The notes under the pieces: generated by a model
The model's database searches: none
Told to the model about the DNA's origin: nothing
Seen by the model: only the letters and a program-made list of their open reading frames with translations
Shown here: positions 1 to 64,000 of the stretch, in pieces
How the letters are laid out: each line of letters starts with the position of its first letter
Position numbering within the stretch: the first letter of the stretch is position 1
Made by a program: the position numbers and the translations under genes
DNA from: Candidatus Omnitrophota bacterium
GTDB lineage: Bacteria > Omnitrophota > Gorgyraeia > Zapsychrales > JANLHA01
Length of the DNA: 64,000 nt
Reading direction: 5' to 3'
Assembly (NCBI GenBank): GCA_022711395.1
Contig: JAKLFA010000006.1
Coordinates: 154-64,153, forward strand

Positions 1-1
1 T

Positions 2-445
2 CCCGGCAGTCCGTATGAAGGGTATGGGCTTTATGACCGTTATTGCGGTGGCAGCGAGTTCGTTAATTGGCAGCCGTTCTGGATCAATGATCCAGCCAAC
101 TGCGTCAACAACTGCAGCGCTTCGATCGATTTGGATTTCGCGCAGTGGTGTGATCCGGTGAATTATAATATAGGTTTGCCGTCCGCTAATCTGCTTGTTA
201 AGTATATTGACAACTGTTCGCAGGCCGCCGTGTTGGGTGTGCCTTACAGTGAAAACAAATGCCTGGCCCGGTGCCTGGGCACGCCGTTATTGACGGCGCC
301 TGATCATAGCAATTGCCGATGTCCGCATGGCTACACGTTTAATCCGACAGCAACCGGCTGCCCAACCGGTTACACGCAGTATAATACCTGGGCTGAGGTG
401 CAGACCGCGATCTGCGGTTCGGTGGGCTGCTGCAATACGTTTTGA
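2..445 (+). CDS. C-terminal part of a cysteine-rich secreted hypothetical protein. The frame is open from the window edge, so the 5' end is outside the window.
   Basis: Frame 2 is open from nt 2 to the stop at 445. The translation has more than 14 Cys (CGGSEF...CVNNC...CRCPHGY...CGSVGCCNTF) and no recognisable family. Confidence 0.4.
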   Translation, partial: PGSPYEGYGLYDRYCGGSEFVNWQPFWINDPANCVNNCSASIDLDFAQWCDPVNYNIGLPSANLLVKYIDNCSQAAVLGVPYSENKCLARCLGTPLLTAPDHSNCRCPHGYTFNPTATGCPTGYTQYNTWAEVQTAICGSVGCCNTF

Positions 446-625
446 TCATGATGGAATTCAAAGCGGAAGCGGATCGATCCCGTCTTGTTTTTCGTGTTTG
501 AAAAGATAAGATGCTTGTGTTATAATCCCCCGTCTTTTTCGGTATTAAAGAAGAAACAATTTTGAGAGTTGGCGCGGCCCGTTGGGGTGGACCCGGCGCG
601 CGCATGTTGTTTTAAGAACGTTGAA

Positions 626-702
626 CGGGAAGTAGCGCAGCTGGCTAGCGCACGTGCTTTGGGAGCATGGGGTCCCGGGTTCGAATCCCGGCTTCCCGAC
701 CA
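626..702 (+). tRNA. tRNA-Pro (anticodon TGG), CCA encoded
   Basis: Cloverleaf by eye: acceptor CGGGAAG/CTTCCCG, D-arm GCGC-AGCTGGCTA-GCGC, anticodon stem CGTGC/GCATG with loop TTTGGGA (anticodon TGG), T-arm CCGGG-TTCGAAT-CCCGG, discriminator A then CCA. Confidence 0.9.
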
Positions 703-705
703 TAT

Positions 706-740
706 AAAAAAGGCCTGCACTTTTTGTGCAGGCCTTTTGC
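706..740. terminator. Rho-independent terminator hairpin after tRNA-Pro. A-run upstream and T-run downstream make it usable in both directions.
   Basis: Perfect 10-bp stem aggcctgcac/gtgcaggcct with a ttttt loop, flanked by aaaaa and tttt. Confidence 0.75.
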
Positions 741-756
741 ATGTTTTATCCGGCGA

Positions 757-1071
757 TCAATTCCTGACGCAAATATAGAAGTTAACGCACTCCACGCTTC
801 CTGAGCAGTTGTTGGTATTCGTGAAGTTGTCACCTGTTTTTACCATTCGATAGGACCCCCCCAATGGACATCCTGCGCATGTGGCAACACCCCAGCGGCC
901 AGAGCATGCGCCTCTTACGCCTATCATGACGCCCCCTTCGACAAGGCCGGTGGTCGGCCCGGCCGTCTGGACACAATACTGCGCTATGGCCGGTATTGCT
1001 GCGGCGAGGACAACAGCGGTGAAAATACCAATTACATGGTGTTTTGTGAGGTTTATTGTGATCATAAGCAC
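757..1071 (-). CDS. Small cysteine-rich secreted or membrane-anchored hypothetical protein
   Basis: 104-aa ORF with an N-terminal hydrophobic segment (IGIFTAVVLAAAIPAIAQ) followed by 9 Cys. It is convergent with the upstream Cys-rich ORF. Confidence 0.4.
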   Translation of the reverse strand: MLMITINLTKHHVIGIFTAVVLAAAIPAIAQYCVQTAGPTTGLVEGGVMIGVRGACSGRWGVATCAGCPLGGSYRMVKTGDNFTNTNNCSGSVECVNFYICVRN

Positions 1072-1206
1072 CGATCCTTTAAGTTAAAAGCTATACACAA
1101 AGTATAGCGTATTTATTTTAATAAAAATATCACTTTCGGGAAAATGTAGTTATGGCCTGTTTTGCGTCCTTGTGTGCGGGAGGTTTTTTTAGTACAATAC
1201 CCCCCT

Positions 1207-3453
1207 ATGAAAAGGGACCACACACAACTTATTTGCGATATCGGAGAACTGAGCGGGGCGTCCAGCCGGTCGCCGAGACTGGAAGATTTTTTGAGCCGAT
1301 CGGCGGAGCTGGTCGCGCAGCATATGCAGTCTCAGGTTTGTTCGATCTATCTGTATTTTGAAGACACTCAGGAGTTGGTCCTGAAGGCGACCAAGGGATT
1401 AAAGCCTGAGGCGGTGGACAATGTCCGCCTGAGGCTGGGGGAAGGATTGACCGGGCTCGCTTTAAAAGAGATGCGCCCTATTTGTGAAAGGGAGGCGAGC
1501 AAGATCCCCGGATACCGGTATTTCCCGGAAATCGGAGAAGAGGCGTATGATTCGTTCTTGGCCGTGCCGATCCTGCGCGGGACGAACCGGATCGGTGTCA
1601 TGGTCGTGCAGAATGCCAAGAGCGATTATTTCAGCCAGGAGGATATCAATACCCTGAAAGCGATCACTTCGCAGTTGGCGATGACCATTGAGACCGCGAA
1701 GATCCTTTTGGCGATCGAAGAGCAGAACAGGGACGCCGGATCATTTCCGGAAGAAAAGCCTTTAAAATTTTTTAAAGGCCGGTCCGGCGGTTCCGGAGTG
1801 GTCTTAGGGGAGGCGGTCATCCTTGAGGATAAGAGGCGCTTTTTCATGACCGAAAAGAATTTCGGGACAGGTTCGTATTCTGTGCAGGATTTCTTAAAGG
1901 CCCTTGAGAAAACGGAACAAAGCCTTCAGGCTTTGCAGGAGCAGGTCGAAGAAAAACTTTCGGATGTGGCGTCTTTGATCTTTACCGCGCAGATCCTGAT
2001 GCTCAAAGATAAGCCGTTCATTGATTCGATCGTGCATCAGATCCAGTCCGGCCGCAATGCCGTCGACGCGGTCCGGCGCACCGTTCATCAGTATGTCCAC
2101 CGTTTTGAAAGTCTGGATAACCGCTATATCAGGGAAAAGGCCCAGGATGTTTTGGACGTGGGGCTGCATTTGCTGGAGCATTTGGCCGGCACCGCCCTTT
2201 ACGGGCAGGGAGAAGAAGGAAAGATCGTGATCGCGCAGGAGCTTTTTCCGTCGGACATGCTGAAGCTTTCTTCCCGCGGCGCCAAGGGGGTCATTTTGTT
2301 GAGCGGGGGGATCACCTCGCACATCGCGATCCTGTCCCGTTCTTTGGAGATCCCGCTTGTTTTCGCGGATGAGTCCCGCCTTTTGAAAGTCCCTTCACGG
2401 ACACGGGTCCTTTTGGACGCAGGGCAGGGCAACGTGTATATTGATCCGGATGAAACGGTGTTGAGAACGTTCCAACCTGCTTTAGAGGGCGCGCGCGATG
2501 CGCAAAAGGCCAGGACAGAGTCCCTGGATGAAACCCGCACGGCGGACGGGGCCAGGGTCATGCTGCTTTCAAACATCAATCTTTTGTGCGATCTGAACGT
2601 CGCGCGGGATTTTAAATCCGAAGGGATCGGGCTTTACCGGACGGAATTCCCGTTCATGATCCGTTCAGATTTCCCTTCCGAAGAAGAGCAGTACGTGGTT
2701 TACAAGAAACTGGTCGAAGGGATGCCCGGCAAAGACGTGACGTTCCGCACGCTGGATATTGGCGGGGATAAGGTTCTGTCCTATTATGATTACGGCCGGG
2801 AGGAAAATCCGTTTTTGGGGATGCGATCGATCCGGTTTTCGCTCAGGCATAAGGATATTTTCCGCCAGCAACTGCGGGCGATCCTGCGCGCGGGAACAGG
2901 GGCGGAACTGAAGATCATGTTCCCGATGATCTCTTCCGTGGATGAATTTCTGGACGCGCGAAAGCAGGTCGAGCTGAGCATGGAGGAACTTAGATCGGTA
3001 GGAGTTCCGTTTCATCAGGCCCCGGAATTGGGAATGATGGTCGAGCTTCCGTCGGTTTTGGAGATCATGGACGAGTTGGCTGAAGAGGCGGATTTTTTCA
3101 GCATCGGGACCAATGATTTTATTCAGTATATGCTTGCTGTTGACCGGACCAACGAAAAAGTGGCGGATCTGTATCTTCCGCATCATCCGTCGATCTTAAG
3201 GGCGCTCAAGCGCGTGGTCGAGGCGGCCGGCCGCCATGGCAAGGACGTAGCTGTTTGCGGGGACATGTCTTATGATGAACGCTATCTTCCGTATTTTCTG
3301 GGGATCGGCATCCGCAAGTTCAGCGTGGACCCTCATTGGATCCCCAGGGTTCAGAAGGCGGTCTCCCGGATCGACCTGAACGAGGCCCGACGAAAAACGC
3401 AGGCCCTGCTGGAAATGAAAAAAGTTGCGGATATTGAGCGGAATCTGTTGTAA
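1207..3453 (+). CDS. ptsP: Phosphoenolpyruvate-protein phosphotransferase with an N-terminal GAF domain (nitrogen-PTS Enzyme I)
   Basis: N-terminal GAF-like region aligns with the start of E. coli PtsP, so the ATG at 1207 is preferred over the TTG at 1162. The EI core shows GGITSHIAILSRSLEIPLV (active-site His) and the PEP-utilising C-terminal domain (FSIGTNDFIQY, CGDMS). Confidence 0.85.
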   Translation: MKRDHTQLICDIGELSGASSRSPRLEDFLSRSAELVAQHMQSQVCSIYLYFEDTQELVLKATKGLKPEAVDNVRLRLGEGLTGLALKEMRPICEREASKIPGYRYFPEIGEEAYDSFLAVPILRGTNRIGVMVVQNAKSDYFSQEDINTLKAITSQLAMTIETAKILLAIEEQNRDAGSFPEEKPLKFFKGRSGGSGVVLGEAVILEDKRRFFMTEKNFGTGSYSVQDFLKALEKTEQSLQALQEQVEEKLSDVASLIFTAQILMLKDKPFIDSIVHQIQSGRNAVDAVRRTVHQYVHRFESLDNRYIREKAQDVLDVGLHLLEHLAGTALYGQGEEGKIVIAQELFPSDMLKLSSRGAKGVILLSGGITSHIAILSRSLEIPLVFADESRLLKVPSRTRVLLDAGQGNVYIDPDETVLRTFQPALEGARDAQKARTESLDETRTADGARVMLLSNINLLCDLNVARDFKSEGIGLYRTEFPFMIRSDFPSEEEQYVVYKKLVEGMPGKDVTFRTLDIGGDKVLSYYDYGREENPFLGMRSIRFSLRHKDIFRQQLRAILRAGTGAELKIMFPMISSVDEFLDARKQVELSMEELRSVGVPFHQAPELGMMVELPSVLEIMDELAEEADFFSIGTNDFIQYMLAVDRTNEKVADLYLPHHPSILRALKRVVEAAGRHGKDVAVCGDMSYDERYLPYFLGIGIRKFSVDPHWIPRVQKAVSRIDLNEARRKTQALLEMKKVADIERNLL

Positions 3454-3484
3454 GATAAGGGCACACAAAAAAAGGAGTTTGCGA

Positions 3485-3970
3485 ATGTTGGCATGGATGA
3501 TTCTGGTGGTCGGGATCTTGTCCCGCGTTATGTTCCATGAACCGAATTTTACGCCGGTCATCGCCCTGGTACTGTTCGGAGGGATGTATTTAAGGAAAGA
3601 ACAGGCTGTTTGGGTGCCGGTCGTGCTCATGATCGTTTCCGATGTCCTGATCGGATTTCACAGCGTGATCGCCTTTACCTGGGGGAGCATGCTGGCGATC
3701 AGCCTGCTGGGTGCGCTCAAACGCGAGGATCGCAGTTTTGGCCGTAGTCTGGGCCTGAGTTTTGTTTCAGCGGTCCTGTTTTTTGTCGTGACCAATTTCG
3801 GCGCGTGGCTTGCGATGTATCCGAAGACCTTGACGGGATTGATGGAATGTTATATCGCGGCAATACCTTTTTTCCGCACGACATTGTTCAGCACGCTGAT
3901 GTATAGTTGTATTTTGTGGGCGGCGTATGAACTGGGCGCGAAGCGGTTTCCGCGTTTGGCAACGGTTTAG
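3485..3970 (+). CDS. Hypothetical polytopic membrane protein (~160 aa, 4-5 TM helices)
   Basis: ATG at 3485 preceded by an aaaaggag RBS; hydrophobic helices throughout; family not recognised. Confidence 0.55.
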   Translation: MLAWMILVVGILSRVMFHEPNFTPVIALVLFGGMYLRKEQAVWVPVVLMIVSDVLIGFHSVIAFTWGSMLAISLLGALKREDRSFGRSLGLSFVSAVLFFVVTNFGAWLAMYPKTLTGLMECYIAAIPFFRTTLFSTLMYSCILWAAYELGAKRFPRLATV

Positions 3971-4029
3971 AGACCTGATAAATGGAGTAAGGGAGGGTTT
4001 GTTCAAAATTTGTGTACCGGTTCCTTGAG

Positions 4030-4295
4030 GCGAAAGCTCAAGGATCAAAAGGGAAAGCTTCCTTCGCTTGGCGAGGGGACCTCTTAAAAAGGATTTTTTA
4101 GGGGGCGGTGAAACGCCGGCACGGTCCCGCCACTGTAAGGGTTTAGTTAAACCCAAGTCAGAACGCCTGCCGGTATTTTCAGTATTTGTGTGCTGCGACG
4201 GACAGCGCAAATACGAACATAGATTTGGGATCAAGAGCTACGGGTGCAATCCCAATCGGACAAGACAATGTCTGGTTGGGATTTTTTATTTTTGC
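4030..4295 (+). promoter_or_regulatory. Cobalamin (AdoCbl) riboswitch with a terminator-type expression platform, in the leader of the TonB-dependent receptor gene
   Basis: Conserved core AAGGGAAAGC ... GGTGAAACGCCGGCACGGTCCCGCCACTGTAAGGG, including the B12 box GCCACTG at 4129-4135. Downstream hairpin aatcccaa...ttgggatt followed by TTTTTTATTTTT (4248-4294), and a possible antiterminator partner tttgggat at 4224-4231. Confidence 0.7.
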
Positions 4296-4344
4296 CGCCA
4301 CAACAAGAGAGGGCGGGCGCCTGCGACATCAGAAAGGATTTTGA

Positions 4345-6342
4345 ATGAACAGAAGGTTACGTGTGTTTATGATCATGAGCATTCTCTCAGCTTTTGGTCT
4401 GCCTGCCGCTGCGCAAGACATGGAATTGGACCGAATCGTGGTCACGGCAAGCCGAATAGCCCAGATGGATGATCAGTTGACATCCAGCGTTTCGGTGATC
4501 AGTGAAGAGGATATTGCTTCTTCAAGCGCCCGCACGGTGGCGGATATTCTTCAGGACCGTCTGGGGCTCAACATTTACGACAAGAGCTCCCCCAAGACGT
4601 CCCTGGTGGATATCCGGGGGTTCAATGACACGGCCACGATGAACGTCCTGGTTCTGGTCAACGGACGCAAGGTCAATTCGATCGACCTTTCGGGAGCGGA
4701 TTATCTTCAGGTGCCGCTGGAGGCTGTGCGGCGTATTGAAGTGGTGCGCGGCGCGGCTTCGGTGCTTTACGGGGACAATGCCGTCGGAGGGGTTATTAAC
4801 ATCATCACCAAAGAGGGCAAGGGGCCGTTATCGCTCCGCCTGGGTTCGGAGTACGGGAGCTTTGACCAGCGGCGGTCGGATGCGGAGATCTCCGGAAGCC
4901 ATAAGGACCTCTCGTATTATCTGTATTCCTCCTACGCGGACGCCAGGGGTTACCGGCAAAACAGCGATGTCCTCGACAAGGACTACAACGGCCGGCTGGG
5001 CTGGGCGCTGACCGATATCCTGAATGTGGAATTGATGAGCTCCTGGCACGAGGATGATTATGGTCTGCCGGGTGGCTTGAGCGACACGGAGCTTCAGACG
5101 CTGGGGCGCCGGGGTTCAGCTGATGATCAGGATTTCGGATCGACCAAGGACCGCAATGTCCATCTGCGATTCGACGCGACCCCCTGGCCGCAAGACCTGG
5201 ACCTGGGCCATCTGGTCCTGGACGTATCCTACCGCAACCGTGATTCCTACGCGGAATTCGCGGCGTATGATTTCGGGACCAAGCGCATGATCGACACGCT
5301 GGGCATGAACGCCAAATACACTTTGAATCAGCAGGTGCTTGGTCATGATGTGGACCTTGTCACCGGGGTGGACCTTTATGATGTCAAGAACGATATCTGG
5401 GGCAGCGGGTCCAACAGTGATGATATCACGATCAGTAAGGACGAATTCGGTGTTTATGTTTTTGGTGAGGTTGAATTGCTGGCCGACACGTTCATCAACG
5501 CGGGGACGCGTTATCAACGGGCGGATTACACGTTCGATCAACGCAGCGGGACGGCGAATTATGAAAAACAGAAGGCTGATGAGCAGGTCTCCATGCTGGG
5601 GGCCAAATATGAATACGCTCCGGGTTCCAACATCCATGCGGGGGTGGAGCAGACGTTCCGGTTTTTGGCGACCGATGAATGGTACGATACCTGGTCAGGA
5701 CTTAATACCGGCCTGGACCAGCAGACCGGGATCCAGTATGAGGTGGGGATCAAACACAACTTCAGGAACACGACGACCGTTGGGATCACGCCTTATTGGA
5801 TCGAGACCGAGGATGAGATTTTTTTTGATCCCAAGTCCGGATTTTTCGGGTCGAACAGCAACTATGACACGACCCGGAGGCTGGGGGTGGAATGTGAGCA
5901 GCGGACAAATCTTTTGAAGATCGTTGAGGTGGACGTTCTCAACCGCTGGGAGCTTTTCAGCAGTTATGTCTATCAGCGGCCGGAATTCTTTGATGGGCCC
6001 AATGACGGTAAGCTCATCCCCATGGTCCCGGAAAACCAGTGGACAGCCGGGACATCGTTCGGTTTTTGGGACCATTATGACTTTTCGATTTCCGGGCGCT
6101 ACACGGGATCACGTTTTGCCATTAATGACACGCTTAATGAGACGGCGAAAGTGAAGTCCCATATCGTAATGGACACCAAGCTATCTTACCGCCGGCTGGA
6201 CTATCAGGTCTATCTGGCCGTAGACAACGTGCTGGGGGAACAATATTATTCCTATGTCAGCAAGGCGGTCGGCAGTTTTGTGAAGGACTATTATCCGGCG
6301 CCGGAAAGAACGTTTCGGGCGGGCATGAGCGTTTTGTTCTAA
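4345..6342 (+). CDS. TonB-dependent outer-membrane receptor, likely BtuB-like cobalamin/corrinoid uptake
   Basis: Signal peptide; TonB box DRIVVTASR; plug-domain motifs (VLVLVNGRKVNS, RIEVVRGAASVLYGDNAVGGVINIITK); long beta-barrel; C-terminal aromatic residue F. A cobalamin riboswitch lies upstream. Confidence 0.85.
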   Translation: MNRRLRVFMIMSILSAFGLPAAAQDMELDRIVVTASRIAQMDDQLTSSVSVISEEDIASSSARTVADILQDRLGLNIYDKSSPKTSLVDIRGFNDTATMNVLVLVNGRKVNSIDLSGADYLQVPLEAVRRIEVVRGAASVLYGDNAVGGVINIITKEGKGPLSLRLGSEYGSFDQRRSDAEISGSHKDLSYYLYSSYADARGYRQNSDVLDKDYNGRLGWALTDILNVELMSSWHEDDYGLPGGLSDTELQTLGRRGSADDQDFGSTKDRNVHLRFDATPWPQDLDLGHLVLDVSYRNRDSYAEFAAYDFGTKRMIDTLGMNAKYTLNQQVLGHDVDLVTGVDLYDVKNDIWGSGSNSDDITISKDEFGVYVFGEVELLADTFINAGTRYQRADYTFDQRSGTANYEKQKADEQVSMLGAKYEYAPGSNIHAGVEQTFRFLATDEWYDTWSGLNTGLDQQTGIQYEVGIKHNFRNTTTVGITPYWIETEDEIFFDPKSGFFGSNSNYDTTRRLGVECEQRTNLLKIVEVDVLNRWELFSSYVYQRPEFFDGPNDGKLIPMVPENQWTAGTSFGFWDHYDFSISGRYTGSRFAINDTLNETAKVKSHIVMDTKLSYRRLDYQVYLAVDNVLGEQYYSYVSKAVGSFVKDYYPAPERTFRAGMSVLF

Positions 6343-6345
6343 AGG

Positions 6346-6402
6346 CGCGAGAGAGGCCCTTTTTGTTTCCGAAAAAGACGGCCCTCCTTTATAATAGGGG
6401 CG
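6346..6402. repeat. Copy 1 of a ~57-bp intergenic repeat (imperfect hairpin plus a TATAAT box)
   Basis: gagaggccctttttgtttccgaaaaagacggccctcctttataataggggcg, about 95% identical to the copy at 7788-7848. Confidence 0.6.
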
Positions 6403-6424
6403 GGCGCGGTGAAGACCCGGCTTT

Positions 6425-7708
6425 ATGAAAAAGGATGGGTGCATGGGGCGCAATACAATGTTCCTTTCGGCTTTTTTGTTCTTGTTCGTTCTCGGTGTTT
6501 TCGGGATCGGGCTCAGATATGTCGGGAGCGGAGACCTTGTGCCCAATGAGCTCTTGCCGGTAGCGATCATTCAGGGACAGAGTTTTTATTTTGACGATTT
6601 TGTGACGGACAAAGACGCCGTGCCGTATTATTACGTCAATGTAAAAGGCAGGATCGTTTCCGCCTACCCGGTCATTCCGGGCTTATTGAACCTGCCGGTT
6701 TTTTTTGTTGCGCATGTTTTCGGTGTCGATCTGCTCAAGAATGTCCGTTTATTGTCTTTACTGTCGTCTCTGCTGATCTCATCGGCCTCGGTGGTGTTCA
6801 TGTTCCTCTGCTTGACGAAGGTTTGCAGGAGGCAAAGCACGGCGGTCTTTTTTTCGTTGGTGTACGCCTTCGCCACATGCGTGTGGAGCGTCGCGTGCCG
6901 GGGGATCTGGCAGCATGGTCCGTCCCTGTTATTTATTACTTCTGCCTTATTTTTATTGTTCTGCAAAAAAGGAAATCTTCTGCTTTATGCTGGTTTCTTT
7001 TTTGGGATGGCCGTCTTTAACAGGCCGACGAATGCCATGCTGGTTTTGCCGATGACGCTTTACGTCTTTAAGCACCGTCGGGAAAAATTCAAATGGTATC
7101 TGGCGTGCTTAGTGGTGCCGATAGCGCTTTTGTGCTGGTATTCTTGGGCGTATTTGGGTAATGTTTTTTTGCTGGGACAGGGCCAGCGTTTTCGAGTGAC
7201 CGATGATTTCTGGCTTGGATTGGCCGGGCTGTTAATAAGCCCCAACCGGGGGTTGTTTGTGTTCAGCCCGGTGTTGATCTTCAGCGTTTTCTATCTCATC
7301 TGGCTGACGATCAAGAAGGACGCGGAGCCTGTTTATCGATACATGGCCGCCGCGGTCATTCTGTTGATCGGGGTATGCGCGTTGTGGGCCTCGTGGTGGG
7401 GAGGCCATTGTTTTGGATACAGATTGTTGATCGAGACGATCCCCATGCTGATCATTTTTGTGTCTCTTTGCTGGGAGGATTTTATTGCCGACCGCATTTT
7501 TTTAAAGGCCATATTCTATGGGCTGTTATTTTTTTCAGTTTATTTTAATTTTCTGGGAGCCTTTTTATATTCCGGTGAGTTCAACAACAGGCCTAATGAC
7601 ATTGATAGCAACGTTGAGCGGTTGTGGGATATCAAGAATGGAGAACTGGCGAGAGACTCGTTAAAGTTGTTAAGGCTTGTTTCAGAGGTCTTTCAGCGTG
7701 AAAAGTAA
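6425..7708 (+). CDS. Polytopic integral membrane protein (~10+ TM helices), possibly a GT-C-type glycosyltransferase or other membrane enzyme
   Basis: 427-aa ORF, very hydrophobic with periodic TM helices, flanked by the two repeat copies. Start could be 6425, 6443 or 6458. Confidence 0.55.
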   Translation: MKKDGCMGRNTMFLSAFLFLFVLGVFGIGLRYVGSGDLVPNELLPVAIIQGQSFYFDDFVTDKDAVPYYYVNVKGRIVSAYPVIPGLLNLPVFFVAHVFGVDLLKNVRLLSLLSSLLISSASVVFMFLCLTKVCRRQSTAVFFSLVYAFATCVWSVACRGIWQHGPSLLFITSALFLLFCKKGNLLLYAGFFFGMAVFNRPTNAMLVLPMTLYVFKHRREKFKWYLACLVVPIALLCWYSWAYLGNVFLLGQGQRFRVTDDFWLGLAGLLISPNRGLFVFSPVLIFSVFYLIWLTIKKDAEPVYRYMAAAVILLIGVCALWASWWGGHCFGYRLLIETIPMLIIFVSLCWEDFIADRIFLKAIFYGLLFFSVYFNFLGAFLYSGEFNNRPNDIDSNVERLWDIKNGELARDSLKLLRLVSEVFQREK

Positions 7709-7787
7709 CGCGGCCCGGATCACTGGTCGGCGAGGAACCCTTTGGACGGAATGGTTTTTGGCCTGGAGACGATCCCCGGTTGCGTTA

Positions 7788-7848
7788 CGGGCGCAAGAGA
7801 GGCCCTTTTTATTTCCGAAAAAGGCGGCCCTCCTTTATAATAGGGGCG
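7788..7848. repeat. Copy 2 of the ~57-bp intergenic repeat
   Basis: caagagaggccctttttatttccgaaaaaggcggccctcctttataataggggcg; see copy 1. Confidence 0.6.
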
Positions 7849-7874
7849 TAGCGTCTTAAACAAAGGAGAGGGAC

Positions 7875-9449
7875 GTGAGCGATTCATTGGATCTATTTTT
7901 TGAAGACATGATCAGCCTCCTGGGAGAAACGCGTGTTTGCCGCGACCGGGAAAAGATCGACGGGCTTTTGTCCAACACCTTGGGGATACAACGGGATGTT
8001 TACGGGTGTTTGTATCCATCGATGCTGGAAGAGGTCCGCGACATCGTCCGAAAGGCCAATCAGCACAAGGTCCCATTATATCCGTTCAGCCGGGGGCAGA
8101 ATTTCGGTTACGGCGGCTGCGTTCCTCCGGTCAACGGCGTTATGTTGGTGAGTTTGGAACGCATGAGCGCGATCCGCGAGTTCAACGAACGCCACGGTTA
8201 TGTGGTCATCGAGCCTGGTGTTTCTCAAAAGCAGCTTTATGATTTTTTGATCGAAAAGAACGCCCCCTTCTGGATGGATACTACCGGTGCCGGCCTTGAA
8301 TCCAGCATCATCGGAAACACCCTGGAAGGCGGCTTTGGGCATACTCCCAAAGGCAATCGCCGGGCGCATTTTACCGACGTGGAAATGGTCCTGGGTAATG
8401 GCCAGATCCTTAAGACCGGCGCATTTCCCGGGTTGGGGCCGGACTTAAGCGGCATGGCCGTCCAGTCCAATTTCGGGATCGTGACCGCGATGCGCGTTTC
8501 GCTGGTGCCCAAGCCCGAGAGTTTTGAATCGTTCGTGGTCAGCGTCGATAAAGACCAGAACCTTGAGAAGGTGATCGATCTTCTCAATGTCCTGGCCCTG
8601 CAGGGAGTGCTTCTGAACCTTTCACACGTTGTTAACGCTTTGCGTTCCTATATGATCCTCAACCCCTGCCCGGAGGAGTTCAAGGACCAGTTGATGAACA
8701 ATGATCAGGCGGCAAAACTTTTGCAAACGCCCGTCGTCAAGGCCGGACGCTGGAGTGTGATGGGCGGGCTTTATGGGTCAAGGCTGGAACTGGCGGCCCA
8801 GAAAAAGCTGATCAGGGCCGCTTTTGACGGGATCGGGCGCGTGGAATTTTTCGATGATGCCCGGATCGATCAATTACAGAAAATCTGCCGGTCGCCGTTT
8901 AAACGGTTTTCATCGTCATTCAAAAAGCTTTCTGGGCATCTCATTGCCTATAAGGAACTGCACGGGATGATGGAAGGGATCCCGACCGACCACATGACGC
9001 GGCGTATGGGCTGGCGGGTGCAGGAGACAGAGGATATCGGTTTGATCTGGTTCGCTCCCACGTTGCCGGCCGAAGGGCAGAAGGTCCGGCGGATGATCGA
9101 TTTTGCGTCCGAAAAATTCGATCGCTATCAGTTTGAAATGCCGGTGACGATCACCCAGATCCGGCCGGGCCAGGTAGTCGGGATCTTCAGCATCCATTTT
9201 AACCGCCGCGATGAAGCGGCTGTGCGCAAGGCCCACGAGCTGTATGAAGAATTGAAGAACGGCTTTAGAAGAGAGGGGATCGAACTTTACCGCTCTTCCG
9301 TGTTGAACATGGCGCAGCTTACCTACGGGGACTCCGGCAAGAAAAGAGTCTTGAAGACCTTGAAAAGGGCGCTTGATCCTCATGATATCATCGCTCCGGG
9401 ACGTTATGGCATCACGTCCGCCTTGGAAGAAGACGAGATCGTAAAATAA
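7875..9449 (+). CDS. FAD-linked oxidase with an N-terminal PCMH-type FAD-binding domain
   Basis: GTG start with a strong RBS (aaggagagg). N-terminal motifs PLYPFSRGQNFGYGGCVPPVNGVMLVSLERMSAIREFNERHGYVVIEPGV are typical of the FAD-binding domain 4 family (glycolate oxidase / D-lactate dehydrogenase / VAO-like). Confidence 0.7.
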   Translation: MSDSLDLFFEDMISLLGETRVCRDREKIDGLLSNTLGIQRDVYGCLYPSMLEEVRDIVRKANQHKVPLYPFSRGQNFGYGGCVPPVNGVMLVSLERMSAIREFNERHGYVVIEPGVSQKQLYDFLIEKNAPFWMDTTGAGLESSIIGNTLEGGFGHTPKGNRRAHFTDVEMVLGNGQILKTGAFPGLGPDLSGMAVQSNFGIVTAMRVSLVPKPESFESFVVSVDKDQNLEKVIDLLNVLALQGVLLNLSHVVNALRSYMILNPCPEEFKDQLMNNDQAAKLLQTPVVKAGRWSVMGGLYGSRLELAAQKKLIRAAFDGIGRVEFFDDARIDQLQKICRSPFKRFSSSFKKLSGHLIAYKELHGMMEGIPTDHMTRRMGWRVQETEDIGLIWFAPTLPAEGQKVRRMIDFASEKFDRYQFEMPVTITQIRPGQVVGIFSIHFNRRDEAAVRKAHELYEELKNGFRREGIELYRSSVLNMAQLTYGDSGKKRVLKTLKRALDPHDIIAPGRYGITSALEEDEIVK

Positions 9450-9452
9450 AAA

Positions 9453-9482
9453 AGGCGCTTTTTACGATAAAAAGCGCCTGTC
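9453..9482. terminator. Bidirectional Rho-independent terminator between convergent genes
   Basis: aaaaggcgcttttt-acgat-aaaaagcgcct: palindromic stem with A/T runs on both sides. Confidence 0.6.
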
Positions 9483-9496
9483 AAACAATCCCTGGT

Positions 9497-9973
9497 TTAT
9501 GTGCAGGACGGATAACGGCCGACGTATCTTCCGTAACCGCAGGTCGTAATGCCGGTGTCCCGGTAATAGATCAGGAGTTTGTCCCATTGCTCGCAGGTCG
9601 GGCAGTCCCGGGTGTTGCGGGAAACATAGATGTAATAATTGCTTGACGCGCCGTCTGTTTGACCGACGACCTGATAACTGAAATGAGCGTTGGGCGAACA
9701 CGCCGGATCCGACATTCCCAAGGGAGACCAGTCCGAACTGCCGCAGGTGCCTTCCCCATATTGCCCGCCAACGGAGATGCCGGCGTATGATCCATTATTC
9801 ATCAGATAATACCGCTCCATCGCGGAGCGGATGGAAGAAATCGTTGACCAGGCTTCAGCCAGGCGGGAATCTTCCACCGCTGCAAATAGCCGCGGAAGGG
9901 CCAGGCTGGCCAAGACACCCACAATGACGATCACGATGATCAATTCCAGAAGTGTGAAACCTCGTTGATTCAT
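9497..9973 (-). CDS. Type IV pilin / pseudopilin-like protein with an N-terminal prepilin cleavage-methylation motif
   Basis: N-terminus MNQRGFTLLELIIVIVIVGVLASLALP (class III signal, G|FTLLE) and a Cys/Tyr/Gly-rich C-terminal domain. Confidence 0.85.
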   Translation of the reverse strand: MNQRGFTLLELIIVIVIVGVLASLALPRLFAAVEDSRLAEAWSTISSIRSAMERYYLMNNGSYAGISVGGQYGEGTCGSSDWSPLGMSDPACSPNAHFSYQVVGQTDGASSNYYIYVSRNTRDCPTCEQWDKLLIYYRDTGITTCGYGRYVGRYPSCT

Positions 9974-10061
9974 AAGAAAGCCCTCTTTAGTTAAGTATAT
10001 TTTTTAAAAAAAGAAATGTCAACCGCACTTCTTTACTATAGCATGGCCTCAAAAACCGCCA

Positions 10062-11798
10062 TTATTTTTTTATGAAATTTTTGTCCAGCAGCGGTCCGAT
10101 GATCGTCAATTCCTTTGTTTTTTCCAGGGCTTGTGCCGCCAGCGCGGGGGAGCGCTCAAGCTCCCGCCAGATCTCAAATGCCCGTTGAAAATTAAAGCAC
10201 CGTTCCTCAAAACGCGCCCGTGAAGACAAAAGAAGATCTCTGGCCGCTGCATCGTTCTGCGCCAGCGGCAAGGCGAGCGCGTAGCTTTTCGTGAATTCAA
10301 AAGGCATCATGTGCTGTTCCAGCTTTTGGGTGAGAAGGATCCTTTGTCCTGGTTCAAGCCTGTCCCAGGACAGGAATTGTTCGCGCAGGCCATTGGCCGC
10401 GGCGCGGTATTCCCAGGCTTTCAGGCTCTCCATTTCCCAAAAGGAAATGTCATCCTTTTTTTGTAACGCCTCGACCGGGTGTCTGCTCAAAAGCGCAGCC
10501 GAAATCATGATCAGGATAAGGGCCGCCAGGGCCGCGCGCCGGTTGCTCTTCAAAAAGAAGGCCACCCGTTCCGCTGCGAAGCCGGCGTAGAGACAGAGAA
10601 AAGGAATGAGCGGCATGCGGTAACGCGAACAGATAAAGACCGAAAGGGCCATGATCGTTAAGAACACCGTCGGGATAAGAAGGATCCGTCCGCTTTTGTG
10701 TTTTTGAGCAAAGGCCATGGTGATCCCGCCGGCGGCAAGAGAGAACAGGACCGAAAAATCCAGCCGGGGGAGGCGCTTGAGCGGGCTATGTTTTTCATAA
10801 AAATAAACGCTTGAAATATTATGCGGTTCGTAATTGTTCACCAGATAAGACAGCTTTTTGAGTGTGAGGAAGGCCCATGCCAGAGGCTGTCCGCGGTAAG
10901 ACTGGAATGTTTTTCTGATCCAGTAGAAATTCAGCTTACCGGTCGCGCCGGATTCTTCATGGGCCTTGAGGATGGCGTCCCGCGCGAAACCTTCCGAGGT
11001 GGACGCGATGCCGGGGATCTCTTCCATGAGGCCGCTGGCTCCAGCGCGATTTCCGATATAAAAATGGACGCCGAACTTATGCGCGTATCCGTCGGCACTG
11101 CGCATCTGCTGAAAGCCGAGCGCCGCCAGCAGCGCAAAGCAGCAGTTTATGGTGATCAGGGAAGTTTTTTTCCACTGCTTGAAACGTGCCAGGCAAACAA
11201 TGATGGCCGGAATGATCAGGAGCCAGTAAAAGCTCCTCGACAGGCACAGCGCGAGCGAAAAGATGAGGAAGAGCGCGTAGGACGCTGTTCGTTCCCTTTT
11301 GGCATACAGGATAAAGAAAAATAAGGACATGATCATCAAAAATTGCGATAAAGCGGTCCCATCGATGACCGCGTCATAAAAAAAGTTCATGCGGTAGTAG
11401 AGGAGGGCGACCCCGGCCAGGGCTCCGGACGGCCATCCAAAAAGCAGCGAGCCTGTCACTGCCAGGGCGAAGGCGCTGATCGCTCCGAGGGCGGCGAATA
11501 TCAGATAAAGAGGGAGCGGATGGGCCCCGAATAATCGGTAGATGATGCCGATGAAATGCGCGGTGACGGGGTTGAGCGGCGACTGGATCGGCAGAGGGTC
11601 CGCTGAGGCGAGGTTTTTTGCCAGCATGTCGAACAGAAACGGGTCCGTCCCCGGCAGAGAAAGGTTCAAGGCCGGGTCAAGAGCGATATGGCGGGCATAG
11701 AGAAACCGCAGCAGGATGCCGAATGCGGCTGCCGCCGACAGGATCGCGGCCGATAATGGAATAGGGGGTGTTTTAAAAATGGTCCTGGAAAGCCTCAT
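10062..11798 (-). CDS. Large polytopic membrane protein, GT-C-fold glycosyltransferase-like (ArnT/PMT/TfpW-type), with a soluble TPR-like C-terminal region
   Basis: 578 aa with ~12 TM helices in the N-terminal two-thirds. The start ATG overlaps the stop of the upstream GT2 gene (ATGA), indicating translational coupling. Confidence 0.65.
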   Translation of the reverse strand: MRLSRTIFKTPPIPLSAAILSAAAAFGILLRFLYARHIALDPALNLSLPGTDPFLFDMLAKNLASADPLPIQSPLNPVTAHFIGIIYRLFGAHPLPLYLIFAALGAISAFALAVTGSLLFGWPSGALAGVALLYYRMNFFYDAVIDGTALSQFLMIMSLFFFILYAKRERTASYALFLIFSLALCLSRSFYWLLIIPAIIVCLARFKQWKKTSLITINCCFALLAALGFQQMRSADGYAHKFGVHFYIGNRAGASGLMEEIPGIASTSEGFARDAILKAHEESGATGKLNFYWIRKTFQSYRGQPLAWAFLTLKKLSYLVNNYEPHNISSVYFYEKHSPLKRLPRLDFSVLFSLAAGGITMAFAQKHKSGRILLIPTVFLTIMALSVFICSRYRMPLIPFLCLYAGFAAERVAFFLKSNRRAALAALILIMISAALLSRHPVEALQKKDDISFWEMESLKAWEYRAAANGLREQFLSWDRLEPGQRILLTQKLEQHMMPFEFTKSYALALPLAQNDAAARDLLLSSRARFEERCFNFQRAFEIWRELERSPALAAQALEKTKELTIIGPLLDKNFIKK

Positions 11799-12508
11799 GC
11801 AATGATCCGTTCGACGGTATAGGTTAGTTTTCTTTTTTTAAGGGCTTTCACAAAGAGGGTGTCCCAAAAAGAAGAGATCCCGGATAGAGAGAACGTTCTG
11901 TATTTTGAACGGCCGTGCTTTCTGTGTTCATGAGGGACGGGGACCTCTTTGATCCGGTAGCCGGCGATCTCGATCAGGTCCGGTAGAAAAAAGATCATAT
12001 GGTTGAATTTCACCAGGTCAGCGGCCACTGCGCTTTTGAACGCCTTCAGTGAACAGGCGTTGTCATGGAAAGGGTCGCGCAGGATCATCCGGCGGAGGCT
12101 GTTTCCGATCCGGCTGCCAGCGCGTTTCAAAAAGGAGTCTTTGCGGTCTTTCCGCCATCCGACGACCGCGTCAAATCCGTCCATGTTCTCCAAAAGCGTG
12201 GGGATGGCTTCCGGAGGGTTCTGAAGGTCGGCATCCATCATGACGATGGTCGATCCGTGCGCGGTTTTAAACCCCGCTGTCAGAGCCGCGGACTGTCCGG
12301 AATTTTTTTGCAGGCGCACGATGACGAGGTGCTCATAATTTTTTTTTAATTCCAGCAGAAGCTCGAACGAGCCGTCCCAAGAGCCGTCATCCACGCAGAT
12401 GATCTCATAAGGGGAGTAAGGTTCGCAGGCGGCTGTTGTGCGGCAGAGCAGTTCTTTCAGGGAAGCGGCTTCGTTAAAGACGGGGATGACAATAGATAAA
12501 TTTTTCAT
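11795..12508 (-). CDS. GT2-family polyprenol-phosphate glycosyltransferase (ArnC/GtrB/DPM1-like)
   Basis: MKNLSIVIPVFNEA...VDDGSWDGS...QKNSGQSAALTAGF...DADLQNPPE, the classic GT2 DXD architecture. The internal ATG at 12508 is preferred over 12544. Confidence 0.85.
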   Translation of the reverse strand: MKNLSIVIPVFNEAASLKELLCRTTAACEPYSPYEIICVDDGSWDGSFELLLELKKNYEHLVIVRLQKNSGQSAALTAGFKTAHGSTIVMMDADLQNPPEAIPTLLENMDGFDAVVGWRKDRKDSFLKRAGSRIGNSLRRMILRDPFHDNACSLKAFKSAVAADLVKFNHMIFFLPDLIEIAGYRIKEVPVPHEHRKHGRSKYRTFSLSGISSFWDTLFVKALKKRKLTYTVERIIA

Positions 12509-12841
12509 TTGGCAAAAGAGGTGTCGTTTGAAATTTTTGAACAAGCAGTATTGTACTGTATCCTCCGGGAGGCGACAAGATAAAAGTGCGCCGGCCCGCG
12601 AAGTGTTTGAAAGGAAAGCCCTTTATTATCAATGGTTTAAAATTTAAAGGCAAAACAGCTGCTGCGGGACAACTTCTCTTAAATCGGCAGGCGGCGTTCT
12701 GAAATATTGTCTTGAAGCTTTACATTATAATGAAAATAGGTATTATATAATTACTGTGAACAGGCCCGATCCATCCCATATTCAGGATCCAGGGCCGTTC
12801 TTTTTGAAGAATTTTATAAGGATTTCCGGAAATTCAACAGT

Positions 12842-12918
12842 GGCCCAGTAGCTCAGGTGGATAGAGCAACAGCCTTCTAAGCTGTGGGTCGGACGTTCGA
12901 GTCGTCCCTGGGTCACCA
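12842..12918 (+). tRNA. tRNA-Arg (anticodon TCT), CCA encoded
   Basis: Acceptor GGCCCAG/CTGGGTC, D-arm GCTC-AGGTGGATA-GAGC, anticodon stem ACAGC/GCTGT with loop CTTCTAA (anticodon TCT), T-arm GGACG-TTCGAGT-CGTCC. Confidence 0.9.
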
Positions 12919-12977
12919 AATTTTAGAAAAGGCCGGTGGAACAAGGGTTGTGTTCTTTTCTGCGCCGTGGTTCATTT

Positions 12978-14009
12978 ATGCTCAGATACCTCCGATATGT
13001 CCTGATGTGGCTTGGAATCGTTTTCATTCTTTTCGTCGTGATCTGCTACTATTATGTTCAGGCCGGCGGGAAGCTTTTTATTGAAAAACGGTTCTCCATT
13101 TTTTTTCAGCAGCCGGCGACCATCGGTGAGATCCGTTTTCTTCTTCCGCTGGGATTAAGGTTCAAGAATCTTCAGATCCAGAACTTTATCAAGGCCGAAG
13201 ACGTGCAACTGCAGGTGGGGATGCCGTTCGTTTTTGATAAACGCCTGGTGATCCAGAAGCTTGTGCTCAAGCATCCGGTCTTTACCGGGGTTTATGATGA
13301 ACATAAAAAATTCCAGTTTGGGGGGGCGTATCTGGCCCAGAGAGAAAAATCCCTTCGGGAAGGATCGAGCTCGGAGGCTCCGTTCTTTGAAGGGATGCGC
13401 ATTGAGTATTTTGAAGTAAAAGACGGAGAGGTCGAGATCCTTAATTTTTCGAAGAACCCGTCTGAGCGGTATTTTTTTGACCAGATCCAGCTCAAGGCGC
13501 TGGATGTTTCCTACCCTTTGCTGGACCAGCGGGTCAAGTTTGACGTGAAGGCTTTTATACAAAAAGGGTTCGGACTGTTCGATCGGGGGGTCTTTACTTC
13601 TGAGGGGTGGGTCAACTGGCCTAAGAGGAGCTTAAGCAGCAAAGTTGATTTTGTGGATGACAGGCAGTTTTCGCGTATCCAGATCGACGCGAAATCGGAG
13701 AACAATGACCTAAAAGTCGCCGGATCCGCGCAGTGGGATGCCTCCCGGCTGGACCAGGTTGAAAAAGCGGATATCCAGAAGGCCGGGGGCGATTTCGCGG
13801 GGGGGCTGGCGGTGGGGGTCTTGAGCTTGGCGAAGGGCGAGCAGACCTTTCAGTTTGATTTTTCGACCAAGCTGGATGATCCGCAGTTGAGCACGATCAA
13901 TCTTTCCGGCGCGATAAACCTTAATGTCCCGCCTTTTGAAAAAAGTGAAGAGCCGGTGGCATTAAAACCGTTTGAAATTTTCAGCGGGGCCGCCGTGAAA
14001 GGCAAATAA
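12978..14009 (+). CDS. Hypothetical protein with an N-terminal TM anchor (possibly AsmA/DUF-type periplasmic protein)
   Basis: ORF with hydrophobic N-terminus MLRYLRYVLMWLGIVFILFVVICYYYV. The start is uncertain; a GTG at 12936 is also possible. Confidence 0.5.
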   Translation: MLRYLRYVLMWLGIVFILFVVICYYYVQAGGKLFIEKRFSIFFQQPATIGEIRFLLPLGLRFKNLQIQNFIKAEDVQLQVGMPFVFDKRLVIQKLVLKHPVFTGVYDEHKKFQFGGAYLAQREKSLREGSSSEAPFFEGMRIEYFEVKDGEVEILNFSKNPSERYFFDQIQLKALDVSYPLLDQRVKFDVKAFIQKGFGLFDRGVFTSEGWVNWPKRSLSSKVDFVDDRQFSRIQIDAKSENNDLKVAGSAQWDASRLDQVEKADIQKAGGDFAGGLAVGVLSLAKGEQTFQFDFSTKLDDPQLSTINLSGAINLNVPPFEKSEEPVALKPFEIFSGAAVKGK

Positions 14010-14077
14010 ACAGGTCAAAAACAAAAACTTGCTGTTTGAAGGAATTTTGTTAAAATAGGGGCTCAATTTGAATTTAT

Positions 14078-14153
14078 GGTGGCTGTAGCGCAGTGGTAGC
14101 GCACAAGATTGTGGCTCTTGGTGTCGCGGGTTCAAATCCCGTCAGCCACCCCA
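14078..14153 (+). tRNA. tRNA-His (anticodon GTG) with G-1, CCA encoded
   Basis: Extra 5' G pairs with discriminator C; acceptor GTGGCTG/CAGCCAC; anticodon stem CAAGA/TCTTG with loop TTGTGGC (anticodon GTG); T-arm GCGGG-TTCAAAT-CCCGT. Confidence 0.9.
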
Positions 14154-14192
14154 AATATAAAGCGCCCTCAAACGAGGGCGCTTTTATATTTG
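14154..14192 (+). terminator. Rho-independent terminator after tRNA-His
   Basis: aaagcgccctc-aaac-gagggcgctttt followed by atattt. Confidence 0.6.
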
Positions 14193-14289
14193 GTACGGTT
14201 TGACCAATTGAAGTGGCAGGAGAAGGCGGCGGGTGACCGAATTCGGCTTATAGAAGCCGGGTGAGGAAATGGTTGACGCTCCGCGGCAA

Positions 14290-14312
14290 CCATTCAAATC
14301 CCGTCAGCCACC
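14290..14312 (+). repeat. 23-bp direct duplication of the tRNA-His 3' end (att-like scar)
   Basis: ttcaaatcccgtcagccacccca occurs again about 140 bp downstream of the identical tRNA-His 3' segment. Confidence 0.7.
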
Positions 14313-14606
14313 CCAGCTTCCACAAAATAAAATCCCCGCCCGGATTCAGGCGGGGATTTTGTGTTTAGGGAAGCTGGGGTGTTGTGCGGATTTCCTTAGA
14401 TTCATTCAGAAAGATCTGCCCACCCCAGATAAAAAATGTCAGCTTTATGTGGGCTTTTTTTATTTGGGTCAAGTCGACTGAAGTCGAGTGGATTTACGGG
14501 CGACCGAGTCCGGCTTCCATAAAATAAGATTTCTCACCTGGAAATGAAAACTTCCACCGGATCGGGGACGGTTTAGTAGGAATGCGATAAAAAAGGAACT
14601 CTAAGA

Positions 14607-14789
14607 ATGGAAGAAGCAATAGAGATAATTGCCGCAGTGCGTAACGAAATGATTCGGAACTTTGAGCAGCCATTGGGTTTTATCATCAGAGAAGAAAGTA
14701 AAAAAGGTCCGTTTGGCAGTTATTATATAACGCTTACTAACACCGTTTCTCTTGTTGCATCAAAAATCAGAAGAGTCCCAAGTTCGTGA
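14607..14789 (+). CDS. Small hypothetical protein (60 aa) in the AT-rich post-tRNA region
   Basis: ORF with a weak RBS (aaggaa) and no recognisable family; it lies between copies of a repeated motif. Confidence 0.3.
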   Translation: MEEAIEIIAAVRNEMIRNFEQPLGFIIREESKKGPFGSYYITLTNTVSLVASKIRRVPSS

Positions 14790-14933
14790 ATAAGGCGACT
14801 TTAGTCAAGGAAGAAGCCTCACAGCGGACGCCGGCTTTCACAAAATAAAATTTGCTAAAAAAATTTTCTTGACAAATTTAATTTATGTTTTATACTTGAG
14901 TAAACCAATAGGAATTATAGAGGTTGAGGGCGC

Positions 14934-15374
14934 ATGAAAATTACGCATAAAGGCGATTATGCATTGAAGGCTGTTTTAGATCTGGCCCTTCATTATGAGC
15001 AGGAATTGGTGGCAAGCAGTGAAATGGCTAAGCGTATAGATGCCCCGGTCAAATTTTTGGAACAGATCCTTTTGGATTTAAAAAAAGGCGGGATTATCCG
15101 GAGCCGGCGCGGTGTTGAAGGCGGGTATTTGTTATCAAAAGCGCCCGCGCAGATAGCCGTAGGCGACGTGATCCGGCTGATCGAAGGGCCGATCGAACCG
15201 ATCGCATGTGTGAACGAAGGGTATGCCAACTGCGAGGATCTGAGGAAGTGTGTTTTTAGAGATATTTTTCAGAGGGTGTTTGAGGCCACCGCGGACATTA
15301 TTGATAACATCACCTTTGAAGATCTGGTTTTAAAAATAAATTCGCGTCAGCAGGTGCTGACATATTCTATTTAA
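14934..15374 (+). CDS. Rrf2-family transcriptional regulator (IscR/CymR-like); by context likely a cysteine-metabolism repressor
   Basis: N-terminal wHTH MKITHKGDYALKAVLDLALH...SSEMAKRIDAPVKFLEQILLDLKKGGIIRSRRGVEGGYLL is typical of Rrf2. It sits upstream of yezD-cysK-cbs-cgl. Confidence 0.85.
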   Translation: MKITHKGDYALKAVLDLALHYEQELVASSEMAKRIDAPVKFLEQILLDLKKGGIIRSRRGVEGGYLLSKAPAQIAVGDVIRLIEGPIEPIACVNEGYANCEDLRKCVFRDIFQRVFEATADIIDNITFEDLVLKINSRQQVLTYSI

Positions 15375-15387
15375 GGAAGAACAAAAA

Positions 15388-15474
15388 ATGAACAGGCTTT
15401 TTAGTAGTATTCCTATGATGATGTGTTGTTTGGCGGTGTGCCGCCTTCGAGGTGGTGGAGGTCCGCCTGTGTAA
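15388..15474 (+). CDS. Candidate 28-aa Met/Cys-rich leader peptide (MNRLFSSIPMMMCCLAVCRLRGGGGPPV)
   Basis: RBS aaggaaga 8 nt upstream of the ATG. Three consecutive Met codons, then two Cys codons and a later Cys. The Met/Cys codons (15418-15427) pair perfectly over 10 bp with 15473-15482, and a terminator follows. Confidence 0.35.
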   Translation: MNRLFSSIPMMMCCLAVCRLRGGGGPPV

Positions 15475-15506
15475 CACATCATTCAATCAGTAGGCGCGAC
15501 GGGACA

Positions 15507-15552
15507 ACCCACTGCCAAGAAAGAGACACCAAAGGCAGTGGGTTTTTTATTT
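15507..15552 (+). terminator. Rho-independent terminator / attenuator hairpin
   Basis: acccactgcc ... ggcagtgggt followed by TTTTTTATTT. Confidence 0.65.
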
Positions 15553-15571
15553 ATAAATTCAGGAGGAGAAC

Positions 15572-15763
15572 ATGGGCTTAAATCAGAATTCAAAGAACAT
15601 TGTGAATGACGCAATCATCAAGGACATCAGCGATTCGATCCACGGGGTCAGTTTTGGGACAGTCACGATCATCATTCACAATTCAAAGATCGTCCAGATC
15701 GAGGTCTCTCAAAAGAGCCGCTTTGATGACGTCTGGATCGTTCAGGAAGGAGGTGGGATCTAA
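15572..15763 (+). CDS. YezD-family (DUF2292) small protein, commonly associated with sulfur metabolism
   Basis: Strong RBS caggaggag. The core GVSFGTVTIIIHNSKIVQIEVSQKSRF matches the YezD signature (G-S-V-I-H-D-K-V-Q-I-E). Confidence 0.65.
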   Translation: MGLNQNSKNIVNDAIIKDISDSIHGVSFGTVTIIIHNSKIVQIEVSQKSRFDDVWIVQEGGGI

Positions 15764-15890
15764 AGAATTTGATTGGTTTCGCCGCTGACCGGTTTTCCGG
15801 CAGCGTTTTTAAGACGAGAAAACAGGAAATTTGCAAGGCATCACCAGACCACTGGATCAGTCCTGCGCTTAAACTTGAAAGGGTGGGAAC

Positions 15891-16745
15891 ATGAAGAACA
15901 CGAGTACAATTCAATCGGTTATTGCGGGGATTTTTCTTCTGGTCACAGAGGGCGCGGTGCACGCCGGTCTGCCGTTAAACAACGTTGAAGGGGTTGGAGG
16001 GGTCGCCTTCAATCCTCTGGCCTACACCGCCGGAACGCCGTTTGAGAAAACAGAGAAGTCGGAGGGGACGAGTTCCATTAAGGATGTGGTGAACAAGCCT
16101 CAGTTTGGCATCTGGCGGATCCGCCTCAATGATGTGAATGCGGATTGGACGACCCAGAGCGTGGCAACGACCTTTTTCGACCGCGTTGAGCTTTCGTATG
16201 GAAATGAAACGATCGCGCAGAGCGGGGCCGATAATATCCATAAGAACAATATCGGCGTGAAGGGCCTATTAGTGAAGGAGAACCAGGGGGACACTCAGTG
16301 GGTTCCCGCCGTAGCGGTGGGCGCGATCTACAAGGATACAAATTACGCGGTCTCGGGCGATGTGGATGATCAAGGCTATGATTATTACGTCGTGGCCACG
16401 AAGCTCATCCCGCAGCTTCCCCTGCCCGTTCTTTTGTCCGGGGGTGTCCGTTCGACCGACGCCCGCTCGACAGGCGTTTACGGGTTTGGTACCAAGCGCG
16501 ACCTCATCGGGTTCGGCAACGTGGATGTTGTCCTTCCCGGCAATGTTGCGATCGGGTTTGAGTATCAGCAGGGGGCCCAGGTGACCGGATGGGAGAATGA
16601 TGATTATTACGATATTCATGCGGCATGGCTCGCGAATAAGAATCTGACCCTGGTTGCCGCGTATGTTGATACCGGGGCAGCTACAGGAAACAGCAAGGTC
16701 GGGCTCGGAGACGGGTTTGTCTTGAGCGCACATTACGCCTTTTAA
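15891..16745 (+). CDS. Putative outer-membrane beta-barrel protein (small porin/transport-like)
   Basis: Signal peptide (IAGIFLLVTEGAVHA), alternating amphipathic beta-strand pattern, C-terminal ...SAHYAF with a terminal Phe. Confidence 0.55.
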   Translation: MKNTSTIQSVIAGIFLLVTEGAVHAGLPLNNVEGVGGVAFNPLAYTAGTPFEKTEKSEGTSSIKDVVNKPQFGIWRIRLNDVNADWTTQSVATTFFDRVELSYGNETIAQSGADNIHKNNIGVKGLLVKENQGDTQWVPAVAVGAIYKDTNYAVSGDVDDQGYDYYVVATKLIPQLPLPVLLSGGVRSTDARSTGVYGFGTKRDLIGFGNVDVVLPGNVAIGFEYQQGAQVTGWENDDYYDIHAAWLANKNLTLVAAYVDTGAATGNSKVGLGDGFVLSAHYAF

Positions 16746-16830
16746 TGAATCGTCTAGGGGGGAAGGGCGCGCCCTTCCCCTTAAAGTAATACTAAGAGAG
16801 GAGTAGAAAATTAAAGGAGGATGGGAAAAT

Positions 16831-17766
16831 ATGAGCCGTATTTATGAGGACATCACAGAAACTGTGGGGCGGACCCCGTTAGTCCGGCTGAACCGGATCA
16901 CGGAAGGGGCGATTGCGGAGGTCTATGCAAAGGTAGAATCGTTTAACCCCCTTTCCAGCGTCAAGGATCGTATCGGTTTGGCGATGATCGAAGACGCTGA
17001 ACAGCGGGGCGTCTTGAAGAAGGATTCCGTGATCGTTGAGCCCACGAGCGGGAACACCGGCGTCGCGCTGGCGTTTGTCGCGGCGGCCAAAGGGTATAAG
17101 TTGATCATAACGATGCCGGAGACCATGTCGATCGAGCGCCGCCAGCTTTTGGCGATTTTTGGCGCCCAGCTTGTGCTGACGCCCGGGTCTGAAGGCATGA
17201 AGGGCGCGATCAAGAAAGCAGAAGAGTTGGCGGCGTCGACACCGGACGCGGTCTTTTTGCAGCAGTTTGCCAATCCGGCCAATCCTGAAATTCACCGTAA
17301 AACAACGGCCGAGGAGATATGGAACGATACCGACGGCAAGGTCGATATTATTATTTCAGGCGTTGGCACGGGCGGGACGATCACGGGCGTTTCTGAGGTG
17401 ATCAAGAAGCGCAAAAGTTCGTTTAAGGCGATCGCGGTCGAGCCGTTTGATTCGCCGGTCCTTTCCGGCGGTAATCCCGGCCCTCATAAGATCCAGGGTA
17501 TCGGCGCGGGGTTTGTTCCCCAGGTTTTGAATACCAAGGTGATCGATGAGATTGTCCAGGTCAAGTCGGAAGACGCGGGAGAAACGGCGCGGAAGCTGGC
17601 GCGTCAGGAAGGTATTCTGGCCGGCATCTCCAGCGGCGCCGCTGTTTGGGCCGCACTGGAAGTCGCCAGGAGGCCGGAAAACAAAGGAAAGACAATCGTC
17701 GTGGTCCTGCCGGATACCGGGGAACGCTACCTGACGACCTGGCTTTTTCAGGACATCAAAGTATAA
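16831..17766 (+). CDS. cysK: Cysteine synthase A (O-acetylserine sulfhydrylase)
   Basis: GRTPLVRL, the PLP-lysine motif SVKDRIG, and the TSGNTG and GxGTGGT loops. Confidence 0.9.
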
Positions 17767-17786
17767 AAAGTTGAGGAGGCAATACG

Positions 17787-19152
17787 ATGGCTCGCTATAA
17801 CAGTATTTTGGAGGCGATTGGGCGGACGCCTTTAGTGAGATTAAACAGTCTCACGAAGAATATTAAATCTATTATTTATGTAAAGCCTGAATTTCTTAAC
17901 CCGGGAGGAAGTGTTAAAGACCGCATCGGATTAACGATGGTTGATGCCGCCGAGAGGGAGGGCCGTCTCAAGCCCGGCGGAACGATCATTGAAGCCACTG
18001 CAGGCAATACTGGAGTTGGCCTTGCTCTGGTTGCGGCCATTCGGGGCTATCGTTGCATTTTCGTTATGCCGGACAAAATGAGTCAGGATAAAATTAATTT
18101 GCTCAAATCCTACGGTGCTGAGGTTGTCATTACCCCGACATCGGTTGCTCCGGATTCTCCTGAAAGTTATAACGGGGTCGCTGATAGACTGGCTAAAGAA
18201 ATACCGGGCGCATATCGCCCGAATCAATTCGAAAATCCCAATAACCCGTTGGCGCATTATCGTACGACCGGGCCGGAAATCTGGGAAGATTCGGAAGGCC
18301 AGATCGAAGTTTTTGTCGCTGGGATGGGGACGGGCGGGACGATATCCGGCATAGCCAAATACCTTAAAGAAAAGAATTCGGCGATTACGATTGTCGGCGC
18401 TGATCCGCAAGGGTCGATCCTTTCCGGGGACAGCCCCCACTCGTATAAGGTGGAAGGCATCGGCGAAGATTTTATTCCTAAAACGTTTAATCGTCAGGTT
18501 GTGGATGAAATGGTGCGGGTCAGCGACAAGGAATCGTTTAATACGGCCCGGCGTTTGGCCCGGGAAGAAGGACTCCTGGTCGGCGGATCTTCTGGAACGG
18601 CTTTGGCGGCAGCCTTGAAGTACGCGGAGAGACTGGATGTTCCTAAGTATATTGTTGTGCTTTTGCCGGATACAGGCAGAAATTATATCAACAAAATATT
18701 CTCGGATTCCTGGATGCAGGAAAACGGTTTTTGGGAAGGCCGACAAGCCAAAGCGGTTTACATCAAAGACATCCTGAGCTCGAAAAGAAATCTTCCGGAG
18801 CTGATTTCGGTGTCTCCTAGAGAAAAGCTGGTCCGGGCGATTCATTTGATCCAGGAAAATAATATTTCCCAGCTGCCGGTCATCGATGACCAGGAAATAG
18901 TCGGCAGTTTAAACGAGGCCTCGCTTATGCAACTCTTGCATGACGGCATTAAGTTTGACCAGCAAGATATTGCGACGGTTATGGCTAAACCTTTACCTGT
19001 TGTGGATGAGAACGTGAGCGTCTCGGAGGCTTATCGGGTTTTGCTTTCCGGATCGACGGGGATCGTGGTCAAGAGGAAGGGAAAGCCTGCTGGATTGATT
19101 ACGAGGGTGGATCTGGTGAGCTACTGGATCATGCACAAGAAGGAGGATGGTT

Positions 19153-19163
<11 letters not shown>
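17787..19163 (+). CDS. Cystathionine beta-synthase-type PLP enzyme (CysK/CysM fold plus a C-terminal tandem CBS pair)
   Basis: SVKDRIG, ATAGNTG and GMGTGGT motifs, then roughly 130 aa with two CBS/Bateman motifs (QLPVIDD..., LPVVDEN...). Confidence 0.8.
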
Positions 19164-21449
<2,286 letters not shown>

Positions 21450-21467
21450 GAAAGGCGGTTATTTTTT

Positions 21468-22271
21468 ATGGCAACGGCTAAAGTCGATGTGTATGGAATG
21501 CTTGAGAAAATTAAAAAACACAAGCCCGTCATTCACCATTTGACCAACTGGGTAACGATCAATGATTGTGCCAACGTAGTGAAGGTTTTAGGTGCGTCTC
21601 CGGTGATGGCGCATGCACCGGAAGAGGTCGAGGAAATGGCCGGGCTTGCTTCGGCCTTGGTGTTAAACATCGGAACGCTTACCGTTGATTTTGTGGATTC
21701 GATGAAGAAAGCGGCGCTAAGCGCAAATAAAAAAGGCATTCCGGTGATTCTTGATGTTTGCGGTGCTGGCGCAACAGATTTGCGTGATCATAAATGTTTT
21801 GAATTGCTTGATGCGGTTCATATAGCCATCATCAAAGGGAATGCTTCTGAAATTGCCCGTATAGGCGGTGCGGCCGCTAAAACCAAAGGCGTTGATTCTG
21901 GAAGCGTACCTGCGGATCTTCGCAAGTTGGCCGCAGGTCTTGCTCAGAAGTATGGCTGCACGGTGGTCACTACGGGCAAAGAAGACATCGTTACAGATGG
22001 TAAAAGGAATTATACGGTCAAGAACGGCCATCCGATGATGGCCAATATTGTCGGGACTGGTTGCATGGCAGCCTCTGTCATCGGCACATTTGCGGCGGTG
22101 GAGCCTGATTATCCCAACGCTTCAGTGGCAGGGCTGGTATGTTTTGAAATCGCGGCTGAATGTGCTGCGCAAAAGTCAAAAGGCCCCGGGGCTTTTAAAG
22201 AACGGTTGTTGGACGCATTGTATAATTTAAAAAAGAAGACGATTTCTAAAAGGCAAAAAGTCGAAACATGA
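21468..22271 (+). CDS. thiM: Hydroxyethylthiazole kinase
   Basis: ThiM-like length and motifs (NWVTINDCANVVKVLGASPVMAH, GTGC). Confidence 0.8.
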   Translation: MATAKVDVYGMLEKIKKHKPVIHHLTNWVTINDCANVVKVLGASPVMAHAPEEVEEMAGLASALVLNIGTLTVDFVDSMKKAALSANKKGIPVILDVCGAGATDLRDHKCFELLDAVHIAIIKGNASEIARIGGAAAKTKGVDSGSVPADLRKLAAGLAQKYGCTVVTTGKEDIVTDGKRNYTVKNGHPMMANIVGTGCMAASVIGTFAAVEPDYPNASVAGLVCFEIAAECAAQKSKGPGAFKERLLDALYNLKKKTISKRQKVET

Positions 22272-22891
22272 TCAGCGGATATTATTTTATTACGGATTCA
22301 ACGCTGGGCAGGGGGGGCGCGAACGATGTTAAGCAGGCAATCGCGGCAAAGGTTGCGGCTGTTCAGTATCGCAATAAAAATTTTTCATCGCGGGAAATGT
22401 TGATGGAGGCGCTTGAATTGCGGAAGCTTTGCCGCAAGACGATTTTTCTGATCAATGACCGCGTTGATATCGCCCTAGCCGTTGATGCCGATGGTGTCCA
22501 TCTGGGACAGGATGACTTGCCCTGCCGAGCAGCTAGGCGGCTGCTTGGGAAGAATAAAATTATTGGCCTGACAGTTCATTCTGTTGAGGAGGCAATCGCC
22601 GCACAGGAAATGGGGGCAGATTATATAGGGGTATCTCCGATATTTGCAACCCTAACAAAAGCTGATGCCGGAAAATCTATCGGAATCAAAGGCCTGAAGA
22701 AAATAAGGGAGCAGGTTTCGATTCCTATTGTGGCGATTGGAGGGATTAATCTTTCGAACGCGCTTGAAGTAATTCAAGCCGGGGCGGATGCGGTCTGTGC
22801 GATTTCGGCGGTAATAACAAAACCCGATGTGTGCGCAGAAATAAAGAAGTTTCAGGCGTTATTTGGAATAAAGGAAAGGACCTTATCATGA
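22268..22891 (+). CDS. thiE: Thiamine-phosphate synthase
   Basis: TIM-barrel ThiE motifs (YFITDS, DYIGVSPIFAT, IPIVAIGGI); 4-nt overlap with thiM. Confidence 0.85.
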   Translation: MISGYYFITDSTLGRGGANDVKQAIAAKVAAVQYRNKNFSSREMLMEALELRKLCRKTIFLINDRVDIALAVDADGVHLGQDDLPCRAARRLLGKNKIIGLTVHSVEEAIAAQEMGADYIGVSPIFATLTKADAGKSIGIKGLKKIREQVSIPIVAIGGINLSNALEVIQAGADAVCAISAVITKPDVCAEIKKFQALFGIKERTLS

Positions 22892-22970
22892 AAGAAACAA
22901 TCGAATCAGGTATTAAAAACGCGATTATTAACGCTGTCAGGAAACATCAATAAAAATAAGGAGGAGGCGT

Positions 22971-23381
22971 ATGGGAAAGAGATTGTTTGTGGTTTTTGGT
23001 GTAGCTTTTTTGATTTTTACCTTTAGCGGAACGGCCAGGGCATGCGGGTGTGGCGGTAGTAGCGGGCAGAGTTCGTGCCATGGAGCGCCACAGGTAGGAG
23101 CCTGCGGAGAGCAACAGGACTCCTGTCAGGAATCATCTGTAGGCGGTAAACAGCAACAGCATCAACGGCAGACTGCGGGTGATGTCCCCGTGGTTACAAA
23201 AGAAGCTGTTAACGCCGGGAATAAAATTTGCCCGGTGATGGGGGGAAAAGTAGACGGGAAAACAGCCCAGGAGTTTGAAGGCAGGATTTATAATTTGTGC
23301 TGCCCGGGATGCATTGAGGAATTTAAAAAGGACCCGCGGAAATATATTCAAAGGGTCAATGAAGAATTGAAGCCGTCTTGA
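22971..23381 (+). CDS. Secreted YHS/TRASH-domain metal-binding protein (paralog 1)
   Basis: Signal peptide; Cys/Gln-rich linker; C-terminal NAGNKICPVMGGKV...IYNLCCPGCIEEFKKDPRKYI YHS-type motif. About 70% identical over the C-terminus to the ORF at 29897. Confidence 0.65.
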   Translation: MGKRLFVVFGVAFLIFTFSGTARACGCGGSSGQSSCHGAPQVGACGEQQDSCQESSVGGKQQQHQRQTAGDVPVVTKEAVNAGNKICPVMGGKVDGKTAQEFEGRIYNLCCPGCIEEFKKDPRKYIQRVNEELKPS

Positions 23382-23444
23382 TTAAACAGTTTGAGCCGAT
23401 GATAAAATTATTGTTTGTTTTGATGGGCTGGCGAGGTATTTTTC

Positions 23445-23474
23445 TTGACATAGGGTGGGGGGGTATGGTATTCT
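23445..23474 (+). promoter_or_regulatory. Putative promoter (TTGACA) overlapping a candidate CsoR operator
   Basis: TTGACA at 23445-23450, then ATAGGGTGGGGGGGTATGGTAT, a GC-rich pseudo-palindrome resembling CsoR operators (GGGGGTATGGTA-like) directly upstream of the csoR-like gene. Confidence 0.35.
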
Positions 23475-23496
23475 TGAATCAGCAGAAGGAGGCCGT

Positions 23497-23775
23497 ATGG
23501 CTGAATACCCTGACCACAAAACGAATCTGGACGCCCTTCGCCGTATCGAAGGCCAGATCCGCGGCATCATCCGCATGATCGAAGAGAAGCGTTATTGCAT
23601 TGATATCTTAACGCAGGTCAATTCCGCGGATGCGGCCCTGATGCGCGTCCACGATAAAGTTTTAGAAAAACACCTGCATGGCTGTGTCGCAAATGCCTTG
23701 AAAGAAAAATCAGACCTGAAACGACAAAAGAGCGTAGATGAAATACTCGATCTGGTAAAGAGGTCACGCAAATGA
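23497..23775 (+). CDS. CsoR/RcnR/FrmR-family metal-sensing transcriptional repressor
   Basis: The ~90-aa all-helical DUF156 pattern (LRRIEGQIRGIIRMIEEKRYCIDILTQVNSADAALMRVHDKVLEKHLHGCV) with metal-ligand Cys/His at the conserved positions. Start ATG at 23497 with a gaaggagg RBS. Confidence 0.8.
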   Translation: MAEYPDHKTNLDALRRIEGQIRGIIRMIEEKRYCIDILTQVNSADAALMRVHDKVLEKHLHGCVANALKEKSDLKRQKSVDEILDLVKRSRK

Positions 23776-24194
23776 GGGTTCAACGAAACATCTTTGTTGT
23801 ATCGGCGCTTTCTTTTTTATTGGTTTTTCTGCCCGTTGTTTGCTGCTGCTTGACCAGCGTTGCTCAGGCGCATGGCGGTCAAGCGTCCGTTGTTGCCAAG
23901 GACCGGCCATGCTGCGATGGGCAAGCCAAGACGAAAGCCGACAGCCAGTTACAGCATGATTCTTCCAAATGCGAATGCCAAAACCATATATTCGCCAAGG
24001 CCGCCAACATTGTTCCCGGCGGTTTGGAGGCTCTTTTTTCCCAGGACCAGTTGATCCAGCTTCCAGGCAGTATTTCAGCGCTGGTTTTATCCATCGATAA
24101 TCCCGGCGAGGAATTTGCGTTCGGAGCCGTTCACTCTCCGCCACGTCTTTCGAGCAATCCTCTCTACATCGAATTCCGTACTTTCCGCCTTTAA
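23772..24194 (+). CDS. Cys/His-rich secreted hypothetical protein, possibly a periplasmic metal-binding protein
   Basis: Signal peptide; CCC, PCCDG and KCECQNH motifs; the start overlaps the csoR stop (ATGA). Confidence 0.5.
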   Translation: MRVQRNIFVVSALSFLLVFLPVVCCCLTSVAQAHGGQASVVAKDRPCCDGQAKTKADSQLQHDSSKCECQNHIFAKAANIVPGGLEALFSQDQLIQLPGSISALVLSIDNPGEEFAFGAVHSPPRLSSNPLYIEFRTFRL

Positions 24195-24290
24195 TAGTTC
24201 TTTAAAGAATTCTTGTCCTCAGGGGCCCGTGCGTACTCTGGGGCAAGGTCTGTCAAGGGATCGTCATGTATTCAGACACAAGGGGAAAAT

Positions 24291-25568
24291 ATGGTTACTC
24301 AAAATGTTACAGCAATAGTCGTGGCCGCAGCGTTGATCCTGAACCCGATTCTTTCGTATTCAGCGCAGCCGGCGTCTTTGAATGCACTCGTCGATGAAGC
24401 GGTCAAGAATAATCAGCAAGTCCAGGCAGCCAAAAAACGTTGGGAGGCAAGCCTGGCGCGCGTGCCGCAGGCCAGATCGCTGGAGAATCCCACCATCGGC
24501 GTTACAGTTGAAAATATTCCGCGCGGTACCGTTAAGCTGGACAAGACGGCGCCCGAAGACAGGATGTTGTCATTTTCGCAGTTTTTGCCTTTTTTCGGAA
24601 AACTCAAGCTGAAGGGTAAGATCGCCCTTGTCGAATCACAGATGATGGCGGTGGATTATAAAAATACGGAATTGGTAACGATCAACCAGGTCAAGAATTC
24701 CTATTATGAGCTGTTTATGAACACCAAGGAGATCGAGCTTTTAAAAGAGAGCTTGAAATTGTTGGAGGGCGTCGCCGGGGCTGCCGAGGCCTCGTATGCG
24801 GTGGGCGACATAAAACAAGAGGGAGTTTACAAACTCCATTTAGAAATCGCCAAGCTCAACACGGACATCTTGAATTTGGAGCAGGAAAAAAGATCCATAG
24901 AAACGAGGCTGAACGCGCTGCTCAACAGGGAACCGGAAAGCGCTTTGGCCACGCCGGAGCTCAATGAGGACGTGAGCTTTGATCACGATATTCAATCCTT
25001 ATATGACCTGGCCCTTCGCCGTCAGCCGGAGCTCATGATTTTTTCCTATGCGATTGAAAGGAACAAACACGCCAAATCCCTGGCGAAGAAAAGTTTTTTC
25101 CCGGATCTGATGGCAACGGTCACGCAGCGGGGGATAGCCTCCGGGGCCATCGGTTCCTGGGACATCATGCTTTCCTTTACGGCTCCTTTATGGTTTTGGA
25201 CCAAGCAGCGCTATGAGGTGAAAGAGGCCATCGCGAATTTGGAAGAGGCCGAGGCGGCGTATATCGTCATGAAAAACAAGGCCCTGAGCGAGGTCAAGGA
25301 TCTGACCGTTGGAATCGAGAGCGCGAAAAATAAAATCAATCTGTATAAGACGAGTTTGATCCCCATCCTAGAAAGTTCGATCGCATCTTCAATGGCTGCG
25401 TACCAGTCGGGACAAAGCGAATTCATGATGCTGTTGGACAGCCAGCGGATGCTGGTGGAAACCAGGATGAATTATTATCAGGCGTTGGTGGATTACAATA
25501 TGGGCTTGGCTGATCTGGAACGCAGCCTGGGGGGCGAATTCAACGAGGTGAAAGAAAATGAAGAATAA
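24291..25568 (+). CDS. Outer-membrane efflux protein (TolC/CusC family)
   Basis: Signal peptide, two OEP repeats, about 425 aa, coiled-coil-rich; it precedes the MFP and RND genes. Confidence 0.85.
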   Translation: MVTQNVTAIVVAAALILNPILSYSAQPASLNALVDEAVKNNQQVQAAKKRWEASLARVPQARSLENPTIGVTVENIPRGTVKLDKTAPEDRMLSFSQFLPFFGKLKLKGKIALVESQMMAVDYKNTELVTINQVKNSYYELFMNTKEIELLKESLKLLEGVAGAAEASYAVGDIKQEGVYKLHLEIAKLNTDILNLEQEKRSIETRLNALLNREPESALATPELNEDVSFDHDIQSLYDLALRRQPELMIFSYAIERNKHAKSLAKKSFFPDLMATVTQRGIASGAIGSWDIMLSFTAPLWFWTKQRYEVKEAIANLEEAEAAYIVMKNKALSEVKDLTVGIESAKNKINLYKTSLIPILESSIASSMAAYQSGQSEFMMLLDSQRMLVETRMNYYQALVDYNMGLADLERSLGGEFNEVKENEE

Positions 25569-26664
25569 ACTATTAAGCGTTATTTTAGTGTTCTCAGTGT
25601 TTGCGGGTTATCAATTCTACGGTGAGGGCGGCTCGGCTTATGCTCAGCACGAAGGCCATCAGGAAGCGAAACCGAAGGCCGAACAGTCCGCGCCGCGCGC
25701 GCCGGTCTATTACTGCCCGATGCATCCGTCGTATATTTCGGACCGGCCGGGGGACTGCCCGATCTGCAACATGAAATTGATCAAGAAAAAAGAAGCCGAA
25801 CACGAAGAAAAGGCCATGGCCGGGTCCGGTGAAAAAGACGCGGGCTTTTATGTCAGCCTGGAAAAGCAACAGGTGGTCGGGGTGAAGGCCGAGGAGGTTA
25901 TTTACAGGCCCTTGAGCAGGATCATCAGGACCGTAGGCCGGGTGGCCTTTGATCCGGAGCTGTATAAAGCGCAGCAAGAATATATCGAGGCGCTCAAGAC
26001 CCAGGAATCCGTCCTGGAATCGGGGCAAGACATCCTTGTCCGGCGGGCGGACGCTTTGGTTGAGGCCGCGAAGTTAAAATTGAAGCTGCAAGGGCTGGAC
26101 ATAGCACAGATCGATGAACTTCAAAAAACAAAAGAGAATGACCCGTCCTTGCTGATCTCTTCTTCGGAATCGAAGTTCACGTGGGTGTACGCCACGATTT
26201 ATGAGTATGAGCTTGAATGGATCAAGCTTGGCCAGGAGGCCGAAATTCATGCCACGTCGTATCCGGGGAAAACATTTAAGGGCAAGATCGTGGCGATCGA
26301 CCCTGTTTTTGATGCGATGACCCGGACGGTGCGCGCGAGGATCAAAGCGGAGAATTCAGACGGCCTTTTAAAACCGGACATGTATGTGGATGTGCAGATG
26401 CGTTCGGATTTAGGGGCGCATTTGGCGGTGCCCAGGGAAGCGGTCATGGACTCGGGGGTGCGCAAGATCGTGTTTCTTGCGTTGGACTCCGGACGCTTTA
26501 AGCCGGTTGAGGTCAAGACCGGTGTTTCCAGCGAAGATTATGTTCAAGTATTAGAAGGGCTGAACGAAGGCGACAGGGTGATTGTTTCAGGAAATTTCCT
26601 GATGGATTCTGAAAGCAAACTCAAAACGGCCCTGGAAGGCGCGGGCCATCAGCATGGTCAATAG
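25558..26664 (+). CDS. Efflux RND periplasmic adaptor (CusB/HlyD family) with an N-terminal metal-binding motif
   Basis: YYCPMHPSYISDRPGDCPICNMKL (Cys-pair and Met motif typical of CusB-type heavy-metal MFPs) followed by a beta-barrel/lipoyl fold. Confidence 0.85.
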   Translation: MKNKLLSVILVFSVFAGYQFYGEGGSAYAQHEGHQEAKPKAEQSAPRAPVYYCPMHPSYISDRPGDCPICNMKLIKKKEAEHEEKAMAGSGEKDAGFYVSLEKQQVVGVKAEEVIYRPLSRIIRTVGRVAFDPELYKAQQEYIEALKTQESVLESGQDILVRRADALVEAAKLKLKLQGLDIAQIDELQKTKENDPSLLISSSESKFTWVYATIYEYELEWIKLGQEAEIHATSYPGKTFKGKIVAIDPVFDAMTRTVRARIKAENSDGLLKPDMYVDVQMRSDLGAHLAVPREAVMDSGVRKIVFLALDSGRFKPVEVKTGVSSEDYVQVLEGLNEGDRVIVSGNFLMDSESKLKTALEGAGHQHGQ

Positions 26665-26682
26665 GACCGGTGAGGACAGGAT

Positions 26683-29600
26683 ATGAGAACAGTGATAGAA
26701 AGAATCATAGAGTTTTGCGCGAAGAATAAGTTTATTGTATTCGTTCTTGTTGGCATGGTGACGCTGGGAGGGTATTTAGCGCTGCGCAGCCTTCCGCTGG
26801 ATGCGTTGCCCGACCTTTCGGATACCCAGGTGATCGTTTATTCCCGATGGGACCGCTCGCCGGATATTATCGAGGACCAGGTCACGTACCCCATTGTGAC
26901 TTCCTTATTGGGGGCGCCGAAAGTCAAGGCGATCCGGGGGTTTTCGGATTTTGGGTACTCGTTTGTGTATGTCATTTTTGAGGACGGCACGGATATTTAT
27001 TGGGCGCGCTCACGGACGCTGGAATATCTGTCCAAAGTTTCTTCGCAGCTTCCGGAAGGAGTGCGCACAGAATTGGGCCCCGACGCCACGGGGGTAGGAT
27101 GGGTTTTCCAATATGCCCTGGTCGATGAGAGCGGAAAAAATTCTCTGGCGGATTTGAGGACGTTTCAGGATTGGTATTTGCGGTATCAACTCCAGAGTGT
27201 TCCGGGCGTGGCTGAAGTGGCGCCGATCGGGGGTTTTGTCCGGCAGTATCAGGTCAACATTGAACCGAACAAACTGCTGGCTTACAACATCCCGATCACC
27301 GAGGTCGTGGAGGCGATCCGCAAAGGAAATAATGACGTGGGCGGACGGCTGCTGGAAATTTCCGGCGCTGAATATATGGTGCGCGGCAGGGGTTACGCGC
27401 GCTCGGTCGAAGATATTGGAAACATTGTGTTGAGGGCTGACCCAAAGACAGGCGCACCCATCCTGGTCAAAAATATCGGCAACGTCGTTTTGGGACCGGA
27501 TATGCGCAGAGGCATTGCGGACCTTGACGGCAAAGGGGATGTTGTCGGAGGGATCGTTGTCATGCGCCACGGCGAGAACGCTTTGCGGGTCATCGACAGG
27601 GTCAAAGAAAAAATAAAAGAGATCGAGCCGGGCCTGCCTGAGGGCGCAAAGATCGTGACGACCTATGACCGCACAGAGCTTATCCATCGGTCCCTTGAGA
27701 CCATTAATGAAGTGCTGATTGAGGATTTTTTGATCGTGGCGGCCATGATCATTTTTTTTCTGCTACATATTCCTTCATCGGTAATGCCGATCATCATTCT
27801 GCCGATCGGCGCTTTGGTCGCGTTCATTCCGATGCTTGGAATGCGGCTGACCGTCAATATCATGTCGATCATGGGCATCATCCTGGCGATCGGAGATATG
27901 GTCGACGTGGGAGTCGTGTTGGTCGAGAATGTCCATACGAAACTCAATGAGCTCAAAGAAGGGAAGATCAGCGGTGAGCGTAAAGAGGTCATGATCGCGG
28001 CCTTGAAAGAAGTCGGGCCGCCCATATTTTCATCGCTCATGGTTACGGTCATTGGCTTTATACCTCTGTTCAGTTTGGTGGGCCAGGAAGGCCGCCTTTT
28101 CCGGCCGATGGCGGCCACGCAGATATTTACGGTCTTTTGCGGGGCGGTGCTTTCAGTGACTCTGGTTCCGGCTTTGGTTATGATCTTTTTAGCCAAGGCG
28201 AAGCCTAGGAATCTCGAGGACCACTTCGCCTCCAGATTTTTGATGAAGCAGCACCAGAGGATTCTCGGGCTTGCGTTGAGGGGGCGCAAAGCTGTTGTTG
28301 TGCTTTTGATCTTGGCCTTGGCGGTGACCGTGCCGGTGTTTTTGAAATTGGGCTCGGAATTTATGCCGCCGTTATATGAAGGAAGCATCCTGTATATGCC
28401 CACGACCCTGCCGGGCATCTCGGTCACCGAGGCGCAGAAGTTATTGCAGGTCCAGGACAGGATCTTAAAAAGTTTTCCTGAAGTGGAGCGTGTTTTTGGT
28501 AAGGCGGGCCGAGCCGAGACCGCCACAGACCCCGCGCCCTTTTCCATGATGGAGACAACGGTCATTTTGAAATCCCGTGAGCATTGGCGTAAAGTCCCGA
28601 TGTTCGGAAAATTCCTGCCTTTTCTTAAAAGGACGATGAGCTTTGAGGAATTGACCGGCGAGATGGATCAAAAAATGCAGTTTCCCGGAGTGACCAATGC
28701 CTGGACCATGCCCATCAAGGCGCGCATTGATATGCTGACGACCGGGGTGCGCACACCCATCGGTATAAAGATATTCGGCGCGGATCTTAAAGAGATCGAA
28801 AAATTGGGTGAGCATATTGAAATGGTCTTAAACGATGTCCCCGGCACGCGCAGTATCTATGCGGAGCGCACCGCCGGAGGATACTTTGTGGACTTTGACC
28901 TCAAGCGGGAGCAATTGGCCAGATACGGGATCAGCGTTGAAGAGGCAGAAATGGTCATCATGTCTGCGGTGGGGGGAGAAACGATCACCACCACGGTTGA
29001 AGGCCGGGAGCGTTATTCGGTCAATGTGCGCTACGCCCGTGAATTCCGCGATGATATTGAAAAATTAAAACGGGTTCTGGTGCCGACGATGTCGGGGGCG
29101 CAGGTGCCGTTGGCGCAGCTTGCCGATATCAAATTGACGTTAGGGCCGTCGATGATCCGGAATGAGAACGGTCTCTTGTCCGGATATGTCTATGTTGACA
29201 TGGCGGGCCGCGATATCGGAAGTTACGTGCGGGACGCCAAAAAAGCCGTGAGCCGGAATGTTACGCTTCCAACGGGATACTCCATCACCTGGAGCGGCCA
29301 GTATGAATATATGGAGCGGGTCCAGCAGAGGCTTGGGATCCTTATCCCGGCGACGCTCCTGATCATTTTTCTGGTGTATTATTTCAATTTCAAATCTGCT
29401 GTTTCTGTTATGTTCATCATGCTGGCCATGCCGTTTACGGCTATCGGGGCCATCTGGAGCATCATGCTCTTAGGGTTTAATATGTCCATTGCCGTCTGGG
29501 CGGGGATGATGGAGGTGGTGGGGATCGGGGCCGCACTTTGCGCACTGATCACGACGTTTATCCACGCCGAGTGGGAAAGAGCGACGGCCGGAGGAAAACA

Positions 29601-29880
29601 CATAAAGACGATGGATGAACTTTACCAGGTTGTTTCTCAGGGCGCAGGAAGGGCCATGCGGCCGGCCATGATGACCTGCTCGGCGGATATTTTAGGGCTT
29701 ATGCCGGCGATGTTTGCCACCGGCATCGGCGCGGAGTTTTTGAAGCGCTATACCGCGCCGATCATTTTTGGATTATTCAGCGCGCTTGTTTTATCGCTGA
29801 TCGCTCTGCCGGTGTTTTATGTGATCTGGAGAGGGGATTTCGGGATATTGCGTCAGAAAAAACGGATTGATCGTGTATAA
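26683..29880 (+). CDS. Heavy-metal efflux RND transporter (CusA/CzcA family)
   Basis: 1065 aa, 12 TM helices with two large periplasmic loops, HME-RND signature regions (AIGDMVD in TM4, methionine-rich periplasmic cleft). Confidence 0.9.
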   Translation: MRTVIERIIEFCAKNKFIVFVLVGMVTLGGYLALRSLPLDALPDLSDTQVIVYSRWDRSPDIIEDQVTYPIVTSLLGAPKVKAIRGFSDFGYSFVYVIFEDGTDIYWARSRTLEYLSKVSSQLPEGVRTELGPDATGVGWVFQYALVDESGKNSLADLRTFQDWYLRYQLQSVPGVAEVAPIGGFVRQYQVNIEPNKLLAYNIPITEVVEAIRKGNNDVGGRLLEISGAEYMVRGRGYARSVEDIGNIVLRADPKTGAPILVKNIGNVVLGPDMRRGIADLDGKGDVVGGIVVMRHGENALRVIDRVKEKIKEIEPGLPEGAKIVTTYDRTELIHRSLETINEVLIEDFLIVAAMIIFFLLHIPSSVMPIIILPIGALVAFIPMLGMRLTVNIMSIMGIILAIGDMVDVGVVLVENVHTKLNELKEGKISGERKEVMIAALKEVGPPIFSSLMVTVIGFIPLFSLVGQEGRLFRPMAATQIFTVFCGAVLSVTLVPALVMIFLAKAKPRNLEDHFASRFLMKQHQRILGLALRGRKAVVVLLILALAVTVPVFLKLGSEFMPPLYEGSILYMPTTLPGISVTEAQKLLQVQDRILKSFPEVERVFGKAGRAETATDPAPFSMMETTVILKSREHWRKVPMFGKFLPFLKRTMSFEELTGEMDQKMQFPGVTNAWTMPIKARIDMLTTGVRTPIGIKIFGADLKEIEKLGEHIEMVLNDVPGTRSIYAERTAGGYFVDFDLKREQLARYGISVEEAEMVIMSAVGGETITTTVEGRERYSVNVRYAREFRDDIEKLKRVLVPTMSGAQVPLAQLADIKLTLGPSMIRNENGLLSGYVYVDMAGRDIGSYVRDAKKAVSRNVTLPTGYSITWSGQYEYMERVQQRLGILIPATLLIIFLVYYFNFKSAVSVMFIMLAMPFTAIGAIWSIMLLGFNMSIAVWAGMMEVVGIGAALCALITTFIHAEWERATAGGKHIKTMDELYQVVSQGAGRAMRPAMMTCSADILGLMPAMFATGIGAEFLKRYTAPIIFGLFSALVLSLIALPVFYVIWRGDFGILRQKKRIDRV

Positions 29881-29896
29881 CCATAAGGAGGAAAAG

Positions 29897-30247
29897 ATGC
29901 TGAACCGTATTTTAATTTTGGCAGTTGTTGTGAGCGCGGCCACAATGACGTTTGTTGAGGTGAGTCGCGGGGAGGAGAATCCTCAACAGCCAATGCAAGC
30001 CTACACAGGGCATGGTTCGCCTGCTGTTGTCGGGCAAAATGCGCCGCAGGCGCCTGTCAATGCAGGCAACAAGGTTTGCCCGGTTTCGGGGGTAGAGGTG
30101 GGTCAGGACGGCATGGAACCGGCGACATATGAGCACAACGGCAAGATCTATAATTTCTGCTGCGCGATGTGCATTGATGAGTTCAAGGGCGATCCTGAGA
30201 AGTATATCAAAAAGGTGGAGGAAGAGCTGCAGGGCGCATCAAAATAA
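29897..30247 (+). CDS. Secreted YHS/TRASH-domain metal-binding protein (paralog 2)
   Basis: Signal peptide; NAGNKVCPVSG...IYNFCCAMCIDEFKGDPEKYI; aaggagg RBS. Confidence 0.65.
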   Translation: MLNRILILAVVVSAATMTFVEVSRGEENPQQPMQAYTGHGSPAVVGQNAPQAPVNAGNKVCPVSGVEVGQDGMEPATYEHNGKIYNFCCAMCIDEFKGDPEKYIKKVEEELQGASK

Positions 30248-30362
30248 AATTTGGCCTGATAGGTGTTCCTGTTTTATTTTCCGGCTTGTTCAAAGGGCGG
30301 AGGGTGTGTTATAATTTTTTCCGTTTGCCAGGGCAAAAACAGTCCAATTCACAGGAACCAGC

Positions 30363-30914
30363 ATGGCCAAGAAAAAAATCTTAGTTGTCGACGACCAGCG
30401 TGACATGCAGCTGTTATTGAAAAAATGGCTGGAGGCGGCTGGTTATGAGGTGATCCAGGCGGAGGATGGCGAGCCGGGCCTGTGGATGGTCATTGAACAC
30501 AGGCCTGACCTTGTTTTGACCGACGTGGTCATGCCTAACATGAACGGGATAGAGTTTGTCAGAAGGCTGCGAGGTGTTGACGGTGGAGAGGCCGTCCCGG
30601 TGATCGTGACTTCAAGCCGGCCGTTGATGGTCAACTGTTTTGAGGAGGGCGCGATCGAGGGATTTTTTGCCAAGCCGATCGACCGTGAAGGGCTGCTTAA
30701 AAAGATCGCGGAAATTTTTGACCGTCAGGAAGTTCTAAAAGACCTGGAGGCCATAAAAAAACGCGATGAGGCTCATCCTTCCATCAGCGCGCCTAGAGGG
30801 CCGGGCCGCAAGCAATATGTTTGCAAGCGTTGTGGTAAGGCGCTCGATGATCCGGATGAACATTGTCCCCACTGCGGCTGCGCAGAGTCGTTGATCAGGG
30901 AAGTCTTTGATTGA
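30363..30914 (+). CDS. Single-domain response regulator (REC) with a C-terminal C4 zinc-ribbon
   Basis: KILVVDDQ...VLTDVVMPNMNGIEF (phospho-acceptor Asp) and a C-terminal CKRCGKALDDPDEHCPHCGC. Confidence 0.75.
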   Translation: MAKKKILVVDDQRDMQLLLKKWLEAAGYEVIQAEDGEPGLWMVIEHRPDLVLTDVVMPNMNGIEFVRRLRGVDGGEAVPVIVTSSRPLMVNCFEEGAIEGFFAKPIDREGLLKKIAEIFDRQEVLKDLEAIKKRDEAHPSISAPRGPGRKQYVCKRCGKALDDPDEHCPHCGCAESLIREVFD

Positions 30915-30931
30915 GGACAGAAGATAGACGG

Positions 30932-30972
30932 AAAAAAGGGACCCTCTTTGATGAGGGTTTCTTTTTTTTTTG
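30932..30972 (+). terminator. Rho-independent terminator
   Basis: aaaagggaccctc-tttgat-gagggtttc followed by TTTTTTTTT. Confidence 0.6.
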
Positions 30973-31179
30973 TGCGATTTCCATGCGGATGGGCCGCAGT
31001 AGCAAAAGACGGCAGTCGAATTAAAAAGGCGATTTTTGGTACGATTTTTTTGGACGTTATAAAAGACAGCAATGTTCGCGGTTTCATCTTTAAGTCTCTT
31101 CAAGACCATTCAACCATAAATTATTACAAGACATAAACTTAAGAATTTTTGAAAAAGGGTGCAGTTTTTATTTTTTAAA

Positions 31180-31231
31180 TAGAGAAATTATTCACTATTA
31201 ACTTGACATGAGGAAAAGTGTGTGCTTTAAT
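31180..31231 (+). promoter_or_regulatory. Promoter of the hydrogenase operon (TTGACA-17-TTTAAT with TGc extended -10) preceded by a Rex-box-like site
   Basis: TTGACA at 31203-31208 and TTTAAT at 31226-31231. TAGAGAAATTATTCACTA at 31180-31197 resembles the Rex operator TTGTGAA-N4-TTCACAA (11 of 14 defined positions). Confidence 0.4.
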
Positions 31232-31269
31232 TATAGCGAAATAAATCACCATTAAGAACGGAGTTTTTT

Positions 31270-31767
31270 ATGAATGCTGTTGAACAGGGTTTTCAGCGTG
31301 ATTTGGAGCGGATCAATCAGATCGTTGAAAAAAACGGCAATGACCGCACGCATTTGATCGCGATCCTGCAGGATATTCAGCATGAGTTCCGCTTCCTCCC
31401 CGAAGAGGTTTTGATCTATCTTTCTACGGTCATGAACATTCCGCTGTCCAGTATTTACGGGGTGGCGACATTTTACGGCCAGTTCAGTTTGGAGCCGAAG
31501 GGGAAGTTCGAGATCAAAGTCTGCGATGGCACGGCCTGCCATGTGCGTAAAAGCGGCGTCATTATTGAGGCGATCCGCAAAAAGCTTGGCCTGACAGCCG
31601 GAAAAAAAACCACTGATGACCTGAAATTCACATTCGAAACGGTCAGCTGCCTGGGGGCTTGCGGCCTGGCGCCGGTCGTGGTCATTAATGAGAAGGTCTA
31701 CCCGCAGGTCACCCCTGAAAAAATAAGTCAGATCATCGATCAATATAAAAATGAAGAGGAGTCGTAG
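31270..31767 (+). CDS. NuoE-like thioredoxin-fold [2Fe-2S] subunit of NAD(P)-linked [FeFe]-hydrogenase (HydC/HndA)
   Basis: CDGTACHVRKSG ... VSCLGACGLAPVV four-Cys pattern; 165 aa. Confidence 0.85.
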   Translation: MNAVEQGFQRDLERINQIVEKNGNDRTHLIAILQDIQHEFRFLPEEVLIYLSTVMNIPLSSIYGVATFYGQFSLEPKGKFEIKVCDGTACHVRKSGVIIEAIRKKLGLTAGKKTTDDLKFTFETVSCLGACGLAPVVVINEKVYPQVTPEKISQIIDQYKNEEES

Positions 31768-31769
31768 GA

Positions 31770-33581
31770 ATGGCCGAACAGGATGGAACAGGCAAAAGGG
31801 TCTTGGTCTGCTGCGGCACGGGATGCGTGGCCAACGGAGCCTATGATGTTTTGAAAAAATTCCAGGAACACGGCGTGGGCGCCGAACTGAAAAAGTGCGG
31901 CGGGGAGGTCAAAGCCGTTCCCACGGGATGTCATGGTTTCTGCGAAAATGGCGTGCTGGTGGATTTTCCTGACGATAAAGTTACGTATATCAAGGTTAAG
32001 CCTGAGGACGTGGATGAGATCATTGAACAGCATTTAAAGGGCGGCCAGACGGTCGAGCGTCTGCTTTACAGGGACCCGCAGACGCGGCAGGCGGTGGTGC
32101 ATGCCTCTGAGATGACGTTTTATAAAAAACAGATCCGGACATCCTTAAAGAATTGCGGCAAGCTCAATCCGGAAGATATTGAGGAGTTTCTGGCGCTGGA
32201 TGGTTATCAGGCCTTGAAAAAGGCTTTGAGCTTAAAGCCTGAGGAGGTCTGCCGCGAAGTCGAATTGAGCGGTTTGCGGGGGCGCGGCGGTGGCGGCTTT
32301 CCGACCGGACGAAAGTGGGAGTTTGTCCGCAAGGCGGCCGGGGACAAAAAATATGTCATCTGTAACGGCGATGAAGGTGATCCGGGAGCGTTCATGGACC
32401 GCAGTGTCATGGAAGGAGATCCTTTCAAATTGCTGGAAGGCATGACGATTGCGGCCTTTGCTGTCGGGTCCGATGAGGGCTATATTTATGTCCGCGCGGA
32501 GTATCCCATGGCGATCAAGCGGCTGCGCATCGCGATCCGGCAGGCCAGGGAGAGGGGATTTTTGGGAAGAGATATTTTAGGCAGCGGGCTGAGTTTCGAT
32601 GTTCATATTAAGGAAGGCGCGGGGGCGTTTGTCTGTGGGGAAGAGACCGCGCTGATCGCTTCCATCGAAGGCAAGCGGGGCATGCCGATGTCGAAACCGC
32701 CGTTTCCGGCGAGCCAGGGGCTGTTCGGAAAACCGTCCTTGATCAACAATGTCGAGACGCTGGCCAATGTTCCGCTGATCCTTTTGAACGGAGCACCATG
32801 GTTCCGCGGTTTCGGCACGGAACGGAGCCCGGGAACGAAGACCTTTGCCCTGACGGGTGAGGTGTGCAATTCCGGGCTTATTGAAGTGCCCATGGGGACC
32901 ACGCTTCGTCAGATCATTTTTGACATCGGCGGGGGGATCCGTAACGGAAAGAAGTTCAAGGCTGTCCAGATCGGCGGGCCGTCGGGCGGGTGCCTGACCG
33001 AAGAGCATCTGGACATGCCTTTGGATTATGAAGCGCTCACGGCGGTGGGCGCGATGGTCGGATCAGGGGGCCTTGTGGTCATGAACGAGGACACGTGCAT
33101 TGTTGAGGTGTCGCGTTTTTTCATGAATTTCACGCAGCATGAATCATGCGGCAAGTGCACCTTGTGCCGTGAAGGGACGAAAAACATGCTCTATATCCTT
33201 GAAAAGATCATTCAGGGCAAGGCCGGCCTGGAAGATCTGGACCTGCTGGAAGAGCTCGCGGCCGCGGTCAAGGACGGATCGCTGTGCGGGCTGGGTAAGT
33301 CAGCGCCTAATCCTGTCCTTTCGACGCTGAAATATTTCCGGGATGAGTATATGGCGCATATTAACGAACATCGCTGTCCTGCGGGGGCGTGTTCCGCCAT
33401 GAAGAAGATCGTGATCGATCAGGCCTTGTGCAAGGGTTGCAGCAAGTGCGCTCGCGTCTGTCCGGCAGGGGCGATCACCGGAGTGATCAAGCAGCCGTAT
33501 ACGATCCGGCAGGAAACGTGCATTAAATGCGGGGCGTGCCTGGACGTTTGTCCGTTCCACGCCATTCAAAAAGAAGGATAA
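31770..33581 (+). CDS. NuoF-like flavoprotein subunit (HydB/HndC) with an N-terminal 2Fe-2S domain and two C-terminal 4Fe-4S ferredoxin motifs
   Basis: GLRGRGGGGFPTGRKW (NADH/FMN), ICNGDEGDPGAFMDR, SCGKCTLCREG (N3 cluster), C-terminal CKGCSKCARVCP and CIKCGACLDVCP. Confidence 0.9.
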   Translation: MAEQDGTGKRVLVCCGTGCVANGAYDVLKKFQEHGVGAELKKCGGEVKAVPTGCHGFCENGVLVDFPDDKVTYIKVKPEDVDEIIEQHLKGGQTVERLLYRDPQTRQAVVHASEMTFYKKQIRTSLKNCGKLNPEDIEEFLALDGYQALKKALSLKPEEVCREVELSGLRGRGGGGFPTGRKWEFVRKAAGDKKYVICNGDEGDPGAFMDRSVMEGDPFKLLEGMTIAAFAVGSDEGYIYVRAEYPMAIKRLRIAIRQARERGFLGRDILGSGLSFDVHIKEGAGAFVCGEETALIASIEGKRGMPMSKPPFPASQGLFGKPSLINNVETLANVPLILLNGAPWFRGFGTERSPGTKTFALTGEVCNSGLIEVPMGTTLRQIIFDIGGGIRNGKKFKAVQIGGPSGGCLTEEHLDMPLDYEALTAVGAMVGSGGLVVMNEDTCIVEVSRFFMNFTQHESCGKCTLCREGTKNMLYILEKIIQGKAGLEDLDLLEELAAAVKDGSLCGLGKSAPNPVLSTLKYFRDEYMAHINEHRCPAGACSAMKKIVIDQALCKGCSKCARVCPAGAITGVIKQPYTIRQETCIKCGACLDVCPFHAIQKEG

Positions 33582-35623
33582 TGTTCATGAGCGATAGACT
33601 TTTGAATAAGACAATGTTCATAGACGGAAAAGAATATGCCTATGACGGAGAACGTAACGTGCTCGAGGTCCTGCGCAAAGCGGGTTATGATATTCCGACC
33701 CTGTGCTATCGGTCGGACCTGAGCGTTTATGGCGCTTGCCGCATGTGCGTGGTGGAGATCGAAGGGAAAGGGGTCGTCACCAGCTGCACAATACCCCCGG
33801 AGCCGGGCATGAAGATCAGGGTGAACACCGCCCGCGTGCGCCGTGTGCGCAAGATATCGCTGGAGCTTTTACTGGCGAATCACCATCGTGACTGCACCAC
33901 GTGTTTAAAGAGCGGGGATTGCGATCTTCAGCATTTGGCGAATAAGATGGGGATCAAGGATATCCGTTTTGCTCCCCGTCAGGAGACACTGGCCGTTGAC
34001 AGCGCCAATCCATCCATTGTCCGCGATCCGAACAAATGCATCCTGTGCGGCGCCTGCGTCCGTGTTTGCCGTGAGGTCCAGGGGAAGAACGTTCTGGATT
34101 TCACCCATCGCGGTTCCAAGACGGTGGTGAGCCCTGCTTATAATAAAAAATTGTCGGAGGTAGACTGCACCTACTGCGGCCAGTGCGTGGCCGTCTGCCC
34201 GACGGGAGCCCTACGGGTCAAGTCGGACATTGAGAAGGTGTGGAATGGCCTGGGGGACCCTTCTAAAAAGGTGATCGTTCAGGTCGCGCCGGCCGTGCGC
34301 GTGGCTGTCGCGGAAGCGTTCCGTTTCCCCGCGGGAACAAACCTCATCGGCATGATCACGGCCGTGCTCAGAAGGCTGGGCTTTGATAAGGTCTTTGACA
34401 CGACCTTCGCGGCTGACCTGACGATCATGGAAGAGGCCGCGGAATTCGCGGACCGCTTAAAGAACAATGGGCCGTTGCCGCTGATGACCAGCTGCTGCCC
34501 GGCGTGGGTCAAGCTGGTGGAACAAAAATATCCGCAGTTTTTGGAAAATCTTTCAAGCTGCCGTTCACCCCAGCAGATGTTCGGCGCCGTGGCGAAAAAG
34601 CTGCTGGCTGCTCACTATGGGATCGATCGTAAAGACCTTGTGGTGGTCTCCGTGATGCCCTGCACGGCCAAAAAGGCGGAAGCCCGTCGGCCTGAATTCC
34701 GGCAGGGGGAACAACTCGATGTCGACATCGTGATCACGACGCAGGAATTGATCAAAATGATCAGGGAATCAGGCGTTGATCTGCGTCAGGTCAAGGAGGA
34801 GCCGATGGACCTTCCTTTCGGGGAACATACCGGCGCGGGCGTGATCTTTGGTTCATCCGGAGGAGTGGCCGAGGCGGCGCTGCGGACCGCTGTAGAATGG
34901 GTGACCGGAGCTCCGGTCAAGGACATCGATATCAAAGAGGTCAGAGGGGTAGAAAGTTTTAAGGAGCTTCAGCTGATGCTCAATGGTTCCATGGTCAAGG
35001 TCGCGGTCGTCAACACCCTTCAGCAGGCCGCGTGCCTGCTGGACCAGATCAAAAAAGGAGAATGTGATTATCATTTGATCGAAGTTATGGCCTGTCCGGG
35101 AGGGTGCATCGGAGGGGCGGGGCAGCCGTATAGCATCGATAATAATCTGCTCAGGATCAAGCGCAGCCAGGGGCTGTATGATATCGATCAGAACATGCCT
35201 GTTCGAAAATCGCATGAGAACCCGCAAATTAAACGGCTATACGGTGAGTGGCTGAAAGAGCCCAACAGCCATCTGGCGCATGAACTGCTTCATACCGGAT
35301 ATCACAGCAAACGGCGCATTCAGGCGCGGGACGTCAACCTGAGCCCGGGGTCCCGGACGGACGTCGTCGATGTCAGAGTCTGCGTGGGGACGTCATGCTA
35401 TTTGCGCGGGGCCTATGATTTTATCGGGATCTTAAAGAAGGAGATCGAGGCGCACGGGTTGGGCGGATCCGTGGATATCAAAGGGACGTTTTGTTTGGAG
35501 CATTGCGGCAAAGGCCCCAACATTATGATCGACGGGGAGTTGGTCCATCATGCTGTTCCTGAACGCGCCAGGGAGATCTTTGATCAATACATTCTTCCCA
35601 AATGCAAAAAGGAGGTCGGATAA
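33581..35623 (+). CDS. hydA: [FeFe]-hydrogenase catalytic subunit (HydA/HndD) with an N-terminal 2Fe-2S plus 4Fe-4S domain and a C-terminal thioredoxin-like [2Fe-2S] domain
   Basis: H-cluster motifs TSCCPAWV (L1), MPCTAKKAEARR (L2) and EVMACPGGCIGGAGQP (L3). The C-terminal CVGTSC...CLEHCGKGP is NuoE-like. ATG at 33581 overlaps the hydB stop; a second ATG at 33587 is also possible. Confidence 0.9.
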   Translation: MFMSDRLLNKTMFIDGKEYAYDGERNVLEVLRKAGYDIPTLCYRSDLSVYGACRMCVVEIEGKGVVTSCTIPPEPGMKIRVNTARVRRVRKISLELLLANHHRDCTTCLKSGDCDLQHLANKMGIKDIRFAPRQETLAVDSANPSIVRDPNKCILCGACVRVCREVQGKNVLDFTHRGSKTVVSPAYNKKLSEVDCTYCGQCVAVCPTGALRVKSDIEKVWNGLGDPSKKVIVQVAPAVRVAVAEAFRFPAGTNLIGMITAVLRRLGFDKVFDTTFAADLTIMEEAAEFADRLKNNGPLPLMTSCCPAWVKLVEQKYPQFLENLSSCRSPQQMFGAVAKKLLAAHYGIDRKDLVVVSVMPCTAKKAEARRPEFRQGEQLDVDIVITTQELIKMIRESGVDLRQVKEEPMDLPFGEHTGAGVIFGSSGGVAEAALRTAVEWVTGAPVKDIDIKEVRGVESFKELQLMLNGSMVKVAVVNTLQQAACLLDQIKKGECDYHLIEVMACPGGCIGGAGQPYSIDNNLLRIKRSQGLYDIDQNMPVRKSHENPQIKRLYGEWLKEPNSHLAHELLHTGYHSKRRIQARDVNLSPGSRTDVVDVRVCVGTSCYLRGAYDFIGILKKEIEAHGLGGSVDIKGTFCLEHCGKGPNIMIDGELVHHAVPERAREIFDQYILPKCKKEVG

Positions 35624-35624
35624 G

Positions 35625-36524
35625 ATGGAGATTCCTCTTCCCACGCTCAAGAGGCTGCCGGTGTATTACGCGATCTTTTCGGACGCGCACGCTCAGGGAA
35701 AGACCTTTATTTCGAGTCAGGAGATATCGGACATCTTAGGCATTGATAAGACCCAGGTGCGCAAGGATATTGCCTTGACCGGGTATGTGGGCAAGCCCAA
35801 GATCGGCTATGACGTCAAAGGGTTCATGGAGCACCTTGACCGTTTTCTTGGATTCAAGCAGGAAAAACGGGCCGTCATGATCGGCGCCGGGAACCTCGGG
35901 GGGGCGATCGCCCGGTATACAGGACTTCAGCAATACGGGTTTGTCCTGGCGGGTGTTTTCGACAGCGATCCGGCCAAGATCGGCACCCTGGTCGGGGGCC
36001 TGAAGGTCCAGCCCATGGACGAACTCGAGGGGACGATCAGGAAAGAACAGGCGACCCTGGCTGTGCTGGTGGTGCCTGGCGAGTCCGCCCAGGCAGTGGC
36101 GGAAAGGGTGATCTCCGCCGGAATTGAGGGGATATGGAATTTTACGCCGTCTCAGCTTAAGGTCCCGGAGCGCGTGGCATTGTGGAATCAGAACCTCACG
36201 GCGTCCTTTTTGGCGTTATCGATGATGATGCGCAAGGAGCCGGTCCGGGTCCCTTACGATAAGTCCGAAGGGGCCAGGGAGTCACTGTATCTGTGCATGG
36301 GTTCCGCCTGTCATCAGAGGGGATCGTTCTTTGTCCTTGAGACATTGAAGGGGATGCTTCAGCAATATGACGTGTCGGACAAGATCGAGCTCAAGGGCGC
36401 CTTTTGTCTCGGGCATTGTTCCGACGGGATAACTATGAAATTCCGGGACCAGATCCTGACCGGCATTTCCAAAGAAAACATTCAAGAAAGATTTCTTAAG
36501 GAGATCTTTCCGTTTATTGGATAA
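35625..36524 (+). CDS. rex: Redox-sensing repressor Rex fused to a C-terminal thioredoxin-like [2Fe-2S] ferredoxin domain
   Basis: N-terminal PTLKRLPVYY wHTH and the Rossmann GAGNLGGAI NADH-binding motif (Rex hallmarks), then an extra ~95 aa carrying CMGSAC...CLGHC (a CxxxxC...CxxxC NuoE/HndA-type motif). Confidence 0.8.
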   Translation: MEIPLPTLKRLPVYYAIFSDAHAQGKTFISSQEISDILGIDKTQVRKDIALTGYVGKPKIGYDVKGFMEHLDRFLGFKQEKRAVMIGAGNLGGAIARYTGLQQYGFVLAGVFDSDPAKIGTLVGGLKVQPMDELEGTIRKEQATLAVLVVPGESAQAVAERVISAGIEGIWNFTPSQLKVPERVALWNQNLTASFLALSMMMRKEPVRVPYDKSEGARESLYLCMGSACHQRGSFFVLETLKGMLQQYDVSDKIELKGAFCLGHCSDGITMKFRDQILTGISKENIQERFLKEIFPFIG

Positions 36525-36535
36525 CGGAGGAGGCC

Positions 36536-37045
36536 ATGATGAAGGCGGCAAAAAAGACCCTGTGGGAACTGCTGTGGGATTATGACCCCAACGGATTGCT
36601 TGTCATGGACACGGATTACAACATCCTCGTTGTCAATCAGGCCTTGTGCAATATGATCCGTAAACAGCATCAGGACATGATCGGCCGCAACGCCGGAGAA
36701 TTTTTTGATGACATTGCGGATTTTCGCTACGCGTGGGAAAGTTCGCAGATCATCAAGGCCAAGGAGAAGACATATCCTCAGTATGACCTTCATGTCAGGA
36801 AGGTCATTTTTCCAATTAAGGACGAAAAGATCATCGCCTGCATCATGGTGGACGTGACCCACGAATGGCGTCAACAGTTGGAGATGGAAAAGCTCAAGGA
36901 GAACGTCATTGAACAGGTCAACAGTGTTGTGGACCAGCAGATGAAGGTCGCGCAGGAAATTGCCGGCCTGCTCGGCGAGACAACGGCCGAAACGAAAGTG
37001 GCGGTGCTGAAACTGGTGGATATGCTCAAACGTGAAAGAGAGTAG
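36536..37045 (+). CDS. PAS-domain sensor protein (single domain)
   Basis: PAS fold pattern (LLVMDTDYNILVVNQALCNMI...DMIGRN...). No output domain; RBS aacggaggagg. Confidence 0.6.
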   Translation: MMKAAKKTLWELLWDYDPNGLLVMDTDYNILVVNQALCNMIRKQHQDMIGRNAGEFFDDIADFRYAWESSQIIKAKEKTYPQYDLHVRKVIFPIKDEKIIACIMVDVTHEWRQQLEMEKLKENVIEQVNSVVDQQMKVAQEIAGLLGETTAETKVAVLKLVDMLKRERE

Positions 37046-37048
37046 GGC

Positions 37049-38203
37049 GTGGACCTGGTCTATGATTTTTATGAAAAAAGCCTGAGGAAGCATCAGGAGG
37101 AGCTTTGCGGGGACGCGGTGAAGATCACGCGAGCCAACGGCAAGACCGTGGCGGTCCTTTCAGACGGCCTGGGAAGCGGCGTGAAGGCCAATATCCTGGC
37201 CACCTTGACCAGCGAAATCGTGAGCACGATGCTCAACAATAACGTTTCACTGGAAGAAGTGATGCGCACGGTTCTGGGGACGCTGCCCATTTGTCAGGTT
37301 CGCAATATGGCTTACGCGACATTCACTGTTCTGGAGATCGATGAGCGGCGCAACAGGTTCAAGGTCATTAACACCGATAATCCGCCGATCTTTTATATCC
37401 GGGACGGACAGATCCGCCGCCCACTGCGCTGCCAGGAACGGATCCTGAACCGCGATGTTTTTGCCCATGAGGGAGACCTGAAAGAAGGAGACTTTATCGG
37501 CATGGCCTCGGACGGAGTTTTATACGCCGGTCTTGGAAAGAGCATGAATTTCGGATGGGGCTGGGAACAGATCGGGCAGTTTCTTGAAGAGACCCTGCGG
37601 ATCAAAGAGATATCGGCCCAGGAGATCGTGAACGCTTTAATGGAGGAGACCGAGGCTCTGTATGGTGGAGAAGTAGGGGACGACGCGACGTTCGTCGGAA
37701 TGAGGGTCAGGCAAAAAAGGAACTTGATCCTTTTTACCGGGCCTCCTTTGGATAAAAGCAAAGACAGCCGCGTGGTGGAAGAGTTCATGCGGTTTAACGG
37801 GCGCAAAGTCGTCTGCGGGGGGACCACGGCCAATATCGTTTCGGATTATCTTCAGGAACCGATCGAAACGGATATCGGGTCCATGAGCGAGGACACGCCC
37901 CCTCTTGGAAGGATTAAGAACGTCGACCTGCTGACCGAAGGGATCATCACGCTGTCGCGCACGATCGACCTGCTCAGGAAAAACAGAAAGATGCTCCTGA
38001 AGCAAAGGAATACCGGCGCCATGGCGCTATTGTCCGAGCTGCTTTTTGCCGATCATATCGTGATCTTCGCTGGCCGCACGATCAACCCGTATTATCAGAA
38101 CCCGATCCTGCCCAAGAACATTTCCATCCGGCTGAGCCTCGTCAATGAATTGGCCGATCTTTTAAGGTCGCTTCGGAAAGATGTCCTGATCCGGCTTTTT
38201 TAG
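37049..38203 (+). CDS. PP2C-type serine phosphatase (SpoIIE/RsbU family) with a C-terminal extension of unknown function
   Basis: GTG start. CGDAVKI...AVLSDGLGSGVKANI...FIGMASDGV matches the PPM metal-binding motifs; about 150 aa of unassigned C-terminal sequence. Confidence 0.65.
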   Translation: MDLVYDFYEKSLRKHQEELCGDAVKITRANGKTVAVLSDGLGSGVKANILATLTSEIVSTMLNNNVSLEEVMRTVLGTLPICQVRNMAYATFTVLEIDERRNRFKVINTDNPPIFYIRDGQIRRPLRCQERILNRDVFAHEGDLKEGDFIGMASDGVLYAGLGKSMNFGWGWEQIGQFLEETLRIKEISAQEIVNALMEETEALYGGEVGDDATFVGMRVRQKRNLILFTGPPLDKSKDSRVVEEFMRFNGRKVVCGGTTANIVSDYLQEPIETDIGSMSEDTPPLGRIKNVDLLTEGIITLSRTIDLLRKNRKMLLKQRNTGAMALLSELLFADHIVIFAGRTINPYYQNPILPKNISIRLSLVNELADLLRSLRKDVLIRLF

Positions 38204-38216
38204 ATTTGATCTAGGG

Positions 38217-39323
38217 TTAAGGGTTTTGCAGATAGCTGATCAGCGTCTGTCCGACAAACGCCAGATCATGGATCCCGGCGAAAGCTTCGCTTCCCGGTCC
38301 GTAAGCAAAGAGCGGGACCATTGCCGCGGAGTGGCCTTCTGTAAAGAACGAGGCCTGGGTGACCTTCTTTTTTTTCACCGAGCCGTTGAGGATCGTGTAT
38401 CCTCCGGTTTCATGGTCTGAGACGACCAGGACAAGCGTTTGCTGGTCCGTTTTGGCGAATTCCAGCGCGGCACCGACCGCTTCATCCAGATCAATGACCT
38501 CTTCGATCAATTGTTCTCCGTTGCCATGATGGGATGCCCAGTCGATCTGACTGCCTTCCACGACAAGGAAAAACCCGTTCTCATACTGCGAAAGGGCCTC
38601 GATGGCCTTTTGGGTCATTTCAATGAGAGGCACGGGGCGTAAGGACGCGGGGGGAAGGTTCTCCTGGGCCAGTAGCGCGATAAGGCGGCGGGGTTTACCC
38701 AGAGCGCGGAACTGCTGCGGGGTCATGACCATCTCATGGGTCTGGGATAGTTCAGAAAGAAGGTCCCGGGCGTCCTGACGCAGAGAGCCTTCATGGTTTT
38801 TAGGAATGAAGTACCCCCAACCCCCGCCCATGATCACGTCAATTTTTAATTCCGCGATGGCATCAGCGATCTCCGCATACATATGGCGGGAGGAGACATG
38901 GGCGACAAAGCAGGCTGGTGTCCCGTCGGTCACATTGGATGTGGCGATCAGCCCGGTGCCTTTTCCGCGATCTTTGGAATATTCCAGGACGTTCTTAAGA
39001 GGATCGCCTTCCGGCGTCACGCCGATCGCGCCGACAAGCGTGTTGACGCCGGTCGCAAGCGCGGTGGTGGCGGCCGGAGAATCGGTAATAAGGGAGTCTA
39101 TGGCCTGGGTTGACAAAAGGCCGAGGACCTTGAATTGTTCGAGGTTTAAAGTCTCCTTCTCGATCTTGGCGGCGGAAATGTGCCCTACGCCCATGCCGTC
39201 ACCGATGAAGAGGATGATATTCTTGGGTGGTGTTACATTCTCAGCGGATGCCGGCTCGGCGATGATCCGGGAAAAAACCGCTAAAACGATCAGAACGGAT
39301 GAAAGCAATTTTATGAGGCGCAT
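38217..39323 (-). CDS. Alkaline phosphatase family protein (secreted)
   Basis: Signal peptide MRLIKLLSSVLIVLAVF; active-site region FIGDGMG...DSPAATTALATG (Ser nucleophile in a DSxA context); DHETGG; DWASHHGN. The internal ATG at 39323 with a ggaaggag RBS is preferred over the long upstream ORF. Confidence 0.85.
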   Translation of the reverse strand: MRLIKLLSSVLIVLAVFSRIIAEPASAENVTPPKNIILFIGDGMGVGHISAAKIEKETLNLEQFKVLGLLSTQAIDSLITDSPAATTALATGVNTLVGAIGVTPEGDPLKNVLEYSKDRGKGTGLIATSNVTDGTPACFVAHVSSRHMYAEIADAIAELKIDVIMGGGWGYFIPKNHEGSLRQDARDLLSELSQTHEMVMTPQQFRALGKPRRLIALLAQENLPPASLRPVPLIEMTQKAIEALSQYENGFFLVVEGSQIDWASHHGNGEQLIEEVIDLDEAVGAALEFAKTDQQTLVLVVSDHETGGYTILNGSVKKKKVTQASFFTEGHSAAMVPLFAYGPGSEAFAGIHDLAFVGQTLISYLQNP

Positions 39324-39405
39324 AGATTCTCCTTCCAACAGATACGGCGAATATTGATCGGCCTTGTTATACCATGAGTTTAAAGAACAGGCCCGTTGAC
39401 CCGCG

Positions 39406-40347
39406 TTATTCGTCATGCGGGTTGGGGCTTTGAAGCGTGTATTCCCTGAAACGTTTTTCGGATGATGTCTTGGAACCGTATGCTTTGGAGCTGATCTCGG
39501 ATTTCTGCAGGAACACGGCGACCGGCCCATGCTTTGTGTTCTGGGAGATCGTCAGTGTTTTATGTGTCTCCTGGATGATCGTTCCCCTTAGGACGACGCC
39601 ACTATTAAGGGTGATCTTGTCATAATTCTTTTCCAGCGCCTTATCCTTGATCTGGATGATGACGGTTTCCGTGAGTTTCAAGGCGTTCGCGATATCCGCC
39701 CGGGTGGTCCAGACCAGCCAGGCGCAGAACACCAGTTCCAACAACAAGATGAGCTTGTTGATCATTCGGCGGCGATGGACTTCGTTGGCCAGGGTGATAT
39801 GGTTGCGGCCCTGGTGTTTGGAAAAATACAACGCGACGTCGGATTTTTTAACGAGGTCGTCCGCCGTGATCGCGTCCATCGGGTAACCGGCGATCCCGTA
39901 GCTTGCCGTGATCCGGAAAAATTTGTTCTTGAAAAGGATCGGGCGGTGAAGCATGTTGTATTTTAAAAGCTGGATCATTTTTTTAGTTTCCCGGCAAGTC
40001 CTGTCCGGGAAGACTAGGAGGAATTCATCTCCGCCGTAGCGGAAGATCTTGCAGGGAAGGTCCTGGAACGACAGGCGCAGGATGCTTCCGATATACTTCA
40101 GGACCTCGTCACCGAACAAGTGGCCGTGTTTATCGTTGATCTTTTTGAAATGGTCCAGGTCCATGAAGACGATCGAAAAGACGCTTTTTTTCAGCTCCGC
40201 TTCCTTGAGCAGGCTTTCAAGAAAGGGTTTGAAGGCCTGGCGCAGCGAAACTTCCGTGAGGTAGTCCTTCTCTTCCAGCATGTTGAGGCTGATCTGGTCG
40301 AAATAGGAGAGAAGGCGGTATTTTTTTTCCGGTGAGCTCATGGCCAA
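39406..40347 (-). CDS. GGDEF-domain diguanylate cyclase with an unusual C-terminal TM segment and tail
   Basis: FMDLDHFKKINDKHGHLFGDEVL...FRYGGDEFLLVF (GGDEF motif) near the N-terminus, then a hydrophobic helix LILLLELVFCAWLVW and about 100 aa beyond it. Confidence 0.8.
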   Translation of the reverse strand: MAMSSPEKKYRLLSYFDQISLNMLEEKDYLTEVSLRQAFKPFLESLLKEAELKKSVFSIVFMDLDHFKKINDKHGHLFGDEVLKYIGSILRLSFQDLPCKIFRYGGDEFLLVFPDRTCRETKKMIQLLKYNMLHRPILFKNKFFRITASYGIAGYPMDAITADDLVKKSDVALYFSKHQGRNHITLANEVHRRRMINKLILLLELVFCAWLVWTTRADIANALKLTETVIIQIKDKALEKNYDKITLNSGVVLRGTIIQETHKTLTISQNTKHGPVAVFLQKSEISSKAYGSKTSSEKRFREYTLQSPNPHDE

Positions 40348-40567
40348 GGATACTCGCTGATTTTAAGCCTTAAAAAGCTTATTTTAAGTTTAACATAAAG
40401 GGGGTTTTAAAGAAAAAAGGATTTATAAAAAGATTTTCAAGGCCGGAACGGTCCGCAAGATCCTGATATTATAAAAAAATTATGTTGTGGGCGGCCGTCC
40501 CGGAAGATAAAATTATTCATTATCTTAAACAGTCCGGCCAAAGGCCGATCAGGACCTGGTTACAGAC

Positions 40568-41842
40568 GTGTGCCATAAGACCATCCTTAAAATTTTGAGC
40601 GTTGTTCTTTTGACGGGCCGTCTTTTTTTCGCGCCGGACGTCTCGTTCGCCCAATGTGTCGATTTTGACGGCGACGGCAGGGCCGACAGTTGCGGTTCGG
40701 TCGGGAACGTTCCCATGCCGACGGCCATTGAGCGGGTGGATACCGGAAGTTATTCTTCCGGCCAGGAAGAAGAGTATTCCGTCCAGCAGAGGCCTGCCGC
40801 CAAGAAGGCGCACCAACCGACGGGACCGAGCATGGAGACCATGGTCACCATGACGGTTTTTGAAAGCCTTCTGCAAGGCATGTTCAGCCCGCCTCCGGAA
40901 CCGGCCGGCCCCACACCCGAACAGATCGAAGCCCAGCGCAAGCTCGAGGAAATGAAAAAGCTTGAATTCCAGCGGGCCAATAAGAATTTGATGAATAAAT
41001 TAAAAGGCGGCGCTCCCGTTTCGGACGCCGGTGTCGTGGAGGCCGGAGGATTGAAATTAAAGGGCCTTCCTTCTTCGGGGGAAACCCACAGGGACTTTTT
41101 TGGCGCGCAGGGATCACAGTCGCCCACGGTTGCTTTGTTGCGCGATCCTGTGACGGGCGGGCCTATGGATTCAGCATGGCTTAAAGATCAGCAAAAACTT
41201 ATTGAGCAAAGGCTTGATGAGCCCAACAAATGGTCCGACGGAATTTATAGATCGCTTAAAACAAAGGCCCCACCGCTTCCGTATAAGAAGTTCAATGAGC
41301 TCCAGTCCGGTGATGTGGTGCTGGTCAATGCCAGCGGTCTAAGCCGCGTGATCAACAAGGCCGATAACGCCCTTTCCGGGGCCGATTCCTCGGGCGCGTC
41401 TCATACGGTACTTTATTTGAGGGAAGTCAACGGCGTTAAACATTTTGTGGAGAACGTGCCCGGCGAAGGGCCGCGAATTATTTTTGAGGACGAGTTTTTA
41501 AGTAAATACGCTTCACGCGGGGCGCAGGTTGCCAAACTCGCGCAGCCTTTGAGCGACAAGGAGGCCAAAAAACTTTATTCCGCCGCTGTCGAGATGGCCG
41601 CGAAAAACCGCCAGGAGATCAATAATTCACAATTTCTGGGGACCAACTACGGCGCGTGGGGCAAGGATAACGTGGTCTGCTCCGAAGCGGACTGGGCGCT
41701 GTTGAACATGGCCAGGGACAAACAGGTCCCGGCTTCGGGTGATGCGGCAAAGAGAGCGTTAGGGGTTGACTTCAGCCCGGCGGACTTTTTCGACAATGGG
41801 CAGCATTTTCTGGTTTCTCCCATGGAGATGCCTTCGAGATGA
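40568..41842 (+). CDS. Secreted hypothetical protein, possibly a permuted papain-fold (C92/YiiX-like) amidase
   Basis: Signal peptide; the central SGDVVLVNASG ... SHTVLYL ... CSEADWALL resembles the His-then-Cys order of permuted papain-like hydrolases. GTG start is uncertain. Confidence 0.45.
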   Translation: MCHKTILKILSVVLLTGRLFFAPDVSFAQCVDFDGDGRADSCGSVGNVPMPTAIERVDTGSYSSGQEEEYSVQQRPAAKKAHQPTGPSMETMVTMTVFESLLQGMFSPPPEPAGPTPEQIEAQRKLEEMKKLEFQRANKNLMNKLKGGAPVSDAGVVEAGGLKLKGLPSSGETHRDFFGAQGSQSPTVALLRDPVTGGPMDSAWLKDQQKLIEQRLDEPNKWSDGIYRSLKTKAPPLPYKKFNELQSGDVVLVNASGLSRVINKADNALSGADSSGASHTVLYLREVNGVKHFVENVPGEGPRIIFEDEFLSKYASRGAQVAKLAQPLSDKEAKKLYSAAVEMAAKNRQEINNSQFLGTNYGAWGKDNVVCSEADWALLNMARDKQVPASGDAAKRALGVDFSPADFFDNGQHFLVSPMEMPSR

Positions 41843-41868
41843 GACAGTATACATTATAAGGAGCGATC

Positions 41869-43488
41869 ATGAACGGTTTCAGCATGCAGCGTGTTTTTTT
41901 TCTGGTTTTGATGGGCTCGGTCCTTTTGTCCGGATGCACGACGATGGGAGGGGTCGCGGACATGGCGGATCAGAACAATATGGCGGGACTTCGAGGCCTG
42001 GTCCAGCAGGGCGCGGACGTCAACACGCCTGGCCTTCTGGGGTTTACCGCGCTTCATAATGCGGCTTTAAAGGGAAATGCTGAGATGGTCAAATTTCTTC
42101 TGGACCATGGAGCCAACACTGAGGTCGAGGTGCTGAGCGTGACGCCTTTGCTGCAGGCGATCTGGAAGGGACACACGGAAGTGGTGCGCCTTCTGGTGGC
42201 AGCCGGGGCGAATGTCAACAGGGCGCAAAGTTCTCACGGCGCCACGCCGATGACATATTGCGGCGCTTACGGTAATGCTGAGATAGCCCGCATCCTAGTC
42301 GATGCCGGCGCCGATGTTCACGCTAAGGATAAACGGGGAAAGACCGCGGTTGATCTTGCCGTGGAATACAAGAATTTCGAAGTGCTCGCGGTCCTGCGGA
42401 AGGCCGGCGTGGATGTTCCTTATGCGGGCGACCTTCAAAAAGACACGATCATGGCGATCCTTTCAGAGGATCGGCCGAAAGTCCTGTCCCTGCTCGATCA
42501 AGGGGCGGACCCTAACACAAAGACAAAGTCCGGAAAAGGTCTTTTGGCCTACGCTGTTTCGTATCAATGGCCTGATGTGGTTGAAGCGCTGATCAAAAAG
42601 GGCGCGGATGTGACGGTCAAGGATGAAACGGGGTGGACATTGGCCATGACCGCAGCCCTGGAAAATCAGGAGGAAATCGTTAAGGCGTTTGAGCAAGCGG
42701 GGGTCCAGGTGCCGTATTGCGGGGACAAGCAGAAAGACCTTTTGATCGCCGTGCTGTGGGAGGATAAAGAGAAAGTTTCGGAACTGTTATCGCAGGGGGC
42801 GGACGTCAACGGCCGTTATCGTTACAATTCACCGTTGTTGAATTACGCGGCCGTAAAAAAAGACATCGGCATGGCGGAACTTCTTTTAGATAAAGGCGCG
42901 GACCCCAACAGTGTTAATTCGTACGGGATCGGGCCGCTGATCGCCGCTCTTAATAAAGGAAGCGACACGTCCCTGGCTAAATATTTACTGCAACGCGGGG
43001 CGAATGCCGATGTTAGAAATGGTCAGGGCGTCTCGGCCTTGAACTTTGCGGTGGTCACCGGGGATGCGGATTTGGTCCGCTATATGCTGGAGCGCGGGGC
43101 AAAGCCGGATATCACCTCGGTGCTTTTAGCCCAGGGGAAAGTGGCCGGCCATACGGACATCAATTTTCCAGAGATCGCCGAGCTTTTAAGGCCTGAGGTC
43201 TTGCGCCGTCAGATGCTCAGGGCACAGGCCGCTGTTGAGTCCGCCCAGTCGCCGGAAGATTACCGCAAGGCGATCGCGGAATATAATGTGGCCAAAGAGC
43301 TGGCGCCGGATTTGGCTGAAATTTATTACAATCTCGGCCTGGTGCAGGAACAGGCCGGGTTTTACGCTGACGCGATCGTCAACCTGCAGAAATACCTGCA
43401 GCTTTCTCCCGGTGCCGCGGATACTCAGGCCGTCACGGACATGATCTATAAGCTGGAATATAAAAGAGACCAGGTCCTTAAGCAGTAA
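41869..43488 (+). CDS. Ankyrin-repeat lipoprotein (about 12 ANK repeats) with a C-terminal TPR-like segment
   Basis: Lipobox LLSGC; repeated G-TPLH-A...G....V..LL..GADVN units throughout. Confidence 0.85.
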   Translation: MNGFSMQRVFFLVLMGSVLLSGCTTMGGVADMADQNNMAGLRGLVQQGADVNTPGLLGFTALHNAALKGNAEMVKFLLDHGANTEVEVLSVTPLLQAIWKGHTEVVRLLVAAGANVNRAQSSHGATPMTYCGAYGNAEIARILVDAGADVHAKDKRGKTAVDLAVEYKNFEVLAVLRKAGVDVPYAGDLQKDTIMAILSEDRPKVLSLLDQGADPNTKTKSGKGLLAYAVSYQWPDVVEALIKKGADVTVKDETGWTLAMTAALENQEEIVKAFEQAGVQVPYCGDKQKDLLIAVLWEDKEKVSELLSQGADVNGRYRYNSPLLNYAAVKKDIGMAELLLDKGADPNSVNSYGIGPLIAALNKGSDTSLAKYLLQRGANADVRNGQGVSALNFAVVTGDADLVRYMLERGAKPDITSVLLAQGKVAGHTDINFPEIAELLRPEVLRRQMLRAQAAVESAQSPEDYRKAIAEYNVAKELAPDLAEIYYNLGLVQEQAGFYADAIVNLQKYLQLSPGAADTQAVTDMIYKLEYKRDQVLKQ

Positions 43489-43688
43489 AGCCGTTTCTGT
43501 AGGGATTTTCTTGTCCCGCCATCCTTGCCTTGAAAAGGTGTCCGGGTTTTTGGGTAGGGATCTAACAGCTTGTTATTCCATATCTTCGGTGGTAAAATAC
43601 AGCCATTGTTTCTCTGGCAGCCGGCAGGATCAATCAAGAACGCCGGAAGCGGAGAAAAATATCAGCAACAACCAACCAAGGGGGGGGT

Positions 43689-44111
43689 ATGAGTTTCGTC
43701 AAGGAATTCAAGGATTTTGCCATGAAAGGCAATGTGGTCGACATGGCGGTCGGTATCATTATTGGTGGCGCTTTTGGAAAGATCGTTTCATCTATTGTCA
43801 GCGATATTATCATGCCTCCGATCGGGCTTTTGATGGGCGGTGTGAATTTCACGGACCTGAAACTGACCCTCAAGGCCGCTCAACTGGATGCGGTGACCGG
43901 TAAAACGGTCGAGGCTGTCACCTTGAATTATGGAAAATTCCTTCAAACGACGGTTGATTTTATCATTCTTGCGTTCGCGATCTTCCTTATGGTCAAGGCC
44001 ATGAACACATTGAAAAAGAAGGAAGAGGTCAAGCCGTCCGCGCCTCCTGTTCCTACCAAAGAGGAGCTTTTATTGACTGATATACGCGATATTTTAAAGG
44101 CTCAAAAGTAA
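43689..44111 (+). CDS. mscL: Large-conductance mechanosensitive channel
   Basis: [33 protein letters not shown] is a near-canonical MscL N-terminus and TM1. A plausible promoter (TTGTTA-17-TAAAAT) lies upstream. Confidence 0.9.
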
Positions 44112-44168
44112 CAGGCTGTTTTCAGAAGGAAAGATCCTAACGGAACAGTCGTTAAGAAAGGAAGAACG

Positions 44169-44561
44169 ATGAAACGAATAATGATTATAGCTGTCTTTAT
44201 GTCATGCATGTTTTTGTTAAAGCCCGCCTTGGCGCAGGAAGAGGCTGTTCAGAAAACGAAAGGTGCCAGCCAGCAGGCCTATGAACATGCTGATGACAAC
44301 GCGATTTTCAACCGGACAGCGGATTGGTTCGCCACGATTGGTAAGTCCGCCGAGGAAAAAGAAAAGATCTTAGCTGAGCGTAAGGCGGATCGGGCGGTCA
44401 AGCGCGCGGAGAAAGAGGCGAAGAAAGCCCAAAAAAAAGCGGAAGAAGCGTCTAAAGGGGCCCAAAAAGGTTTAGAGGATGCCGGTCAGAAGGCGCAGAA
44501 GCAAATGGGAGAAGCCAATAAGCAGATGGGCGATCTGATGAAGAAGCAGGAAAAAAAATAA
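44169..44561 (+). CDS. Secreted Lys/Ala/Glu-rich hypothetical protein
   Basis: Signal peptide followed by low-complexity KAEKEAKKAQKKAEE repeats. Confidence 0.5.
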   Translation: MKRIMIIAVFMSCMFLLKPALAQEEAVQKTKGASQQAYEHADDNAIFNRTADWFATIGKSAEEKEKILAERKADRAVKRAEKEAKKAQKKAEEASKGAQKGLEDAGQKAQKQMGEANKQMGDLMKKQEKK

Positions 44562-44580
44562 ACAGATCAGGGCAAATAAA

Positions 44581-44630
44581 AAAACGGCAGGTGCTTTTAC
44601 CAGAAAAGGGAAAACGCCTGCCGTTTTTTC
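44581..44630 (+). terminator. Rho-independent terminator
   Basis: cggcagg ... cctgccg followed by TTTTTT. Confidence 0.55.
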
Positions 44631-44661
44631 CGATGTTAACTTTTTATAATGGTATCACAAC

Positions 44662-46332
44662 ATGATCAAGAAAATTTTAAAAGTTTCAGCAAAAATCATC
44701 GCAGGCTGTTTTGTGTTCTATCTTATTTTGGGGTTTATCATCATTCCTTTGGCCGCGAAGGTGGTCATTCCGTGGCAAGGCAGTAAGATCCTTAAAACGC
44801 CGGTCAAGGTCCGTTCGGTCTTCGTGAACCCTCTTTTGATCCAGTTGAAGATCAATGGCTTGGCGATCCTGGACCATAACAAACAGACGCTTCTGGGCTT
44901 TGAGAGCTTTTTTGTGGACGCCAGTTTCCTGCAGCTTTTTAAAAAGACCTATCGGATCGAGGATGTTTCCTTAAAAGGGCTTCAGGTCAACGCGGCGCTT
45001 TTGTCCGATGGACGGATCAACCTGATGGAGATCGTTCCGCAAGGATCGCCGGCGGAGGAACAATCCCAGCAAAAGGCTGCGGCAGAAGGGGCGGTTTCTG
45101 ATGAAAAGGCACTGTCTTCAGAGGGGCAAGCGCCCGCTGAGGCAAAGCCGCTGCCGCTGGTCGTTGTTGACAGGATCGCGTTGGAAAATGGCACGGTCCG
45201 TTTTGAGGACCAGAGCGTTGAGCCGAAATTTTCTACTAGCTTAAACGGCATGCAGTTGGAGGTCACGGGTTTTTCCACTCAGCCTGAGGCGCAGACCAAG
45301 GTGACGTTTAAGGCTAAGCTGGATGAAAAGGGGATCATGGCCGTTGATGCGTTGATAAAACCTTTGGCGCAGCCGCTGGCGATGGAGACAAGTTTCAGTT
45401 TGAATGATTATGCCATGCAGGTCGTGACACCGTATGTCGGCAAATACACCGGACGCGGCCTTCAGGACGGCAAGCTTGATGTGAAAATGGATTACCGCAT
45501 CAACGACAATCAGCTGACAGCCAGCCATAAATTGCTGATCCAGCATTTTGAGTTCGGTCAGACGGTGGAAAGTAAGGATGCCTTGCCGTTGCCGTTCGGT
45601 CTCGCCGTCGCCCTTCTTGAAGACCCCCAGGGGAGGATCAATATTTCCCTGCCGGTCTCGGGTGACATGAGCGATCCGCAATTTGAGTATTTTCATTTGA
45701 TCGGCCAGGTCGCGCGGAATTTTTTCATGAAGCTTGTGACCAAGCCGTTCTCCGTCCTGGCTTCGATGATGGGCGGGTCAGACACCGGAACGGATGAGCT
45801 GGGCTATGTGCGGTTTTCTCCCGGAAGGGCGGACCTCTCGGAAGAGGAGAAACAAAAACTGGGATTGCTGATCAAAGGCTTGAACGAGCGCCCCAAGCTG
45901 CGTCTTGAGATCAATGGGGGCTTTGATCAGCAAGTGGACTGGAAGGCGATCCAGGCGGATATCTTTACGAGGGATTATGAGGAGTTAAGAAAAGATTCCA
46001 GCCGGGAAGAGACGGTTGCCTATCAGCTGTTGTATCAGCGCCGGTTCGGGATCCGCGCACTGTGGGACCTGACCAAAAAATACAAGCTGGAAGTCGCTCA
46101 ATACGAGGAAGAAAAATTGAACCAGGAGATCAAGCGCCAGTTGATTGAACACGCTCCGCCGGATGAACAGGCTCTGGCTGTCTTGGCCCAGGCCAGGGCG
46201 CAGGTCGTGTATGATTTTTTTATCGCTTCTGGATTTGACGCCGGGCGTTTGAAAATAGGAGCAACGCAGAAGACCCAAAGCAGCATGGGCTATGTGCCGA
46301 TGGAGTTTACGCTGACGGTCTTTGAACAATAA
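44662..46332 (+). CDS. DUF748/AsmA-like membrane-anchored periplasmic protein
   Basis: N-terminal TM anchor then a long beta-rich region; pattern typical of DUF748. Confidence 0.55.
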   Translation: MIKKILKVSAKIIAGCFVFYLILGFIIIPLAAKVVIPWQGSKILKTPVKVRSVFVNPLLIQLKINGLAILDHNKQTLLGFESFFVDASFLQLFKKTYRIEDVSLKGLQVNAALLSDGRINLMEIVPQGSPAEEQSQQKAAAEGAVSDEKALSSEGQAPAEAKPLPLVVVDRIALENGTVRFEDQSVEPKFSTSLNGMQLEVTGFSTQPEAQTKVTFKAKLDEKGIMAVDALIKPLAQPLAMETSFSLNDYAMQVVTPYVGKYTGRGLQDGKLDVKMDYRINDNQLTASHKLLIQHFEFGQTVESKDALPLPFGLAVALLEDPQGRINISLPVSGDMSDPQFEYFHLIGQVARNFFMKLVTKPFSVLASMMGGSDTGTDELGYVRFSPGRADLSEEEKQKLGLLIKGLNERPKLRLEINGGFDQQVDWKAIQADIFTRDYEELRKDSSREETVAYQLLYQRRFGIRALWDLTKKYKLEVAQYEEEKLNQEIKRQLIEHAPPDEQALAVLAQARAQVVYDFFIASGFDAGRLKIGATQKTQSSMGYVPMEFTLTVFEQ

Positions 46333-46351
46333 TGTTGAACGTGTTTTAACA

Positions 46352-46382
46352 AGGGCGGCTGTTTTACGGCCGCCCTTTTTTT
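46352..46382 (+). terminator. Rho-independent terminator
   Basis: gggcggc-tgttttacg-gccgccc followed by TTTTTTT. Confidence 0.65.
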
Positions 46383-46394
46383 GTGAAAATGTGT

Positions 46395-47789
46395 TCAACG
46401 GTCCTGGGGCCGGTCGATCGGGATGCCTTCGGCTTCAGCAAGCTGAAGCATTTTTTCCAGGACATCATCGCAGAACAGATACTGCAGATAGGTCGTGTTT
46501 TCCTCGAGGCTGGTCATGTTGGATTTGATGAATTGATCATGCAGGGAGATCTTTCCCCTGGACTCAAGATACTTGAGTTTCTCGATGATCCGGGGATATT
46601 CGTTCAAACTTTTGCCGTAAAGCAGTTCAATCGCGCGCAGAGAGACCTTTCCCATGGAAAGGCTGGTGAAAAGATAATGCACGATCTCTTTCTGAGTGTC
46701 GAGTTTGTAGCCTTTTTCAATCGGGAGTTTTCCTTCCCCAAGAGAGCGGATATATTCATCCACGTCGCCATGGTTAGAATAACGGTAGGCGCCTGTGATG
46801 TGTCCGTTGGCGAAGCCGCCGATGGCGATAAAGCTGCTGTTGAACTGGATCGCGTCCGATAACTGGATGTTGCGCGCCGCGGGGTCCAGGGAACGCTGGT
46901 GCCCGCCGGTGGCGTGATAGCCGTGCTCCCGCAACAGCGGCCTGGACAGCAGGTCCATCTCTTTGATGCGTTGTTCGTCTTCCGTTGAAAGCCGGTTGCC
47001 TGTTTTGGAAAAGACCGTGGTGATCATGGGCTTAAAGCGGTTGGTATGAAGGACATCCGGCTTCCAGGAAATGAGGGTCTTTAAATCGTTCATGAATGAA
47101 TCCACGGTCTGCCCGGGAATGCCCATCATAAGGTCAAGGCTGATGAACTTGATCTGGTGCTTGCGGGCCAGGTCAAAAATGTGTTTGACCTGCCGGGTGT
47201 CCTGGGGACGGTTGTTGATCTTCAACACAGCCGGGTCCAGGCTCTGCACCCCGAGCCCCAGGCGGTCGACGCCGTTTTTTTTGAGGATCTTGATCTTTCC
47301 CTCATTGAGAGTGGCCGGCCCTGTTTCAAAGGAGAATTGGACAGCTTTTTTTAGATTAAGCCCTGCGTGCAGGCGGTCAAAAAGTTCCTGCAACTGGCCT
47401 TCATTAAGCAAGGACGGAGTCCCGCCCGCCAGATAAACGGATTTGAACGGGGTCTTGTTAAGCAGGTGTGCGTAGATATCGATCTCTTTTAAGAGGGCGT
47501 CAAAATAATCATTGAGCTTGTGAACGGTCAAGTGCGAGGCGTGGCAGCAGAAAACGCACCGGTGCTGGCAGAAGGGGATGTTCAGATAAAGTCCGAGAGT
47601 TTTTTTAAAGATGTCGGAAGGGGAGCTGCGGATCTTTTCACGGAAGTCCGCTTCATCGATATTGTTCTGCCAGAGAAGGCGCGGCGGGTAATCCAGCGGA
47701 AGGCGGTTGGCCTCGCCCAGAAAATACGGGATGATATTGGCGAAGAGATGATCGTAGTTCTTTAAAGGTTTTTGCGGCGCGCCGGCCAT
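46395..47789 (-). CDS. HemN-like radical SAM enzyme (coproporphyrinogen-dehydrogenase family, or class C radical SAM methyltransferase / HemW-like)
   Basis: YLNIPFCQHRCVFCC (CxxxCxxC), GGTPS motif, HemN_C-like C-terminus; paralogous to the next gene. Confidence 0.8.
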   Translation of the reverse strand: MAGAPQKPLKNYDHLFANIIPYFLGEANRLPLDYPPRLLWQNNIDEADFREKIRSSPSDIFKKTLGLYLNIPFCQHRCVFCCHASHLTVHKLNDYFDALLKEIDIYAHLLNKTPFKSVYLAGGTPSLLNEGQLQELFDRLHAGLNLKKAVQFSFETGPATLNEGKIKILKKNGVDRLGLGVQSLDPAVLKINNRPQDTRQVKHIFDLARKHQIKFISLDLMMGIPGQTVDSFMNDLKTLISWKPDVLHTNRFKPMITTVFSKTGNRLSTEDEQRIKEMDLLSRPLLREHGYHATGGHQRSLDPAARNIQLSDAIQFNSSFIAIGGFANGHITGAYRYSNHGDVDEYIRSLGEGKLPIEKGYKLDTQKEIVHYLFTSLSMGKVSLRAIELLYGKSLNEYPRIIEKLKYLESRGKISLHDQFIKSNMTSLEENTTYLQYLFCDDVLEKMLQLAEAEGIPIDRPQDR

Positions 47790-47810
47790 GTCCTGTGCCC
47801 TCTTGTTCGG

Positions 47811-49169
47811 TTATTCGTTTTCTTTTATGAAGTTAAATATCCTTTGCCGGATATCATCGCAGAACAGATATTGGCAATATGTCAGCCATTCTTCCTGTGA
47901 AGCCATCAGGGATTTGATGTAATGTTCGCGGATCAGGAGCTTGCCGCGGGATTCAAGATAACGCAGCCTTTCAAGGATCGGGGTGAATGAATCCAGGGGG
48001 GCGTCGTAAAGCATCTCGACCGCGCGTTTGGAAACGGCCCCTTTCCAGAGCTGATTGAACAGATACGAGACGAGCTCTTTGGTCATGTCAAGGCGGATGC
48101 CGCGTTCGACCGGTAATCGTCCTTTTTTGACCGACTGGATGTATTCGTTCAAATTTCCGGAATTGGCGTAGCGCCAGGAGCCGGTCAAGTGGCTGTGGGA
48201 AAAAGGGCCCAGGCCGATGAAACTGCTGTTGAATTTAAAGGCGTCGGTAACGCCCAGGGTGTAGACTCCTGGTTTTAGCATGGCGGTGGAGTTGCCGGGT
48301 TTGTGCAGGTATCCGGCGAGGCTGAAAAGCTCCGCGGCCCGGGCGGCCATTTCTGCGATCCGTTTCAGGTCCGCGTCCGAGAATCGGTTGCCCATCCGGT
48401 AGAAAGATGTCAGAGATGAAGGGATGAACTCATAGACCGTGATCGAGGCCGGTTTCCATGACAGGACCTCGGTCAGGTCCGCGACAAAACTTTCCACGCT
48501 TTGCCCCGGCAGGCCGGTGATAAGGTCGATCTGGATGTTATCGATCCCCGCCGCGCGGATCGCGGCATGCATGTTTTTGATGTGGTCTTTCTCCTGGGTC
48601 CGATTGACCGTCCGCAGGACGTCCGGATCCATGCTCTGGATGCCGAGCGAGATCCTGTTGACGCCGAGATCACGCAAGATCCTTATTTTTCTTTCATTGA
48701 GGCTCGCGGGATGGGCTTCAAAGGAGATCTGCAAGGCGTTTTTTAAATTCAATTTTTGATGAAGGTTTTCCAGGAATTCCTTGAGTTGGCGCTCATCAAG
48801 GATCGAAGGCGTCCCGCCGCCGATCATGACCGAGCGAAGCGGCGCATGATCAAGCAGGCCGGCATAGAGGTCCATTTCTCCATATAAAGCCTCCAGAAAA
48901 TCATCGGTTCGTTTGGTGTCGATGTAGAACGGATATCGGCAGAAGGAGCAGCGCTCAGAACAGAACGGGATGTGGATATACAGCCCCAGCAGTTTGTTGA
49001 AGATGCTGTCCGGCCGTGCCTTGATGTCCGCCTGGATTTTGGCCTGGTCGATCCCGCTGTCCCAAAAGACGAACGGGGGATAGTCGATCATGGCCTTTCG
49101 GGAATCCCGGTTCATCCGACGGGCGAATTCGGCAAAGGTATGGTCATGGTTGTTGAAGTGCTCATTCAT
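47811..49169 (-). CDS. HemN-like radical SAM enzyme, paralog 2
   Basis: YIHIPFCSERCSFCRY, GGGTPS; the C-terminus YLESRGKLLI...YLFCDDI aligns with the paralog. Confidence 0.8.
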   Translation of the reverse strand: MNEHFNNHDHTFAEFARRMNRDSRKAMIDYPPFVFWDSGIDQAKIQADIKARPDSIFNKLLGLYIHIPFCSERCSFCRYPFYIDTKRTDDFLEALYGEMDLYAGLLDHAPLRSVMIGGGTPSILDERQLKEFLENLHQKLNLKNALQISFEAHPASLNERKIRILRDLGVNRISLGIQSMDPDVLRTVNRTQEKDHIKNMHAAIRAAGIDNIQIDLITGLPGQSVESFVADLTEVLSWKPASITVYEFIPSSLTSFYRMGNRFSDADLKRIAEMAARAAELFSLAGYLHKPGNSTAMLKPGVYTLGVTDAFKFNSSFIGLGPFSHSHLTGSWRYANSGNLNEYIQSVKKGRLPVERGIRLDMTKELVSYLFNQLWKGAVSKRAVEMLYDAPLDSFTPILERLRYLESRGKLLIREHYIKSLMASQEEWLTYCQYLFCDDIRQRIFNFIKENE

Positions 49170-49284
49170 AAACAGATCACGCTCGGATGTTTTGATCGTT
49201 TCACATAGTATAGCATAAGCGGTCCTGTTCCGAAGCGGCCCTTCAAATAAAGTCGGGCGGCCGTTCTGATCCGTAAAATGGGCC

Positions 49285-49313
49285 TTGTTGCAAAATGGAA
49301 GACGTAATATAAT
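49285..49313 (+). promoter_or_regulatory. Sigma-70-like promoter (TTGTTG-17-TATAAT) for the plus-strand radical SAM operon
   Basis: TTGTTG at 49285-49290 and TATAAT at 49308-49313 with a 17-nt spacer in the divergent intergenic region. Confidence 0.45.
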
Positions 49314-49350
49314 GCTTACGATTTAACATTCAACCCGTGGACGGGGCATT

Positions 49351-50451
49351 TTGAGTTCAAATCCAACCATTCAGAACAAAAGTGTTTTTCAGGCCAAGAT
49401 CGCTCTCACGAACAATTGCGTGCTGAGGTGCGAGTATTGTTTTGTCGAGAAACAGAAGCAGCTGAATGTCATGAGCGTCGGCGTCGCCCGGCAGGCCGTT
49501 GATCTGATCCTGGATAACGGGGAAGGCCAGAAGATCATCAAGGTCTATGGCGGAGAGCCGTTATTGTGTTTTGACCTTGTCAGGGAGATCACGGCGTATG
49601 TGAGGAAAAACGAGAAGGCAGAGGCTCCGGCGCAGATGAGTCTGTGCACCAACGCTGTCCTGCTTAACGAGGACCATTTGCGTTTTTTGAAGGAAAATCG
49701 TTATCAGCTGGCGATCAGTTTTGACGGATTAAAAGACACGCAGGACAAGCACAGGAAATTTCCTGACGGAAAAGGGACTTTTGACATCGTCACAAAGAAG
49801 TTCCCGTTGATCTTTCAGGTCATGGGGGCTAAGGATGTCGCCGCCAATTTATCGATCGTCCCTTCTGAAGCGAAGAACCTGTTTGATAATTTTGCTTATA
49901 TCCTTTCTTCGGGCTTCGCAACCGTAAATTTTGAGCCGGTGTTCGGATACAGGAGCTGGCAAAGGGAAGACCAGGAAACGTTCGTCGGCCAGATGAAGAA
50001 GATCATCAAATTTGTCCATGCCAATCTTCTGGAAGGGAAGTTTTTCTTCCTGGCGACGATCAACAGGGAGCTGAAATACAGGACGCTATCGAAGTTCGTC
50101 ACGGACCCCTGCCCTTTCGTGCAGTGCCTGGAAGTCCAGCCGGACGGGGACCTCACGCTGGTGCCGTTCATCCGCGATTTCGATAAGAACGTCGGGAACC
50201 AGTGTTTCGTAGGCAATCTTGAAAAGGGCGTCTTCAACGAAAAGTACCTGGTCTGCCGTTATTCCCCGGGGGATATCTGCCGGCAGTGCGTGAAGGAAAG
50301 CTTTTTTCAGGATGACAGCGCCGCCGGGAAGATCGTGACCTTGCGTAACATGTTTTCGATCGAATACGCCGAGCTGCTGATCAAGCTCGCGCAAAAGGAT
50401 GAACGGGTCCGTTCGTATATTGAACAGGCCAAAGGGCATATTTGTTTTTAA
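49351..50451 (+). CDS. Radical SAM enzyme with a C-terminal SPASM/twitch Cys-rich domain (anSME/NirJ-AhbC/D-like)
   Basis: TNNCVLRCEYCFVEK (CxxxCxxC), GGEPLL, C-terminal Cys cluster (CPFVQC, CRQC). The TTG start at 49351 is the only in-frame start before the motif. Confidence 0.75.
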   Translation: MSSNPTIQNKSVFQAKIALTNNCVLRCEYCFVEKQKQLNVMSVGVARQAVDLILDNGEGQKIIKVYGGEPLLCFDLVREITAYVRKNEKAEAPAQMSLCTNAVLLNEDHLRFLKENRYQLAISFDGLKDTQDKHRKFPDGKGTFDIVTKKFPLIFQVMGAKDVAANLSIVPSEAKNLFDNFAYILSSGFATVNFEPVFGYRSWQREDQETFVGQMKKIIKFVHANLLEGKFFFLATINRELKYRTLSKFVTDPCPFVQCLEVQPDGDLTLVPFIRDFDKNVGNQCFVGNLEKGVFNEKYLVCRYSPGDICRQCVKESFFQDDSAAGKIVTLRNMFSIEYAELLIKLAQKDERVRSYIEQAKGHICF

Positions 50452-50470
50452 CTTTTAGGATGCGGCCGGC

Positions 50471-51553
50471 ATGATTGAACGTTTATTGAACAAAAAAGTT
50501 TATAAGCTGCGGATCCTGACAACAACGAAGTGCAACTGCCGCTGTTCGTATTGCTTTGTTGAAAAAAAGGATGAGTTCGCCGACTATGATGTTCTGGAGA
50601 AAGGCGTGCGTTTTTTGGTCGACAGTGCCGGCGATAAAAAGCTCCTCACGCTCTACGGCGGCGAACCGCTCTTTGCTTATGAGAATGTTCAGCGGGTGAT
50701 CCCGTTCGCCAGGGAATACGCTATCAAGAAGCAAAAACGGCTGGTCATGGCGTTCGTGAGCAATTCGCTGCTGCTGAAAGAGGAGCATCTGAGGTTTTTG
50801 CAGAAGCAGGGCGTTCATTACATCACGTCATTGATCGGGTCCAAGAAATATCATGACGAAAAACGGCGCCCTGTGGACGGTAAAAGCTCTTATGACGCGG
50901 TGGCGGAAAAGGTCCCTTTGATCCAAAAGTACACGAAGGTGGAAGAGGCCGGCGTTTGTTTTTGTGTTTTTCCCGACCAGATCGAGGCGCTGTTCGATAA
51001 CTTCAAACATGTTTTGTCATTGGGATTTCGAAACCTGAACATGGAACCGATCCTGGATTACAAGCCCTGGACGAAGAGGGAAGACGAAATATTTTTGGCC
51101 CATTGCAAAAAGATCATCGTGGAGCTTTTTGCAAGCATCAAGCGGCGGGATTTTATCTATCTGCGCCCGATCAGCCTGGAGCTCGCCTATAACAAGCTTT
51201 CGGACAAGTTCGCCTCAAGCTGCCTTTTTAATTTCGGATGCGTCCTGTATCCGGACGGATCCTTGGTCATGACGCCTTGGGTCCCCAAAGAGACGCATGC
51301 CGTCGCCAATCTGCTGAAAGATGAGGTCTATCGTTTTGCGGACTGCTGCTTTCCGGAAAGCGGCGGGCTTTGCAAGGACTGCACCGGCCATTATTTTCCG
51401 AGGTGGTCGGATAAGCAGAAACAGCTGATGGCCCACCGGGTCTACATGATCTATCATAAGTTCTGCCTGGAGGCGGCAAATCTTATACGGAAAAAAGCGA
51501 AGACCGATCCTTTATATAAGGAATATCTGGGAAAAGTGCTGGCCCATACCTGA
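50471..51553 (+). CDS. Radical SAM/SPASM-domain enzyme, paralog of the previous gene
   Basis: TTKCNCRCSYCFVEK, GGEPLF, C-terminal CLFNFGC...CCFPESGGLCKDCTGH. Confidence 0.75.
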   Translation: MIERLLNKKVYKLRILTTTKCNCRCSYCFVEKKDEFADYDVLEKGVRFLVDSAGDKKLLTLYGGEPLFAYENVQRVIPFAREYAIKKQKRLVMAFVSNSLLLKEEHLRFLQKQGVHYITSLIGSKKYHDEKRRPVDGKSSYDAVAEKVPLIQKYTKVEEAGVCFCVFPDQIEALFDNFKHVLSLGFRNLNMEPILDYKPWTKREDEIFLAHCKKIIVELFASIKRRDFIYLRPISLELAYNKLSDKFASSCLFNFGCVLYPDGSLVMTPWVPKETHAVANLLKDEVYRFADCCFPESGGLCKDCTGHYFPRWSDKQKQLMAHRVYMIYHKFCLEAANLIRKKAKTDPLYKEYLGKVLAHT

Positions 51554-51598
51554 CGGCAGTCCATACGGAGACGCCTGCCTTATTCGGAAGCCTGTGAC

Positions 51599-52468
51599 AT
51601 GAACGTCCTTTTAAGAATAACCGACCAATGCAATCAGGATTGCTGCTTTTGTAATGTTTCATCTGATGAGAGCGTGCCGCTGGATGAGGCCATGCGGCGC
51701 GTCCGCCAGGCGAAAGACCTGCGCACTCTTTCGATCAGCGGCGGGGAGCCGACTTTAAATAAGGGACTTCTGGAACTGGTCCGGGAGGCCAAAAAGAATC
51801 CCGGCATCCAGTTCGTGAGCCTGCAGACCAACGCGGTCACGGCCGCGTCCTCGGATTATGCCCGGATGTTAAAGGAGGCTGGTCTGGATGAGGCGTTTGT
51901 CGCGCTTCACTCCCACCAGGAAAAACTGTCGAACGTGCTGACCGGTTCTCAACTTTGGCAAAAGACCGTTTCCGGAATTCAAAACCTGACGGCCGCCGGA
52001 ATAAAGGTCGTGATCAACACGGTCATCAATAAGGCGACGTATGAACAGCTTCCGGAATTCTGCCTGTTCGTAGGCAGGACCTTTCCGGATGTTAAGGAGA
52101 TCTGTTTTTCATTCATCCAGCCCCACGGACGGGCATGGAAGAACCGTTCGGCGCTCATCCCGCGTTACAGTGAGGTCGTGCCATTTTTGAAAAAGGCATT
52201 GGAATTTTGCGATGGCTGCGGGATCGCCTACTGCAACCCGTATTGCGGTTTTCCACTATGTTTGTTCCCGGCGCCCAAAAAATGTTCCAGCGAGTTTTTG
52301 GATTCTCCCAGGTCCTCTTCTGAAAAGGAGGGGGTTTCACTCGTAAAAAGGGACAAGGTCCAGGGGCCTGCTTGCCAGCACTGCGCAGAAAAGACCCGTT
52401 GCAACGGCGTGTGGAAAAAATACGCCGAGATCCATGGGTTTTCCGAACTGAAACCGTTCAAAAAATGA
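51599..52468 (+). CDS. Small radical SAM enzyme (289 aa) with a C-terminal auxiliary Cys cluster
   Basis: ITDQCNQDCCFC (C-x3-C-x2-C), SGGEPTL, C-terminal CNPYCGFPLC...CQHCAEKTRCNG. Confidence 0.7.
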   Translation: MNVLLRITDQCNQDCCFCNVSSDESVPLDEAMRRVRQAKDLRTLSISGGEPTLNKGLLELVREAKKNPGIQFVSLQTNAVTAASSDYARMLKEAGLDEAFVALHSHQEKLSNVLTGSQLWQKTVSGIQNLTAAGIKVVINTVINKATYEQLPEFCLFVGRTFPDVKEICFSFIQPHGRAWKNRSALIPRYSEVVPFLKKALEFCDGCGIAYCNPYCGFPLCLFPAPKKCSSEFLDSPRSSSEKEGVSLVKRDKVQGPACQHCAEKTRCNGVWKKYAEIHGFSELKPFKK

Positions 52469-52482
52469 AATTCAAGAGTTGG

Positions 52483-52523
52483 TTGACAGGGGAAGTTTTT
52501 TTTGTATAATGCACATATGTGCA
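52483..52523 (+). promoter_or_regulatory. Promoter TTGACA-16-TATAAT immediately followed by a 14-bp perfect palindrome TGCACATATGTGCA (candidate operator)
   Basis: -35 at 52483-52488, -10 at 52505-52510, palindrome at 52510-52523, then RBS aaggag and the DUF134 start. Confidence 0.5.
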
Positions 52524-52542
52524 AAACTATTAAGGAGTGTCT

Positions 52543-52839
52543 ATGCGTCCTAAAAAGACACGATGGGTAAAATGCGAGCCGGGAGAACGGTGTTTTCGTC
52601 CGCAAGGGGTTCGGGTGAAGGACCTGCAGGGGGTGGACCTGACGGTTGATGAATTTGAAGCGGTAAGGCTGGCGGACCATGAACGGCTCACGCAGGAGCA
52701 GATCGCTTTACAAATGAAGATCCATCGCTCCACGGTTTCAAGGATCCTGACCTCGGCCCACGGGAAAATTGCGGATGCGTTAGTGAATAAAAAGGCCGTC
52801 AAGGTTGAGGGCGGTTGTTGTAAATTCAGGGGGGCGTAA
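52543..52839 (+). CDS. DUF134 (UPF0251) predicted DNA-binding protein with N-terminal C-x5-C and C-terminal GGCC; first gene of the ars cassette
   Basis: CEPGERC ... [37 protein letters not shown] (sigma-70 region-4-like HTH) ... VEGGCC. It ends 1 nt before the ACR3 start. Confidence 0.75.
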
Positions 52840-52840
52840 T

Positions 52841-54007
52841 ATGCAGGAAAGAAATATGTCCGTTTTTGAACGGTATTTAACGCTATGGGTTGTTGCGTGC
52901 ATCGCGGCGGGAATATTTTTGGGCAAGGCCGCGCCCGGGGTGGCCAAGTCACTGGACGGATTTTCGATATTCGTCAACGGTGCGCCGGTGGTGTCCATTC
53001 CGATCGCGGTCTGTTTGTTTTTTATGATGTACCCGATCATGGTTAAGATCGATTTCGCTGAAGTCATTAAGGCGGGAAAATCCCCTAAGCCTGTCTGGCT
53101 GACCTTGTTTGTCAATTGGGCGGTCAAGCCGTTTACTATGTATGCGATCGCCTTGTTTTTTCTCGGGTTTTTATTTCGGGGTTTAATTGGCGTTGACGCT
53201 GTTGACTTTGTGAAACTTCCGCCGGGCTCGGATTGGGCGGTCGGCTCTGTCCACGGCTCCGGGACGGTTATCCTGCTGGAAGGCTTAAAAATGCTTCAGG
53301 TCCCTTTGTGGCGCAGTTATTTTGCAGGATGCATTTTGCTGGGCATCGCGCCGTGCACGGCCATGGTTTTGGTTTGGGGGTTTTTAGCTAAAGGCAATGA
53401 CGGACATACTTTGGTGATGGTCGCCATCAATTCGCTGACCATGCTGTTGCTCTACGGCGTCTTGGGTGGATTTCTTTTAGGGGTGGGCAAAATGCCGGTT
53501 CCCTGGGAGGCGCTTGTATTGTCAATCGCGATCTATGTCGCGCTTCCGCTGGTGGCCGGGTATCTTTCGAGAAAGTGGATCGTCTCCCGCAAAGGCATTG
53601 ATTGGTTCAATGAAAAATTTCTGCATGTCCTTTCGCCGGTCTCGATTATCGCGCTGTTGTTTACGCTGGTGCTTTTATTTTCGTTTAAGGGTGAGGTCAT
53701 TCTTGCACAGCCGCTCACGATCCTGTGGATCGCGATCCCGCTGTTTATTCAGACCTGTTTGATTTTTGCCATTACCTACTGGCTGGCGAAAAAATTGCGT
53801 TTGAGTTATGGAGACGCGGCGCCCAGCGCCATGGTAGGTGCGAGTAATCACTTTGAGGTCGCGATCGCCACTGCTACAATGCTGTTTGGGTTATCATCCG
53901 GCGCTGCCCTGGCAACGGTGGTGGGTGTTTTGATCGAGGTGCCGGTCATGCTGATGCTGGTCAAGATCTGTTTGAAGACGCAGGGGATGTTCCAGTATAA
54001 TGAATAA
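52841..54007 (+). CDS. Arsenite efflux permease (ACR3 family)
   Basis: FERYLTLWV start, 10 TM helices, ACR3 hallmarks ([11 protein letters not shown] with the conserved Cys, GYLSRKW). Confidence 0.85.
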
Positions 54008-54039
54008 AATTGCAGGGGAAAATCAAGGAGACGGCGGAT

Positions 54040-54240
54040 ATGAAAATACTGGCCCATTTTATTATTTTCTTTGTGTTCGTTTTTGGCATTCACCGTTATC
54101 TGGTGCAAAAATCAGAAAAATGTGAAAATAAAGAGTGTGAATGTCCGATCAGAGAGAACCTGAGGGAGGGGTATCTGGTCGTTGGGGCGCTGTCATTGGC
54201 GGCGCTGTGCCTGATGGCCTTGATCGAGGTGGCGTTTTAA
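54040..54240 (+). CDS. Small two-TM membrane protein with a cytoplasmic C-x5-C-x-C motif
   Basis: 66-aa ORF with an aaggag RBS 9 nt upstream; [10 protein letters not shown] lies between two hydrophobic helices. Confidence 0.4.
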
Positions 54241-54257
54241 AACGCAAGGAGTTCAGG

Positions 54258-54689
54258 ATGAAAGAGAGGACAAGGGTTTTATTCGTTTGCATCCATAATT
54301 CCGCGCGCAGCCAGATGGCAGAGGCATTTTTGAAAGAGATCGCGTCCGACAGGTTCGAGGTGGATAGCGCCGGACTTGAGCCGGGACAGCTCAATCCAGC
54401 CGTGGTTGAGGTGATGAAAGAATCCGGGATTGATCTCTCGGGGAAAAAGACCCAGAGCGTTCAAAGCTTGCTTGATCAGGGAAAACGATTTGATTATGTG
54501 TTTACGGTCTGTGATGAAACGCAGGCTGAACGATGCCCGATCTTCCCCGGCGGGGGAAAACGGGTCCATATCGGGTTTCCGGACCCGTCGTCTTTTCAAG
54601 GCACTCATGAGGAAAAACTGCAAAAGACCAGGGAAGTGCGCGACATGATCAAGACCAAGATCCAGCAGTGGGCGGATCTTGCGCGGTAG
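54258..54689 (+). CDS. arsC: Arsenate reductase, LMW-PTP family (thioredoxin-coupled ArsC)
   Basis: [16 protein letters not shown] (C-x5-R P-loop) plus downstream Cys pair [11 protein letters not shown]. Confidence 0.85.
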
Positions 54690-54735
54690 TTGTTGACCCA
54701 TTCGATCTTCTATTCGTTCCGATAAAAATTTTCAC

Positions 54736-54780
54736 TGGACAAAAATACAGGCAAACGATATTATTGGCATATGCCAATAA
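54736..54780 (+). promoter_or_regulatory. Promoter TGGACA-17-TATTAT followed by a 20-bp perfect palindrome TTATTGGCATATGCCAATAA (candidate operator)
   Basis: Palindrome at 54761-54780 overlaps the -10, then RBS aaggagg and the second DUF134 gene. The CATATG centre is shared with the 52510 palindrome. Confidence 0.45.
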
Positions 54781-54794
54781 TCAAGGAGGCCGCT

Positions 54795-55094
54795 ATGCCC
54801 AGGCCATGTCGATATCGAAATGTCCGCTGTTCACCGGATATCAATTATTTTAAGCCGCGCGGGATCCCGTTGGACCTGCTGGAAGAGGTCCAGCTCACGC
54901 TGGATGAGCTTGAGGCGATCCGGCTGGCGGATTTTGACGATCTGTATCAAGCCGAAGCCGCCGATAAAATGAACATTTCCCGCCAGACGTTCGGCAACAT
55001 TATCAAGAGCGCGCATAAGAAGCTCGCGGAGGCTCTTTTGCAGGGAAAGGCCTTAAAGATCGAGGGTGGGTGCGTAAAAAAGGTCGCGCGATGA
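54795..55094 (+). CDS. DUF134 (UPF0251) predicted DNA-binding protein, paralog 2
   Basis: PCRYRNVRC ... LTLDELEAIRLADFDDLYQAEAADKMNISRQTFGNII ... IEGGCVKK. Confidence 0.75.
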   Translation: MPRPCRYRNVRCSPDINYFKPRGIPLDLLEEVQLTLDELEAIRLADFDDLYQAEAADKMNISRQTFGNIIKSAHKKLAEALLQGKALKIEGGCVKKVAR

Positions 55095-55678
55095 AAGATA
55101 TTCTAAAACGGGAAGAACGCAGGCTCAGGCAGCTAACGAAGCTGGGTTATGACATCAAGCGTTCCAGGGAATTTATCTTTAAAAAAGCGGGCCTTGATCA
55201 CGGATCGATCCTGGAGGTGGGAACCGGAAAAGGCCATTTCGCTTTGTTGTTGGCAAATAAGGGGTTTGTTTTAACGTCGATCGATCTGGACCCGGGGGCT
55301 CACCGCGTCGCCAGGGAGTTTCTAAAGGCCGATCGCCTGCAGCGCAAGGTCCGGCTCAAGAGGATGGACGCGGAAAAACTTGATTTCCCTTCACGGTCGT
55401 TTGATCAGGTTGTTTCGGTCAATTTCATGCACCATGCGCAATATCCCAAAAGATGTTTGGCGGAAATGGTAAGGGTCGCAAGAGCCAAGATCGTCATCGC
55501 CGACATCAACAAAAAAGGCGAGCTGGTCTTGGAACGGATGCACAAAAAAGAAGGGCATGATCATCCCCGTTCAGACATAAGTTTTCAGCAGATGAGGTCG
55601 TTTTTAGAGGAAAAGGGTTTTTCAGTGAGAACGTTTAAGGGTTTTTGTCAAACAATGCTGGTCGCAGAAAAGGAGTGA
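55091..55678 (+). CDS. Class I SAM-dependent methyltransferase
   Basis: ILEVGTGKGHFALLLA (motif I), methyltransferase type 11/12-like fold; the start overlaps the DUF134 stop (ATGA). Confidence 0.75.
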   Translation: MKDILKREERRLRQLTKLGYDIKRSREFIFKKAGLDHGSILEVGTGKGHFALLLANKGFVLTSIDLDPGAHRVAREFLKADRLQRKVRLKRMDAEKLDFPSRSFDQVVSVNFMHHAQYPKRCLAEMVRVARAKIVIADINKKGELVLERMHKKEGHDHPRSDISFQQMRSFLEEKGFSVRTFKGFCQTMLVAEKE

Positions 55679-55681
55679 ATA

Positions 55682-56047
55682 ATGAAGATCTGTATTCCGA
55701 CAGCAACGGATGAAGGGTTAGGCGCTCAGGTATTTGGCCATTTCGGCAGCGCCCCGTATTTTACCATTGTGGACGTCGAGAGCGGAGAGATCCGCATGGT
55801 GAACAACTCCAACGCGCACCATTCGCACGGGATGTGCCATCCTTTGGGGGCGTTGAGCGGCTTATCGATCGATGCCGTGATCTGTCAGGGGATGGGCGCG
55901 CGTGCCGTGCAGAAGCTCAATGAAGCCGGCATCAGGGCCTTTCAGGCGCAGGGACAGACAGTGGCAGAGCTTATCGACCGTTGCAAAGCCGAAGAACTTT
56001 CGGAGATCACTCCGGCCGGAGCATGCACCCAGCATGGATGCCATTAG
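55682..56047 (+). CDS. Dinitrogenase FeMo-cofactor-binding domain protein (NifX/NafY/NifB-C-terminal-like, PF02579)
   Basis: MKICIPT...GHFGSAPYFTIVDVESGEI...VICQGMGARAVQKLNEAGIRAF matches the FeMo-co domain pattern. Confidence 0.75.
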   Translation: MKICIPTATDEGLGAQVFGHFGSAPYFTIVDVESGEIRMVNNSNAHHSHGMCHPLGALSGLSIDAVICQGMGARAVQKLNEAGIRAFQAQGQTVAELIDRCKAEELSEITPAGACTQHGCH

Positions 56048-56157
56048 ATCGTGAAGGCCCGGCAGGCTTTTTAAAACCCTATTTTTTCCGGATTTGAGTT
56101 CCCTCTTTCGGCAGGACGATATACAATAAACGGCATGCCTTATCAGAAAGGGCGCTC

Positions 56158-56718
56158 ATGAATTTTTTTACAGTCTTTTTTGTCGCGGTGGCCCTGGCCA
56201 TGGACGCGTTTGCCGTCTCGGTGGCGTCCAGCGTGCTTATTTGCAAACACAGATTGCGGAGGGCCTTTACGTTCGGCCTGATGTTCGGCGGGTTTCAGAT
56301 GATCATGCCGGTGGTGGGCTGGGCGGCGGGCAGGACATTCCGTTCTTTGATCACGGGAGTGGATCATTGGATCGCATTTGGTCTGCTTTTTCTGATCGGC
56401 CTAAAGATGATCTGGGAGGCGTTCAAGATCGAGCGGATCGAACAATCGTGCTGTAAACTGACGTGGCTGGTTTTACTGGGACTGTCTTTGGCCACCAGCA
56501 TGGACGCACTGGCCACAGGGATCAGTTTTGCTTTTTTGGAGGTTTCTATTGTCCTGCCGGTTGCGGTGATCGGCGCGGTCACGTTTGTCTTATCGTTTAC
56601 TGGCGTTGTCCTGGGCAGCCGTCTGGGAGGAAAATTTGAACAGACAGCCGAAATCTTAGGCGGTGCAATCTTGATCGCCATAGGTTTTCAGATCCTCATT
56701 AAGCATTTGTTGGGGTAA
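56158..56718 (+). CDS. mntP: Manganese efflux pump MntP
   Basis: FFVAVALAMDAFAVSVA and the duplicated motif in the second half (SMDALATGISFA). Confidence 0.85.
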   Translation: MNFFTVFFVAVALAMDAFAVSVASSVLICKHRLRRAFTFGLMFGGFQMIMPVVGWAAGRTFRSLITGVDHWIAFGLLFLIGLKMIWEAFKIERIEQSCCKLTWLVLLGLSLATSMDALATGISFAFLEVSIVLPVAVIGAVTFVLSFTGVVLGSRLGGKFEQTAEILGGAILIAIGFQILIKHLLG

Positions 56719-56730
56719 TATCCTGCCCGC

Positions 56731-58152
56731 ATGTCAGAGGCTCCATCCAGGAAACGGCATGTCCTAAGAGAAGGAATTTTGATGAGCGTAAAGAGTTACA
56801 CGCCCGGAGGGGTCCGGGAAATGGTCGTGATCGCATTGCCGATGGCGGTTTCGTTCGCCTGCGACACGGTGATGATCTTTACGGACCGGATCTTTTTGTC
56901 CCGCCTGGGCCCGCAGTGGATGAACGGGGCCATGGTCGGCGGGTTGACATCTTTTTTGATGATATCGTTCTTTATCGGGCTGATCGGATATATAACGGCT
57001 TTGACCGCGCAGTATCTGGGCGCCCAAAAAAAGGAAATGTGCCCGATCGTGGTCGCTCAGGGGCTCATGATCATTCTGGCGGCGTATCCTTTTATTCTGG
57101 CGGCACGGCCTTTGGCCTATCAGTTCTTTCATGCGATGGGAATTTCCGCGGAGCAGGCTGGTCCGGCGCGAGAATATTTTGATATTTTGGTCTATGGCGC
57201 TGTGGTGGTGCTTGCGCGCACGTGTTTGAGCAGTTTTTTTTCGGGGATCGGGCGCACGCGCATCGTCATGCTGGCGTCCTTGTCGGCCATGATCATGAAC
57301 GTCCTGGCCAGCTATGTGCTCATTTTTGGAAAATTCGGGACCCCCGCTTTTGGTATCAAAGGAGCGGCGTTCGGTTCCATCCTGGGAAGCGCCTGCGGGG
57401 TCTTGATCATGACGGTATGTTATGCGCGCCGCGCGCATTGGGCGGAATTCGCGATCAAGAATTCGTTCGTCCTTGACCGTCAAGTCATGAAAAAGCTGTT
57501 GCGTTTCGGTTATCCAACGGGCGTGGAGATGTTCTTTTCGGTCCTGGCTTTTGATGTCCTGGTGATGGCGTTTCATTCCCGGGGGGCGGCGACAGCCACA
57601 GCGGCAACGATCATGTTCAATTGGGACCTGGTGACCTTTATTCCGCTGCTGGGGGTGGAAGTCGGAGTGACCAGTCTGGTCGGCCGTTACATGGGGGCCG
57701 GTCAGCCGGCTATCGCCCATCGTTCAGCGATGTCAGGGATCAAGTTCGGCATAGGATATTCGCTGGTGATTTTTGTTTTGTTCGTTGGTGTTCCAGGCGC
57801 GCTGGTCGACCTGTTCCGGCCGGAGATGAACACGGAGGTCTTTGTTCAGGCCCGCCCGGTCGCGATCTCCATGCTGCGGTTCGCGTCGCTGTATGTTTGC
57901 GTCATGGCGGTCTTTATAGCGTTGATCGGCGCGTTGAGAGGGGCAGGTGACACGTTCTGGGCGATGTGTTATTCCGTGAGCCTGCATTGGGCCTTGACCA
58001 TCATCGCTATTTTCAGCCTTCAAGTGATGGGGGCATCCGCTGAGCAGGCCTGGCTGGCTGTCGTCTTGACGTTTTTGATCTGTTCAGGGATCGCGTTCTA
58101 CCGGTATTATCAGGGCGGATGGAAAACGATCCGGGTGATCGATCCGGCCTAG
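56731..58152 (+). CDS. MATE-family multidrug/oligosaccharidyl-lipid efflux transporter
   Basis: 12 TM helices, MATE N-terminal motif (ALPMAVSFACDTVMIFTDRIFLSRLG); an alternative start at 56782 is possible. Confidence 0.8.
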   Translation: MSEAPSRKRHVLREGILMSVKSYTPGGVREMVVIALPMAVSFACDTVMIFTDRIFLSRLGPQWMNGAMVGGLTSFLMISFFIGLIGYITALTAQYLGAQKKEMCPIVVAQGLMIILAAYPFILAARPLAYQFFHAMGISAEQAGPAREYFDILVYGAVVVLARTCLSSFFSGIGRTRIVMLASLSAMIMNVLASYVLIFGKFGTPAFGIKGAAFGSILGSACGVLIMTVCYARRAHWAEFAIKNSFVLDRQVMKKLLRFGYPTGVEMFFSVLAFDVLVMAFHSRGAATATAATIMFNWDLVTFIPLLGVEVGVTSLVGRYMGAGQPAIAHRSAMSGIKFGIGYSLVIFVLFVGVPGALVDLFRPEMNTEVFVQARPVAISMLRFASLYVCVMAVFIALIGALRGAGDTFWAMCYSVSLHWALTIIAIFSLQVMGASAEQAWLAVVLTFLICSGIAFYRYYQGGWKTIRVIDPA

Positions 58153-58186
58153 AATAATCCAAAACTGCCCGTTTAGGCAGGAAAAA

Positions 58187-59542
58187 TTATGGGGCGGTTT
58201 TGATATGAGGCAGAAGCTGCGAGGCGATATTCTGGGCCAGCAACCGGTTGCCTTTTTTAGTGCAGTGGCCAAAGTCCCCAGCAAAAAGATCAATAAAGTA
58301 TTCTTTATAGCCTTCCTGCGCGATCGCGTCCTTAAAGATTTTTTCATTGTCAATCAAGATCAGGCGGTTGGAGTTTTCTGCCGGATGTAATATTTTTTTC
58401 AGTGGCTCAATGCTTCTGGCCGGGTATTGGACGAAGATCGGGGTGATGTTTTTTTCAGAGAGGACCTGGATGAGCTTGAGGTAATTTTTTTGTGTGGTGG
58501 GGTGGATCGCCTGAAGAAGAGCGGTCTTTGATTTTTTCCGGCATTCATCGGCCTGATCGGGACTCCCGGCGCGGTCATAGCACAAGGCCAGCAGCTCATA
58601 AAAGGGAGAGCTGTTCTCACGGCTTTTGATCAGCCCCTGGAGGACAGATTCCACCTGTTTGAGCCCGGCCTCATTGGAACAGACGGGGTCGATCCAGTCA
58701 TAGCCCCAGTAGTCCCTGGAAATATCCCGCATAAGCCCTACGAACTCGGTATATTTTTTTTGGGCCCGCAGGAGCTCGCCGATCTTTTTATAAAGCCATT
58801 TCCGGATCTTGGGGTCTTCGGTGCCTGACAGGAGCGTTTTATAGATCTCCTCGGCGAGCGGTTGATACTTTTCCGATCCTTCCAGAAGAAGGGCGGTTTT
58901 AAGCATTTTTCGATATTCCGGATCAGTTTTGTTTATTTGTTCAAAGACCTGGTCCCTAAAGGTGGAAAGCTCTTTCGATGCCAAGTCTCCGGAAAGGGAT
59001 TCTCCACCCAGGGAGGAATATTGAAAGCCATCTTTTAATAAACGTTTTTTCGCGCTGAGCGATATCCACAGGGCCAGTTTGTAAAGCCGGGCGTTTTTCA
59101 GAAAGGCGAAAGCAGGGTTTTCCGGTTTTTGATCGTGGGTTATGAGGATGTCGTCGTTGATCCCCATCATGACGATGACCAAATCCGGTTGATATTGATC
59201 GATCCAGGAGTTGATGTTGCTGACAATGAAGTCCGTGCTTACCCCGGGCAGGCCCTGGTTGATGACCGTGAACGTTTTTTTTAGACCGGAAGAATTGAGG
59301 ATCTCGCTTAGATAGAGAGGGTAATTGTTATCCTCTTCCAGATACGTTGTTGATTCGCCGATACAGAGGATCCGGTAAGAATCGAGCTTGCTCAAGCGGA
59401 GTTTGTTATCGTGGTCCCTGATGGTGATGTAGACGGCGCCGGCGGCACGCAGGCTGATCTCAATGGTGAGAAGCGTCACGGCCACGGCAAAAATAAAAAG
59501 GAAGATTTTGTGCCGGAAGGCTGTTCTTGTCATAATGTTCAA
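58187..59542 (-). CDS. SGNH/GDSL-hydrolase-like protein with an N-terminal TM anchor and a C-terminal helical (TPR-like) region
   Basis: ILCIGESTTY (GDS-like block I), GINDD (block III). Confidence 0.55.
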   Translation of the reverse strand: MNIMTRTAFRHKIFLFIFAVAVTLLTIEISLRAAGAVYITIRDHDNKLRLSKLDSYRILCIGESTTYLEEDNNYPLYLSEILNSSGLKKTFTVINQGLPGVSTDFIVSNINSWIDQYQPDLVIVMMGINDDILITHDQKPENPAFAFLKNARLYKLALWISLSAKKRLLKDGFQYSSLGGESLSGDLASKELSTFRDQVFEQINKTDPEYRKMLKTALLLEGSEKYQPLAEEIYKTLLSGTEDPKIRKWLYKKIGELLRAQKKYTEFVGLMRDISRDYWGYDWIDPVCSNEAGLKQVESVLQGLIKSRENSSPFYELLALCYDRAGSPDQADECRKKSKTALLQAIHPTTQKNYLKLIQVLSEKNITPIFVQYPARSIEPLKKILHPAENSNRLILIDNEKIFKDAIAQEGYKEYFIDLFAGDFGHCTKKGNRLLAQNIASQLLPHIKTAP

Positions 59543-59820
59543 AATGGATTTTTAAAGTCGAGGGTATAATACCAAAAAACGTTAAAAAACAAAAGATTTT
59601 ATCGTTTTGAAATTCACATAAAAGAGATTATTTCCAAGATTGATTGTCATAAGGTTTGTCGTTATAATTTTTTCATATATTTTTTGAGAAAGCCCGACGT
59701 TGGGTTTGGCTTATGTGGCTTTGTGTGCCTGAGAGGATGTCGCGGCCCTGATATCAGTATTCTGGATCCAGTGTTCATGGAAAGAAAAAGCTGGCTTTGA
59801 AGACCAGGAGGTTTGTTGAA

Positions 59821-61635
59821 ATGAAGAGGTTTTTTGCTGCGATCAAGGATCGCATATCCGGCAAGGAGGTCCGGATGGCGCGTTTTGTGGGCCTCATGGC
59901 TTTGTTTGCGATACTAGCGCTTGCGTATGGCTGGCAGATCCTGAGGTTCAGGAACCATTTCGGCCTGCATGATTGGGATTTCACGTTTTTTCTTCATCAA
60001 TACTGGCACATCGCCATTTTTTCATTTAAACAGGTCCCGTTGTGGAATCCGTATATCTGCGGAGGGATGCCGTTCATCGGCCGGCCGGACGTAAGCGTTC
60101 TGCCGTTTCCGATCATTTTTGTTTCGTTGTTTGGCGTCATGGCCGGCCTGAGGATCATGGCGTTGTTTTATATCTTTCTGGCCATGACCGGGATGTTCTG
60201 TTTGTGCCGTTTTTTCAGAATAAAGACCTTGCCTGCGATGATCGCAAGCATTATTTTTTCCATGAACGGATGTTTCGCGCTGCGCGTCATGGCCGGGCAT
60301 CTGGGGTGGCTGTCGGCGGCCTATTTGCCCTGGATCTTTTTGTTTTATCTTAAAGGATTAAAGAAGGCGCGTTATGTTTTTTTGTCGTCGGTGTTTCTTG
60401 CCTTCACAGCCCTTGAAGGCTCGCATATCCTGATCTTTACGGCCGTCTTCCTATCGGTGTTCAGCTTTTTGTATTCGTTTCAGCAGAAGACGATCCGCCC
60501 GCTGTTGGCGTTGGCGCTGGCATTAATGTTCTGCGTGCTTTTTTCCGGGCCAAAACTTTTTCCGATGATCGAAATGATGTCGCGCTTTCCGCGGTTGACG
60601 GACGCGGGCTGGGCCGTTCCCTTGGGAAATTTATACGATATTTTTTTGGAGCGGGCGCAGCAGGACAATCTTTTTCAGCGCTTTATAAAAAATACGGCAT
60701 GGTGGGAGATCGGGGCCTATGTCGGCCTTGTCCCGAGCGTGTTGTTTGTCCTGAGTTTCAAAATGATCAAAAAACAATGGCCGCTCTTGTTGACGGCGGT
60801 GTTCATTTTGCTGATCGGGCTTGGAAATTTTTCCGGCTTCGCGCCGTGGACGGTTCTTCACAGCGGCCCGGTCTTTTCGAACATGCATATACCGACGAGG
60901 ATATTTATTGTTTTTGTTTTCCTGCTTTCGCTTTTGTGCGGTCTGTGTTTAAATTCGTTTGCCCCTAGAGGAGGCGGTCGGGAAGTATTTTTAAGGAACG
61001 CCTTTTTAATAGCTCTTTTTTGTTTTGTTGCCTGGGACCTGAGCGCTGTCAATTCCGCCTTCTTTGGGGAAAAGTTTTTCAGTCGGCTGAATGTGCTGCG
61101 AAAGCCTCTGTTTAAGGAGAATGCATTTTTTCAGGTGGAGCTTCCTCAGCAGTATCATAGCCTTTTTGGTGCGACGACGGGGGTATTCGCCCAGATCCTG
61201 CAGAATCACGGGGTCGTGGATGGTTACGAGGCCATTCCGGTCGAGCGAAACGCGGTCCCGTATAGCGGGCCGGATTACCGGGGGGAATTTCATCTTTTGG
61301 GCAGCTCGGGGAATGTTTCGCAGTCCTATTGGTCGCCCAATAAGCTTATTTTTCATTATGATATTCCATATCCCGATCTTTTGGTGGTGAACCAGAATTA
61401 TGATAAAAACTGGAGGACGTTCCCGCCTAAAATGGTAAAATCTCATGAGGGCTTGATATCCGTGGAGCTGGACCCCGCAGACCGGGGGATCATTTTATAT
61501 TATTTGCCGTATTCGTTCGTGCTTGGTGTTTTTTCGTTTTTCACAGGGGTCTTAGGCTGGATCTTTTTCAACAAAGCAGGCCTTGAATGGCAGGAAGGCA
61601 GGGTGCCTTTGGAGAAGGGCCGGGGAATGGATTAA
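59821..61635 (+). CDS. Large polytopic membrane protein (GT-C/YfhO-like candidate glycosyltransferase), tandem paralog A
   Basis: About 600 aa, more than 12 TM helices, conserved WNPYICGGMPFIGRPDVSVLPFPI loop; about 60% identical to the next gene. ATG at 59821 with a ccaggagg RBS. Confidence 0.65.
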   Translation: MKRFFAAIKDRISGKEVRMARFVGLMALFAILALAYGWQILRFRNHFGLHDWDFTFFLHQYWHIAIFSFKQVPLWNPYICGGMPFIGRPDVSVLPFPIIFVSLFGVMAGLRIMALFYIFLAMTGMFCLCRFFRIKTLPAMIASIIFSMNGCFALRVMAGHLGWLSAAYLPWIFLFYLKGLKKARYVFLSSVFLAFTALEGSHILIFTAVFLSVFSFLYSFQQKTIRPLLALALALMFCVLFSGPKLFPMIEMMSRFPRLTDAGWAVPLGNLYDIFLERAQQDNLFQRFIKNTAWWEIGAYVGLVPSVLFVLSFKMIKKQWPLLLTAVFILLIGLGNFSGFAPWTVLHSGPVFSNMHIPTRIFIVFVFLLSLLCGLCLNSFAPRGGGREVFLRNAFLIALFCFVAWDLSAVNSAFFGEKFFSRLNVLRKPLFKENAFFQVELPQQYHSLFGATTGVFAQILQNHGVVDGYEAIPVERNAVPYSGPDYRGEFHLLGSSGNVSQSYWSPNKLIFHYDIPYPDLLVVNQNYDKNWRTFPPKMVKSHEGLISVELDPADRGIILYYLPYSFVLGVFSFFTGVLGWIFFNKAGLEWQEGRVPLEKGRGMD

Positions 61636-61639
61636 ATCG

Positions 61640-63430
61640 ATGAGACTCATTCTGTTTTTTAAAAAAATGGTTTCCGGGAAAGAGGGCCGGGTAGCGCGTT
61701 TTGCGGGGCTCATGGCGCTTTTGGCGGGTCTGTCGCTTGTTTACGGCCGTAACCTTCTGAAATACAGCTATCATTTTGGTTTGTATGATTGGAATTTCTT
61801 TCTTTACCAGCATCAGTATTGGCACATTTCGCTTTTTTCCTTTAAGCAGCTCCCGTTATGGAACCCATATGCCTGCGGCGGGATGTCGTTCATCGGACGG
61901 CCGGATGTGAGCGTTTTGCCGTTTCCGATCATTTTTGTGACTGCGTTCGGAGCGCTTGCCGGCTTGAGGATCATGGCCGTTTTTTATATTTTTCTCGGCA
62001 TGACGGGGATGTTCTATGTGTGCCGGTATTTGAAGATCGGGATCCTGCCGTCTTTGATCGCGGGCGTTATTTTTTCCATGAACGGGGCTTTGGCGCTGCG
62101 GATCATGGCCGGCCATCTGGGTTGGCTGTCCGTGGCGTATTTGCCGTTCATAGTTCTGTTCTATTTAAAGGGCTTAAAAAAGTTTCGGTATCTGTTTTTG
62201 TGTTCACTTTTTCTTGCGTTCGTGGCGGCCGAGGGGTCGTATATCCTGATGTTCACGGCTGTCTTTCTATTTGTCTTCAGCGCGCTGTATGCGCTTCAGC
62301 AAAAAAGCCTGCGCCCGCTGTTGGCGCTGGGACTGACGCTGGCGCTTTGTGTTCTGCTTTCAGGGCCCAAACTGTTTCCGATGATCGAAATGATGTCCCA
62401 GTTTCCCCGGGGGACCGATGTCGGAAAGGCGATCCCCCTGAAGAACCTTTATAACATCTTTTGGGAACGCAATCAGCTGGGCAATCTTGCGTTCGCGTTC
62501 ATGAGGCCTTTGAACTGGTGGGAGTTCGGCTCGTATATCGGGATCGTTCCGGTAGTCATTTTTGTGCTGAGCTTTAAACTGGTCCGCAGGCAATGGCCGC
62601 TTTTGCTGACGGCGGTATGCGTGTTCGTGATCGGATTGGGAAATTTCTCCGCCCTCGCGCCGTGGACACTGCTCCACAGGGCCCCGGTTTTTTGCAACAT
62701 GCATATTTCTTCGAGGGTCTGGGTTATTTTCCTGTTTTTAGTGGCCTTGCTTTGCGGGCTTTGTCTGGATTCGTTCACCTTTAAGAGCAGGCGCGGGACA
62801 TATCTGAAGAACGTCCTGCTTGTGATCGTGCTGTGTTTTATTGCATGGGACCTGACCGCGGTCAGCTCACCGGTCTTTAAGAATCTTTTCCAGGAAGGAA
62901 GTTTTCGGCAAAAGCTGGTCTTGAAAGATCAGGCTTTCCGGCAAATCCGTGTTCCGGCTCAATACGCAGAGGTCTATGACGGCCTCTTTTTGATGTTCGC
63001 TCCGCTTTTGGAGAACGCGGGGGCCATTAACAGCTATGAGGCGATCCCCGTGAAGCGCAACGCTATGGCTTATGGGGAGCTCGGTTATCGGGGAGAGTTT
63101 TACCTTTTGAATCATTCCGGAAAAGTGTCGCAGCCGTATTGGTCGCCCAATAGGCTGGTTTTTCATTACGATATCTGGCGGCCCGATGTTCTGGTGGTGA
63201 ATCAGAATTATGATAAAGGCTGGAAGACATTCCCTCCCAGGGTGGTAAAATCCCACAAGGGCTTGATATCGGTGGAAATTGATCCGGCGGACAAAGGGAT
63301 CGTTCTGTATTATTTGCCGTGGAGCTTTGTGGCCGGCCTTTTGACCTGTGCGGCAGCCATGGCCGCCTGGGCTGTCATGATCAGAAAAAAAGTAGAGTGG
63401 AAAGGCCCTATGGGGAGCGGTCTTTGGTGA
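61640..63430 (+). CDS. Large polytopic membrane protein, tandem paralog B
   Basis: WNPYACGGMSFIGRPDVSVLPFPI; collinear similarity to paralog A along the full length; starts 5 nt after the paralog A stop. Confidence 0.65.
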   Translation: MRLILFFKKMVSGKEGRVARFAGLMALLAGLSLVYGRNLLKYSYHFGLYDWNFFLYQHQYWHISLFSFKQLPLWNPYACGGMSFIGRPDVSVLPFPIIFVTAFGALAGLRIMAVFYIFLGMTGMFYVCRYLKIGILPSLIAGVIFSMNGALALRIMAGHLGWLSVAYLPFIVLFYLKGLKKFRYLFLCSLFLAFVAAEGSYILMFTAVFLFVFSALYALQQKSLRPLLALGLTLALCVLLSGPKLFPMIEMMSQFPRGTDVGKAIPLKNLYNIFWERNQLGNLAFAFMRPLNWWEFGSYIGIVPVVIFVLSFKLVRRQWPLLLTAVCVFVIGLGNFSALAPWTLLHRAPVFCNMHISSRVWVIFLFLVALLCGLCLDSFTFKSRRGTYLKNVLLVIVLCFIAWDLTAVSSPVFKNLFQEGSFRQKLVLKDQAFRQIRVPAQYAEVYDGLFLMFAPLLENAGAINSYEAIPVKRNAMAYGELGYRGEFYLLNHSGKVSQPYWSPNRLVFHYDIWRPDVLVVNQNYDKGWKTFPPRVVKSHKGLISVEIDPADKGIVLYYLPWSFVAGLLTCAAAMAAWAVMIRKKVEWKGPMGSGLW

Positions 63431-63452
63431 AGGTCTTTACGTCAGGGAGACA

Positions 63453-64000
63453 ATGAACGGTATTCATGAGCGCCAGATTGAGCGGCCTGAACTGTCCGCG
63501 GTCATTCCGGTTTTTAATGAACAAGCCAACTTGGAATCTTTGTATGAGCGACTTTCCGGAGTTTTGAGCTCGCTGGCCGCTTCTTATGAGATCGTGCTCG
63601 TGGATGACGGAAGCGCGGACTCATCCTGGACGATCATTGAACGCATTTGTCAAATGGACGTGAGGGTCAAGGCGGTCAAGTTCGCCAGGAATTTCGGGCA
63701 GCATGTCGCCATCACCGCCGGGCTGGACCATTGCGAAGGAAGCGCGGTTATTCTGATGGACGCGGACATGCAGGACCCGCCGGAGACGCTGGGTGAGCTT
63801 TACAGAAAATTCAAGGAAGGATATGATGTCGTCTGCGCGGTGCGGGAGAATCGGGCTGACCCGATCTACCGCCGGGTCCTTGCCAGGGCGTTCTACGTTG
63901 TTTTTAAACTGGTTTCAAGGATCGACATCCCGGCGAACTCCGGGGTTTTCCGGATCATCAGCCGGAAGGTCGTTGAGCGGCTGGGCCAATGCCCGCAAAG
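63453..64000 (+). CDS. GT2-family polyprenol-phosphate glycosyltransferase (ArnC/DPM1-like), truncated at the window end
   Basis: LSAVIPVFNEQ...VLVDDGSAD...ARNFGQH...DADMQDPPE; paralogous to the GT2 at 11795-12508. Confidence 0.85.
   Translation, partial: MNGIHERQIERPELSAVIPVFNEQANLESLYERLSGVLSSLAASYEIVLVDDGSADSSWTIIERICQMDVRVKAVKFARNFGQHVAITAGLDHCEGSAVILMDADMQDPPETLGELYRKFKEGYDVVCAVRENRADPIYRRVLARAFYVVFKLVSRIDIPANSGVFRIISRKVVERLGQCPQ

Follow-up and report, generated by a model that had tools for sequence, protein, structure and literature searches.

Two adjacent transcription units at the locus

The window analysed here is a 64-kb stretch of an Omnitrophota genome, in which seven genes and two promoters lie between positions 52483 and 56047 (Table 1). 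A re-check of the sequence and of Pfam and NCBIfam matches placed the genes, the promoters and both palindromes at, or a few bases from, the coordinates given in the initial annotation. As described there, the TAA stop codon of the first DUF134 gene is located 1 nt ahead of the ACR3 ATG, which implies co-transcription, and the second DUF134 gene overlaps the methyltransferase start (ATGA).

Table 1. Genes and regulatory features of the two DUF134-headed units
Feature	Position	Strand	Basis or remarks
Promoter of the ars operon	52483-52510	+	-35 TTGACA 52483-52488, 16-nt spacer, -10 TATAAT 52505-52510; consensus scan 12/12
Predicted operator 1, 20-mer TAATGCACATATGTGCAAAA	52507-52526	no strand	overlaps last 4 nt of -10 and predicted transcription start
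DUF134-1, 98 aa	52543-52839	+	PF02001, E 9e-22
ACR3 arsenite efflux permease, 388 aa	52841-54007	+	TIGR00832 and Pfam SBF
Two-TM protein, 66 aa, C-x5-C-x-C, motif KC-x-NKECECP	54040-54240	+	sequence
ArsC, arsenate reductase of low-molecular-weight-phosphatase (LMWP) type, 143 aa	54258-54689	+	PF01451, E 7.5e-22
Promoter of the second unit	54736-54764	+	-35 TGGACA, 17-nt spacer, -10 TATTAT; consensus scan 10/12
Predicted operator 2, perfect 20-bp palindrome TTATTGGCATATGCCAATAA	54761-54780	no strand	overlaps -10 box and predicted transcription start
DUF134-2, 99 aa	54795-55094	+	PF02001, E 2.6e-24
Class I SAM-dependent methyltransferase, 195 aa	55091-55678	+	Pfam Methyltransf_11/25
NifX/NifB-like Nitro_FeMo-Co domain protein, 121 aa	55682-56047	+	PF02579, E 3.9e-23

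The two DUF134 proteins are 47% identical and match PF02001 with 78 bits over residues 2-92 (DUF134-1) and 86 bits over residues 3-95 (DUF134-2), above the gathering threshold of 27 bits. The identity of ACR3 is secured by TIGR00832 (381.7 bits over residues 6-377, cutoff 282.8 bits), and that of the Nitro_FeMo-Co protein by PF02579 (82 bits, cutoff 26.3). ArsC belongs to the Pfam LMWPc family and scores 118.7 bits against TIGR02691, the thioredoxin-coupled pI258 type, whose equivalog cutoff is 174.3. By eye, its cysteines are C11 within CIHNSARS (a CX5R P-loop), C84 and C92, the last two being spaced one residue further apart than in the pI258 enzyme. ArsC orthologues recur as the last gene of DUF134-headed ars operons. 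The 66-aa membrane protein has no match in Pfam or NCBIfam; a 53%-identical homologue is encoded between ACR3 and ArsC at another locus (L011).

The initial annotation had treated all seven genes as one arsenic cassette. The first unit (DUF134-1, ACR3, the small cysteine-containing membrane protein and ArsC) does have the content of an ars operon. The second is, judged by its genes, a generic DUF134/NifX-like module of a kind widespread outside ars contexts and not an arsenic unit. Its methyltransferase was rejected as ArsM: the ArsM model NF008823 (cutoff 263) was absent among the best 25 of 40 families, other ArsM-related models scored at most 30 bits, and no NCBIfam model reached its cutoff, the best matches being unrelated methyltransferases. 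NifX-like genes are next downstream of DUF134-2 orthologues in many phyla, and the same order of DUF134-2, methyltransferase and NifX-like genes is present at a related locus (L055). DUF134-2 is an ordinary example of the DUF134 proteins (UPF0251, COG1342) that accompany NifX-like, DUF5320 or Mrp-like genes with the same palindrome class upstream. Compared with such pairs, DUF134-1 has acquired ars genes in place of the usual partners, along with a cysteine signature and a half-site of its own.

No ArsR/SmtB homologue was detected in the 64-kb window, either by tblastn or by a small ArsR HMM run against all six frames, and precomputed Pfam annotation contained none within 10 kb on either side, in agreement with the earlier claim that the cassette has no ArsR. 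For two related loci, L207 and L209, precomputed Pfam annotation lists neither HTH_5 nor HTH_20 proteins up to 9 kb away; the former is a minimal pair of DUF134 and ACR3 genes amid housekeeping genes. Among all fetched loci the HMM revealed ArsR-like genes in five (L042, L074, L112, L118 and, weakly, L038).

Palindromes at DUF134 promoters

Inspection of the sequence bore out the description of CATATG-centred palindromes running from the -10 boxes of two sigma-70-like promoters. The TTGACA-16/17-TATAAT arrangement is seen again in orthologous loci. Operator 1 contains a perfect 14-bp palindrome, TGCACATATGTGCA, at 52510-52523; this sequence and the palindrome of operator 2 each occur once within the 64-kb window. 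For the operator 2 20-mer, shuffled sequence gave an expectation of zero matches and never equalled it. Taken by itself in the window, the 14-mer lacks significance (expectation 1.55 matches with 3 or fewer mismatches); what makes it significant is that the promoters of orthologues have kept it.

In many bacterial phyla, DUF134 genes carry a 20-bp palindrome, TTATGnnCATATGnnCATAA, that follows the -10 box and precedes the ribosome-binding site. In 46 of the 48 genomic loci that encode DUF134-1-type proteins, it comes immediately past the -10 box and 11-20 nt ahead of the start codon. The form ATGCACATATGTGCAT is kept at this distance in orthologues with the recognition helix HRSTxSR, while ATT[G/A]GCATATGC[T/C]AAT, the class of operator 2, is kept upstream of orthologues with the helix SRQTFGNII. 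Archaeal members of the family exist, and no upstream palindrome was found in those examined. When 888 kb of related loci were scanned for CATATG 20-mers with at least 5/7 complementary flank pairs, 51 of 57 hits had a DUF134 gene no more than 120 nt downstream. An operator-first scan of metagenome contigs yielded 122 exact sites: a DUF134 ORF starts within 250 nt of 85 of them, and 105 abut DUF134, DUF5320-like, NifX-like or Mrp-like genes, the DUF5320 and Nitro_FeMo-Co identities being confirmed by Pfam. By both scans the palindromes are specific to promoters of the DUF134 regulon and are not generic repeats.

The half-site follows the recognition helix. HRSTxSR goes with TGCA (25/25 cases), SRPTFSR with TGAA (28/28) and SRQTFGN with TTGG or TTAG (11/11). 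Mutual information between helix and half-site amounts to 1.38 bits, and 2000 permutations gave at most 0.52. The permutation figure overstates independence, as does the Fisher statistic given below, since the loci are kin to one another (mostly Omnitrophota and neighbouring candidate phyla). The metagenome loci that supply part of the co-variation table were picked by the operator pattern itself. Because the palindrome is present in 46/48 orthologous promoters and its half-site co-varies with the recognition helix, the view that DUF134 proteins behave as autoregulated DNA-binding proteins, with the CATATG palindromes as their predicted operators, is supported.

A cysteine-rich DUF134 clade is linked to arsenic genes

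A search of representative proteins returned 3,235 DUF134 matches at E ≤ 0.001; a literature search found no functional work on DUF134/UPF0251/COG1342. The AF2 model of DUF134-1 (pLDDT 84) has an HTH core, with N- and C-terminal regions modelled at a pLDDT of only 63-71. Its fold matched nothing but sigma-70 region 4 and the DNA-binding domain of DeoR/SorC, and no solved structure matching the full-length protein was found. Domains of these types and the LuxR-GerE HTH cover only about half of DUF134-1, which lacks the SorC sugar-binding domain, sigma regions 2 and 3 and a receiver domain. The Pfam Sigma70_r4 matches score 25.1 and 21.6 bits (cutoff 24.1). DUF134-1 was rejected as a sigma-70 factor: at 98 aa it has a region-4-like HTH with neither region 2 nor 3, and the conserved site is found past the -10 box in place of -35. 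Assignment of the paralogs to ArsR/SmtB was likewise rejected, as they have no HTH_5/HTH_20 match, are negative with the ArsR HMM and are not predicted to form a winged helix.

The cysteines of DUF134-1 are C11, C17, C92 and C93. They are present in 163, 157, 155 and 162, respectively, of the 163 members of its clade (hereafter clade 1). A further cysteine, C22, is found in 129 of the 163 and is missing from the window protein, leaving it with four. The mark of the clade is C11, C17, (C22) and the C92-C93 pair. These positions are kept in at most 27 of 152 representatives of the family, and the GGCC motif is nearly restricted to the ars-linked clade. Conserved cysteine pairs at both ends had been reported for both paralogs. 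The residues are where they were described, and conservation holds within clade 1 but not across the whole family; in DUF134-2 (C5, C12 and C92) conservation among orthologues is partial, the N-terminal cysteine alone being common and C92 not conserved.

The earlier expectation that DUF134 and ars genes would be adjacent in other genomes was realized for the cysteine-rich clade. With ars genes counted when they followed on the same strand at up to 6 kb, they were present in 46/51 loci with the C-x5-C-F plus GGCC signature and in 7/69 loci without it (Fisher p = 1e-19, overstated by the kinship of the loci). The neighbours include an ArsP_1 permease (258 bits), ArsM (NF008823, 360 bits, cutoff 263), ArsE, ArsF, ArsG (274 bits, cutoff 200), ACR3 and ArsC. 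Downstream content and order vary between a lone ACR3 gene and a seven-gene arsP-arsM-arsEFG-acr3-arsC operon, with DUF134 always first. Clade-1 operons have a single operator, located in the only promoter; neither a further promoter nor a further operator was detected within them. Tight linkage of the clade to ars genes is supported by genome comparison.

A model for control of the ars operon

The most likely reading of these sequence data is that DUF134-1 represses its own operon until As(III) or methylarsenite binds its thiols and releases it, which makes it a non-ArsR analogue of ArsR. A DUF134-1 dimer would sit on operator 1 via its sigma-70-region-4/SorC-like helix-turn-helix and would block RNA polymerase, as expected from the position of the palindrome across the end of the -10 box and the predicted start of a consensus sigma-70 promoter. 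As(III) or methylarsenite would bind C11 and C17 in the N-terminal loop and the vicinal C92-C93 at the C-terminus; the arsenic-loaded protein would leave the operator and the operon would be transcribed, as the cysteine signature and gene content suggest. The second unit would be under the same kind of control through the half-site TTGGC, as opposed to TGCAC in the first. We consider this explanation as a whole, including release by arsenic, probable: two adjacent units with separate promoters, each autoregulated by its own DUF134 paralog, the first being an ars operon with DUF134-1 in place of ArsR. The initial annotation had expected autoregulated metal(loid)-responsive repressors in both units. 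Autoregulated DNA binding and an ars-operon role are supported for DUF134-1, but an arsenic role for the second unit is not.

Described ars operons are under ArsR-family repressors with several types of As(III) site (PMC11868830). Known sites consist of three cysteines, often including a vicinal pair, as in AfArsR (Cys95/96/102) and CgArsR (Cys15/16/55) (PMC11868830). Like R773 ArsR, AfArsR, CgArsR and ArArsR, DUF134-1 is a protein of about 100 aa encoded first in its operon, has a palindromic operator over the promoter, implying autoregulation, and is predicted to be released by trivalent arsenic. [quoted passage not shown] Unlike the ArsR/SmtB proteins, it belongs to an unrelated family (PF02001, not HTH_5/HTH_20), its cysteines are in terminal loops outside the HTH, and the operator of its class is TTATG[C/A]ACATATGT[G/T]CATAA. 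In place of a winged helix, a tri-helical HTH of sigma-70-region-4/SorC type flanked by N- and C-terminal strands is predicted.

Alternative explanations

DUF134-1 could repress the operon without binding arsenic directly, its cysteines holding an Fe-S cluster, zinc or a redox disulfide, with induction arising indirectly when arsenicals damage the cluster or impose thiol stress. The Rrf2-family proteins IscR and NsrR are small autoregulated repressors with a cluster-binding C-x5-C-x5-C sensor motif, to which the N-terminal C-x5-C-x4-C of most clade-1 members is close. Clade 1 differs from them in fold and family, in the N-terminal placement of the motif together with a C-terminal CC pair, and in its linkage to arsenic genes and not to Fe-S or NO genes; C22, the third cysteine of the motif, is dispensable, missing from the window protein and 34/163 clade members. 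The ties of the wider family to NifX-like cofactor-binding proteins, Mrp/NBP35-like P-loop ATPases with ferredoxin motifs and DUF5320 suggest a metal-cofactor theme, and many other DUF134 proteins have N-terminal cysteines or C-terminal Cys4 zinc-ribbon-like extensions, yet the ars-linked clade has its cysteines at other positions than the remaining family members. All linked genes are specific to arsenic, and some of them serve organoarsenicals (ArsM, ArsP_1, ArsEFG). Finally, a vicinal CC is typical of ArsR As(III) sites (PMC11868830) and unusual for Fe-S ligation. We regard indirect induction of this kind as unlikely.

It is more doubtful still that DUF134-1 only autoregulates or serves another purpose, the ars genes being constitutive or under a distant ArsR and their adjacency being inherited lineage synteny. 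The search covered 64 kb of the genome, ArsR-like genes do occur near clade-1 operons in a few loci (L042, L112 and L118), and the candidate phyla that supply most clade-1 loci are related, so that linkage counts are not independent events. Against this reading, gene content and order downstream vary widely while DUF134 remains first with the single operator in the only promoter. The 1-nt gap between DUF134-1 and ACR3 implies co-transcription, and a second promoter or operator was not detected inside these operons.

It is very improbable that the palindromes are hairpins of the 5' leader RNA or restriction-modification sites, or that DUF134 is an activator or sigma-like factor: although a perfect 20-nt palindrome could fold, CATATG is an NdeI-type site, the Sigma70_r4 match of DUF134 is near threshold and sigma region 4 domains are its closest neighbours in structure, the predicted start, 6-8 nt past the -10 box at the palindrome centre, would leave one arm only in the transcript, neither hairpins nor methylase sites explain half-site co-variation with the recognition helix, a 98-aa protein without regions 2 and 3 is no sigma factor, and promoters matching the consensus at 12/12 or 10/12 positions do not look activator-dependent.

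Implications

More broadly, DUF134 may be a widespread family of transcription factors in anaerobic bacteria, each controlling its own gene through the 20-bp operator with readable helix-to-half-site rules, one clade being the first prokaryotic arsenic-responsive ars-operon repressor outside ArsR/SmtB, with an independently evolved three- or four-thiolate As(III)/MAs(III) site built from N-terminal cysteines and the C-terminal CC. In our estimate, this wider proposal has an even chance of being right. Testing it would be inexpensive, since the protein, its promoter and a candidate ligand are already defined. If true, a second repressor family unrelated to ArsR would do the same job, another case of convergent evolution of arsenic sensing, and would offer a new scaffold for arsenic and organoarsenical biosensors. 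DUF134 would acquire a first function, a motif for its operator and a set of residues that are candidates for determining specificity, and the long-unexplained neighbourhood of DUF134, NifX-like, DUF5320 and Mrp-like genes would become testable as a regulon.

Two promoter-headed units in the arsenic region

The arsenic region of this uncultured Candidatus Omnitrophota bacterium consists of two units, each with its own promoter at its head and a DUF134 (PF02001, UPF0251) paralog, DUF134-1 or DUF134-2, as its first gene (table below). The same locus, with an identical protein, is also found on an 80.7-kb JGI contig (Ga0116241_10000597) and in NCBI MAGs. No ArsR/SmtB homologue was detectable in the 64-kb window by tblastn or with a small ArsR HMM run in all six frames, which did pick up ArsR genes in other fetched loci; none was present in the precomputed Pfam annotation 10 kb either side of the locus. 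The initial annotation had described two promoter-headed units with palindromes and without ArsR. Gene calls, motif uniqueness and the ArsR searches confirm that observation, since the palindromes are as reported and no ArsR/SmtB homologue was detected across the 64 kb.

The 66-aa two-TM protein of unit 1 has a homologue in another genome (53% identity). Both proteins contain a KC-x-NKECECP motif, both are encoded between ACR3 and ArsC, and no match was found in Pfam or NCBIfam; the protein may be an unrecognised component of ars operons. Five radical-SAM genes in succession directly precede the ars promoter. The yybP-ykoY Mn riboswitch, expected before the MntP manganese exporter gene, was not detected with Rfam at gathering thresholds in the 110-nt leader.

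Features of the window and of loci fetched for comparison
Feature	Position	Strand	Remarks
Cobalamin riboswitch	window 4001-4188	+	RF00174, 44.2 bits (gathering score 31.5); upstream of ORF 4345-6342
Five radical-SAM genes	window 46395-52468	two -, three +
Unit 1 promoter	window 52483-52510	+	TTGACA-16-TATAAT
Operator 1	window 52510-52523		TGCACATATGTGCA
DUF134-1	window 52543-52839	+	unit 1
ACR3	window 52841-54007	+	unit 1; TIGR00832, 382 bits
66-aa two-TM Cys protein	window 54040-54240	+	unit 1
LMWP-type ArsC	window 54258-54689	+	unit 1
Unit 2 promoter	window 54736-54764	+	TGGACA-17-TATTAT
Operator 2	window 54761-54780		TTATTGGCATATGCCAATAA
DUF134-2	window 54795-55094	+	unit 2
Class I methyltransferase	window 55091-55678	+	unit 2
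Nitro_FeMo-Co (NifX-like) protein	window 55682-56047	+	unit 2
MntP leader	window 56048-56157
MntP	window 56158-56718
Two-TM protein homologue	L011 9626-9856
ArsR-like gene	L042 8871-9219		near clade-1 operon
CC-pair peptide	L209 9318-9473
DUF134-2/NifX-like unit near ars operon	L136 1068-5382; L025 12735-13570; L032 2498-3333; L055 4350-5643
Consensus operator	L070 3317-3336		before ORF beginning …YLDCVPCLLRQ…
Consensus operator	L109 808-827		before ORF beginning …YRCIYCLMR…
Palindrome before non-DUF134 genes	L097, L103, L106, L121, L122, L125-L127, L134, L135, L145, L154, L170, L173, L188, L193, L194, L198, L205
ArsP_1 permease			clade-1 operons; PF03773, 258 bits
ArsM			clade-1 operons; NF008823, 360 bits
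ArsE			clade-1 operons; thioredoxin-like protein
ArsG			clade-1 operons; NF040495, 274 bits

The palindromes as predicted DUF134 operators

The CATATG-centred palindromes of the two promoters, operator 1 and operator 2, each start inside the -10 hexamer and occur once in the window; their sequences and positions exactly match those first reported. Upstream regions were read in 80 fetched genomic loci with genes for DUF134 relatives; L020 and L043 derive from the Omnitrophota chromosomes CP070807.1 and CP070684.1, both complete. In almost every bacterial locus, a 20-bp palindrome of the type TTATGnnCATATGnnCATAA was present directly after or overlapping the -10 box, with its 3' end 11-20 nt from the start codon. 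CATATG-centred 20-mers in which 5 or more of the 7 flank pairs are complementary number 57 in the 888 kb of DUF134 loci, and 51 of these lie no more than 120 nt before the start of a DUF134 gene. In an operator-first test, metagenome contigs were searched for the pattern TWATGMACATATGTKCATWA. A DUF134 ORF started within 250 nt of 85 of the 122 exact sites, and 105 of the 122 adjoined DUF134, DUF5320-like, NifX-like or Mrp-like ORFs; the DUF5320 and Nitro_FeMo-Co identities were confirmed by Pfam. That the palindromes are generic repeats, a possibility raised in the initial annotation, is ruled out by their uniqueness in the window and their specificity elsewhere for promoters of DUF134-regulon genes. 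Judged from sequence, the palindrome is a predicted family-wide DUF134 operator and defines a small regulon.

The recognition helix of the DUF134 protein and the operator half-site co-vary. Helix HRST[IV]SR was paired with half-site ATGCAC in 25/25 cases, SRPTFSR with ATGAAC in 28/28 and SRQTFGN with ATT[G/A]GC in 11/11, while SR[QP]TFGR goes with ATG[A/G]GC. Mutual information between helix and half-site was 1.38 bits and did not exceed 0.52 in 2000 permutations. The window paralogs obey the same rules, the helix of DUF134-1 facing TGCAC and that of DUF134-2 (ISRQTFGNII) facing TTGGC; because these half-sites differ, no cross-binding is predicted. The predicted transcription start, 6-8 nt past the -10 box, coincides with the centre of each palindrome, a geometry that favours RNA polymerase occlusion and disfavours an RNA hairpin.

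A cysteine-rich DUF134 clade heads ars operons

Cysteine is found at C11 in all 163 non-identical close relatives of DUF134-1 (clade 1, signature C-x5-C-F plus GGCC), at C17 in 157, at C92 in 155 and at C93 in 162. An extra C22 is present in 129 of them, with Gly at that place in DUF134-1 itself. Of 152 whole-family representatives, only 27, 10, 13 and 13, respectively, have Cys in the same four columns, and the GGCC motif is rarely seen outside clade 1. The conserved cysteines initially noted in both paralogs thus hold for DUF134-1 within its clade and not family-wide; in DUF134-2, C92 is not kept among orthologues.

Clustering and annotation of genes neighbouring clade members revealed a recurrent operon: DUF134, at times a 52-aa CC-rich peptide, ArsP_1, ArsM, ArsE, ArsF, ArsG, ACR3 and ArsC. 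Gene content is variable, and the first gene is always DUF134. The proposed survey of other loci bore out the adjacency: ars genes lie within 6 kb downstream in 46/51 loci with the Cys signature versus 7/69 without, counts that are phylogenetically non-independent, as the loci are mostly from Omnitrophota, the remainder including some from Auribacterota, Goldiibacteriota, Elusimicrobiales, Thermodesulfovibrionia and bins labelled Planctomycetia. Of the seven ars-linked loci without the signature, six encode clade variants short of one Cys, and at the seventh, L101, the ORF was trimmed wrongly. Of the five signature loci scored without ars genes, four (L009, L033, L050, L052) do have a divergent ArsP_1-type permease, and L163 has an ArsP-like match of 28% identity. 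Although the loci are related, DUF134 and its operator stay constant while the genes behind them change, which speaks for a functional link. At L207, independent precomputed annotation has DUF134 and ACR3 as a bare pair amid housekeeping genes, and at L209 a seven-gene DUF134-headed ars operon; neither locus has an ArsR-type protein within 9 kb.

Several ars operons (L025, L027, L028, L032, L033, L039 and L048, cluster c8; also L209) have, between DUF134 and the ArsP_1 permease, an ORF for a lysine-rich peptide of some 50 aa containing two CC pairs (…KPCCDSKDKEKSCCS). No family match was found for this peptide.

Proposed regulation of the ars operon

An AlphaFold2 model of DUF134-1 from a 76-sequence alignment (pLDDT 84, pTM 0.74) contains a helix-turn-helix (helices 35-46, 51-58 and 62-82) flanked by short strands, N-terminal at 7-9 and 30-33 and C-terminal at 85-88 and 93-95; the cysteines fall in lower-confidence terminal segments. 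Fold searches matched the HTH core alone, to sigma-70 region 4 and to an operator-bound DeoR/SorC DNA-binding domain (45% identity over 40 residues), and returned no full-length neighbour. A sequence search of solved structures gave only weak HTH-level matches to ParB and DeoR (E 0.01 or worse) and no structure spanning the entire protein.

We propose autorepression of the ars operon by DUF134-1. A dimer on operator 1 would block the consensus promoter, and trivalent arsenic bound to C11, C17, C92 and C93 (and C22 in most relatives) would release it. Control of the operon by DUF134-1 through the palindrome is very probable; towards direct thiol-arsenic sensing we lean with considerably less assurance. 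The As(III) sites of ArsR proteins have several independent origins and consist of three Cys, often with a vicinal pair, as in Cys95/96/102 of AfArsR and Cys15/16/55 of CgArsR (PMC11868830); the putative multi-Cys site of DUF134-1, with vicinal C92-C93, would parallel them. Plausible inducers also include methylated or aromatic trivalent arsenicals, given that operons of relatives carry ArsM, ArsP_1 and ArsEFG.

In the main competing explanation, DUF134-1 senses through an Fe-S cluster, Zn or a disulfide. The C-x5-C-x4-C arrangement is reminiscent of the Rrf2 motif, and cofactor-handling genes are linked to the wider DUF134 family. The operon may also be regulated by a remote ArsR outside the 64 kb analysed here, and ArsR-like genes do lie near a few clade-1 operons (L042, L112, L118), a minority among the DUF134-headed ars loci, so regulators of the two types do not strictly exclude each other. 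A 195-aa ORF in L038 and L022 (cluster c34) is probably not an ArsR fusion: its ArsR-HMM match is weak and by eye it looks like a protein of winged-helix and nucleotidyltransferase type.

The ars system as such is ordinary. In the paper library searched, nothing was found on the function of DUF134, UPF0251, PF02001, COG1342 or DUF5320, or on ars operons without arsR; the one apparent mention of DUF134 in PMC10434189 is DUF1349. For the DUF134 proteins NCBIfam (June 2026) offers no name past a sub-threshold 'hypothetical protein' model, and in NCBI and JGI they go under 'DUF134 domain-containing' or 'predicted DNA-binding protein (UPF0251 family)'. This family of regulators seems not to have been described before, nor its operator or Cys site.

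Unit 2 and the wider DUF134 family

Unit 2, initially assigned to the arsenic cassette, does not belong to it: DUF134-2 orthologues followed by NifX-like genes recur in Deltaproteobacteria, Acidobacteria and other bacterial phyla, none in ars context. Some archaeal loci (L064, L085) likewise have NifX-like genes near DUF134 genes, away from ars genes. The unit 2 methyltransferase was rejected as ArsM on NCBIfam profile scores. In four other Omnitrophota loci the DUF134-2/NifX-like unit lies within a few kb of a DUF134-1 ars operon, in L136 directly after ArsG and, as in the window, on one strand with the operon; this recurrent proximity may reflect either function or synteny.

No palindrome was found upstream of archaeal DUF134 genes (helix SQPTFHRL) in L058, L059, L064, L069, L071, L074, L079, L084 and L085. 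These genes directly follow a coiled-coil, DUF5320-like ORF ending …KRLxELK, and so are probably internal to an operon with a different or distant control site.

In metagenome loci the 20-bp palindrome also directly precedes genes other than DUF134, encoding DUF5320, NifX-like Nitro_FeMo-Co proteins, Mrp/NBP35-like P-loop ATPases and small Cys4 zinc-ribbon-like proteins, which suggests a family-wide DUF134 regulon. The ORFs behind the L070 and L109 operators, DUF89-like by eye, may be further members. Other DUF134 subfamilies (representatives P0170, P0188, P0192, P0230 and P0206) have C-terminal extensions, some with CxxC…CxxC zinc-ribbon-like tails and one with a fused NifX-like domain. At the sequence level, this suggests that DUF134 proteins may combine a common DNA-binding core with a modular sensor region.
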